Shown: piece by piece, positions 1 to 64,000 of the stretch
Layout of the letters: each line of letters begins with the position of its first letter
How positions within the stretch are numbered: the first letter of the stretch is position 1
From: Escherichia coli
Lineage (GTDB): Bacteria > Pseudomonadota > Gammaproteobacteria > Enterobacterales > Enterobacteriaceae
Reading direction: 5' to 3' (one strand)
DNA length: 64,000 bases
NCBI RefSeq assembly: GCF_003018255.1
Contig: NZ_CP027440.1
Translations under genes and position numbers: made by a program
The notes under the pieces: model-generated
Databases searched by the model: none
The model's input: the letters and a program-made list of their open reading frames with translations, nothing else
Told to the model about the DNA's origin: nothing

Positions 1-2
1 TG

Positions 3-68
3 ATCCTGTGGGGACTGGATGGTATTCTGGTTCGCCTGGTATCCTTTATCACTGGCCTGAGGTTCTGA
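3..68 (+). CDS. secE: Protein translocase subunit SecE, 3' end only (gene begins upstream of window)
   Basis: Frame starting at nt 3 translates to [21 protein letters not shown] then stop at 66-68, directly upstream of nusG as in the secE-nusG operon. Confidence 0.7.
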
Positions 69-69
69 G

Positions 70-615
70 ATGTCTGAAGCTCCTAAAAAGCGCTGGTACG
101 TCGTTCAGGCGTTTTCCGGTTTTGAAGGCCGCGTAGCAACGTCGCTGCGTGAGCATATCAAATTACACAACATGGAAGAGTTGTTTGGTGAAGTCATGGT
201 ACCAACCGAAGAAGTGGTTGAAATCCGTGGCGGTCAGCGTCGCAAAAGCGAACGTAAATTCTTCCCTGGCTACGTCCTCGTTCAGATGGTGATGAACGAC
301 GCGAGCTGGCACCTGGTGCGCAGCGTACCGCGTGTGATGGGCTTCATCGGCGGTACTTCCGATCGTCCTGCGCCAATCAGCGATAAAGAAGTCGATGCGA
401 TTATGAACCGCCTGCAGCAGGTTGGTGATAAGCCGCGTCCGAAAACGTTGTTTGAACCGGGTGAAATGGTCCGTGTTAATGATGGTCCGTTCGCTGACTT
501 CAACGGCGTTGTTGAAGAAGTTGATTACGAGAAATCTCGTCTGAAAGTGTCTGTTTCTATCTTCGGTCGTGCGACCCCTGTAGAGCTGGACTTCAGCCAG
601 GTTGAAAAAGCTTAA
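70..615 (+). CDS. nusG: Transcription termination/antitermination factor NusG
   Basis: 181-aa ORF recognised as NusG (KOW motif region, length match); position between secE and rplK. Confidence 0.97.
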
Positions 616-646
616 CCCAGCGATCAAAAAAGCGGCGATTTAATCG

Positions 647-675
647 TTGCACAAGGCGCGAGATTGGAATACAAT
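647..675 (+). promoter_or_regulatory. Sigma-70 promoter for rplKA (PL11): -35 ttgcac, 17-bp spacer, -10 tacaat
   Basis: Hexamers read directly from sequence at 647-652 and 670-675; matches expected position of L11 promoter. Confidence 0.5.
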
Positions 676-693
676 TTCGCGCCTTTTGTTTTT
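653..693 (+). terminator. Intrinsic terminator/attenuator downstream of nusG (hairpin ggcgcgaga...ttcgcgcc followed by T-run)
   Basis: Inverted repeat 653-685 followed by ttttgttttt. Confidence 0.5.
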
Positions 694-710
694 ATGGGCC
701 TTGCCCGTAA

Positions 711-1910
<1,200 letters not shown>

Positions 1911-1932
1911 TGCCTTTACGTGGGCGGTGATT

Positions 1933-1961
1933 TTGTCTACAATCTTACCCCCACGTATAAT
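1933..1961 (+). promoter_or_regulatory. Sigma-70 promoter for rplJL-rpoBC (PL10): -35 ttgtct, 17-bp spacer, -10 tataat
   Basis: Hexamers at 1933-1938 and 1956-1961. Confidence 0.45.
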
Positions 1962-2322
1962 GCTTAATGCAGACGTATATCCGAGATATTCGGGTTGTGG
2001 CAAGGCGGTAACTGAGTGAGTCGCCAGGAGCATAGTTAACTATGTGACTGGTGCGAACGAAGGAAGCCAACGCCGCCACAAGCTGAATAGCGACGGATAG
2101 AAAAGATTTGTTCGTTGGAGCCTGGCCTATCCAGGCCTCCGTCGAAGACCGCAGGAGTTTCGCAAGAAACTTAATCCCCTGCGTAGACGGTGACAGAACG
2201 CTAAGATTATTCTTTTATATTCTGGCTTGTTTCTGCTCACCGTAATTAAGACGCTCTCTCCGTTTGGAGGAGTGAAGTGAGTTCCAGAGATTTTCTCTGG
2301 CAAACATCCAGGAGCAAAGCTA
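1962..2322 (+). promoter_or_regulatory. rplJ mRNA leader (L10-L12 autoregulatory leader region)
   Basis: Long untranslated leader (~360 nt) between promoter and rplJ start; known site of L10(L12)4 translational feedback in E. coli. Confidence 0.5.
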
Positions 2323-2820
2323 ATGGCTTTAAATCTTCAAGACAAACAAGCGATTGTTGCTGAAGTCAGCGAAGTAGCCAAAGGCGCGCTGTCTGCAGTA
2401 GTTGCGGATTCCCGTGGCGTAACTGTAGATAAAATGACTGAACTGCGTAAAGCAGGTCGCGAAGCTGGCGTATACATGCGTGTTGTTCGTAACACCCTGC
2501 TGCGCCGTGCTGTTGAAGGTACTCCGTTCGAGTGCCTGAAAGACGCGTTTGTTGGTCCGACCCTGATTGCATACTCTATGGAACACCCGGGCGCTGCTGC
2601 TCGTCTGTTCAAAGAGTTCGCGAAAGCGAATGCAAAATTTGAGGTCAAAGCCGCTGCCTTTGAAGGTGAGCTGATCCCGGCGTCTCAGATCGACCGCCTG
2701 GCAACTCTGCCGACCTACGAAGAAGCAATTGCACGCCTGATGGCAACCATGAAAGAAGCTTCGGCTGGCAAACTGGTTCGTACTCTGGCTGCTGTACGCG
2801 ATGCGAAAGAAGCTGCTTAA
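2323..2820 (+). CDS. rplJ: 50S ribosomal protein L10
   Basis: 165-aa ORF recognised as L10. Confidence 0.97.
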
Positions 2821-2886
2821 TCGCAGTTATCTTTTTAACGCATTCGCTTACGTATAAACTTATTCTGATATTCAGGAACAATTTAA

Positions 2887-3252
<366 letters not shown>

Positions 3253-3292
3253 GCCAACCCTTCCGGTTGCAGCCTGAGAAATCAGGCTGATG

Positions 3293-3323
3293 GCTGGTGA
3301 CTTTTTAGTCACCAGCCTTTTTG
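3293..3323 (+). terminator. rplL-rpoB intercistronic attenuator (partial intrinsic terminator)
   Basis: Hairpin ggctggtgac-ttttt-agtcaccagcc followed by tttttgcg; second upstream hairpin cagcctgagaaatcaggctg at 3270-3289. Confidence 0.6.
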
Positions 3324-3571
3324 CGCTGTAAGGCGCCAGTAGCGTTTCACACTGTTTGACTACTGCTGTGCCTTTCAATGCTTGTTTCTATCGACGACTT
3401 AATATACTGCGACAGGACGTCCGTTCTGTGTAAATCGCAATGAAATGGTTTAAGCGTGATAGCAACAGGCATTGCGGAAAGTGTTCCATTTTCCGGTCAA
3501 CAAAATAGTGTTGCACAAACTGTCCGCTCAATGGACAGATGGGTCGACTTGTCAGCGAGCTGAGGAACCCT

Positions 3572-6500
3572 ATGGTTTACTCCTATACCGAGAAAAAACG
3601 TATTCGTAAGGATTTTGGTAAACGTCCACAAGTTCTGGATGTACCTTATCTCCTTTCTATCCAGCTTGACTCGTTTCAGAAATTTATCGAGCAAGATCCT
3701 GAAGGGCAGTATGGTCTGGAAGCTGCTTTCCGTTCCGTATTCCCGATTCAGAGCTACAGCGGTAATTCCGAGCTGCAATACGTCAGCTACCGCCTTGGCG
3801 AACCGGTGTTTGACGTCCAGGAATGTCAAATCCGTGGCGTGACCTATTCCGCACCGCTGCGCGTTAAACTGCGTCTGGTGATCTATGAGCGCGAAGCGCC
3901 GGAAGGCACCGTAAAAGACATTAAAGAACAAGAAGTCTACATGGGCGAAATTCCGCTCATGACAGACAACGGTACCTTTGTTATCAACGGTACTGAGCGT
4001 GTTATCGTTTCCCAGCTGCACCGTAGTCCGGGCGTCTTCTTTGACTCCGACAAAGGTAAAACCCACTCTTCGGGTAAAGTGCTGTATAACGCGCGCATCA
4101 TCCCTTACCGTGGTTCCTGGCTTGACTTCGAATTCGATCCGAAGGACAACCTGTTCGTACGTATCGACCGTCGCCGTAAACTGCCTGCGACCATCATTCT
4201 GCGCGCCCTGAACTACACCACAGAGCAGATCCTCGACCTGTTCTTTGAAAAAGTTATCTTTGAAATCCGTGATAACAAGCTGCAGATGGAACTGGTGCCG
4301 GAACGCCTGCGTGGTGAAACCGCATCTTTTGACATCGAAGCTAACGGTAAAGTGTACGTAGAAAAAGGCCGCCGTATCACTGCGCGCCACATTCGCCAGC
4401 TGGAAAAAGACGACGTCAAACTGATCGAAGTCCCGGTTGAGTACATCGCAGGTAAAGTGGTTGCTAAAGACTATATTGATGAGTCTACCGGCGAGCTGAT
4501 CTGTGCTGCGAACATGGAGCTGAGCCTGGATCTGCTGGCTAAGCTGAGCCAGTCTGGTCACAAGCGTATCGAAACGCTGTTCACCAACGATCTGGATCAC
4601 GGCCCATATATCTCTGAAACCTTACGTGTCGACCCAACTAACGACCGTCTGAGCGCACTGGTAGAAATCTACCGCATGATGCGCCCTGGCGAGCCGCCGA
4701 CTCGTGAAGCAGCTGAAAGCCTGTTCGAGAACCTGTTCTTCTCCGAAGACCGTTATGACTTGTCTGCGGTTGGTCGTATGAAGTTCAACCGTTCTCTGCT
4801 GCGCGAAGAAATCGAAGGTTCCGGTATTCTGAGCAAAGACGACATCATTGATGTTATGAAAAAGCTCATCGATATCCGTAACGGTAAAGGCGAAGTCGAT
4901 GATATCGACCACCTCGGCAACCGTCGTATCCGTTCCGTTGGCGAAATGGCGGAAAACCAGTTCCGCGTTGGCCTGGTACGTGTAGAGCGTGCGGTGAAAG
5001 AGCGTCTGTCTCTGGGCGATCTGGATACCCTGATGCCTCAGGATATGATCAACGCCAAGCCGATTTCCGCAGCAGTGAAAGAGTTCTTCGGTTCCAGCCA
5101 GCTGTCTCAGTTTATGGACCAGAACAACCCGCTGTCTGAGATTACGCACAAACGTCGTATCTCCGCACTCGGCCCAGGCGGTCTGACCCGTGAACGTGCA
5201 GGCTTCGAAGTTCGAGACGTACACCCGACTCACTACGGTCGCGTATGTCCAATAGAAACCCCTGAAGGTCCGAACATCGGTCTGATCAACTCTCTGTCCG
5301 TGTACGCACAGACTAACGAATACGGCTTCCTTGAGACTCCGTATCGTAAAGTGACCGACGGTGTTGTAACTGACGAAATTCACTACCTATCTGCTATCGA
5401 AGAAGGCAACTACGTTATCGCCCAGGCGAACTCCAACCTGGATGAAGAAGGCCACTTCGTAGAAGACCTGGTAACCTGCCGTAGCAAAGGCGAATCCAGC
5501 TTGTTCAGCCGCGACCAGGTTGACTACATGGACGTATCCACCCAGCAGGTGGTATCCGTCGGTGCGTCCCTGATCCCGTTCCTGGAACACGATGACGCCA
5601 ACCGTGCATTGATGGGTGCGAACATGCAACGTCAGGCCGTTCCGACTCTGCGCGCTGACAAGCCGCTGGTTGGTACTGGTATGGAACGTGCTGTTGCCGT
5701 TGACTCCGGTGTAACTGCGGTAGCTAAACGTGGTGGTGTCGTTCAGTACGTGGATGCTTCCCGTATCGTTATCAAAGTTAACGAAGACGAGATGTATCCG
5801 GGTGAAGCAGGTATCGATATCTACAACCTGACCAAATACACCCGTTCTAACCAGAACACCTGTATCAACCAGATGCCGTGTGTGTCTCTGGGTGAACCGG
5901 TTGAACGTGGCGACGTGCTGGCAGACGGTCCGTCCACCGACCTCGGTGAACTGGCGCTTGGTCAGAACATGCGCGTAGCGTTCATGCCGTGGAATGGTTA
6001 CAACTTCGAAGACTCCATCCTCGTATCCGAGCGTGTTGTTCAGGAAGACCGTTTCACCACCATCCACATTCAGGAACTGGCGTGTGTGTCCCGTGACACC
6101 AAGCTGGGGCCAGAAGAGATCACCGCTGACATCCCGAACGTGGGTGAAGCTGCGCTCTCCAAACTGGATGAATCCGGTATCGTTTACATTGGTGCGGAAG
6201 TGACCGGTGGCGACATTCTGGTTGGTAAGGTTACGCCGAAAGGTGAAACTCAGCTGACCCCAGAAGAAAAACTGCTGCGTGCGATCTTCGGTGAGAAAGC
6301 GTCTGACGTTAAAGACTCTTCTCTGCGCGTACCAAACGGTGTATCCGGTACGGTTATCGACGTTCAGGTCTTTACTCGCGATGGCGTAGAAAAAGACAAA
6401 CGTGCGCTGGAAATCGAAGAAATGCAGCTCAAACAGGCGAAGAAAGACCTGTCTGAAGAACTGCAGATCCTCGAAGCGGGTCTGTTCAGCCGTATCCGTG

Positions 6501-7600
6501 CTGTGCTGGTAGCCGGTGGCGTTGAAGCTGAGAAGCTCGACAAACTGCCGCGCGATCGCTGGCTGGAGCTGGGCCTGACCGACGAAGAGAAACAAAATCA
6601 GCTGGAACAGCTGGCTGAGCAGTATGACGAACTGAAACACGAGTTCGAGAAGAAACTCGAAGCGAAACGCCGCAAAATCACCCAGGGCGACGATCTGGCA
6701 CCGGGCGTGCTGAAGATTGTTAAGGTATATCTGGCGGTTAAACGCCGTATCCAGCCTGGTGACAAGATGGCAGGTCGTCATGGTAACAAGGGTGTAATTT
6801 CTAAGATCAACCCGATCGAAGATATGCCTTACGATGAAAACGGTACGCCGGTAGACATCGTACTGAACCCGCTGGGCGTACCGTCTCGTATGAACATCGG
6901 TCAGATCCTCGAAACCCACCTGGGTATGGCTGCGAAAGGTATCGGCGACAAGATCAACGCCATGCTGAAACAGCAGCAAGAAGTCGCGAAACTGCGCGAA
7001 TTCATCCAGCGTGCGTACGATCTGGGCGCTGACGTTCGTCAGAAAGTTGACCTGAGTACCTTCAGCGATGAAGAAGTTATGCGTCTGGCTGAAAACCTGC
7101 GCAAAGGTATGCCAATCGCAACGCCGGTGTTCGACGGTGCGAAAGAAGCAGAAATTAAAGAGCTGCTGAAACTTGGCGACCTGCCGACTTCTGGTCAGAT
7201 CCGCCTGTACGACGGCCGCACTGGTGAACAGTTCGAGCGTCCGGTAACCGTTGGTTACATGTACATGCTGAAACTGAACCACCTGGTCGACGACAAGATG
7301 CACGCGCGTTCCACCGGTTCTTACAGCCTGGTTACTCAGCAGCCGCTGGGTGGTAAGGCACAGTTCGGTGGTCAGCGTTTCGGGGAGATGGAAGTGTGGG
7401 CGCTGGAAGCATACGGCGCAGCATACACCCTGCAGGAAATGCTCACCGTTAAGTCTGATGACGTGAACGGTCGTACTAAGATGTATAAAAACATCGTGGA
7501 CGGCAACCATCAGATGGAGCCGGGCATGCCAGAATCCTTCAACGTATTGTTGAAAGAGATTCGTTCGCTGGGTATCAACATCGAACTGGAAGACGAGTAA
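3572..7600 (+). CDS. rpoB: DNA-directed RNA polymerase subunit beta
   Basis: ORF recognised as RpoB; true start [16 protein letters not shown] is the 12th codon of the 1353-aa ORF in the track, giving 1342 aa. Confidence 0.97.
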
Positions 7601-7676
7601 TTCTCGCTCAAACAGGTCACTGCTGTCGGGGTAAAACCCGGCAGCGGATTGTGCTAACTCCGACGGGAGCAAATCC

Positions 7677-10600
7677 GTGAAAGATTTATTAAAGTTTCTG
7701 AAAGCGCAGACTAAAACCGAAGAGTTTGATGCGATCAAAATTGCTCTGGCTTCGCCAGACATGATCCGTTCATGGTCTTTCGGTGAAGTTAAAAAGCCGG
7801 AAACCATCAACTACCGTACGTTCAAACCAGAACGTGACGGCCTTTTCTGCGCCCGTATCTTTGGGCCGGTAAAAGATTACGAGTGCCTGTGCGGTAAGTA
7901 CAAGCGCCTGAAACACCGTGGTGTCATCTGTGAGAAGTGCGGCGTTGAAGTGACCCAGACTAAAGTACGCCGTGAGCGTATGGGCCACATCGAACTGGCT
8001 TCCCCGACTGCGCACATCTGGTTCCTGAAATCGCTGCCGTCCCGTATCGGCCTGCTGCTCGATATGCCGCTGCGCGATATCGAACGCGTACTGTACTTCG
8101 AATCCTATGTGGTTATTGAAGGCGGTATGACCAACCTGGAACGCCAGCAGATCCTGACTGAAGAGCAGTATCTGGACGCGCTGGAAGAGTTCGGTGACGA
8201 ATTCGACGCGAAAATGGGTGCGGAAGCAATCCAGGCCCTGCTGAAGAGCATGGATCTGGAGCAAGAGTGCGAACAGCTGCGTGAAGAGCTGAACGAAACC
8301 AACTCCGAAACCAAGCGTAAAAAGCTGACCAAGCGTATCAAACTGCTGGAAGCGTTCGTTCAGTCTGGTAACAAACCAGAGTGGATGATCCTGACCGTTC
8401 TGCCGGTACTGCCGCCAGATCTGCGTCCGCTGGTTCCGCTGGATGGTGGTCGTTTCGCGACTTCTGACCTGAACGATCTGTATCGTCGCGTCATTAACCG
8501 TAACAACCGTCTGAAACGTCTGCTGGATCTGGCTGCGCCGGACATCATCGTACGTAACGAAAAACGTATGCTGCAGGAAGCGGTAGACGCCCTGCTGGAT
8601 AACGGTCGTCGCGGTCGTGCGATCACCGGTTCTAACAAGCGTCCTCTGAAATCTTTGGCCGACATGATCAAAGGTAAACAGGGTCGTTTCCGTCAGAACC
8701 TGCTCGGTAAGCGTGTTGACTACTCCGGTCGTTCTGTAATCACCGTAGGTCCATACCTGCGTCTGCATCAGTGCGGTCTGCCGAAGAAAATGGCGCTGGA
8801 GCTGTTCAAACCGTTCATCTACGGCAAGCTGGAACTGCGTGGTCTTGCTACCACCATTAAAGCTGCGAAGAAAATGGTTGAGCGCGAAGAAGCTGTCGTT
8901 TGGGATATCCTGGACGAAGTTATCCGCGAACACCCGGTACTGCTGAACCGTGCACCGACTCTGCACCGTCTGGGTATCCAGGCATTTGAACCGGTACTGA
9001 TCGAAGGTAAAGCTATCCAGCTGCACCCGCTGGTTTGTGCGGCATATAACGCCGACTTCGATGGTGACCAGATGGCAGTTCACGTACCGCTGACGCTGGA
9101 AGCCCAGCTGGAAGCGCGTGCGCTGATGATGTCTACCAACAACATCCTGTCCCCGGCGAACGGCGAACCAATCATCGTTCCGTCTCAGGACGTTGTACTG
9201 GGTCTGTACTACATGACCCGTGACTGTGTTAACGCCAAAGGCGAAGGCATGGTGCTGACTGGCCCGAAAGAAGCAGAACGTCTGTATCGCTCTGGTCTGG
9301 CCTCTCTGCATGCGCGCGTTAAAGTGCGTATCACCGAGTATGAAAAAGATGCTAACGGTGAATTAGTAGCGAAAACCAGCCTGAAAGACACGACTGTTGG
9401 CCGTGCCATTCTGTGGATGATTGTACCGAAAGGTCTGCCTTACTCCATCGTCAACCAGGCGCTGGGTAAAAAAGCAATCTCCAAAATGCTGAACACCTGC
9501 TACCGCATTCTCGGTCTGAAACCGACCGTTATTTTTGCGGACCAGATCATGTACACCGGCTTTGCATATGCAGCGCGTTCTGGTGCATCTGTTGGTATCG
9601 ATGACATGGTCATCCCGGAGAAGAAACACGAAATCATCTCCGAGGCAGAAGCAGAAGTTGCTGAAATTCAGGAGCAGTTCCAGTCTGGTCTGGTAACTGC
9701 GGGCGAACGCTACAACAAAGTTATCGATATCTGGGCTGCGGCGAACGATCGTGTATCCAAAGCGATGATGGATAACCTGCAAACTGAAACCGTTATTAAC
9801 CGTGACGGTCAGGAAGAGAAGCAGGTTTCCTTCAACAGCATCTACATGATGGCCGACTCCGGTGCGCGTGGTTCTGCGGCACAGATTCGTCAGCTTGCTG
9901 GTATGCGTGGTCTGATGGCGAAGCCGGATGGCTCCATCATCGAAACGCCAATCACCGCGAACTTCCGTGAAGGTCTGAACGTACTCCAGTACTTCATCTC
10001 CACCCACGGTGCTCGTAAAGGTCTGGCGGATACCGCACTGAAAACGGCGAACTCCGGTTACCTGACTCGTCGTCTGGTTGACGTGGCGCAGGACCTGGTG
10101 GTTACCGAAGACGATTGTGGTACTCATGAAGGTATCATGATGACTCCGGTTATCGAAGGTGGTGACGTTAAAGAGCCGCTGCGCGATCGCGTACTGGGTC
10201 GTGTAACTGCTGAAGACGTTCTGAAGCCGGGTACTGCTGATATCCTCGTTCCGCGCAACACGCTGCTGCACGAACAGTGGTGTGACCTGCTGGAAGAGAA
10301 CTCTGTCGACGCGGTTAAAGTACGTTCTGTTGTATCTTGTGACACCGACTTTGGTGTATGTGCGCACTGCTACGGTCGTGACCTGGCGCGTGGCCACATC
10401 ATCAACAAAGGTGAAGCAATCGGTGTTATCGCGGCACAGTCCATCGGTGAACCGGGTACACAGCTGACCATGCGTACGTTCCACATCGGTGGTGCGGCAT
10501 CTCGTGCGGCTGCTGAATCCAGCATCCAGGTGAAAAACAAAGGTAGCATCAAGCTCAGCAACGTGAAGTCGGTTGTGAACTCCAGCGGTAAACTGGTTAT

Positions 10601-11900
10601 CACTTCCCGTAACACCGAACTGAAACTGATCGACGAATTCGGTCGTACCAAAGAAAGCTACAAAGTACCTTACGGTGCGGTACTGGCAAAAGGCGATGGC
10701 GAACAGGTTGCTGGCGGCGAAACCGTTGCAAACTGGGACCCGCACACCATGCCGGTTATCACCGAAGTAAGCGGTTTTGTACGCTTTACTGACATGATCG
10801 ACGGTCAGACCATTACGCGTCAGACCGACGAATTGACCGGTCTGTCTTCGCTGGTGGTTCTGGATTCCGCAGAACGTACCGCAGGTGGTAAAGATCTGCG
10901 TCCGGCACTGAAAATCGTTGATGCTCAGGGTAACGATGTACTGATCCCGGGTACCGATATGCCTGCGCAGTACTTCCTGCCGGGTAAAGCGATTGTTCAG
11001 CTGGAAGATGGCGTACAGATCAGCTCTGGTGACACCCTGGCGCGTATTCCGCAGGAATCTGGCGGTACCAAGGACATCACCGGTGGTCTGCCGCGCGTTG
11101 CGGATCTGTTCGAAGCACGTCGTCCGAAAGAGCCGGCAATCCTGGCTGAAATCAGCGGTATCGTTTCCTTCGGTAAAGAAACCAAAGGTAAACGTCGTCT
11201 GGTTATCACTCCGGTAGACGGTAGCGATCCGTACGAAGAGATGATTCCAAAATGGCGTCAGCTCAATGTGTTCGAAGGTGAACGTGTAGAACGTGGTGAC
11301 GTAATTTCCGATGGTCCGGAAGCGCCGCACGACATTCTGCGTCTGCGTGGTGTTCATGCTGTTACTCGTTACATCGTTAACGAAGTACAAGACGTATACC
11401 GTCTGCAGGGCGTTAAGATTAACGATAAACACATCGAAGTTATCGTTCGTCAGATGCTGCGTAAAGCTACCATCGTTAACGCGGGCAGCTCCGACTTCCT
11501 GGAAGGTGAACAGGTTGAATACTCTCGCGTCAAGATCGCAAACCGCGAACTGGAAGCGAACGGCAAAGTGGGTGCAACTTACTCCCGCGATCTGCTGGGT
11601 ATCACCAAAGCGTCTCTGGCAACCGAGTCCTTCATCTCCGCGGCATCGTTCCAGGAGACCACTCGCGTGCTGACCGAAGCAGCCGTTGCGGGCAAACGCG
11701 ACGAACTGCGCGGCCTGAAAGAGAACGTTATCGTGGGTCGTCTGATCCCGGCAGGTACCGGTTACGCGTACCACCAGGATCGTATGCGTCGCCGTGCTGC
11801 GGGTGAAGCTCCGGCTGCACCGCAGGTGACTGCAGAAGACGCATCTGCCAGCCTGGCAGAACTGCTGAACGCAGGTCTGGGCGGTTCTGATAACGAGTAA
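7677..11900 (+). CDS. rpoC: DNA-directed RNA polymerase subunit beta'
   Basis: 1407-aa ORF, GTG start, recognised as RpoC; 77 bp after rpoB. Confidence 0.97.
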
Positions 11901-11924
11901 TCGTTAATCCGCAAATAACGTAAA

Positions 11925-11948
11925 AACTCGCTTCGGCGGGTTTTTTTA
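11925..11948 (+). terminator. rpoC intrinsic terminator
   Basis: Hairpin ctcgc-ttcg-gcggg followed by ttttttt. Confidence 0.7.
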
Positions 11949-12139
11949 TGGGTGTTATTCAGAGGGCAATTCTTCACGGAATTTTTAAGAAAGGCAGGGC
12001 GAAACGAGGAAGAAGCTTTTCGCCCTGGACAACATTCCTGCTGACGGGACTACCATAAAAAAACACAACGCTTTCAACAACCTTGCGTTTTTCATCTTCC
12101 GTAGCGGCTCGGAATAAATTTACGTTGTTACATTCTGTC

Positions 12140-13273
12140 TCATGGCCTTTGCGAGGCGCGTCCCAGATAGCTGTCCCAGTCTTTCCATACCGGCTGCAAA
12201 CCCTGAGCAGTTAACGCGGCAGCAACCGCTTCCGGTCTGCGATCGTCGTGCGGTGAGAACTGTTCCAGCTCGGGGTGATTGTCGGCATAGCCACCTGGCT
12301 GCGTTTTCGAAAAAGCGCTGACGTTATTAATTGCCAGCGGAATAACGCGATCGCGAAACCACGGTGATTCCCGCGTGGAGAGTGACAGTTCAATCTCCGG
12401 TGCAAGCAGCCGGAAGGCGCAGATGGTTTGCACTAACTGGCGTTCATCCATAATCGACGCAGGCTCAATGCCGCCAGTACATGGACGCAGGCGTGGGAAG
12501 GAGATAGAGTAGCGGCTTTGCCAGTAATGCTGTTGCAGCCATAGCAAATGTTCTGCAACCATATAGCAGTCAACGCGCCAGCTGTCGGAAAGGCCAATTA
12601 GCGCGCCGAGGCCTATCTTATCAATCCCCGCACGGCCCAGCCGATCCGGCGTTTCCAGCCGCCAGAAGAAGTCCTGTTTTTTACCTTTCAGATGATGGCG
12701 GGCATAAGTCGCCTCGTGATATGTCTCCTGATAAACCATCACGCCATCCAGACCTAGTTGCTTTAACTCGGCGTATTCCGTCTCCGCCAGCGGTTGCACT
12801 TCCATCTGTAGTGAAGAGAACTGTTCACGCAGGGCAGGGAGATGACGACGAAAGTAATCCATCCCCACTTTCACCTGATGTTCACCAGTGACTAATAGCA
12901 GATGTTCAAAGCCCATCTCCCGTATAGCGGCGCTTTCCCTGGCAATATCCGCTTCATCCAGCGTTTTGCGCTTGATGCGATTGCTCATGGAAAATCCGCA
13001 GTACGTGCAGTCGTTAGCGCAAAGATTGGAAAGATAAAGCGGGACGTAGAAGCTGACGACGTTGCCAAATCGCTGACGGGTCAGACGCTGCGCCCGTTGG
13101 GCCAGTGGTTCCAGATAGCCACTGGCGGCTGGCGATAACAGCGCCATCATATCGTCGCGGGTGAGTTGCGAGGCATTTAGCGCCCGCTCTACGTCAGCAG
13201 CCGTTTTGCTGTTGATACGCAGGCGGATGTCGTCCCAGTCCAGTTGTCGCCAGCGATCGCTGAAGGTTTTCAT
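12140..13273 (-). CDS. thiH: 2-iminoacetate synthase (thiazole biosynthesis, radical SAM)
   Basis: 377-aa ORF with CxxxCxxC radical-SAM motif ([10 protein letters not shown]), last gene of thiCEFSGH. Confidence 0.95.
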
Positions 13274-14040
13274 GCTGATGCCTCCAGAAATCCGGTCAGC
13301 GGGCTGGTGGCATGAGCAAAATGACTGCGGCTGCCCGGTCCGGACTGACGTGCCAGCAGGCCTGCTTCTACTGCCAGACGAAATGCCTTCGCCATGTTGA
13401 CGGGATCGTCCGCGACGGCAATCGCCGTATTCACTAACACCGCGTCGGCCCCCATTTCCAGCGCCTGCGCGGCATGGCTGGGAACGCCGATGCCAGCATC
13501 GACAACCACCGGAACCGTGGCTTGCTGGGTAATAATCTCCAGCATGGCACGGGTTTCCAGTCCCTGATTCGAGCCAATCGGCGCGCCGAGCGGCATCACC
13601 GCTGCACAGCCGACTTCTTCCAGACGTTTACACAATACCGGATCGGCCCCGCAGTAAGGCAGCACGACAAATCCCTGTTGTACCAGCGTTTCGGCGGCTT
13701 TCAGGGTTTCGATGGGATCGGGCAACAGCCAGCGGGCGTCAGGGTGAATCTCTAATTTTAACCAGTTTGTGCCTAACGCTTCACGAGCCAGATGGGCGGC
13801 GAAAATGGCTTCTTCCGCTGTTTTCGCCCCGGATGTATTTGGCAGCAGGGTCACACCCGCCGCGATAAGCGGTTCGAGGATAGCGTCGTTGTGCTGGCGC
13901 AAGTTGACGCGTTTCATCGCCAGTGTCACCAGTTGGCTGCCGCAAGCGCGGATCGCCTCCATCATCAGTTGTGAAGAGGCGAATTTCCCTGTGCCGGTAA
14001 ACAGATGTGAATCAAACGTTTTGTCCGCAATACGTAACAT
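13270..14040 (-). CDS. thiG: Thiazole synthase
   Basis: Start [20 protein letters not shown] is the 87th codon of the 342-aa ORF in the track; 256 aa; overlaps thiH start. Confidence 0.95.
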
Positions 14041-14041
14041 C

Positions 14042-14242
14042 TCAACCCCCTGCAATAACCTGAAAAAGCAGGATCTGGTCGCCATCCTGCACGATATGTT
14101 GCGCCCACTGCTCACGCGGGACGATTTGCTGATTAATCGCCAGAGCCGCGCCCGATTGTCGTTGGTCGAGTTGCTCCAGTAGTTCGTGAACCGTTTGCCC
14201 GGCGGCGCACTGCATCGGTTGATCGTTAAACAGGATCTGCAT
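14042..14242 (-). CDS. thiS: Sulfur carrier protein ThiS
   Basis: 66-aa product MQILFNDQ...VIAGG with C-terminal Gly-Gly; internal start of the 75-aa ORF in the track. Confidence 0.9.
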
Positions 14243-14981
14243 TGCTTCCTCCGCATACCGGGCAACCACTGGCGCGGCGCAACGCCAGGTTGCGCCACTG
14301 GCTCGATTTACCGTCGAACAGTCGGAGTTCTCCCGCAGGCGTCTCTATACCGCTTAATAACTTAATGGCTTCCAGTGCCTGTAAAGTGCCCATAACCCCG
14401 ACCACCGGGCCAACCACGCCCGCCGTGCGGCAGTTGCGTTCAGGCTCCTGGTTATCTGGCCACAGGCAGCGGTAACACCCCTGCTCCCAGGGCGGCGTCA
14501 GTACCATCAACTGACCGCCAAATCCGACCGCGCTGGCGGTGATAAGCGGCGTGTTGAGTGCCACGCAGGCGGCATTAATCTCCTGACGAGTCGCCATATT
14601 GTCGGTACAGTCGAGCACCACATCGGCCCGTGCTACCGCATCTTTTAACGCCTCACCCGTTAACCGTTGTTGTAATGCTGTCAGTTGAATATCGGGATTC
14701 AACTGTGTCAGTCGCTGATGGCTGACCTGCGATTTCGGGCGATCGATATCTTCAGTGGTAAAGAGGATTTGTCGTTGCAGATTGCTTAAATGCACATCGT
14801 CGTCATCTGCCAGTACCAGCGTCCCGACGCCAGCGCCCGCCAGGTATAGCGCAGCAGGTGTACCCAGCCCGCCAAGACCGATAATCAGCACCTGGCTGTC
14901 GAGCAGTTTTTGCTGCCCGTCAAGAGCGATATCGTCGAGCAGGATTTGGCGGCTATAACGCATAAAGTCACGGTCATTCAT
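14226..14981 (-). CDS. thiF: ThiS adenylyltransferase
   Basis: 251-aa product from [12 protein letters not shown]; E1-like nucleotide-binding motif GLGGLG. Confidence 0.93.
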
Positions 14982-15608
14982 CGCCAACTCCTGCAATTTC
15001 CAGCAACTGTGCCGTTGCCAAACGCCAGTCTGCGGCTTGAGTAATGGCGCTTACGACGGCGATGCTGCCGACACCCGTTGCTATCACCGCAGGCGCGCGC
15101 GCCAGACTGATACCGCCAATCGCCACGGTGGGATAATCCGCCAGGCGCTCAACATGCCGTGCCAGCTGTTCCAGCCCCTGCGGTGCAGAAGGCATCTGTT
15201 TGGTTTGCGTCGGGAACACATGTCCCAGCGCGATATAAGAGGGGCGTGCTGCCAGCGCGACGTCGATCTCCATATCGTCATGGGTCGAAACGCCCAGTCG
15301 CAGACCTGCCGCGCGGATGGCGCTGAGATCGGTGGCTTGCAAATCTTCCTGCCCCAGATGGACGCCATATGCCTGATGCTTGATCGCCAGCCGCCAGTAA
15401 TCGTTGATAAACAATCGCGCGTTATAGCGGCGGCCCAGCGCAATTGCCGCCACGACATCGGCTTCCACCTCTTCATCGCGTCGATCTTTGATGCGTAGCT
15501 GGAGAGTACGTACGCCTGCATCCAACAGACGTTCGATCCACTGTACGCTGTCCACCACCGGGTACAGTCCTAAACGAAAGGGTACAGGAGGAAAATCTGG
15601 CTGATACA

Positions 15609-15609
<1 letters not shown>
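14974..15609 (-). CDS. thiE: Thiamine-phosphate synthase
   Basis: 211-aa product from MYQPDFPP; start codon overlaps thiC stop. Confidence 0.95.
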
Positions 15610-17507
<1,898 letters not shown>

Positions 17508-17584
17508 TCATTCCAAAAAGTTAAGGACGTGGCTTGTCAGACGACGGATGAAGCAAGAGACGATCGCCGCAAAGGCGATGCGAT

Positions 17585-17700
17585 AGCAGATTAACTCTTG
17601 TTCCCTTCGCAGGTATTAGCCTGATCAGGTTCCGCGGATCCCGAATAAACGGTCTCAGCCAGTTAAGGCACTCCGACAAGAAATTAGCCCCACAAACGGG
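17585..17700 (-). promoter_or_regulatory. TPP (THI-box) riboswitch in thiC leader
   Basis: Minus-strand RNA contains conserved THI-element motifs (cugaga ... accugaucaggcuaauaccugcgaagggaac) immediately upstream of thiC. Confidence 0.7.
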
Positions 17701-17736
17701 GCGTTGAATGTAAATTACGCGTTAACAGCGCAGAAC

Positions 17737-18213
17737 TCAAGCAGGATGTTTGACGCGGGCGGCGTCAAGTACCAGCAGAATCAACTTATCTTCCAGCACA
17801 AAGCGTGCTTCCAGCGCCTCGCCGATGTCAGATAAAACCTGTTGAAACTCAAGGTAATTATCATGATCGATGGCGGTTTCCAGGCTGGAATCGTAGTAAT
17901 CCATAATCTGTTGGGTATTGGCTTCGAGTTGCGGCCAAATCTTCGCGGCGCGCGCGAGTTGCCCGTTGCCTTCCAGCTTATGAAGAATGCGCTCATAAAT
18001 ACTGAAATGTCCGGCAGACAAGTAATCGACCAGGCTCTGACAAAAATCATCAAGGGCTTTTTCGTTTAGCCTCATGTACGATTCTTTGCCAGGCTTAATG
18101 CCAACCAGATTGTAGTAAGCCACGAGCAGATGCTTACGTACATGTAGCCAGCGATCAACCAGTTTGTTACTTCCTCTGACGCGTTCCGTCAGGTTATCGA
18201 GCTGGTTAAGCAT
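17737..18213 (-). CDS. rsd: Regulator of sigma D (anti-sigma-70)
   Basis: 158-aa ORF recognised as Rsd; synteny. Confidence 0.95.
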   Translation of the reverse strand: MLNQLDNLTERVRGSNKLVDRWLHVRKHLLVAYYNLVGIKPGKESYMRLNEKALDDFCQSLVDYLSAGHFSIYERILHKLEGNGQLARAAKIWPQLEANTQQIMDYYDSSLETAIDHDNYLEFQQVLSDIGEALEARFVLEDKLILLVLDAARVKHPA

Positions 18214-18307
18214 GATTGACTCCGCAAGTTTGTATTCAAAAACTGCTCAGTGAGAAATGTAAAAACCATGTTAAACATGCCAGTGATGCAAAGGTAGTGC
18301 AAGAGCT

Positions 18308-19081
18308 ATGGATCGTATAATTGAAAAATTAGATCACGGCTGGTGGGTCGTCAGCCATGAACAAAAATTATGGTTGCCGAAGGGAGAATTGCCATATGGC
18401 GAAGCGGCAAATTTCGATCTTGTGGGTCAGCGCGCACTACAAATCGGCGAATGGCAAGGGGAACCTGTTTGGTTAGTACAACAGCAGCGGCGTCACGATA
18501 TGGGGTCGGTACGTCAGGTCATTGATCTCGATGTAGGGCTGTTTCAACTGGCCGGACGTGGCGTGCAACTGGCGGAGTTTTACCGATCGCATAAATACTG
18601 TGGTTACTGCGGGCATGAAATGTATCCAAGCAAAACCGAATGGGCGATGCTGTGCAGCCATTGCCGTGAGCGTTACTACCCGCAAATCGCCCCCTGCATT
18701 ATTGTTGCCATCCGTCGCGATGATTCGATCCTCCTCGCCCAGCATACCCGCCATCGTAACGGTGTCCATACAGTACTTGCCGGATTCGTCGAAGTGGGTG
18801 AACCCCTCGAGCAGGCAGTCGCGCGGGAAGTGATGGAAGAGAGCGGAATTAAAGTTAAAAACTTGCGTTACGTGACCTCCCAACCGTGGCCGTTTCCTCA
18901 GTCGTTAATGACCGCGTTTATGGCGGAATATGACAGCGGCGACATCGTTATCGACCCGAAAGAATTGCTCGAGGCGAACTGGTATCGCTATGACGATTTG
19001 CCGTTACTCCCGCCGCCCGGCACCGTAGCGCGCCGTCTGATAGAAGATACGGTGGCGATGTGTCGGGCAGAGTATGAGTGA
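18308..19081 (+). CDS. nudC: NADH pyrophosphatase (Nudix hydrolase)
   Basis: 257-aa ORF with C4 zinc cluster (CGYCG...CSHC) and Nudix box ([22 protein letters not shown]). Confidence 0.95.
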
Positions 19082-19120
19082 TGATACACTGACCGCCTGA
19101 CGCACTAAGGAACAGCCAAA

Positions 19121-20185
19121 ATGACCGAACTTAAAAACGATCGTTATCTGCGGGCGCTGCTGCGCCAGCCCGTTGATGTCACTCCAGTATGGATGATGCG
19201 CCAGGCGGGTCGCTATCTACCGGAATATAAAGCCACGCGCGCCCAGGCGGGCGATTTTATGTCGCTGTGCAAAAATGCCGAGCTGGCGTGCGAAGTGACT
19301 TTGCAACCGCTGCGTCGCTATCCGCTGGATGCGGCGATCCTCTTTTCCGATATCCTCACCGTGCCAGACGCGATGGGTTTAGGGCTCTATTTTGAAGCCG
19401 GAGAAGGTCCGCGTTTTACCTCACCAGTCACCTGCAAGGCCGACGTCGATAAACTGCCAATTCCGGACCCGGAAGATGAGCTGGGTTACGTGATGAACGC
19501 GGTGCGTACCATTCGTCGCGAACTGAAAGGCGAAGTGCCGCTGATTGGTTTTTCCGGCAGCCCGTGGACGCTGGCGACCTATATGGTGGAAGGCGGCAGC
19601 AGCAAAGCGTTCACCGTGATCAAAAAAATGATGTATGCCGATCCACAGGCGCTGCACGCGCTACTCGATAAACTGGCGAAAAGCGTCACTTTGTATCTGA
19701 ATGCGCAGATTAAAGCCGGTGCTCAGGCTGTGATGATTTTCGACACCTGGGGCGGCGTGCTTACCGGGCGCGATTATCAACAGTTCTCGCTCTATTACAT
19801 GCATAAAATTGTTGATGGTTTACTGCGTGAAAACGACGGTCGCCGCGTACCGGTCACGCTGTTTACCAAAGGCGGCGGACAGTGGCTGGAAGCCATGGCA
19901 GAAACCGGTTGCGATGCGCTGGGCCTCGACTGGACAACGGACATCGCCGATGCACGCCGCCGCGTGGGCAATAAAGTCGCGTTGCAGGGCAATATGGATC
20001 CGTCGATGCTGTACGCGCCGCCTGCCCGCATTGAAGAAGAAGTAGCGACTATACTTGCAGGTTTCGGTCACGGTGAAGGTCATGTCTTTAACCTTGGTCA
20101 CGGCATTCATCAGGATGTGCCGCCAGAACATGCTGGCGTGTTTGTGGAGGCAGTGCATCGCCTGTCTGCGCCTTATCATCTGTAA
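19121..20185 (+). CDS. hemE: Uroporphyrinogen decarboxylase
   Basis: 354-aa ORF recognised as HemE. Confidence 0.97.
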
Positions 20186-20194
20186 GGAGTGGTT

Positions 20195-20866
20195 ATGGAT
20201 CTCGCGTCATTACGCGCTCAACAAATCGAACTGGCTTCTTCTGTGATCCGCGAGGATCGACTCGATAAAGATCCACCGGATCTGATCGCCGGAGCCGATG
20301 TCGGATTTGAGCAGGGCGGAGAAGTGACGCGAGCGGCGATGGTGCTGCTGAAATACCCCTCGCTTGAGCTGGTGGAGTATAAAGTGGCCCGCATCGCCAC
20401 CACCATGCCTTACATTCCTGGTTTTCTCTCCTTTCGTGAATATCCTGCGCTGCTGGCAGCGTGGGAGATGCTGTCACAAAAGCCGGATTTAGTGTTTGTC
20501 GATGGTCATGGGATCTCGCATCCTCGCCGTCTTGGCGTCGCCAGCCATTTTGGTTTGCTGGTGGATGTGCCGACCATTGGCGTAGCGAAAAAACGGCTCT
20601 GCGGTAAATTCGAACCGCTCTCCAGCGAACCGGGCGCGCTGGCCCCGCTGATGGATAAAGGCGAGCAGCTGGCCTGGGTCTGGCGCAGCAAAGCGCGCTG
20701 TAACCCATTGTTTATCGCTACCGGCCATCGGGTCAGCGTGGACAGCGCGCTGGCGTGGGTACAACGCTGCATGAAAGGCTATCGTCTGCCGGAGCCAACG
20801 CGCTGGGCGGACGCGGTGGCCTCGGAACGTCCGGCGTTCGTGCGCTATACAGCAAATCAGCCCTAA
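20195..20866 (+). CDS. nfi: Endonuclease V
   Basis: 223-aa product from [10 protein letters not shown]; internal start of the 225-aa ORF in the track. Confidence 0.95.
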
Positions 20867-20908
20867 TTCAGGTAAACTGCGGATAATTTCCGTATTTGAG
20901 AACTCAAC

Positions 20909-21499
20909 ATGTTACAAAACCCAATTCATCTGCGTCTGGAGCGCCTGGAAAGCTGGCAGCACGTCACTTTTATGGCCTGCTTATGCGAACGTATGTACCC
21001 CAATTACGCCGTATTCTGTCAGCAAACCGGCTTCGGCGATGGGCAGATTTACCGCCGCATTCTCGATCTCATTTGGGAAACGCTGACCGTCAAAGACGCA
21101 AAAGTAAATTTCGACAGCCAACTGGAGAAATTTGAAGAAGCGATTCCTTCAGCCGACGATTTCGATCTGTACGGCGTTTATCCGGCAATCGATGCTTGCG
21201 TGGCGTTAAGTGAACTGGTCCATTCGCGTTTAAGTGGCGAAACGCTCGAACACGCGGTGGAAGTGAGTAAGACTTCCATCACGACCGTGGCGATGCTGGA
21301 AATGACTCAGGCTGGTCGCGAAATGAGCGATGAAGAGCTCAAAGAAAACCCAGCTGTAGAGCAAGAATGGGACATTCAGTGGGAAATATTCCGACTTTTA
21401 GCTGAGTGCGAAGAACGCGATATCGAGCTGATAAAAGGCCTTAGGGCAGACCTGCGTGAGGCGGGTGAGAGCAATATTGGTATAATTTTTCAGCAATAA
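20909..21499 (+). CDS. yjaG: DUF416 family protein YjaG
   Basis: 196-aa ORF at the position of yjaG upstream of hupA. Confidence 0.9.
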   Translation: MLQNPIHLRLERLESWQHVTFMACLCERMYPNYAVFCQQTGFGDGQIYRRILDLIWETLTVKDAKVNFDSQLEKFEEAIPSADDFDLYGVYPAIDACVALSELVHSRLSGETLEHAVEVSKTSITTVAMLEMTQAGREMSDEELKENPAVEQEWDIQWEIFRLLAECEERDIELIKGLRADLREAGESNIGIIFQQ

Positions 21500-21685
21500 G
21501 ACCAGAAAACGTGATTTAACGCCTGATTTGTCGTACCTGGAGTCTTCCCTTTCGCCCCCCGTCTGGTCTACATTTGGGGGGCGAAAAAAAGTGGCTATCG
21601 GTGCGTGTATGCAGGAGAGTGCTATTCTGGCATTTCCGTCGCACTCGATGCTTAGCAAGCGATAAACACATTGTAAGGATAACTT

Positions 21686-21958
21686 ATGAACAAGACTCAA
21701 CTGATTGATGTAATTGCAGAGAAAGCAGAACTGTCCAAAACCCAGGCTAAAGCTGCTCTGGAGTCCACTCTGGCTGCAATTACTGAGTCTCTGAAAGAAG
21801 GCGATGCTGTACAACTGGTTGGTTTCGGTACCTTCAAAGTGAACCACCGCGCTGAGCGTACTGGCCGCAACCCGCAGACCGGTAAAGAAATCAAAATTGC
21901 CGCAGCTAACGTACCGGCATTTGTTTCTGGCAAGGCACTGAAAGACGCAGTTAAGTAA
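21686..21958 (+). CDS. hupA: DNA-binding protein HU-alpha
   Basis: 90-aa ORF recognised as HU-alpha ([26 protein letters not shown]...). Confidence 0.97.
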
Positions 21959-21964
21959 GATTGC

Positions 21965-22666
21965 GTGGCAGTGAACAGTTTTAACGAAGGGGTGGTTTCA
22001 CCCCTTTTGTCTTTCTGGCGTCGATCATTGATGCTGGCTGGCGCTCTGTTTCTCACTGCTTGTAGTCACAACTCTTCACTTCCTCCCTTTACCGCCAGTG
22101 GATTTGCTGAAGACCAGGGCGCGGTACGCATCTGGCGAAAAGACAGCGGCGATAATGTGCATCTTCTTGCCGTGTTTAGCCCGTGGCGCAGTGGCGATAC
22201 GACGACGCGAGAGTATCGCTGGCAGGGCGATAACCTCACGCTCATCAATATCAATGTTTACAGCAAACCCCCGGTGAATATTCGCGCGCGTTTTGACGAT
22301 CGCGGCGATCTGAGCTTTATGCAACGCGAATCCGATGGGGAAAAGCAGCAGCTTTCTAACGACCAAATCGATTTATACCGTTATCGTGCTGATCAGATCC
22401 GCCAGATTAGCGATGCCTTACGTCAGGGGAGAGTCGTGCTGCGCCAGGGGCGCTGGCATGCGATGGAGCAGACTGTGACCACCTGCGAAGGGCAAACCAT
22501 TAAACCTGATTTAGATTCGCAGGCGATAGCGCATATCGAGCGCCGCCAGAGCCGCTCTTCTGTTGATGTCAGCGTGGCATGGCTGGAAGCGCCCGAAGGT
22601 TCGCAATTACTGTTGGTGGCAAACTCTGATTTCTGTCGCTGGCAACCCAACGAGAAAACGTTCTGA
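21965..22666 (+). CDS. yjaH: Putative lipoprotein YjaH (start codon uncertain; GTG at 21965 or 21971)
   Basis: ORF with signal peptide and lipobox (LFLTAC) at the position of yjaH. Confidence 0.85.
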   Translation: MAVNSFNEGVVSPLLSFWRRSLMLAGALFLTACSHNSSLPPFTASGFAEDQGAVRIWRKDSGDNVHLLAVFSPWRSGDTTTREYRWQGDNLTLININVYSKPPVNIRARFDDRGDLSFMQRESDGEKQQLSNDQIDLYRYRADQIRQISDALRQGRVVLRQGRWHAMEQTVTTCEGQTIKPDLDSQAIAHIERRQSRSSVDVSVAWLEAPEGSQLLLVANSDFCRWQPNEKTF

Positions 22667-22667
22667 T

Positions 22668-23087
22668 TTACCAGTGGTCCATACCCATATGACCGCCACC
22701 ACCGCAGCCGCCGTAACCCATTCCGGTACCGCGCGGAATACCCGCTTCAGCCATCGCAATATCTCGTTTCACCCGTAACTCATCTAACGACTGACGCAAA
22801 TTCTCCATCTCTTTGGCGACCGCGTTAATTTTGCTGCTATCCGGTGGGTTCGCGGCTAACAGGGCATTGTATTCATAACGCTTTGTTACCAGTTGCTGTT
22901 GCAGTGCGCTGCTTTGAGCGTAAAAGTCATTATGGATTTTCTGCCACGCTGTCTGTTGTTCGCTGGTCAAAGGCGCGGCATTTTGCTGCCACATACCGTG
23001 TCCGCCGTGAGCAAATGCCGATGTCGATCCCATCGCCATTGCTGAAAGCGCCATCATTACCAGGGCAATTTTCGTGTTCCGTTTCAT
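22668..23087 (-). CDS. zraP: Zinc-resistance-associated periplasmic protein ZraP
   Basis: 139-aa product from MKRNTKIALVMMALS (signal peptide) with Gly/His/Met-rich C-terminus; internal start of the 186-aa ORF in the track. Confidence 0.9.
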   Translation of the reverse strand: MKRNTKIALVMMALSAMAMGSTSAFAHGGHGMWQQNAAPLTSEQQTAWQKIHNDFYAQSSALQQQLVTKRYEYNALLAANPPDSSKINAVAKEMENLRQSLDELRVKRDIAMAEAGIPRGTGMGYGGCGGGGHMGMDHW

Positions 23088-23122
23088 GGTTAATCCTCCA
23101 GTGGTTGTCTTACTTCGGGTAT

Positions 23123-23138
23123 TGCATCTTCCGTGCCA
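23123..23138 (-). promoter_or_regulatory. Sigma-54 promoter for zraP (minus-strand tggcac-N5-atgca)
   Basis: Minus-strand sequence ttggcacggaagatgcaat fits the -24 GG / -12 GC consensus. Confidence 0.5.
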
Positions 23139-23170
23139 ACGATGAAACGCTGATATGACGGGTAATCTGG

Positions 23171-23216
23171 CATGATAAACGAGTAAAAATGACTCGCCTG
23201 CTGCGGGTAGCGAGTC
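23171..23216. promoter_or_regulatory. ZraR enhancer: perfect 17-bp inverted repeat gagtaaaaatgactcgc / gcgagtcatttttactc
   Basis: Palindrome read directly; lies between divergent zraP and zraS sigma-54 promoters. Confidence 0.55.
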
Positions 23217-23277
23217 ATTTTTACTCATTGAAACTTAAGCCTTTGTGTTACAGCGCAGGGTAAGCGCTGATAAAAGA

Positions 23278-23292
23278 TGGCATGATTTCTGC
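23278..23292 (+). promoter_or_regulatory. Sigma-54 promoter for zraSR (tggcat-N4-ttctgc)
   Basis: Near-consensus -24/-12 element about 30 bp upstream of zraS start. Confidence 0.45.
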
Positions 23293-23324
23293 TGTCAGAA
23301 AGGGATGAGCAGGCAAAGAAGAAG

Positions 23325-24701
23325 ATGCGTTTTATGCAACGTTCTAAAGACTCCTTAGCTAAATGGTTAAGCGCGATCCTCCCCGTGGTCATTGTTGGGC
23401 TGGTGGGGCTGTTTGCGGTGACAGTGATTCGCGATTACGGGCGCGAGACTGCAGCCGCCAGACAAACGCTGCTGGAAAAAGGCAGTGTACTTATCCGTGC
23501 TCTCGAATCCGGCTCGCGCGTCGGCATGGGGATGCGCATGCATCATGCGCAGCAGCAGGCATTACTGGAAGAAATGGCCGGGCAGCCTGGTGTACGTTGG
23601 TTTGCGGTCACGGATGAACAAGGAACAATCGTGATGCATAGCAACTCCGGCATGGTGGGAAAACAGCTTTATTCCCCGCAGGAAATGCAGCAGTTACATC
23701 CGGGAGATGAAGAAGCGTGGCGGCGGATCGATAGCGCAGACGGCGAGCCTGTTCTGGAAATTTATCGCCAGTTTCAACCGATGTTTGCTGCTGGAATGCA
23801 CCGGATGCGCCATATGCAGCAGTATGCCGCGACACCACAAGCAATTTTTATCGCTTTCGACGCCAGTAACATTGTGAGTGCCGAAGATCGTGAGCAGAGA
23901 AACACCCTGATTATCCTCTTCGCCCTGGCGACGGTCTTGCTGGCAAGCGTGTTGTCATTCTTCTGGTATCGCCGATATCTGCGCTCGGGCCAGCTGTTGC
24001 AGGATGAAATGAAGCGCAAAGAGAAGCTGGTGGCACTGGGGCATCTTGCGGCAGGCGTTGCCCACGAAATCCGTAACCCACTTTCCTCGATTAAAGGGCT
24101 GGCGAAATACTTTGCCGAACGCGCGCCAGCAGGGGGAGAAGCGCATCAACTGGCGCAGGTGATGGCGAAAGAAGCCGACCGTTTAAACCGCGTGGTAAGC
24201 GAGTTGCTGGAACTGGTTAAGCCAACGCATCTGGCTTTGCAGGCGGTGGATCTCAACACGCTGATTAACCACTCATTACAGCTGGTAAGCCAGGATGCAA
24301 ACAGCCGGGAGATCCAGTTACGCTTTACCGCCAACGACACATTACCGGAAATTCAGGCCGATCCGGACAGGCTGACTCAGGTCCTGTTGAATCTCTATCT
24401 CAATGCTATTCAGGCGATTGGTCAGCATGGCGTGATTAGCGTGACGGCCAGCGAAAGCGGCACGGGTGTGAAAATCAGCGTTACCGACAGCGGTAAGGGA
24501 ATTGCGGCGGATCAGCTTGAAGCCATCTTCACCCCGTATTTCACCACGAAGGCCGAAGGCACCGGACTGGGGCTGGCGGTCGTGCATAATATTGTTGAAC
24601 AACACGGTGGTACAATTCAGGTCGCAAGCCAGGTGGGAAAAGGCGCAACGTTCACCCTCTGGCTTCCGGTCACTATTACGCGTAAGGACCCACAAGGATG
24701 A
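23325..24701 (+). CDS. zraS: Sensor histidine kinase ZraS
   Basis: 458-aa ORF with H-box (HEIRNPLSSIKG) and ATPase motifs; overlaps zraR start by 4 bp. Confidence 0.93.
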   Translation: MRFMQRSKDSLAKWLSAILPVVIVGLVGLFAVTVIRDYGRETAAARQTLLEKGSVLIRALESGSRVGMGMRMHHAQQQALLEEMAGQPGVRWFAVTDEQGTIVMHSNSGMVGKQLYSPQEMQQLHPGDEEAWRRIDSADGEPVLEIYRQFQPMFAAGMHRMRHMQQYAATPQAIFIAFDASNIVSAEDREQRNTLIILFALATVLLASVLSFFWYRRYLRSGQLLQDEMKRKEKLVALGHLAAGVAHEIRNPLSSIKGLAKYFAERAPAGGEAHQLAQVMAKEADRLNRVVSELLELVKPTHLALQAVDLNTLINHSLQLVSQDANSREIQLRFTANDTLPEIQADPDRLTQVLLNLYLNAIQAIGQHGVISVTASESGTGVKISVTDSGKGIAADQLEAIFTPYFTTKAEGTGLGLAVVHNIVEQHGGTIQVASQVGKGATFTLWLPVTITRKDPQG

Positions 24702-26023
24702 CGCACGATAATATCGATATTCTGGTGGTGGATGATGACATTAGCCACTGCACTATTTTGCAGGCTTTGCTGCGCGGCTGGGGCTATAACGTCGCGCTGG
24801 CGAACAGCGGGCGACAGGCGCTGGAGCAGGTGCGGGAACAGGTTTTTGATCTTGTGCTTTGCGATGTGCGAATGGCGGAGATGGACGGCATTGCCACGCT
24901 AAAAGAGATCAAAGCGCTAAATCCGGCGATTCCGGTACTGATTATGACCGCATACTCCAGCGTCGAGACGGCGGTAGAGGCACTGAAAACCGGGGCGCTG
25001 GATTATCTCATCAAGCCGCTGGATTTCGATAACCTGCAGGCGACGCTGGAAAAGGCGCTCGCACATACGCACAGTGTTGACGCTGAAACGCCTGCGGTGT
25101 CTGCCAGCCAGTTCGGTATGGTAGGTAAAAGCCCGGCGATGCAACACCTGCTCAGTGAAATCGCCCTCGTCGCGCCATCGGAAGCCACAGTGCTGATCCA
25201 CGGCGATTCCGGCACCGGTAAAGAGCTGGTCGCAAGGGCGATTCACGCCAGTAGCGCACGGAGTGAAAAACCACTGGTAACGCTCAACTGTGCGGCACTC
25301 AACGAATCCTTGCTGGAATCTGAATTGTTCGGTCACGAAAAAGGGGCGTTTACCGGAGCCGATAAACGCCGGGAAGGGCGCTTTGTTGAGGCGGACGGCG
25401 GCACGCTGTTTCTCGATGAAATTGGCGATATCTCGCCGATGATGCAGGTTCGTCTGCTGCGTGCGATTCAGGAGCGCGAAGTTCAGCGTGTCGGCAGCAA
25501 CCAGACCATCTCGGTTGATGTCCGGCTGATTGCGGCGACTCATCGCGATCTTGCCGCAGAGGTGAATGCCGGGCGTTTTCGCCAGGATCTCTACTATCGC
25601 CTGAACGTGGTGGCGATTGAAGTTCCGTCGCTGCGTCAGCGGCGGGAAGATATTCCTCTGCTGGCAAACCATTTTCTTCAGCGCTTTGCCGAGCGTAATC
25701 GTAAGGCGGTAAAAGGTTTTACGCCCCAGGCGATGGATCTGCTGATTCACTACGACTGGCCGGGAAATATTCGTGAACTGGAAAACACGGTGGAACGGGC
25801 GGTGGTGCTGCTGACCGGGGAATATATTTCCGAACGCGAGCTGCCGCTGGCGATTGCGAGTACGCCGATCCCGCTGGTACAAAGTCAGGATATTCAGCCG
25901 CTGGTGGAAGTCGAAAAAGAGGTGATTCTGGCGGCGCTGGAGAAAACGGGCGGCAACAAAACCGAAGCCGCCCGCCAGTTAGGGATCACGCGCAAAACGC
26001 TATTGGCAAAACTGTCGCGTTAG
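24698..26023 (+). CDS. zraR: Sigma-54-dependent response regulator ZraR
   Basis: 441-aa ORF with receiver domain, AAA+ Walker A (GDSGTGKE), GAFTGA motif and C-terminal HTH. Confidence 0.95.
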
Positions 26024-27309
26024 TTCTGCTCGCGTTCGATAGCGCGCCAGCCGATATCTTTCCGGCAGAAGCAGTCGTCCCAATGGATATCGGTCATTAA
26101 GGCATAAGCGCGTTTCTGCGCTTCTGCCACGGTATGACCCAGCGCGGTAACGCACAGTACGCGCCCGCCGCTGGTCACTACCTGCTCGTCATCCGCTAGT
26201 TTCGTGCCCGCGTGGAACACTTTGCCGTCTGCCACTTCTTCCAGCGGCAGGCCGTGGATCACATCGCCGGTGCGGTAATCGCCCGGATATCCACCCGCAG
26301 CCATCACCACGCCGAGAGAAGCGCGTTCATCCCACTCGGACGTTTTCTCGTCCAGCTTGCCTTCACAGGCCGCCAGGCAGAGCTCAACCAGATCGGACTT
26401 CATGCGCAGCATAATCGGCTGGGTTTCTGGATCGCCAAAGCGGCAGTTAAATTCAATAACCTTCGGATTGCCCTGTTTGTCGATCATCAGGCCCGCGTAG
26501 AGAAAACCAGTGTAGGTGTTGCCTTCTGCCGCCATGCCTTTCACGGTTGGCCAGATGATTCGTTCCATCGTGCGCTGATGAACTTCATCGGTTACTACCG
26601 GCGCGGGGGAGTAAGCGCCCATCCCGCCCGTGTTTGGTCCGGTATCTTTATCGCCTACGCGTTTGTGATCCTGGCTGGTAGCCATCGGCAGCACATGCTC
26701 GCCGTCCACCATCACGATAAAGCTCGCTTCTTCGCCATCGAGGAACTCTTCGATAACGATGCGATGACCCGCGTCGCCAAACGCGTTGCCCGCCAGCATA
26801 TCGTGAACAGCTGCTTCAGCTTCTTCCAGCGTCATCGCCACGATAACGCCTTTCCCGGCTGCCAGACCGTCAGCTTTAATGACGATTGGCGCGCCTTTCT
26901 CACGCAGATACGCCAGCGCAGGTTCTACCTCGGTGAAGTTCTGGTATTCCGCTGTGGGAATGTTATGGCGGGCCAGAAAGTCTTTGGTGAATGCTTTAGA
27001 ACCTTCCAGTTGTGCGGCACCTGCGGTTGGGCCGAAGATTTTCAGCCCGGCGGCGCGGAAGGTATCGACTACGCCTTTCACCAGCGGCGCTTCCGGGCCG
27101 ACGATGGTTAGATCGATCTTTTCGTTTTGCGCGAAATCCAGCAGCGCCGGGATATCGGTTACGCCGATAGCGACGTTTTGCAGTGTGGGTTCCAGCGCAG
27201 TGCCTGCATTACCCGGAGCAACAAAAACAGTTTCAACCAGCGGCGACTGGGCCGCTTTCCAGGCCAGCGCGTGCTCGCGCCCGCCGTTACCAATCACTAA
27301 TACTTTCAT
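26020..27309 (-). CDS. purD: Phosphoribosylamine--glycine ligase
   Basis: 429-aa product from MKVLVIGNGGREHALAWK; internal start of the 433-aa ORF in the track. Confidence 0.95.
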   Translation of the reverse strand: MKVLVIGNGGREHALAWKAAQSPLVETVFVAPGNAGTALEPTLQNVAIGVTDIPALLDFAQNEKIDLTIVGPEAPLVKGVVDTFRAAGLKIFGPTAGAAQLEGSKAFTKDFLARHNIPTAEYQNFTEVEPALAYLREKGAPIVIKADGLAAGKGVIVAMTLEEAEAAVHDMLAGNAFGDAGHRIVIEEFLDGEEASFIVMVDGEHVLPMATSQDHKRVGDKDTGPNTGGMGAYSPAPVVTDEVHQRTMERIIWPTVKGMAAEGNTYTGFLYAGLMIDKQGNPKVIEFNCRFGDPETQPIMLRMKSDLVELCLAACEGKLDEKTSEWDERASLGVVMAAGGYPGDYRTGDVIHGLPLEEVADGKVFHAGTKLADDEQVVTSGGRVLCVTALGHTVAEAQKRAYALMTDIHWDDCFCRKDIGWRAIEREQN

Positions 27310-27320
27310 CTGTCGCTCCA

Positions 27321-28910
27321 TTAATGGCGGAAGTGGCGCATGTCGGTGAAGAGCATCGCAATACCGTGCTCGTCGGCGGCGGCAATCACTTCGTCATCAC
27401 GGATAGAACCGCCAGGCTGGATTACGCAGGTCACACCCGCAGCGGCGGCGGCATCAATACCGTCGCGGAACGGGAAGAACGCGTCAGAAGCCATCGAGGA
27501 ACCTTTCACTTCCAGGCCTTCATCGGCCGCTTTAATACCGGCGATTTTTGCGGAGTACACGCGGCTCATCTGGCCCGCGCCAATGCCGATGGTCATATTG
27601 TTTTTGGCATAGACAATGGCGTTGGATTTCACGAACTTCGCCACTTTCCAGCAGAACAGCGCATCACGCAGTTCCTGTTCGGTCGGCTGACGTTTGGTGA
27701 CGACGCGCAGTTCTTCTGCACCGACCATGCCCAGGTCGCGATCCTGAACCAGCAGACCGCCGTTAACACGTTTGAAATCAAGACCCGGAACACGCTCGCC
27801 CCACTGACCGCAGGTCAGGACGCGTACGTTCTGTTTGGCGGCGGTGATTTTCAGGGCTTCTTCGCTGGCGGACGGCGCAATAATCACTTCAACAAACTGA
27901 CGAGAAATGATGGCCTGCGCGGTTTCCGCATCCAGCTCGCGGTTAAAGGCGATAATGCCGCCGAATGCGGAGGTCGGGTCGGTTTTGTACGCGCGATCGT
28001 AAGCATCAAGAATGGAATTGCTGATAGCCACGCCGCACGGGTTGGCGTGCTTCACAATCACACATGCTGGCTCGGCGAACTCTTTCACGCACTCCAGCGC
28101 CGCATCGGTATCGGCGATGTTGTTATAAGAGAGGGCCTTACCCTGAACCTGGGTTGCGGTGGCAACAGAGGCTTCTTTCACGTTCTCTTCTATATAGAAG
28201 GCAGCCTGCTGGTGGCTGTTCTCGCCGTAACGCATATCCTGCTTCTTAATGAAGTTCAGGTTCAGCGTGCGTGGGAAGCGACCGGCGGCTTCTTTGCTTT
28301 CACCGTGGTAAGCCGGAACCATGCTGCCGAAGTAGTTGGCAATCATGCTGTCGTAGGCGGCGGTATGTTCAAAGGCTTTGATAGCGAGATCGAAACGGGT
28401 TGCAAGCAGAAGCGATCCTTCGTTGGCATCCATCTCTTTAATGATGGCGTCGTAGTCGCTGCTCTTCACCACGATGGCGACATCTTTATGGTTCTTGGCG
28501 GCAGAGCGCACCATCGTCGGGCCGCCGATATCGATGTTCTCAACCGCATCTTCCAGCGAGCAACCTTCACGGGCAACGGTCTGGGCGAACGGATACAGGT
28601 TAACAACCACCATATCGATAGGCTGGATCTGATGTTCTTCCATAATGGCATCGTCCTGGCCGCGACGGCCCAGAATGCCACCATGTACTTTCGGATGCAG
28701 GGTCTTCACGCGTCCATCCATCATCTCCGGGAAACCGGTGTAATCGGAAACTTCGGTTACCGGCAGACCTTTTTCTGCTAACAGACGGGCTGTGCCCCCT
28801 GTAGACAGCAGCTCCACACCGCGTGCGGAAAGTGCCTGGGCGAATTCGACGATACCGGCTTTGTCAGAAACACTGAGCAGAGCGCGGCGGACTGGACGAC
28901 GTTGTTGCAT
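27321..28910 (-). CDS. purH: Bifunctional AICAR transformylase / IMP cyclohydrolase
   Basis: 529-aa ORF recognised as PurH. Confidence 0.97.
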
Positions 28911-29017
28911 GGTAAATCCCCTGGATTTGACTATTACAGAGAGCGTTAGCTGAATTTTTCGCGAAAAACTCAGCTAACGCCCCTAACGGGGCATCCTTAT
29001 TTTTCGCCCGCATTGTA

Positions 29018-29032
29018 ACGAAAACGTTTGCG
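29018..29032. promoter_or_regulatory. PurR operator (PUR box) upstream of purHD
   Basis: acgaaaacgtttgcg, reverse complement cgcaaacgttttcgt, matches PurR box consensus. Confidence 0.5.
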
Positions 29033-29182
29033 CAACGCTCGCGAATTTTTCTCTTTCAATGGTGATCACAATTTTGACAGTGGCTACCGTGGGAAAAATA
29101 CAGAAATTACATTGATGATTGTGGATAACTCTGTGCGTAAAAAGGTATAAAGCGGGGTTTTGCTGGGGAATGCAGCAGTCAG

Positions 29183-29232
29183 TCATTTTTATGCAATTTT
29201 TCTATTGCGACCTGCGGAGAACTCCCTATAAT
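29183..29232 (+). promoter_or_regulatory. rRNA operon promoter P1 with AT-rich UP element (-35 ttgcga, -10 tataat)
   Basis: AT-rich tract 29183-29203, hexamers at 29205-29210 and 29227-29232. Confidence 0.6.
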
Positions 29233-29314
29233 GCGCCTCCATCGACACGGCGGATGTGAATCACTTCACACAAACAGCCGGTTCGGTTGAAGAGAAAAAT
29301 CCTGAAATTCAGGG

Positions 29315-29342
29315 TTGACTCTGAAAGAGGAAAGCGTAATAT
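29315..29342 (+). promoter_or_regulatory. rRNA operon promoter P2 (-35 ttgact, -10 taatat)
   Basis: Hexamers at 29315-29320 and 29337-29342; boxA-like gctctttaacaa lies downstream at about 29385. Confidence 0.55.
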
Positions 29343-29526
29343 ACGCCACCTCGCGACAGTGAGCTGAAAGCCGCGTCGCAGCTGCTCTTTAACAATTTAT
29401 CAGACAATCTGTGTGGGCACTCGAAGATACGGATTCTTAACGTCGCAAGACGAAAAATGAATACCAAGTCTCAAGAGTGAACACGTAATTCATTACGAAG
29501 TTTAATTCTTTGAGCATCAAACTTTT

Positions 29527-31068
<1,542 letters not shown>

Positions 31069-31153
31069 CCTTAAAGAAGCGTACTTTGCAGTGCTCACAC
31101 AGATTGTCTGATAGAAAGTGAAAAGCAAGGCGTCTTGCGAAGCAGACTGATAC

Positions 31154-31229
31154 GTCCCCTTCGTCTAGAGGCCCAGGACACCGCCCTTTCACGGCGGTAA
31201 CAGGGGTTCGAATCCCCTAGGGGACGCCA
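31154..31229 (+). tRNA. gltV: tRNA-Glu (UUC) in 16S-23S spacer
   Basis: gtccccttcgtctagaggcccaggacaccgccctttcacggcggtaacaggggttcgaatcccctaggggacgcca, 76 nt. Confidence 0.97.
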
Positions 31230-31413
31230 CTTGCTGGTTTGTGAGTGAAAGTCACCTGCCTTAGTATCTCAAAACTCATCTTCGGGTGATGTTTGAGATA
31301 TTTGCTCTTTAAAAATCTGGATCAAGCTGAAAATTGAAACACTGAACAACGAAAGTTGTTCGTGAGTCTCTCAAATTTTCGCAACTCTGAAGTGAAACAT
31401 CTTCGGGTTGTGA

Positions 31414-34317
<2,904 letters not shown>

Positions 34318-34414
34318 ACAACGCCGAAGATGTTTTGGCGGATGAGAGAAGATTTTCAGCCTGATACAGATTAAATCGACATGTCATAACGAGACGTGTT
34401 GATAAAACAGAATT

Positions 34415-34534
34415 TGCCTGGCGGCCTTAGCGCGGTGGTCCCACCTGACCCCATGCCGAACTCAGAAGTGAAACGCCGTAGCGCCGATGGTAGTGTGGGG
34501 TCTCCCCATGCGAGAGTAGGGAACTGCCAGGCAT
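34415..34534 (+). rRNA. rrfE: 5S ribosomal RNA
   Basis: tgcctggcggcc...gggaactgccaggcat, 120 nt. Confidence 0.97.
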
Positions 34535-34546
34535 CAAATTAAGCGA

Positions 34547-34574
34547 AAGGCCATCCGAAAGGATGGCCTTTTTG
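34547..34574 (+). terminator. rRNA operon intrinsic terminator
   Basis: Hairpin aaggccatcc-gaaa-ggatggcctt followed by ttt. Confidence 0.7.
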
Positions 34575-34657
34575 CATTGGCGCAGAAAAAATGCCGGATG
34601 CGACGCTGGCGCGTCTGCTCCAGCTTACGCAAGCACGATAGCACGATAGGGGGCAGC

Positions 34658-35101
34658 TTATTCCCCTACATATGCCAGATTCAGCAATGGATACGGTTTC
34701 CCCAAATCGTCCACCTCAGAGCGTCCCGTAACCTTAAAACCCATCTTCTTATAGAACCCAACAGCCTGCTTATTTTGCTCATTAACATTGGTTGTCAGTT
34801 CCGGTGCCATCGAGAGCGCATGTTCCACCAGCATCCGACCCACGCCGCAGCCGCGCACATCAGGATCGATAAACAGCGCATCCATATGCTGCCCACTTAA
34901 CAACATAAACCCAACCGGCCGATCCCGCTCATTAACCGCGACCCACAACGGCGCTTCCGGCAGGAAGGAACGAACTAGCTCCTCCAGCTCGGCCCGATAC
35001 GCTGCTGATAAAAAATCGTGAGTGGCATCGACAGAACGACACCAAATCGCAACGAGCTCCTCCCCTTCCTCATGCCGTGAGCGGCGAATACTAATAACCA
35101 T
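34658..35101 (-). CDS. yjaB: GNAT family N-acetyltransferase YjaB
   Basis: 147-aa ORF with acetyl-CoA binding motif (RGCGVGRMLVEHA); synteny between rrnE and metA. Confidence 0.9.
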   Translation of the reverse strand: MVISIRRSRHEEGEELVAIWCRSVDATHDFLSAAYRAELEELVRSFLPEAPLWVAVNERDRPVGFMLLSGQHMDALFIDPDVRGCGVGRMLVEHALSMAPELTTNVNEQNKQAVGFYKKMGFKVTGRSEVDDLGKPYPLLNLAYVGE

Positions 35102-35206
35102 TTTCTCTCCTTTTCGTCATTCTTATATTCTAACGTAGCCTTTTCCTTGAAACTTTCTCACCTTCAATATGCAGGCTCGACATTGGCAAATTTTCTGGTT
35201 ATCTTC

Positions 35207-35238
35207 AGCTATCTGGATGTCTAAACGTATAAGCGTAT
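35207..35238. promoter_or_regulatory. Probable MetJ operator (tandem degenerate 8-bp met boxes) upstream of metA
   Basis: agctatct ggatgtct aaacgtat resemble tandem AGACGTCT boxes. Confidence 0.4.
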
Positions 35239-35257
35239 GTAGTGAGGTAATCAGGTT

Positions 35258-36187
35258 ATGCCGATTCGTGTGCCGGACGAGCTACCCGCCGTCAATTTCT
35301 TGCGTGAAGAAAACGTCTTTGTGATGACAACTTCTCGTGCGTCTGGTCAGGAAATTCGTCCGCTAAAGGTGCTTATCCTTAACCTGATGCCGAAGAAGAT
35401 CGAAACTGAAAATCAGTTTCTGCGCCTGCTTTCAAACTCACCTTTGCAGGTCGATATTCAGCTGTTGCGCATCGATTCCCGTGAATCGCGCAACACGCCC
35501 GCAGAGCATCTGAATAACTTCTACTGTAACTTTGAAGATATTCAGGAACAAAACTTTGATGGTCTGATAGTTACCGGCGCGCCGCTGGGCCTGGTGGAGT
35601 TTAATGATGTTGCTTACTGGCCGCAGATCAAACAGGTGCTGGAGTGGTCGAAAGATCACGTCACCTCGACGCTGTTTGTCTGTTGGGCGGTCCAGGCCGC
35701 GCTCAATATCCTCTACGGCATTCCTAAGCAAACCCGCACCGACAAACTCTCTGGCGTTTACGAGCATCATATTCTCCATCCTCATGCGCTTCTGACGCGT
35801 GGCTTTGATGATTCATTCCTGGCACCACATTCGCGCTATGCTGACTTTCCGGCAGCGTTGATTCGTGATTATACCGATCTGGAAATTCTGGCGGAGACAG
35901 AAGAAGGGGATGCCTATCTGTTTGCCAGCAAAGATAAGCGAATTGCCTTTGTGACGGGCCATCCCGAATATGATGCGCAAACGCTGGCGCAGGAATTTTT
36001 CCGCGATGTGGAAGCCGGACTAGACCCGGATGTACCGTATAACTATTTCCCGCATAATGATCCGCAAAATACACCGCGAGCGAGCTGGCGTAGTCACGGT
36101 AATTTGCTGTTTACCAACTGGCTCAACTATTACGTCTACCAGATCACGCCATACGATCTACGGCACATGAACCCAACGCTGGATTAA
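35258..36187 (+). CDS. metA: Homoserine O-succinyltransferase
   Basis: 309-aa ORF recognised as MetA. Confidence 0.97.
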
Positions 36188-36231
36188 TCTTCTGTGATAG
36201 TCGATCGTTAAGCGATTCAGCACCTTACCTC

Positions 36232-36256
36232 AGGCACCTTCGGGTGCCTTTTTTAT
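36232..36256 (+). terminator. metA intrinsic terminator
   Basis: Hairpin aggcacc-ttcg-ggtgcct followed by tttttt. Confidence 0.65.
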
Positions 36257-36331
36257 TTCCGAAACGCACCTCAGTAGGTGAATAAATTTTATTCATATTG
36301 TTATCAATAAGTTATCAAGTATTTTTAATTA

Positions 36332-36361
36332 AAATGGAAATTGTTTTTGATTTTGCATTTT
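36332..36361. promoter_or_regulatory. aceBAK promoter region with probable IclR operator
   Basis: AT-rich aatggaaattgtttttgattttgcatttt upstream of aceB; IclR represses aceBAK from a site in this position. Confidence 0.4.
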
Positions 36362-36455
36362 AAATGAGTAGTCTTAGTTGTGCTGAACGAAAAGCGCACA
36401 ACGATCCTTCGTTCACAGTGGGGAAGTTTTCGGATCCATGACGAGGAGCTGCACG

Positions 36456-38057
36456 ATGACTGAACAGGCAACAACAACCGATGAATTGGCTTTCACAAGG
36501 CCGTATGGCGAGCAGGAGAAGCATATTCTTACTGCCGAAGCGGTAGAATTTCTGACTGAGCTGGTGACGCATTTTACGCCACAACGCAATAAACTTCTGG
36601 CAGCGCGCATTCAGCAGCAGCAGGATATCGATAACGGAACGTTGCCTGATTTTATTTCGGAAACAGCTTCCATTCGTGATGCTGACTGGAAAATTCGCGG
36701 GATTCCTGCGGACTTAGAAGATCGTCGGGTAGAGATTACCGGCCCGGTTGAGCGCAAGATGGTGATCAACGCGCTCAACGCCAATGTGAAAGTCTTTATG
36801 GCCGATTTCGAAGATTCACTGGCACCAGACTGGAACAAAGTGATCGATGGGCAAATTAACCTGCGCGATGCGGTTAACGGCACCATCAGCTATACCAATG
36901 AAGCAGGCAAAATTTATCAGCTCAAGCCCAATCCAGCGGTTTTGATTTGTCGGGTACGCGGTCTGCACTTGCCGGAAAAACATGTCACCTGGCGTGGTGA
37001 GGCAATCCCCGGTAGCCTGTTTGATTTTGCGCTCTATTTCTTCCACAACTATCAGGCACTGTTGGCAAAGGGCAGCGGTCCCTATTTCTATCTGCCGAAA
37101 ACCCAGTCCTGGCAGGAAGCGGCCTGGTGGAGCGAAGTCTTCAGCTATGCAGAAGATCGCTTTAATCTGCCGCGCGGCACCATCAAGGCGACGTTGCTGA
37201 TTGAAACGCTGCCCGCCGTGTTCCAGATGGATGAAATCCTTCACGCGCTGCGTGACCATATTGTTGGTCTGAACTGCGGTCGTTGGGATTACATCTTCAG
37301 TTATATCAAAACATTGAAAAACTATCCCGATCGCGTCCTGCCAGATAGACAGGCAGTGACGATGGATAAACCCTTCCTGAATGCTTACTCACGCCTGTTG
37401 ATTAAAACCTGCCATAAACGCGGTGCTTTTGCGATGGGCGGTATGGCGGCATTTATTCCGAGCAAAGATGAAGAGCGCAATAACCAGGTGCTCAACAAAG
37501 TAAAAGCGGATAAATCGCTGGAAGCTAATAACGGTCACGATGGCACATGGATTGCCCACCCAGGCCTTGCGGATACGGCAATGGCGGTATTCAACGACAT
37601 TCTCGGCTCCCGTAAAAATCAGCTTGAAGTGATGCGCGAACAAGACGCGCCGATTACTGCCGATCAGTTGCTGGCACCTTGTGATGGTGAACGCACCGAA
37701 GAAGGTATGCGCGCCAACATTCGCGTGGCTGTGCAGTACATCGAAGCGTGGATCTCTGGCAATGGCTGTGTGCCGATTTATGGCCTGATGGAAGATGCGG
37801 CGACGGCTGAAATTTCCCGTACCTCAATCTGGCAGTGGATCCATCATCAAAAAACGTTGAGCAATGGCAAACCGGTGACTAAAGCCTTGTTCCGCCAGAT
37901 GCTGGGCGAAGAGATGAAAGTCATTGCCAGCGAACTGGGCGAAGAACGTTTCTCCCAGGGGCGTTTTGACGATGCCGCACGCTTGATGGAACAGATCACC
38001 ACTTCCGATGAGTTAATTGATTTCCTGACCCTGCCAGGCTACCGCCTGTTAGCGTAA
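36456..38057 (+). CDS. aceB: Malate synthase A
   Basis: 533-aa product from [20 protein letters not shown]; internal start of the 539-aa ORF in the track. Confidence 0.97.
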
Positions 38058-38086
38058 ACCACCACATAACTATGGAGCATCTGCAC

Positions 38087-39391
38087 ATGAAAACCCGTAC
38101 ACAACAAATTGAAGAATTACAGAAAGAGTGGACTCAACCGCGTTGGGAAGGCATTACTCGCCCGTACAGCGCGGAAGATGTGGTGAAATTACGCGGTTCA
38201 GTCAATCCGGAATGCACCCTGGCGCAACTGGGCGCGGCGAAAATGTGGCGTCTGCTGCACGGCGAGTCGAAAAAAGGCTACATCAACAGCCTCGGTGCAC
38301 TGACTGGCGGTCAGGCGCTGCAACAGGCGAAAGCGGGTATTGAAGCAGTCTATCTGTCGGGATGGCAGGTAGCGGCGGACGCTAACCTGGCGGCCAGCAT
38401 GTATCCGGATCAGTCGCTCTATCCGGCAAACTCGGTGCCAGCGGTGGTGGAGCGGATCAACAATACTTTCCGCCGTGCGGATCAGATCCAATGGTCCGCG
38501 GGCATTGAGCCGGGCGATCCGCGCTATGTCGATTACTTCCTGCCGATCGTCGCCGATGCGGAGGCCGGTTTTGGCGGTGTACTGAATGCCTTTGAACTGA
38601 TGAAAGCGATGATTGAAGCCGGTGCAGCGGCAGTTCACTTCGAAGATCAGCTGGCATCAGTGAAGAAATGTGGTCACATGGGCGGCAAAGTTTTGGTGCC
38701 AACTCAGGAAGCTATTCAGAAACTGGTCGCGGCGCGTCTGGCAGCTGATGTGACGGGCGTTCCAACCCTGCTGGTTGCTCGTACCGATGCCGATGCGGCG
38801 GATCTGATTACCTCCGATTGCGACCCATATGACAGCGAATTTATTACTGGCGAGCGTACCAGTGAAGGCTTCTTCCGTACTCATGCGGGTATTGAGCAAG
38901 CGATCAGCCGTGGCCTGGCGTATGCGCCATATGCTGACCTGGTCTGGTGTGAAACCTCCACGCCGGACCTGGAACTGGCGCGTCGCTTTGCACAAGCCAT
39001 CCACGCGAAATATCCGGGCAAACTGCTGGCTTATAACTGCTCGCCGTCGTTCAACTGGCAGAAAAACCTCGACGACAAAACTATTGCCAGCTTCCAGCAG
39101 CAGCTGTCGGATATGGGCTACAAGTTCCAGTTCATCACCCTGGCAGGTATCCACAGCATGTGGTTCAACATGTTTGACCTGGCAAACGCCTATGCCCAGG
39201 GCGAGGGTATGAAGCACTATGTTGAGAAAGTGCAGCAGCCGGAATTTGCCGCCGCGAAAGATGGCTATACCTTCGTATCTCACCAACAGGAAGTGGGTAC
39301 AGGTTACTTCGATAAAGTGACGACCATTATTCAGGGCGGCACGTCGTCGGTTACCGCACTGACTGGCTCCACCGAAGAATCGCAGTTCTAA
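38087..39391 (+). CDS. aceA: Isocitrate lyase
   Basis: 434-aa product from [22 protein letters not shown]; catalytic KKCGH motif present. Confidence 0.97.
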
Positions 39392-39411
39392 GCAACCGAT
39401 AAACGTTGCTG

Positions 39412-41331
<1,920 letters not shown>

Positions 41332-41347
41332 ATCAGAGGCGAAAAAG

Positions 41348-42172
41348 TCAGCGTATTCCACCGTACGCCAGCGTCACTTCCTTCGCCGCTTTAATCACCA
41401 TCGCGCCAAACTCGGTCACGCGGTCATCGGTAATACGTGAAATCGGTCCGGAAATTGAAATTGCGGCAAACGGTTCGCGGTGCTCATCGAAAATACACGC
41501 TGCAAGGCAACGCAGCCCCAGCGCATGTTCCTCATCGTCAAATGAATAACCCCGTTTGCGCGTTTGGGCGAGATCTTCTTTTAAATGCACAGGAGACACC
41601 AGCGTTGCGTGGGTATAGGCATGTAACCCTTTGCGGTGCAGCAGCTTCGTCACCTGTTCTTCGCTCAGTTGGGCCAGAAAGGCTTTACCCGCACCGGAAG
41701 CGTGCATCGGCAATTTACCGCCGATAGGCGCGGACATTCGCATCAGGTGAGTACACTGTACCTGGTCGATAATAATCGCTTCGTGATTGCTTTGATCAAG
41801 CACCGCCATATTGACCGTTTCGCCAGACTCTTCCATTAGATTGCGCAGGATAGGGTGAACAATCGCTAACAAATTACGGCTCTGGAGAAAGCTGCTACCG
41901 ACCATAAAGGCGTGTGCGCCGATTGCCCAGTGACCCAGTTCGCCGACCTGACGGACAAAGCCCTGTTGCTGCATCGTGGTTAGCAGGCGGTGGGTCGTGG
42001 AATTGGGTAACCCGGCTTGCTGTGCCAGTTCCGTGAGTGCCACACTGCCATTGGATTCGGCAATCCACTCCAGTAATTTCAGGCCACGCGTTAAAGACTG
42101 AACCTGTCCAGTCGCTGGTGCGGTGGCAACGGCGGGTTTTCTGCCGCGTTTTGCGGGAATGGGTGCGACCAT
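41348..42172 (-). CDS. iclR: Transcriptional repressor IclR
   Basis: 274-aa product from MVAPIPAKRGRKPAVATAPATGQ; internal start of the 287-aa ORF in the track. Confidence 0.95.
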   Translation of the reverse strand: MVAPIPAKRGRKPAVATAPATGQVQSLTRGLKLLEWIAESNGSVALTELAQQAGLPNSTTHRLLTTMQQQGFVRQVGELGHWAIGAHAFMVGSSFLQSRNLLAIVHPILRNLMEESGETVNMAVLDQSNHEAIIIDQVQCTHLMRMSAPIGGKLPMHASGAGKAFLAQLSEEQVTKLLHRKGLHAYTHATLVSPVHLKEDLAQTRKRGYSFDDEEHALGLRCLAACIFDEHREPFAAISISGPISRITDDRVTEFGAMVIKAAKEVTLAYGGIR

Positions 42173-42371
42173 GACAGTCTCCTTTTTCTGTATCGTGGAA
42201 ATCATTTTCATTTTTATTGTTAGCTAATGCAATAGTTGCTGAACTGATCCGATGAGTTAATGTTGAACAAATCTCATGTTGCGTGGTGGTCGCTTTTACC
42301 ACAGATGCGTTTATGCCAGTATGGTTTGTTGAATTTTTATTAAATCTGGGTTGAGCGTGTCGGGAGCAAGT

Positions 42372-46055
<3,684 letters not shown>

Positions 46056-46274
46056 TTCACAAATCTGTCACTTTTCCTTACAACAAACAGGGCGCTCAAT
46101 GAGTGCCCTGTCTCTTTATTAATATGAAACACTTATACTGGAAACAGGCTGGAATAATCTTAGCCGGAAAAACGAAGGTCAAAAGGCACAGTAAAGATGC
46201 CAGTCAGCGTGTTTCCGGTCCTTTGGTCATTCAATTGCTTCAGGAACATATAACGATAAGGAGAACCTGAACTC

Positions 46275-47906
46275 GTGTTAACGCTGCTTCACCTGCTTTC
46301 TGCCGTCGCCCTGCTGGTCTGGGGGACTCATATTGTTCGAACCGGCGTAATGCGCGTCTTCGGCGCGCGTTTGCGTACTGTCCTTAGCCGGAGCGTCGAA
46401 AAAAAGCCGCTCGCCTTTTGCGCGGGGATAGGCGTTACCGCACTGGTGCAGAGCAGTAATGCCACCACTATGCTGGTGACCTCGTTCGTCGCTCAGGATC
46501 TGGTAGCCCTCGCACCGGCTCTGGTGATTGTGCTGGGTGCAGATGTCGGGACGGCGCTAATGGCGCGTATTCTCACCTTCGACTTATCCTGGCTGTCACC
46601 ATTACTTATTTTTATCGGCGTGATTTTTTTCCTCGGACGCAAACAGTCACGCGCCGGGCAACTGGGCCGCGTCGGTATTGGTCTTGGGTTGATTTTGCTG
46701 GCGCTGGAGTTGATTGTGCAGGCCGTAACGCCGATCACCCAGGCAAACGGCGTTCAGGTGATCTTTGCCTCGCTGACCGGCGATATTCTGCTGGATGCGC
46801 TGATTGGTGCGATGTTCGCCATTATCAGCTACTCCAGCCTTGCCGCGGTACTGCTGACCGCGACTCTGACCGCCGCAGGCATTATCTCTTTCCCAGTGGC
46901 GCTTTGTCTGGTGATTGGTGCAAACCTCGGTTCCGGCCTGCTGGCGATGCTCAACAACAGTGCCGCCAATGCCGCAGCCCGCCGTGTCGCGCTGGGTAGC
47001 CTGCTGTTTAAGCTGGTGGGTAGCCTGATTATCCTGCCGTTTGTTCATTTGCTGGCAGAGACAATGGGGAAGTTGCCATTGCCAAAAGCGGAATTGGTGA
47101 TCTATTTCCACGTCTTCTACAACCTTGTACGCTGCCTGGTCATGCTGCCATTTGTTGACCCGATGGCACGGTTTTGCAAAACGATTATTCGCGATGAACC
47201 GGAACTGGATACCCAGCTACGGCCTAAACATCTGGATGTCAGCGCGCTGGATACGCCCACGCTTGCTCTGGCGAACGCTGCCCGCGAAACCCTGCGCATT
47301 GGCGACGCCATGGAACAGATGATGGAAGGGTTGAATAAAGTGATGCACGGCGAGCCACGGCAGGAGAAAGAGCTGCGTAAGCTGGCTGATGACATCAACG
47401 TTCTCTATACCGCCATTAAGCTGTATCTGGCGCGGATGCCAAAAGAGGAACTGGCAGAAGAAGAGTCGCGCCGCTGGGCGGAGATCATCGAAATGTCGCT
47501 CAACCTTGAACAGGCCTCCGATATCGTCGAGCGCATGGGGAGTGAAATTGCCGATAAATCGCTGGCAGCACGGCGGGCATTTTCGCTTGATGGCTTGAAG
47601 GAACTGGATGCGCTCTATGAGCAATTGCTCAGTAATTTAAAACTGGCAATGTCGGTTTTCTTCTCTGGCGATGTTACCAGCGCCCGTCGTTTGCGCCGCA
47701 GCAAGCATCGCTTTCGCATTCTTAATCGCCGTTATTCCCATGCTCACGTCGATCGCCTGCATCAGCAAAACGTGCAGAGTATTGAAACCAGTTCGCTACA
47801 TTTAGGCTTACTGGGAGATATGCAGCGTCTGAACTCGCTGTTTTGTTCGGTGGCTTACAGTGTGCTGGAACAGCCGGATGAAGACGAAGGACGGGACGAG
47901 TATTAA
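46275..47906 (+). CDS. yjbB: Putative Na+/phosphate symporter family inner-membrane protein YjbB
   Basis: 543-aa polytopic membrane ORF with C-terminal PhoU-like region; synteny after metH. Confidence 0.9.
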   Translation: MLTLLHLLSAVALLVWGTHIVRTGVMRVFGARLRTVLSRSVEKKPLAFCAGIGVTALVQSSNATTMLVTSFVAQDLVALAPALVIVLGADVGTALMARILTFDLSWLSPLLIFIGVIFFLGRKQSRAGQLGRVGIGLGLILLALELIVQAVTPITQANGVQVIFASLTGDILLDALIGAMFAIISYSSLAAVLLTATLTAAGIISFPVALCLVIGANLGSGLLAMLNNSAANAAARRVALGSLLFKLVGSLIILPFVHLLAETMGKLPLPKAELVIYFHVFYNLVRCLVMLPFVDPMARFCKTIIRDEPELDTQLRPKHLDVSALDTPTLALANAARETLRIGDAMEQMMEGLNKVMHGEPRQEKELRKLADDINVLYTAIKLYLARMPKEELAEEESRRWAEIIEMSLNLEQASDIVERMGSEIADKSLAARRAFSLDGLKELDALYEQLLSNLKLAMSVFFSGDVTSARRLRRSKHRFRILNRRYSHAHVDRLHQQNVQSIETSSLHLGLLGDMQRLNSLFCSVAYSVLEQPDEDEGRDEY

Positions 47907-47919
47907 TACCGTGACCCTG

Positions 47920-47992
47920 AAGGCCTGATAAGACGTGTAAAGCGTCGCATCAGGCACTATGTACAAGATGCCGGATCATGCATCCGGCAATT
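47920..47992. repeat. REP element(s) between yjbB and pepE
   Basis: ggcctgataagacg...cgtcgcatcaggc and gccggatcatgcatccggca palindromic units. Confidence 0.5.
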
Positions 47993-47995
47993 CAC

Positions 47996-48685
47996 TTAAA
48001 AACGGTGACCCGCTTCCAGCGGAACCGCTTCTTCACCAGCCTTAAACACATAAGTGGTGTTCGGGCCACCCAGCGTTGCGTGACCTTTATTCACTGTGAT
48101 CCAGTTACCTTCCGGTAGACCAATAATTGTGAGTTCTGGCGCGACGACCAGCAGTTCGCGAATACGCTGTTCACGGGTTTCACCTTTATGGCCTTCCGGC
48201 AGCGCGTTGGTGAAGTGCGGGTTGATTTGCAACGGGAACAGATTCAGCGCATCGAAACCTTGTGGATCGACAATCGGCATATCGTTGGTGGTACGAATGG
48301 TTGGGCAAGCAAGGTTAGCGCCTGCGCTCCAGCCAATATACAGCGCGCCACGTTTCACCACGTCAGTAATGGGTGCCAGCAGCCCGCGCTCGCGGCACTG
48401 TTTCAGCAACTGGAAAGTATTCCCGCCGCCGACAATCACGATCTCAGCATTTTCAATCGCGGCAACGGGATCGACAACGCTATGAATACCGGTGACAGAA
48501 ACACCCAGCGGAGCGAGAACCGCAGCCGTTTTCGCTGTGTAATCATCCCAGGTCTGCGTTACGCCAGCGAAAGGGATAAACACCGCTGAGCGGCGACCCT
48601 GCAACTGTTCAGCAATTAGCGGCAGTGCATGTTCCAGCCAGGCTTTACCCGGCAGCGTCGAGTTACTCAATAAAAGCAGTTCCAT
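47996..48685 (-). CDS. pepE: Dipeptidase E (alpha-aspartyl dipeptidase)
   Basis: 229-aa ORF recognised as PepE. Confidence 0.95.
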
Positions 48686-48799
48686 TACTTCTCCGGTTAG
48701 TAAGAAATCACGGAAGGCATGCTACCACTGCGAATTTAACCACTTACTGACATGGCTCACGATGTCACGTATTGCACAGGCGCTGAGACTGATGACAAA

Positions 48800-48905
48800 C
48801 ACAGCATTGCCTGATGCGCTACGCTTACCTGGCCTACCAGATAACTGCAATATATTGAATTTTCGAGATTATGTAGGCCGAATAAGGCTTCATTCCGCAT
48901 CCGGC
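48800..48905. repeat. REP-like palindromic units between pepE and the sor operon
   Basis: gcctgatgcgctacgc...gtaggccgaataaggc...cgcatccggcat. Confidence 0.5.
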
Positions 48906-49065
48906 ATAAACAATGTGTACTTTGCCACCAATTTGAGCGCCCCTTAAGGCGCTGATATTTTTTATCCTTCTCATGCAAATTGTGCTGCTTCAGCAATCAG
49001 CCGCACATCCGGTCGCGAAGTTGCCGCGGCGACCAGCCAGCGACATGCAGAGTTAAGTAGCGCGA

Positions 49066-50295
49066 TTAATCATGGGAAATTGCCTCTGCATGAGTGAGCA
49101 GATATTGCTCCGCCTCACCGGACCAGATCCCCTGATGACGCGCCAGAATTGCCGCCAGTGCTTGATCCTGAATCTGCGTGAGTGACATAAGCGGCAGGTA
49201 TTTCCCGGTATACACCAGCTTTTTGCCGCCGCCGACGGCAGGCAATTCAAGCGTGGTTTCGCCCGCGGCATTCAGCCCAAGAATATGTGTTACCACTTTT
49301 GCGGCCTGCACTTTTTTCTCTTCGATCAGTTTGACCGCCGCGCGCATGTCGTCGGTATTGCCGCCTGACGTGCCCACGTAGTGGGTAAATGCATAATGCA
49401 CATCGTAGAAATTAATTGGCGCGCTGAAATGTTTATCCTGCGGTCCGGCGAAGAAATTCAGGCAACCATCTGTCGCCAGCAAGGAAGAGGCGAGAGTCAC
49501 CAGTCCTTCATTAGGCACAAAGACGAAAATATCATCGAAGCCGTGACCGCCACTCAGCGCCATTAACGTATCAAATGCTGCATCAGTGGCATTGAGATAA
49601 TGAATCAGTGTTTGCGATTCTGATGGATAGTGCTTGCGCGCATAACTCAATTTATCGTTGTCGGTATCGGTAATGACGAGCAGCGACGGGTTAACGGGTC
49701 CATGCAGCGCATAATCAATCGCCAACAGTCCCATTGGTCCGGTGCCGCCGAGGATCAGCGTGCGCCCTTGCGGGCGAATCCCCATCGTGTGGTTATAACT
49801 ACCTTCCTGAAGATGATAGTTGGCGTTGAACGCGCCAATCACGCAGGAAAGCGGTTCAACCAGCGAGCCTTCAAAATAGGTTTCGCCGTCGTATGCCAGC
49901 AGGCAATCTTGTTCCATAACCTCATTTGGGATAACCACATGTGTGGCTTCACCGCCCACCCACGGGAAGGAGTAGCCGGGGCAGTCCGGGCGGTCGGGGA
50001 GTTGCAGGTTGGCCTGAATCACATAACGCTGACCCGGCTGGAATTTGTGCTGCCACTTTTTACCCACGGCCAGAATATCGCCGCAAAACTCGTGGCCGAT
50101 GATGATGGGGTTGGTCGCCACATCGTCGGGTACTTTTTTATGGTTTTCACCCAGATTGGCCTCTTTCCAGGAAGAGAGGCACAGGCTGTCGGTGACCACC
50201 GTCGCGAGGATTTCATCCTCCTGCATTTCAGGAAGATCAAAGGTTTCCAGGCGTAAATCACGTTTACCATAAAGACGCAGAGCTGTTGTTTTCAT
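49066..50295 (-). CDS. sorE: L-sorbose-1-phosphate reductase (zinc-dependent medium-chain dehydrogenase)
   Basis: 409-aa product from MKTTALRLYG; MDR/ADH-like fold (GHEFCGDI...); last gene of sorCDFBAME order. Confidence 0.85.
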   Translation of the reverse strand: MKTTALRLYGKRDLRLETFDLPEMQEDEILATVVTDSLCLSSWKEANLGENHKKVPDDVATNPIIIGHEFCGDILAVGKKWQHKFQPGQRYVIQANLQLPDRPDCPGYSFPWVGGEATHVVIPNEVMEQDCLLAYDGETYFEGSLVEPLSCVIGAFNANYHLQEGSYNHTMGIRPQGRTLILGGTGPMGLLAIDYALHGPVNPSLLVITDTDNDKLSYARKHYPSESQTLIHYLNATDAAFDTLMALSGGHGFDDIFVFVPNEGLVTLASSLLATDGCLNFFAGPQDKHFSAPINFYDVHYAFTHYVGTSGGNTDDMRAAVKLIEEKKVQAAKVVTHILGLNAAGETTLELPAVGGGKKLVYTGKYLPLMSLTQIQDQALAAILARHQGIWSGEAEQYLLTHAEAISHD

Positions 50296-50346
50296 AAACC
50301 ACCTCATGTTGAGCGATGGCCCCGGCAGTCGTGCCGGGGCGAAGAA

Positions 50347-51171
50347 TCAGGACAGGAAGCCCAGCACATTGCCGATAATCCCTAAGCCAAACAGGGCGAA
50401 AATCAGCCATACCGGGTTAATTTTTTTGTTGAGCAGACGAACCATCAGTAGCGTCAGACCGAGCGCCAGCAAACCAGGGCAAAGTTGGTCGAGAATGTTC
50501 TGCACGGTCATGGTGACGGTGGAGCCATCGGCGGCATGCGTTTGTGAAACCACCAACGGTACGTTGATTGACGTCCATTTGGTGACCAGCACGCCCATCA
50601 CAAACAGTCCGAGAATCGACGCGCCTTCGGTGAGTTTTTGCAGCACATTCCCGCCCATATCGCTGACGATATTCACCCCTTTGCGAAAGCCGAGCTGTAG
50701 GCCATACCACTTCATCGCCAGACGCACCGCGTTGAAAATAAAGAAGAACAGCAGGGGGCCGAGAATGTTGCCCGAAAGTGCCAGAGATGCGCCGAGCGCG
50801 GCGGTAATCGGGCGCAGCGTTCCCCAGACCAGTGGATCGCCAACCCCTGCCAACGGTCCCATCAGGCCGACTTTGATGCCGTTAATGGTACCGTCATCAA
50901 TTTCCGCGCCGTTGGCCCGCGCCTCTTCCATGGCGGCAGTGACGCCGATGACCGGGCCACATACGGCTGGCGTGGTATTGAAGAACACCAGGTGTCGCCT
51001 GAGCGCCGCAACCTGATCCTCTTTTAATGGGTAAAGTCGCTTGATGGCGGGGATCATGTCGTAGCAAAAACCCAGCCCATGAATACGTTCAAAGTTAAAG
51101 GACGCCTGTTGCAGGTTGGAGCGCAGAAACATGTTCACCAGATCGCTGCGTGTAATTTTTCTCTGTTCCAT
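50347..51171 (-). CDS. sorM: PTS sorbose-specific EIID component (mannose family)
   Basis: N-terminus MEQRKITRSDLVNMFLRSNLQQASFNFERIHGLGFCYDMIPAIKRLY parallels ManZ-type IID. Confidence 0.85.
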   Translation of the reverse strand: MEQRKITRSDLVNMFLRSNLQQASFNFERIHGLGFCYDMIPAIKRLYPLKEDQVAALRRHLVFFNTTPAVCGPVIGVTAAMEEARANGAEIDDGTINGIKVGLMGPLAGVGDPLVWGTLRPITAALGASLALSGNILGPLLFFFIFNAVRLAMKWYGLQLGFRKGVNIVSDMGGNVLQKLTEGASILGLFVMGVLVTKWTSINVPLVVSQTHAADGSTVTMTVQNILDQLCPGLLALGLTLLMVRLLNKKINPVWLIFALFGLGIIGNVLGFLS

Positions 51172-51181
51172 GATGGCTCCG

Positions 51182-51979
51182 TTAATTGTCAAGTTGGTCA
51201 AGGGCGGTGGAGGCGGTGGCCTGGAGTTGAGGTTCAGCTTTACGCCACTGTGGATTTAGCTGGATGTAGACCAGGGCCATGATCACGCCGACGCCACCGA
51301 ACGCCAGCAGACTGAGATCGAGGTAGCCACCTGCGAGGAAACCGAGGAAAAAGAAAGGCATCAAATATTTCACGCCCATCATGCGAAGCACCATGGCGTA
51401 ACCGACCACCACGATAAAACCGCCAGCAATCTGCAGTCCACGGGTCACAAATTCGGGAATGGCGCTCAGCATATTGCTCACCATATCAGCGCTGACGAAC
51501 AGCGAGACAATCAGTGCCGGAATAGCAACGCGCAGTGCCTGCACGCCAAGCGCGGAGACATGCAGAATATCGAGAGTGCGAAACCGTGCTTCTTCCGCTG
51601 CTTTATCCGCCGCGTGCTGGAACACTACGGTGATGGTACGGGCAAACACCGTCAGCACCTGGCCTGCCGCAGCCACAGGCAACGCGATGGCGATTCCGGT
51701 GGCGATGCTTTGCTGACCAACGATAACCAGAATGGCGGAGATTATGCTGGCGAGTGCAGAATCCGGAGATTGCGCCGCGCCGACGTTCATCCAGCCGAGA
51801 GCTATCAATTCCAGCGTACCACCGAGCATAATTCCGGTTTTTAAATCACCGAGAATTAAACCAATCACCGTACAGGCAATTAACGGACGATGAGTCTGAA
51901 ATTCATCCAGCACGCTGCCCATTCCGGCAATACAGGAAAAAAGAAATATAGCAATGATTTGTAGGGTACTTATTTCCAT
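51182..51979 (-). CDS. sorA: PTS sorbose-specific EIIC component (mannose family)
   Basis: 265-aa polytopic membrane ORF of ManY/IIC type. Confidence 0.85.
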   Translation of the reverse strand: MEISTLQIIAIFLFSCIAGMGSVLDEFQTHRPLIACTVIGLILGDLKTGIMLGGTLELIALGWMNVGAAQSPDSALASIISAILVIVGQQSIATGIAIALPVAAAGQVLTVFARTITVVFQHAADKAAEEARFRTLDILHVSALGVQALRVAIPALIVSLFVSADMVSNMLSAIPEFVTRGLQIAGGFIVVVGYAMVLRMMGVKYLMPFFFLGFLAGGYLDLSLLAFGGVGVIMALVYIQLNPQWRKAEPQLQATASTALDQLDN

Positions 51980-52044
51980 GATTTGTCACCTTTTAAGTGT
52001 CGTCATCCCTGCCTGTTAAAGCATATGTACACAGGCGCTATTAT

Positions 52045-52539
52045 TTAATTTGCGATTAACTGTTCGTTTATTTTGTCGATAATATTGATTGAGGGATCTG
52101 ACGCTACGACGCGTAAATCCAGTATGACGCCAAGATTATTTAACTCATGAAATGCGTTAATATCATCATCATCTAATGAAACCGCTTTGGTTAACTGTTT
52201 TTTACCGGGCCGCCAGGCCATGCCGCCAATATTCAGGGTGTCTATTTTTACCCCCTGGCGAACCATCGCTAAGGCATCCTGTGGGCGAGTGAAAAGATAA
52301 AAAACGGTTTCGTCCTGATATTGCGGGTTGTGATAAACCGCGACGGCTTTTTCAATATTGACCACGTTAACCTTCATTCCCGGTGGCGCAGCCTGACGCA
52401 ATAATGTCCGGCGCACTTCATCGTTATAAACTTCGTCATTGCAGATAATAATGTGCTGGGCATTAGCCACTTTCGACCAGACGGTAGTGACCTGGCCGTG
52501 GATCAGACGGTCATCAATGCGGGCGAGCGTAATGTTCAT
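52045..52539 (-). CDS. sorB: PTS sorbose-specific EIIB component
   Basis: 164-aa ORF with N-terminal MNITLARIDDRLIHGQV (phosphorylatable His of mannose-family IIB). Confidence 0.85.
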   Translation of the reverse strand: MNITLARIDDRLIHGQVTTVWSKVANAQHIIICNDEVYNDEVRRTLLRQAAPPGMKVNVVNIEKAVAVYHNPQYQDETVFYLFTRPQDALAMVRQGVKIDTLNIGGMAWRPGKKQLTKAVSLDDDDINAFHELNNLGVILDLRVVASDPSINIIDKINEQLIAN

Positions 52540-52946
52540 CAGAAATCCTCCTCTGCCGTTGCCAGTTGTTTCCAGACAACGCAGGTTTGCTTTGCGATTT
52601 GCGTCAGGTGTTCACACAGTTCATCAACATTCATGCTGTGCTGGTTATCAACCAGTTCGAGCGCCAGCGGCAGAGAAAGGCCGCTGATTACCCGCAGACG
52701 AGGATTGCGCATCGCAAGCATCGCTGCCGCATTCCACGGGCTGCCGCACTGTAAATCCACGGCAATCAGCCACTCATCTTGATTGTGAATGCTTACTAAC
52801 TTTTCCAGCTTTGCTACGATGTCTCCGGCGTTTTCACCGGGCACAAATTCAACGGCTTCAACATTGGCGTTGCCGTAAACCATCTGAACCGATTCCAGCA
52901 TGGCGCAAGCTAATTTGCCGTGGGCACAAAAAATGGCGTTGACCAT
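52539..52946 (-). CDS. sorF: PTS sorbose-specific EIIA component
   Basis: 135-aa ORF, mannose-family IIA N-terminus (MVNAIFCAHGKLA). Confidence 0.85.
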   Translation of the reverse strand: MVNAIFCAHGKLACAMLESVQMVYGNANVEAVEFVPGENAGDIVAKLEKLVSIHNQDEWLIAVDLQCGSPWNAAAMLAMRNPRLRVISGLSLPLALELVDNQHSMNVDELCEHLTQIAKQTCVVWKQLATAEEDF

Positions 52947-52955
52947 AAAGCCTCC

Positions 52956-53762
52956 TTAGCCGCGCGTTTTGCCGCCCGCAATGTTAGTGGTTACTCCGGT
53001 GATATAGCTGGCGCGTTGAGACAGCAGATAACAAACAAAATCAGCGACTTCTGCTAATCTTCCGGCGCGCCCAATAGGAATGGCGTTTTTGGTATAGCCT
53101 TCACGCAGCTGCTCGACGGTGATATTGCGCGTCCACGCCAGCGCCTCTTCATATTCCGGCGTGCGTAGCCCGGTTTTTTCCAGAATCCCGGGCGCGATAC
53201 CGACCACACGGATGCCGTGTTTACCCAGCTCTTTCGACCAGGAGCGCGTGAAGCTATTGAGCGCGGCTTTGGTAGCGGCGTAACAGCTTTGGCCTTCTGA
53301 GCCTTCCAGTCCACTTTCTGAGGAAACATTCACAATCACGCCATCATGTTGTTTGACCATCTGTCGCGCCACCGCCTGCGACATCAGAAAAACGCCTTTC
53401 TGGTTGATATTGACCATTTTTTCGAATGCAGCTTCGTTGAGTTCATACTGCCCGGCAGGCGCTTTCTCATCGACCAGCAGACGCGGGAAATTGACCCCGG
53501 CGTTATTGACCAGACCGTCGATGCGACCAAAACGCTGGATAATTTCCGCTACCGTATGATTTACCTCTTTGGCGCTGGAAATATCGGTCGGCCAAAACTG
53601 ATAGCCTTTATGACCTTCATATTGTCCATCGCCACCGTGAATATCGACCATCTGTACATTCGCGCCTTGTGCTAATAATTCCTCTACAATCGCCAGACCA
53701 ATACCGCATGCGCCGCCGGTGACGATAATGATTTTATCCTGCAAATTTAACCACGTTTGCAT
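52956..53762 (-). CDS. sorD: Short-chain dehydrogenase/reductase (D-glucitol-6-phosphate dehydrogenase of sor operon)
   Basis: 268-aa SDR with TGGACGIG Rossmann motif and YxxxK catalytic motif. Confidence 0.85.
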   Translation of the reverse strand: MQTWLNLQDKIIIVTGGACGIGLAIVEELLAQGANVQMVDIHGGDGQYEGHKGYQFWPTDISSAKEVNHTVAEIIQRFGRIDGLVNNAGVNFPRLLVDEKAPAGQYELNEAAFEKMVNINQKGVFLMSQAVARQMVKQHDGVIVNVSSESGLEGSEGQSCYAATKAALNSFTRSWSKELGKHGIRVVGIAPGILEKTGLRTPEYEEALAWTRNITVEQLREGYTKNAIPIGRAGRLAEVADFVCYLLSQRASYITGVTTNIAGGKTRG

Positions 53763-53831
53763 AACAGACTCCTGATTTTAGATAATAGGGACCCGCCGTA
53801 ATTTTTATTACGATAAACATCGGGAAGATTT

Positions 53832-54779
53832 TTATTTCAGTAATAGTTCAGCTGTGCTGCTATTCGTTACCAGACAATTAATATATTTTCCACGCAGTGT
53901 ACCAATAATTCCGCTGTATTTTTCTTCACTCATGGCAATGCCAATGGAATACCGCGCCTGCTTTAATTTATTCATTTCGATAGAGAGTGTTTTTTCGCTC
54001 ATATTCGTTTCAACCATTGCGCCGTGAATATCAAAAAAGCGCGAGCAAATATCGCCAGCAACCTGGCGGGCATTCAGGTCGTCACTCTCTTCACCACCAT
54101 AAAACGCATGCCAGTTAGCGCCGTCGCGAATGGCCGGTGAGCCAATTCCCACCAGGGCGACATCCAGATTATCCCAGTAGGCAGAGATGGTTTTAAAGTG
54201 CTGAGACTGCATGATCCCATTACGAATTAATGGGTTATCCAGCAGAGCCGGAAAATCCGCGAGATGCGATTCCCCTTTCAGCTTCGCTGCCGCGCTGTAG
54301 GTTAATGTGTTTACGTGATAGCGGCTTTCGAGTTTACCGGACGGTCCGCCAATAATTGGTACGCAGATTAACTGCCGCGATTGCCCCGCCTGCGGCAAGT
54401 TTTCAACCAGTGCGCTCACCGCGCGACCCCAGGAAAAACCGACAATATCGCCAGGCTCCAGCAAGCGATCCAGCAGTTGCGCGCCGTGTAACCCCATCAT
54501 CGCCAGTTGAGTCTCTTCATCCTCATCATTTCCCGACACCACCACAACGTCTTTCAGGCCAAACTTTTGCTTCAGTTGCTGCTCCAGCCAGAGATTTTCG
54601 TTGTAGTCATAGTTGATGGCGATGGTGACAATTCCCTGATCGCGGCCTCGTTTAAGCAAGCGGCTGATGGTGGTGCGGTAAATACCCAGTTCGCGCGCGA
54701 TTTGCGCCTGCGTCATATCCTGTTCGTAATAGAGTTGGGCAATCTTCACAATCAAACGGATATCGTCACTGTTTTCCAT
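53832..54779 (-). CDS. sorC: SorC-family transcriptional regulator of the sorbose operon
   Basis: 315-aa product from MENSDDIRLIVKIAQLYYEQDMTQAQIARELGIYRTTISRLLKRGR (N-terminal HTH plus sugar-binding domain). Confidence 0.85.
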   Translation of the reverse strand: MENSDDIRLIVKIAQLYYEQDMTQAQIARELGIYRTTISRLLKRGRDQGIVTIAINYDYNENLWLEQQLKQKFGLKDVVVVSGNDEDEETQLAMMGLHGAQLLDRLLEPGDIVGFSWGRAVSALVENLPQAGQSRQLICVPIIGGPSGKLESRYHVNTLTYSAAAKLKGESHLADFPALLDNPLIRNGIMQSQHFKTISAYWDNLDVALVGIGSPAIRDGANWHAFYGGEESDDLNARQVAGDICSRFFDIHGAMVETNMSEKTLSIEMNKLKQARYSIGIAMSEEKYSGIIGTLRGKYINCLVTNSSTAELLLK

Positions 54780-55126
54780 TGCCGCCTCCTGGTTCTGCAC
54801 ATTTGTGCAAATACGCTTTCTCACCGCTTGATCTGATATAACCCCATCATGAGGGCCTTTCAAAGCGATTTTTCACTCTTTGCATGGGGAGAAATAGCGC
54901 TTTCTCTTGCACATTTGTTTCTCTGCGTAGTAGTCATCAGCACAGGTGTGCAGCGATTCGTAATATGTTGATTATCCTTATTTTGCCAGGCAAATTTGCA
55001 TCGTACTTCCGGAGACACTTTTGTGATAAAAGGCGTGGCAGATCACATTTAATTTCGACGTTGCCGCATAACCCTGTTTTTCCCCGCTAAGAGGTACGGT
55101 ATATTCCGCGTTTTACAGGAGAATTT

Positions 55127-55999
55127 ATGCTGCCCGACTCATCAGTCCGTTTAAATAAATACATCAGCGAAAGCGGAATTTGCTCACGCCGCGAAGCGGA
55201 TCGCTATATCGAGCAAGGCAATGTGTTCCTTAATGGCAAGCGAGCCACCATTGGCGATCAGGTGAAACCCGGCGACGTTGTGAAAGTAAATGGTCAGTTG
55301 ATTGAACCTCGGGAAGCCGAAGATTTGGTACTTATCGCCCTGAACAAGCCCGTCGGTATTGTCAGCACCACCGAAGATGGCGAGCGCGATAACATTGTCG
55401 ATTTCGTTAACCACAGCAAACGCGTATTCCCGATTGGCCGCCTGGATAAAGACTCCCAGGGGCTGATTTTCCTCACCAATCACGGCGATCTGGTGAATAA
55501 GATCCTCCGTGCGGGTAACGATCATGAGAAAGAGTATCTGGTGACGGTCGATAAACCGATTACCGATGAATTTATTCGTGGTATGGGGGCGGGGGTGCCA
55601 ATCCTCGGGACAGTGACTAAAAAGTGCAAAGTCAAAAAAGAAGCGCCATTTGTCTTCCGCATTACCCTGGTGCAGGGGCTGAACCGTCAGATCCGTCGCA
55701 TGTGCGAGCACTTTGGTTACGAAGTGAAAAAGCTGGAACGTACGCGCATTATGAACGTCAGTTTAAGCGGCATTCCGCTGGGGGAGTGGCGCGATTTAAC
55801 CGACGATGAGTTAATCGACCTCTTTAAGCTCATCGAAAATTCCTCTTCCGAGGCAAAACCTAAAGCGAAGGCCAAACCGAAAACGGTAGGCATCAAACGT
55901 CCAGTCGTTAAGATGGAAAAAACGGCGGAAAAAGGCGGTCGCCCGGCGTCCAACGGTAAGCGTTTTACCTCGCCGGGGCGCAAAAAGAAGGGGCGTTAA
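55127..55999 (+). CDS. rluF: 23S rRNA pseudouridine synthase F
   Basis: 290-aa ORF with S4 domain and RsuA-type catalytic region; Lys-rich C-terminus. Confidence 0.93.
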
Positions 56000-56272
56000 T
56001 CAGCGCCTGCCGCGCGTCGACGTATTTGCTGACCAGCTAAATGACGCCTCAGGATCCGGTTTATAAGCCTGCTTTTTCTTCAATTGGCGGGCTTTTTTCG
56101 CTTCAGCCTCACGCTCGACCATTAATTTATCGATGTACTCTTTCTTAATGCTGTTGGTTTCGGAGTTGGTCAGTACGCGACCATGCGCAATCCGCGCCCG
56201 ATCCAGCAGTGTTTTAAGTTCACGCTGCTCGCGTTCAGTCATCTCTTTTTGGGTAATACGGGGGAGTGCCAT
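56000..56272 (-). CDS. yjbD: DUF3811 family protein YjbD
   Basis: 90-aa ORF immediately convergent on rluF; synteny. Confidence 0.85.
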   Translation of the reverse strand: MALPRITQKEMTEREQRELKTLLDRARIAHGRVLTNSETNSIKKEYIDKLMVEREAEAKKARQLKKKQAYKPDPEASFSWSANTSTRGRR

Positions 56273-56479
56273 GATGGTGCCCTCAGTGAGCCAGAGAGTT
56301 CAGTGTACGGGAATTCGTTTGCGAGCAGAACTGATAATATTCATTTTGCCTTCTCTTAACTATTTATCTCTTTCGATAATTAATTAGAGATGTAGATAAA
56401 AAAATTAAAGGCAATTATTCTCCGATAAAGACGTTGGTTAACAGAGTACAGGCTCGTTTATTTATGGGCATAATGACAA

Positions 56480-56517
56480 GAAAAACAATACGGCCCGAAA
56501 TAATGTCTTCCGGGCCA
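56480..56517 (-). terminator. lysC intrinsic terminator
   Basis: Minus-strand hairpin ggcccggaa...uucgggcc followed by guauuguuuuuc. Confidence 0.6.
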
Positions 56518-56525
56518 TACTGTGT

Positions 56526-57875
56526 TTACTCAAACAAATTAAAATGCAGCTTCTGCACCACCTGCTCGGCATCTTCGCCGGGCACCAGGAAGCACAGGTT
56601 ATGGCTGGATGCGCCGTAACAAATCATGCGAATGTTGAACGGTTCCAGTACGCCGAATACCTCTTTGCCAACGCCGCAGGCTTTTGACAGGTCATTGCCA
56701 ATCAACGCGACCAGCGCCAGACCTTCCTCCACTTCTACCCGGCATAGTGCAGACAGCTCCATCAGCAGAGATTGCGTCAGCAAGGTATCGCCAGTGGAGG
56801 TTGAACCGGTGGTATCAAGGGTTAATGCCACGCTCACTTCTGACGTGGTGATTAAGTCTACCGAAATATTATGCCGCGCGAGGATGCCGAAAACTTCCGC
56901 GAGGAAACCGCGAGAATGCAGCATATTCAGGCTGTGCAAAGTGAGCAGAGTCTGATTGCGACGAAGCGCCAGCGCGCGGAACAGCGGCGGATTTTCAGTT
57001 TTATTGCACACCAGCGTACCACCTGCGCGTGGGTCTTTGCTGGAGCCGACAAAGACCGGGATATCGCTGCGTACTGCGGGTAGCAACGTTGCCGGATGCA
57101 GTACTTTTGCACCAAAAGTTGCCATCTCTGCCGCTTCGGCAAACGCGATTTCATCAATGCGTTTTGCTGCGGAAACCACGCGTGGATCGGTGGTGTAGAT
57201 GCCCGGGACGTCGGTCCAGATATCAACACGAGATGCGTGTAAAGCCTCCGCCAGCAAGGCTGCCGTATAATCGCTGCCTCCACGGCCAAGCGTCGTTGTA
57301 CGACCTTTATTTTCGCTGCCGATAAATCCCTGGGTGATCACTAAGCCTTCATTGAGGCGTGGGAGCAGTTGCAGCGCGGCCAGTTCCGCCAGCGCGGCTA
57401 CATCTGGCTCTGCACGACCAAATCGGTCGTTGGTACGCATCACTTTACGTACATCAAACCATTGTGCCTGAACATCGCGTTCGCGCAGGATCTCGACAAA
57501 CAGCAGGGTCGACATCAGCTCGCCGTGGCTGACCAGTTCATCTGTCAGGGCCGGAGACGTTGCCAGCGCCGCCGCTTCTGCCAGAACAGTAATGTTCTCC
57601 AGCAGACGTTCAATCTCTTCACGGATAACGTTCGGGTAACGCAGACGTTCCAGAATGGCAAACTGGATGTTGCGAATAGCGTCGAGTTTTTCGAATCGCT
57701 CGCCAGGTTCCAGTCCTTCAGCTAAAGCGACCAGCAGATTAGTGATACCAGCAGAAGCCGAGAGGACAACTAAACGCACGTTGGCATCAGAAAGCACAAT
57801 ATCAGCGCTGCGGTTCATGGCGTCAAAATCAGCTACGCTGGTACCGCCAAATTTGGAGACAACAATTTCAGACAT
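56526..57875 (-). CDS. lysC: Lysine-sensitive aspartokinase III
   Basis: 449-aa ORF recognised as LysC (MSEIVVSKFGGTSVADFDAM). Confidence 0.97.
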   Translation of the reverse strand: MSEIVVSKFGGTSVADFDAMNRSADIVLSDANVRLVVLSASAGITNLLVALAEGLEPGERFEKLDAIRNIQFAILERLRYPNVIREEIERLLENITVLAEAAALATSPALTDELVSHGELMSTLLFVEILRERDVQAQWFDVRKVMRTNDRFGRAEPDVAALAELAALQLLPRLNEGLVITQGFIGSENKGRTTTLGRGGSDYTAALLAEALHASRVDIWTDVPGIYTTDPRVVSAAKRIDEIAFAEAAEMATFGAKVLHPATLLPAVRSDIPVFVGSSKDPRAGGTLVCNKTENPPLFRALALRRNQTLLTLHSLNMLHSRGFLAEVFGILARHNISVDLITTSEVSVALTLDTTGSTSTGDTLLTQSLLMELSALCRVEVEEGLALVALIGNDLSKACGVGKEVFGVLEPFNIRMICYGASSHNLCFLVPGEDAEQVVQKLHFNLFE

Positions 57876-57899
57876 AACTACCTCGTGTCAGGGGATCCA

Positions 57900-58160
57900 T
57901 TTTCAGCCTTGGCACAAGGGAAGAGCGGAAGACGGGTGGGCGCAGAGCGATACTTCGCTACTATTTTCACCCAGAAGTGCTCCACCACTTGCGAAACGCC
58001 CGACTGCGAACGCTTCTGGTGACAACCCAGGGGATTCAGCCCCTGTAGCCGATGATGAACGTGGCCAGCCGTTCAATCACCTCGGCGATGCACCCCCTCA
58101 GGTGTTATCACAGGACTGGCTCCTCCAACACCGTTACTTGGGCAACGCGCCTCTTCTGGC
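57900..58160 (-). promoter_or_regulatory. Lysine riboswitch (L-box) in lysC leader
   Basis: ~300-nt structured leader upstream of lysC; minus-strand RNA carries the sequence I recall for the E. coli lysC L-box (..gaggcgcguugcccaaguaacgguguuggaggagccag..). Confidence 0.65.
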
Positions 58161-58399
58161 CTGCGCTAGCGCAGGTAGTACATTTATAAATAAAGGGTGA
58201 GCGGGGCGGTTGTCAACGATGGGGTCATGCGGATTTTTCATCCACTCCTGGCGGTCAGTAGTTCAGCTAATAAATGCTTCACTGCGCTAAGGGTTTACAC
58301 TCAACATTACGCTAACGGCACTAAAACCATCACATTTTTCTGTGACTGGCGCTACAATCTTCCAAAGTCACAATTCTCAAAATCAGAAGAGTATTGCTA

Positions 58400-60049
58400 A
58401 TGAAAAACATCAATCCAACGCAGACCGCTGCCTGGCAGGCACTACAGAAACACTTCGATGAAATGAAAGACGTTACGATCGCCGATCTTTTTGCTAAAGA
58501 CGGCGATCGTTTTTCTAAGTTCTCCGCAACCTTCGACGATCAGATGCTGGTGGATTACTCCAAAAACCGCATCACTGAAGAGACGCTGGCGAAATTACAA
58601 GATCTGGCGAAAGAGTGCGATCTGGCGGGCGCGATTAAGTCGATGTTCTCTGGCGAGAAGATCAACCGCACTGAAAACCGCGCCGTGCTGCACGTAGCGC
58701 TGCGTAACCGTAGCAATACCCCGATTTTGGTTGATGGCAAAGACGTAATGCCGGAAGTCAACGCGGTGCTGGAGAAGATGAAAACCTTCTCGGAAGCGAT
58801 TATCTCCGGTGAGTGGAAGGGTTATACCGGCAAAGCAATCACTGACGTAGTGAACATCGGGATCGGCGGTTCTGACCTCGGCCCGTACATGGTGACCGAA
58901 GCACTGCGTCCGTACAAAAATCACCTGAACATGCACTTTGTTTCTAACGTCGATGGGACTCACATCGCGGAAGTGCTGAAAAAAGTAAACCCGGAAACCA
59001 CGCTGTTCCTGGTAGCATCTAAAACCTTCACCACTCAGGAAACCATGACCAACGCCCATAGTGCGCGTGACTGGTTCCTGAAAGCGGCTGGTGATGAAAA
59101 ACACGTTGCGAAACACTTTGCGGCGCTTTCCACCAATGCCAAAGCCGTTGGCGAGTTTGGTATTGATACTGCCAACATGTTCGAGTTCTGGGACTGGGTT
59201 GGCGGCCGTTACTCTTTGTGGTCAGCAATTGGCCTGTCGATTGTTCTCTCCATCGGCTTTGATAATTTTGTTGAACTGCTTTCTGGCGCACACGCGATGG
59301 ACAAGCATTTCTCCACCACGCCTGCCGAGAAAAACCTGCCTGTCTTGCTGGCGCTGATTGGCATCTGGTACAACAATTTCTTTGGCGCGGAAACTGAAGC
59401 GATTCTGCCGTATGACCAGTATATGCACCGTTTCGCGGCGTACTTCCAGCAGGGCAATATGGAGTCCAACGGTAAGTACGTTGACCGTAACGGTAACGTC
59501 GTGGATTACCAGACTGGCCCGATTATCTGGGGTGAACCCGGCACTAACGGTCAGCACGCGTTCTACCAGCTGATCCACCAGGGAACCAAAATGGTACCGT
59601 GCGATTTCATCGCCCCGGCTATCACCCATAACCCGCTCTCTGATCATCACCAGAAACTGCTGTCTAACTTCTTTGCTCAGACCGAAGCGCTGGCGTTTGG
59701 TAAATCCCGCGAAGTGGTTGAGCAGGAATATCGTGATCAGGGTAAAGATCCGGCAACGCTTGACTACGTGGTGCCGTTCAAAGTGTTCGAAGGTAACCGC
59801 CCGACCAACTCTATCCTGCTGCGCGAAATCACTCCGTTCAGCCTGGGTGCGTTGATTGCGCTGTATGAGCACAAAATCTTTACTCAGGGCGTGATCCTGA
59901 ACATCTTCACCTTCGACCAGTGGGGCGTGGAGCTGGGTAAACAACTGGCGAACCGTATTCTGCCAGAGCTGAAAGATGATAAAGAAATCAGCAGCCACGA
60001 TAGCTCGACCAATGGTCTGATTAACCGCTATAAAGCGTGGCGCGGTTAA
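58400..60049 (+). CDS. pgi: Glucose-6-phosphate isomerase
   Basis: 549-aa product from [19 protein letters not shown]. Confidence 0.97.
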
Positions 60050-60062
60050 TCATTGTCGATAT

Positions 60063-60140
60063 GTAGGCCGGATAAGGCGTTCACGCCGCATCCGGCAACC
60101 GATGCCTGATGCGACGCGGTCGCGTCTTATCAGGCCTACA
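60063..60140. repeat. REP/BIME element downstream of pgi
   Basis: gtaggccggataaggcgttcacgccgcatccggcaa...gcctgatgcgacgc...gcgtcttatcaggcctaca. Confidence 0.6.
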
Positions 60141-60206
60141 GGTCGATGCCGATATGTACATCGTATTCGGCAATTAATACATAGTACGATTGATTAAATA
60201 GCCTTA

Positions 60207-60240
60207 AAAACAATGCCGACTATAAGTCGGCATTGTTTTA
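60207..60240. terminator. Hairpin terminator (A-run / 14-bp stem / T-run; potentially bidirectional)
   Basis: aaaacaatgccgac-tataa-gtcggcattgtttt. Confidence 0.6.
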
Positions 60241-60546
60241 TCAGATAAATCCTCTTGTCTGTCATTTAACGAAAATCATACCGTGAGGTTAATCCTAAAA
60301 TAGATTTTTAATCGTGATTGATTTCGGAAAATACGCAGAGTAATTACTTTTTATTTTATTTTAACTTCATGATTTTTAATCTTATTTATATATAAGTCAA
60401 AGCTTATATTTGATATTCATTCCAATTGTCCTAAAACTCCATCACTAATTCCCTGCGCCGTAATTCGCATGCTTTAGTTGTGTATACTCGATCCCGCCCG
60501 AAATGTTTTGGGTAAATCTCCATTCATTCAATGAAGGGAAATTGTT

Positions 60547-60789
60547 ATGAAAAAAGTTCTGTATGGCATTTTTGCCATATCTGCGCTTGCGGCGACTTCT
60601 GCGTGGGCTGCACCTGTACAGGTGGGCGAAGCGGCAGGATCGGCAGCAACGTCGGTTTCGGCGGGTAGTTCCTCCGCGACCAGCGTCAGCACCGTAAGCT
60701 CGGCGGTGGGTGTCGCGCTCGCGGCAACCGGTGGCGGTGATGGTTCTAATACCGGGACCACCACAACCACGACCACCAGTACCCAGTAA
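60547..60789 (+). CDS. yjbE: Small secreted Ser/Thr/Ala-rich protein YjbE
   Basis: 80-aa ORF with signal peptide and low-complexity tail ending [12 protein letters not shown]; first gene of yjbEFGH. Confidence 0.85.
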
Positions 60790-60903
60790 TAAAGTATGTA
60801 TCCCCAAAATAATTCGAGTCATCGCATCTGAAGCTTGAAGTATGAAGGGGATTAACCATAACCACACTCCGGTGTGGTTATTCTGCCCCTCTGGAGAAGA
60901 GTC

Positions 60904-61542
60904 GTGAAGCGACCTGCACTCATTCTTATCTGCCTGCTATTACAGGCCTGTTCAGCCACGACTAAAGAGCTGGGCAATTCACTATGGGACAGTCTGTTCG
61001 GTACGCCAGGCGTACAGCTGACGGACGATGATATTCAAAATATGCCCTACGCCAGCCAGTACATGCAGCTTAATGGCGGGCCGCAGTTATTTGTGGTGCT
61101 GGCCTTCGCTGAAGACGGACAACAAAAATGGGTCACTCAGGATCAGGCCACCCTTGTCACACAACATGGTCGTCTGGTGAAGACTTTGCTTGGCGGCGAC
61201 AACCTGATTGAAGTGAATAACCTTGCCGCCGACCCGCTGATTAAACCCGCACAAATCATTGATGGTGCAACCTGGACGCGCACGATGGGCTGGACCGAGT
61301 ACCAGCAGGTACGCTACGCCACCGCGCGCTCAGTCTTCAAATGGAATGGCACCGATACCGTCAAAGTCGGCAGCGATGAAACCCCGGTTCGCGTGCTGGA
61401 CGAAGAAGTCTTCACTGACCAGGCGCGCTGGCATAACCGCTATTGGATCGACAGCGAAGGGCAAATTCGCCAGTCGGAACAGTATCTCGGCGCGGATTAC
61501 TTCCCGGTGAAAACCACCCTCATCAAGGCGGCAAAACAATGA
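60904..61542 (+). CDS. yjbF: Lipoprotein YjbF
   Basis: GTG start giving MKRPALILICLLLQAC (lipobox LQAC); 212 aa. Confidence 0.85.
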   Translation: MKRPALILICLLLQACSATTKELGNSLWDSLFGTPGVQLTDDDIQNMPYASQYMQLNGGPQLFVVLAFAEDGQQKWVTQDQATLVTQHGRLVKTLLGGDNLIEVNNLAADPLIKPAQIIDGATWTRTMGWTEYQQVRYATARSVFKWNGTDTVKVGSDETPVRVLDEEVFTDQARWHNRYWIDSEGQIRQSEQYLGADYFPVKTTLIKAAKQ

Positions 61543-62276
61543 TTAAACAAACTATTGTCGCGTTGCTTTTGAGTGCGGGGGCGTCATCAGTCTTCGCGGC
61601 GGGAACCGTCAAGGTGTTCAGCAATGGCAGCAGTGAGGCCAAAACGCTGACGGGCGCAGAGCATTTAATCGATCTGGTAGGCCAACCGCGGCTGGCAAAC
61701 AGCTGGTGGCCCGGAGCGGTGATTAGCGAAGAGCTGGCCACGGCGGCTGCATTGCGTCAGCAGCAGGCGTTGCTGACACGGCTGGCAGAACTGGCTGCAG
61801 ATTCCAGCGCTGACGATGCCGCTGCGATTAACGCCTTACGCCAGCAAATTCAGGCGTTGAAGGTGACGGGCAGGCAAAAAATCAATCTTGATCCTGATAT
61901 CGTCCGCGTTGCCGAACGCGGTAACCCGCCGTTGCAGGGCAACTACACGCTGTGGGTCGGAACGCCGCCGTCCACGGTCACGTTGTTCGGGCTTATCAGT
62001 CGTCCTGGCAAGCAGTCATTCACTCCAGGTCGCGACGTGGCGAGCTATCTCTCTGACCAGAGCCTGCTCAGCGGTGCGGATCGCAGCTACGCGTGGGTGG
62101 TTTACCCGGACGGACGCACGCAAAAAGCGCCGGTGGCTTATTGGAACAAGCGTCACGTAGAGCCGATGCCCGGCAGCATTATTTATGTTGGCCTCGCGGA
62201 CTCCGTCTGGAGTGAGACACCTGATGCCCTTAACGCCGACATTCTTCAGACTCTGACGCAGCGGATACCCCAATAA
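61539..62276 (+). CDS. yjbG: Periplasmic protein YjbG
   Basis: Start [20 protein letters not shown] (signal peptide) overlapping yjbF stop (ATGA); 245 aa. Confidence 0.85.
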
Positions 62277-64000
62277 TGAAAAAAAGACATCTGCTTAGCT
62301 TACTGGCGCTGGGCATTAGCACAGCTTGCTACGGCGAAACATATCCTGCGCCCATTGGTCCGTCGCAATCGGATTTCGGTGGCGTAGGATTATTACAAAC
62401 GCCCACCGCGCGCATGGCGCGGGAAGGGGAGCTGAGCCTGAACTATCGCGATAACGATCAGTACCGTTATTACTCAGCTTCAGTGCAACTCTTCCCGTGG
62501 CTGGAAACAACGCTGCGCTATACCGATGTGCGCACCCGGCAGTACAGCAGCGTCGAAGCGTTCTCTGGTGATCAAACGTATAAAGATAAAGCCTTCGATC
62601 TCAAACTGCGTTTGTGGGAAGAGAGTTACTGGCTGCCGCAAGTGGCGGTTGGTGCGCGGGATATCGGCGGTACGGGGCTGTTCGATGCGGAATATCTTGT
62701 CGCCAGCAAAGCCTGGGGGCCATTCGATTTTACGCTCGGCCTGGGCTGGGGATATCTGGGCACCAGCGGTAATGTGAAAAATCCGCTCTGTTCGGCCAGT
62801 GACAAATATTGCTATCGCGATAACAGCTACAAACAAGCGGGATCTATCGACGGCAGCCAGATGTTCCACGGTCCGGCCTCACTGTTTGGCGGCGTGGAAT
62901 ACCAGACGCCCTGGCAACCGCTGCGCCTGAAACTGGAGTATGAAGGCAATAATTATCAGCAGGATTTTGCCGGTAAGCTGGAGCAAAAAAGTAAGTTTAA
63001 CGTCGGGGCGATTTATCGCGTTACCGATTGGGCCGACGTTAACCTTAGCTATGAACGTGGCAACACTTTTATGTTTGGCGTCACGCTGCGCACCAACTTT
63101 AACGATCTGCGCCCGTCCTACAACGATAACGCCCGCCCGCAATATCAACCGCAACCACAGGATGCCATTTTGCAGCATTCGGTGGTGGCGAATCAGTTAA
63201 CGCTGTTGAAATACAACGCCGGACTGGCCGATCCGCAGATCCAGACGAAAGGCGATACGCTGTATGTCACCGGCGAGCAGGTGAAATATCGTGATTCGCG
63301 TGAAGGGATCATCCGTGCTAATCGGATCGTGATGAACGATCTGCCGGATGGGATCAAAACGATCCGCATTACGGAAAATCGCCTTAACATGCCGCAGGTG
63401 ACGACGGAAACCGATGTCGCCAGCCTGAAAAATCATCTCGGCGGAGAGCCGTTGGGCCACGAAACGACGCTGGCGCAAAAACGCGTCGAGCCAGTGGTTC
63501 CGCAGTCCACCGAGCAGGGCTGGTATATCGACAAATCACGCTTTGATTTCCATATCGATCCGGTGCTGAACCAGTCGGTCGGTGGCCCGGAAAACTTTTA
63601 CATGTATCAGCTGGGCGTGATGGGAACGGCGGATTTGTGGCTGACGGACCATCTGCTGACCACCGGCAGCCTGTTTGCTAACCTTGCCAACAACTACGAC
63701 AAGTTTAACTACACTAATCCACCGCAGGACTCGCACTTACCGCGCGTTCGTACCCATGTGCGCGAGTATGTGCAGAACGATGTCTATGTGAATAACCTGC
63801 AAGCCAACTACTTCCAGCATCTGGGCAACGGCTTCTACGGTCAGGTCTACGGAGGTTATCTCGAAACCATGTTTGGCGGTGCGGGGGCAGAAGTGTTGTA
63901 TCGCCCGCTGGACAGCAACTGGGCGTTTGGTGTGGATGCCAACTACGTTAAACAGCGCGACTGGCGTAGTGCAAAAGATATGATGAAATTCACCGACTAC
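62276..64000 (+). CDS. yjbH: Outer-membrane lipoprotein YjbH, 5' part (ORF continues beyond window end)
   Basis: Start [18 protein letters not shown] (lipobox) overlapping yjbG stop; open reading frame runs to nt 64000 without stop. Confidence 0.9.

What the first reader, a model, noticed from the sequence alone, without database searches (positions are those of the whole stretch)
60790..60903. Hairpin between yjbE and yjbF may act as an intra-operon attenuator
accacac-tccg-gtgtggt (60861-60879), followed by the T-rich ttattctg, sits in the 114-bp gap between the small secreted yjbE product and yjbF. It could terminate part of the transcription and set yjbE stoichiometry above yjbFGH, as is common when a small structural or secreted component precedes machinery genes.
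Basis: inference. Interest (0 to 1): 0.25.

Follow-up and report, generated by a model that had tools for sequence, protein, structure and literature searches.

The report
Conserved terminator-like hairpin between yjbE and yjbF
The hairpin between the first two genes of the E. coli yjbEFGH polysaccharide operon is real and is the most conserved sequence at the locus; it most likely acts as a leaky transcription stop that lets cells make more of the small YjbE protein than of the export machinery, though this has not been measured.

Summary
A perfect 10-bp stem with a UCCG loop sits at 60858-60881, in the 114-nt gap between yjbE and yjbF (-14.8 kcal/mol, z = -5.6).

A 24-nt block, TAACCACAC-TNCG-GTGTGGTTATT, is identical in 76 of 76 Enterobacteriaceae species apart from the N of a UNCG tetraloop. 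In the same loci the longest invariant run in yjbF coding DNA is 5 nt. Pantoea and Rahnella keep the same stem, with free loops and a strong U tract (UUAUUUUU). More distant YjbF/GfcB-family operons (Dickeya, Buttiauxella and others) carry unrelated canonical terminators at the same junction.

The attenuator reading therefore has strong comparative support. It is unproven in E. coli, which has the weakest U tract of its clade (UUAUUCUG; the terminator scan did not flag it), and no 3'-end data could be reached.

The rest of the gap is a truncated ERIC repeat (about 60796-60853) that is polymorphic among E. coli strains.

This is a new member of a known kind. The frozen stem sequence is unexplained. 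Interest is modest.

The parts
60547..60789 (+). yjbE coding sequence. It encodes an 80-aa protein with a signal peptide, rich in Ala/Ser/Gly/Thr, ending [10 protein letters not shown]. It is the first gene of yjbEFGH.
   Evidence: ORF list; RefSeq annotation of the same locus as 'exopolysaccharide production protein YjbE'.
60796..60853 (+). Truncated (short-form) ERIC repeat that folds into its own imperfect hairpin. It is an Escherichia-specific insertion between the yjbE stop codon and the conserved hairpin. Its boundaries are approximate.
   Evidence: It partly matches the ERIC-containing part of Rfam isrH (E = 8e-5, below the gathering score). It is absent from most other genera, whose gap is about 63 nt. 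In E. coli it is absent in EC-1639, short in most strains and full length (about 127 nt) in AR_0372. The full-length copy is a dispersed repeat with a median of 10 places per E. coli genome. A Citrobacter (L028) has a full copy at the same site. Its core resembles the ERIC-PCR primer sequences (my own knowledge).
60858..60881 (+). The hairpin. 5' arm AUAACCACAC (60858-60867), UCCG tetraloop closed by C-G (60868-60871), 3' arm GUGUGGUUAU (60872-60881).
   Evidence: Fold of -14.8 kcal/mol, z = -5.6. The same structure appears in the fold of the whole gap. Conservation.
60859..60882 (+). A 24-nt block, TAACCACAC-TNCG-GTGTGGTTATT, with 23 positions invariant across Enterobacteriaceae. Only loop position 2 varies, and it takes all four bases.
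   Evidence: 46 distinct short-type gaps aligned. The block is present in 76 of 76 colinear loci, while yjbF codon positions 1/2/3 are invariant at fractions of only 0.365/0.485/0.06 and the longest invariant coding run is 5 nt. Loop counts are TTCG 65, TCCG 3, TACG 2, TGCG 2.
60878..60885 (+). U-rich tail UUAUUCUG. Its first four bases also form the base of the stem. It is a degenerate U tract.
   Evidence: Sequence. Other Enterobacteriaceae mostly have UUAUUUUG (31) or UUAUUUCG (22). Pantoea/Rahnella-type loci have UUAUUUUU in 37 of 41.
60893..60906 (+). yjbF ribosome-binding site GGAG (60893-60896) and GTG start codon (60904-60906), 22 nt after the stem.
   Evidence: Sequence; RefSeq yjbF start. 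GGAGAAG plus GTG is conserved in the alignment.
60904..61542 (+). yjbF, encoding a YjbF-family lipoprotein (PF11102) of 212 aa. yjbG overlaps its end.

Best explanation
The hairpin is the RNA stem-loop of an intrinsic (factor-independent) terminator that sits inside the yjbEFGH operon, directly after its first gene.

Proposed mechanism. RNA polymerase starting at the Rcs-dependent yjbE promoter transcribes yjbE, the ERIC insert and then the hairpin. The C(UNCG)G-capped stem folds in the exit channel while the polymerase sits on the U-rich tract. A fraction of complexes release a short yjbE-only mRNA whose 3' end is protected by the same hairpin. The rest read through into yjbF, yjbG and yjbH, which have no promoter of their own and are linked to each other by overlapping stop and start codons. 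The result is more YjbE than YjbFGH.

In Escherichia the U tract has decayed to UUAUUCUG. Termination there is probably weak, and the hairpin's effect may come as much from 3'-end protection of processed or terminated yjbE mRNA as from termination itself.

Shown: the hairpin, its RNA-level conservation, its position, the terminator shape in relatives, and the absence of a consensus promoter.

Inferred: that termination happens, that it is partial, and that it sets protein ratios.
For: 1. Structure. Ten perfect pairs, -14.8 kcal/mol, z = -5.6. The hairpin folds independently of the ERIC hairpin.

2. Selection acts on the sense-strand RNA. In 72 Enterobacteriaceae loci the loop is always U-N-C-G with N = U, C, A or G, closed by C-G. 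The reverse strand would read CGNA, which is not a special loop.

3. Strength of selection. 23 of 24 positions are invariant in 76 of 76 species, against a longest invariant run of 5 nt in yjbF coding DNA. ERIC and REP-like repeats have inserted on either side of the hairpin but never within it.

4. Terminator shape in relatives.
- Pantoea (L083) and Rahnella (L089) keep the identical stem with other loops.
- 37 of 41 such loci have the tail UUAUUUUU.
- L086 keeps the outer UAACC/GGUUA and swaps the inner five pairs compensatorily.
- Dickeya (L216), Buttiauxella (L214), L213 and L212 have unrelated stems with U tracts at the same junction.

5. The tool's terminator scan flags a + strand site in the gap in all six distant loci scanned, usually as the top hit. 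Rough d scores are +20 to +52 there.

6. Of 80 metagenomic contigs carrying the exact stem, 75 lie next to a YjbF-family gene, so the element is specific to this junction.

7. There is no sigma-70-like promoter on the + strand between 59800 and 64000. [quoted passage not shown] All four genes are co-induced (PMC3599342).

8. The yjbE-yjbF junction is the only long gap in the operon. The downstream genes overlap, and the same holds in the gfc operon (PMC8592465).
Against: - No 3' end, coverage step or in vitro termination has been seen. The Term-seq and other 3'-end supplements I could search do not list the locus, and several are not held as text.
- The window's tail is poor and the scan did not flag it. 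The rough d score is -10.9, and -20 to +1 for other Enterobacteriaceae.
- Equal fold-induction of yjbE and yjbF shows substantial read-through. It does not exclude a constant attenuation factor.
- A plain terminator does not need a fixed stem sequence, yet this stem is frozen across three families of Enterobacterales, so something more constrains it.
- Serratia sp. DD3 (L085) has a hairpin but no U tract.
Confidence: 0.6

Rival explanations
1. The hairpin is an RNA stability or processing element with little or no termination in E. coli. It would act as a 3' barrier to exonucleases after endonucleolytic cleavage downstream, protecting yjbE mRNA as REP sequences do between malE and malF. Alternatively, after cleavage in the AU-rich UUAAYY just upstream, it would act as a 5'-terminal stem-loop stabilising yjbFGH mRNA.
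For: - It is a very stable C(UNCG)G-capped stem.
- Within Enterobacteriaceae the loop is always UNCG, while the U tract has shortened relative to Pantoea and Rahnella. That pattern fits a shift from termination towards a stability role.
- The E. coli tail is sub-threshold.
- A conserved AU-rich UUAA lies 3 nt upstream of the stem.
Against: - The U-rich tail is still conserved on the 3' side only: UUAUU is invariant, and 65 of 72 loci have at least 5 U of 8.
- Every distant relative has a canonical terminator, not just a hairpin, at this junction.
- Stabilisation and termination are not mutually exclusive.
Confidence: 0.2
2. The frozen 10-bp arms are a sequence-specific recognition site. One possibility is a DNA palindrome (TAACCACAC-N4-GTGTGGTTA) bound by a dimeric protein acting as a roadblock or internal regulator. 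The other is an RNA helix recognised by a factor that makes termination conditional (regulated antitermination).
For: - The arms are invariant from Escherichia to Pantoea and Rahnella, where YjbF is only 38-46% identical (representative search), while the 4-nt centre takes more than 20 sequences.
- Invariant half-sites with a free spacer of fixed length is the classic operator pattern.
- Ordinary terminators drift by compensatory change, as the more distant family members here have done.
Against: - In Enterobacteriaceae three of the four centre positions are fixed as U.CG, which is asymmetric and is explained by RNA, not by a symmetric DNA site.
- The conserved tail is one-sided.
- The exact palindrome is single-copy in E. 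coli and almost confined to this junction in metagenomes, so it does not mark a regulon.
- No regulator gene is a conserved neighbour: pgi in E. coli, EAL/GerE genes in Rahnella, wzc-like genes elsewhere.
- Perfect A-form helices offer little for sequence-specific protein reading (general knowledge).
Confidence: 0.1
3. The element is a translation-sensing attenuator. yjbE's C-terminal poly-Thr codon run would act like the regulatory codons of a leader peptide. The 3' arm (GUGUGGUU) can pair either with the 5' arm or with the Thr-codon tract (AACCACG), so ribosome position on the Thr codons would decide whether the terminator forms.
For: - The 5' arm AACCACAC resembles Thr codons (ACC ACA C).
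- The 3' arm pairs with the Thr-codon tract at about -9.6 kcal/mol in essentially every ortholog.
- In loci without insertions the stop codon lies a constant 14-19 nt before the stem.
Against: - The alternative helix is weaker than the hairpin (-9.6 against -14.8) and lies upstream, so the local tetraloop hairpin should win during co-transcriptional folding.
- I ran no shuffled control for the duplex energies, so they may reflect composition alone.
- The Thr-codon third positions vary between species (contexts), so no specific partner is conserved.
- L086 changed the inner stem to GUUGC/GCAAC, which cannot pair with Thr codons.
- In E. coli an ERIC insert of 51-127 nt separates the stop codon from the hairpin.
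- A ribosome at the stop codon would not reach the stem (inference from known ribosome footprints).
Confidence: 0.05

Closest known systems
Intra-operon intrinsic terminators (attenuators) that set gene ratios, such as the partial terminators between rplL and rpoB and between rpsU and dnaG in E. coli (my own knowledge)
   Same: A stem-loop with a U-rich tail lies between co-transcribed genes, co-directional with them. The downstream genes depend on read-through. The upstream product is expected in excess.
   Different: Termination has not been measured here. The E. coli U tract is degenerate. The stem sequence is frozen across three bacterial families, which is not a known property of those attenuators.
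Major-subunit-first operons with a hairpin or terminator after the abundant small product, such as papA in the pap pilus operon and other chaperone-usher fimbrial operons (my own knowledge)
   Same: A small, abundant, exported first product is followed by a stable hairpin and then by export or assembly machinery genes.
   Different: The role and abundance of YjbE are unknown. The pap system also involves RNase E processing, which was not examined here.
rph-pyrE intercistronic attenuator (my own knowledge)
   Same: A terminator hairpin lies in the gap just after the stop codon of a full-length upstream gene. In loci without insertions the spacing here is a constant 14-19 nt.
   Different: pyrE attenuation depends on ribosome-polymerase coupling and UTP. 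Nothing here points to a metabolite signal, and in E. coli the ERIC insert breaks the spacing.
REP/BIME intercistronic stabilisers (malE-malF)
   Same: A stable intercistronic stem-loop could protect upstream mRNA from 3' exonucleases.
   Different: REP is a multi-copy repeat family. This hairpin is single-copy and has a U-rich tail.
ERIC (enterobacterial repetitive intergenic consensus) elements
   Same: The 60796-60853 segment is a short-form ERIC. The full form is present at the same site in some E. coli strains and in one Citrobacter, and it is multi-copy in the genome.
   Different: The two fold independently.

Membership tests
Intrinsic (Rho-independent) terminator | Stable stem-loop with a short loop, on the transcribed strand, co-directional with the gene | tested here: met
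   10 bp (4 G-C pairs), tetraloop, -14.8 kcal/mol, + strand. The UNCG pattern shows selection on the sense RNA.
Intrinsic (Rho-independent) terminator | U-rich tract of about 7-9 nt immediately 3' of the stem | tested here: inconclusive
   In the window the tail is UUAUUCUG (5 U of 8) if the stem is read as CCACAC/GUGUGG, and UCUGCCCC after the full stem. The scan did not flag it and the rough d score is -10.9. The feature is met in relatives: UUAUUUUG in 31 of 72 Enterobacteriaceae, UUAUUUUU in 37 of 41 Pantoea/Rahnella-type loci, and flagged by the scan in 6 of 6 distant loci.
Intrinsic (Rho-independent) terminator | RNA 3' ends at the U tract in vivo, or termination in vitro | not testable with these tools
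   No usable 3'-end data for this locus were found in the held supplements.
Intra-operon attenuator (partial terminator) | Lies between genes of one transcription unit | tested here: met
   It lies between yjbE and yjbF. All four genes are co-induced (PMC3599342). yjbEFGH was reported as an operon by Ferrieres et al. 2007, which I know only as cited; I did not read the paper.
Intra-operon attenuator (partial terminator) | Downstream genes have no promoter of their own and depend on read-through | tested here: inconclusive
   No consensus sigma-70 site on the + strand. Only 22 nt separate the stem from the start codon. An IS1 insertion in the gap has a phenotype. Non-consensus promoters cannot be excluded.
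Intra-operon attenuator (partial terminator) | Step-down in transcript level across the element | not testable with these tools
   No coverage data were available. Fold-changes alone do not measure a constant step.
UNCG tetraloop hairpin | Loop U-N-C-G closed by a C-G pair | tested here: met
   C(UCCG)G in the window. UUCG, UCCG, UACG or UGCG in 72 of 72 Enterobacteriaceae loci.
REP/BIME repeat | Member of a multi-copy palindromic repeat family | tested here: not met
   One place per genome in 5420 E. coli genomes, even at E <= 10.
ERIC repeat (for 60796-60853 only) | Dispersed multi-copy intergenic imperfect palindrome of about 127 bp, with shorter internally deleted forms | tested here: met
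   The full-length allele at this site is multi-copy (median 10 places per genome). The short form aligns to both of its ends. There is a partial Rfam isrH match.
Leader-peptide attenuator (thr, his or trp type) | Conserved alternative (antiterminator) pairing controlled by the ribosome's position on regulatory codons | tested here: not met
   The only alternative partner is the Thr-codon tract, at -9.6 against -14.8 kcal/mol. It is not conserved in detail and is lost in L086. No shuffled control was run for these duplex energies.
Any Rfam family | Covariance-model match at the hairpin | tested here: not met
   No match reaches the gathering score at 60855-60890. The only hits are sub-threshold ones with E >= 0.29, such as Ysr49 spanning 60798-60884.

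The most novel reading that the evidence does not exclude
The frozen stem (AUAACCACAC/GUGUGGUUAU) is identical from Escherichia to Pantoea and Rahnella while its loop and flanks drift. It may be a specific recognition element that makes this attenuator conditional. A dedicated factor, or an alternative pairing, would tune the YjbE:YjbFGH ratio, for instance in response to envelope state. That would make it a new class of regulated intercistronic terminator in polysaccharide export operons.
Probability: 0.1. Interest if true: 0.7.

Novelty: new member of a known kind. Interest (0 to 1): 0.35.

Why it matters
yjbEFGH and its paralog gfcABCD are widespread but poorly understood polysaccharide and capsule operons, and the role of the small Thr-rich first product (YjbE/GfcA) is unknown.

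A terminator-shaped element conserved at exactly the gene 1-gene 2 junction across the whole family says that cells are selected to make gene 1 at a different, presumably higher, level than the outer-membrane machinery. That fits the idea that YjbE/GfcA is a cargo or structural product rather than a stoichiometric machine part. PMC8592465 suggests GfcA might be glycosylated and exported through GfcD.

The finding also gives a concrete, easily mutated handle for testing that idea, and it flags an unusually frozen terminator stem that ordinary terminator evolution does not explain.

For annotation, it shows that the 114-nt gap consists of an ERIC repeat plus a conserved RNA hairpin. It does not contain a coding extension of yjbF.

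Tried and rejected
1. Direct 3'-end evidence. I searched the supplements of Adams 2021, TERMITe 2025 and TRS 2023 for yjbE, yjbF and MG1655 coordinates and found nothing. The Adams files as held do not even contain 'pgi', so that absence says nothing. Four other papers have no supplements held as text. yjbEFGH is poorly expressed without Rcs induction, so absence from the remaining lists also says little.

2. Rfam. No family matches at the hairpin.

3. Chance hairpin. Rejected by the z-score and by conservation.

4. Coding explanation. An in-frame GTG at 60874 inside the hairpin would extend yjbF by 10 codons, and some database entries are 219-222 aa. However, indels of 1-4 nt between the hairpin and the start codon in other species break the frame, so this is rejected.

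5. REP-type repeat. Rejected because the hairpin is single-copy.

6. Thr-codon leader-type attenuation. Considered and judged unlikely.

7. Resemblance recalled from memory of the upstream UUUAAC to a NusB/E boxA, of the arms to a DnaA box, and of the outer TAACC/GGTTA to the MqsA palindrome. These matches are poor or have the wrong spacing. They were not tested and were not pursued.

8. A formal covariation count across the distant hairpins was not run. Those stems are not alignable as homologs, and choosing them because they fold would make the test circular.

Full report
**What is at the coordinates**

The window carries pgi (ending at 60049), yjbE (60547-60789), yjbF (GTG start at 60904, ending at 61542), yjbG and yjbH. 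RefSeq annotation of the same locus in complete E. coli genomes gives the same names.

The inverted repeat is real and longer than described:
- 5' arm AUAACCACAC, 60858-60867
- loop UCCG, 60868-60871
- 3' arm GUGUGGUUAU, 60872-60881

As RNA it folds at -14.8 kcal/mol against -4.9 +/- 1.8 for shuffles, z = -5.6. It folds the same way within the whole gap. It occurs once in the window with 0 expected, and once per genome in 5420 of 5426 E. coli genomes.

The 'T-rich' tail is weak. It reads UUAUUCUG when counted from the G-C-rich core and UCUGCCCC after the full stem, and the consensus terminator scan did not report it.

**The rest of the gap**

The first fold shows a second hairpin at about 60800-60852. 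Rfam matches it, below threshold, to an internal piece of isrH.

Comparison with other genomes shows it is an inserted repeat. Most Enterobacteriaceae have a gap of only about 63 nt without it. Within E. coli the site is polymorphic: empty in EC-1639, about 52 nt in most strains, and about 127 nt in AR_0372. The 127-nt form is a dispersed repeat with a median of 10 places per genome, and its core resembles the ERIC-PCR primer sequences (my own knowledge). The segment is therefore a short-form ERIC element.

Several Citrobacter and Enterobacter species carry a different, REP-like insert of about 55 nt on the other side of the hairpin. Repeats have landed on both sides of the hairpin but never inside it.

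**Conservation**

I collected 80 orthologous loci, one per species, using a YjbF alignment.
- In all 76 colinear loci a 24-nt block, TAACCACAC-TNCG-GTGTGGTTATT, is present with 23 positions invariant.
- In the same loci the invariant fraction of yjbF codon positions 1, 2 and 3 is 0.365, 0.485 and 0.06.
- The longest invariant run in the coding sequence is 5 nt.

The hairpin is thus the most conserved sequence at the locus.

The single variable position is the N of a UNCG tetraloop closed by C-G, and all four bases occur there: TTCG 65, TCCG 3, TACG 2, TGCG 2. That pattern is asymmetric. It makes sense only for the sense-strand RNA, because the other strand would read CGNA. Selection therefore acts at the RNA level.

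**Beyond Enterobacteriaceae**

A search of cluster representatives, followed by contig look-ups, gave distant YjbF-family loci whose taxa were identified from cluster names.

| Locus | Taxon or YjbF identity | Hairpin in the gap | Tail |
|---|---|---|---|
| L083 | Pantoea, 46% | identical 10-bp stem, loop AGUC | UUAUUUUUUG |
| L089 | Rahnella, 38% | identical 10-bp stem, loop AUCC | UUAUUUUC |
| L086 | 36% | outer UAACC/GGUUA kept, inner five pairs replaced compensatorily (GUUGC/GCAAC) | UAUUUUUG |
| L084 | 42% | AAUAACC...GGUUAUU kept around a different core | UUUUUUG |
| L216 | Dickeya | AAGGCCAC-UUCG-GUGGCCUU, unrelated stem | UUUUCUG |
| L214 | Buttiauxella | unrelated canonical terminator | U-rich |
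| L213 | 35% | unrelated canonical terminator | U-rich |
| L212 | 36% | unrelated stem | weaker, UUUAUCCC |
| L085 | Serratia sp. DD3 | hairpin present | no U tract |

A metagenome scan for the exact stem with a loop not starting with T returned 80 contigs. The pattern also matched UNCG loops on the reverse strand, so Enterobacteriaceae loci were included.
- 75 contigs abut a YjbF-family gene, 3 are cut at contig ends and 2 are unrelated.
- Excluding the UNCG loops leaves 41 loci, which carry 17 different tetraloops.
- 37 of those 41 have the tail UUAUUUUU. Three of the other four were placed in the wrong orientation by my script.

Two lineages lack a yjbE-like gene and are uninformative (L088, L091).

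The tool's terminator scan flags a + strand site inside the gene 1-gene 2 gap in all six distant loci I scanned, usually as the top hit.

The E. coli paralog gfcA-gfcB also has a hairpin in its gap (ACCCGGU...ACCGGGC, then CUUUAGAGAUUU), but it is weak.

**Interpretation**

The conserved features of the family are a stem-loop, a U-rich 3' tail on the sense strand, and a position 12-19 nt after the stop codon of the small Thr-rich first gene and 20-40 nt before the second gene. Stems differ freely between distant lineages. That is what an intrinsic terminator looks like.

Because the machinery genes follow immediately, any such terminator must be leaky. The supporting points are:
- the downstream genes overlap one another (noted for gfc in PMC8592465);
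- there is no consensus promoter;
- all four genes are co-induced with yjbE (log2 5.74, 5.67, 4.29 and 5.23 after colicin M; PMC3599342);

**Reservations**

First, nothing measures termination. The 3'-end supplements I could open do not list the locus, and the others are not held.

Second, the U tract is graded. It is UUAUUUUU outside Enterobacteriaceae, UUAUUUUG or UUAUUUCG in most Enterobacteriaceae, and UUAUUCUG in Escherichia. A rough d'Aubenton-Carafa score, calculated with modern energy parameters and therefore only indicative, gives:

| Lineage | d score |
|---|---|
| Distant family members | +26 to +52 |
| Pantoea-type | +20 to +36 |
| Rahnella (L089) | -8.6 |
| Enterobacteriaceae | -20 to +1 |
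| This window | -10.9 |

The shortening of the U tract coincides with fixation of the extra-stable UNCG loop. In E. coli the element is therefore at best a weak terminator. It may act largely by protecting the 3' end of yjbE mRNA. That is the main rival, and it is not exclusive of termination.

Third, the stem sequence is frozen across Enterobacteriaceae, Erwiniaceae and Yersiniaceae while the loop and flanks drift. A plain terminator does not predict this. I considered three explanations:
- A DNA operator. The asymmetric UNCG loop, the one-sided tail, the single-copy status and the absence of a conserved neighbouring regulator all argue against it.
- A factor that reads the RNA. This is untestable here.
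- Alternative pairing of the 3' arm with yjbE's Thr-codon run, which the 5' arm resembles. That helix is weak (-9.6 kcal/mol, with no shuffled control), is not conserved in detail, and is lost in L086.

None of the three is supported, so the frozen stem remains unexplained.

**Verdict**

The element is a new member of a known kind, the intra-operon intrinsic terminator or attenuator, with one unexplained feature. Interest is modest.

Noticed in passing
window 60796-60853; L218, L219, L028: The upstream half of the yjbE-yjbF gap is a short-form ERIC repeat. Among E. coli genomes the site is empty (EC-1639), short (most strains) or full length at about 127 nt (AR_0372; about 374 genomes match the full form at >=99%). 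One Citrobacter has a full copy at the same site.
   Followed up: yes
L003-L005, L008, L009, L025, L031, L034, L037, L038, L041 (gap between the hairpin and yjbF): A different, REP-like insert of about 55 nt (…GCCGGGTAAGCG…CCCGGCAATAATGCGGAG) lies downstream of the hairpin in several Citrobacter, Enterobacter and Lelliottia species. It pushes the terminator-like hairpin about 75 nt away from the yjbF start.
   Followed up: partly
window 60202-60351, minus strand: There is an Rfam match to the enterobacterial sRNA STnc430 above the gathering score (72.8 against 47 bits, E = 2e-11). It lies in the pgi-yjbE intergenic region, antisense to the direction of yjbE.
   Followed up: no
window 60066-60136: There is an Rfam match to naRNA4 (a REP-derived nucleoid-associated RNA) above the gathering score on the + strand (79.5 against 59.5 bits), just after the pgi stop codon. 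No canonical terminator was flagged after pgi on the + strand.
   Followed up: no
window 60700-60789 and 60858-60881: The 3' coding region of yjbE has a Gly-codon run (GGTGGCGGTGATGGT) followed by a Thr-codon run (ACCACCACAACCACGACCACC). These are largely complementary to each other. The hairpin's 5' arm looks like Thr codons and its 3' arm like the Gly run. This may be a trace of how the hairpin arose, or of alternative pairings.
   Followed up: partly
window 60874-60906: An in-frame GTG inside the hairpin's 3' arm gives a 222-aa ORF, and some public YjbF entries are 219-222 aa (P0006, P0022). Frame-breaking indels in other species indicate that the extension is an annotation artefact.
   Followed up: partly
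L082 4790-4895 (minus strand), E. coli K-12 gfcA-gfcB gap: The paralogous group 4 capsule operon has its own, unrelated hairpin (ACCCGGU-12 nt-ACCGGGC, then CUUUAGAGAUUU) followed by a run of seven U, between the Thr-rich gfcA and gfcB. It scores poorly as a terminator.
   Followed up: partly
window 60787-60792: yjbE ends with two in-frame stop codons, TAA TAA.
   Followed up: no
L096, L097, L102, L108, L113, L144, L147, L170 (metagenome contigs): In one Pantoea-like group the exact hairpin precedes yjbF, but the sequence just upstream (…CGGGCAGAGCACCTTTAAAC) is not the usual Thr-codon C-terminus. This suggests that yjbE is altered or replaced there while the hairpin is retained.
   Followed up: no
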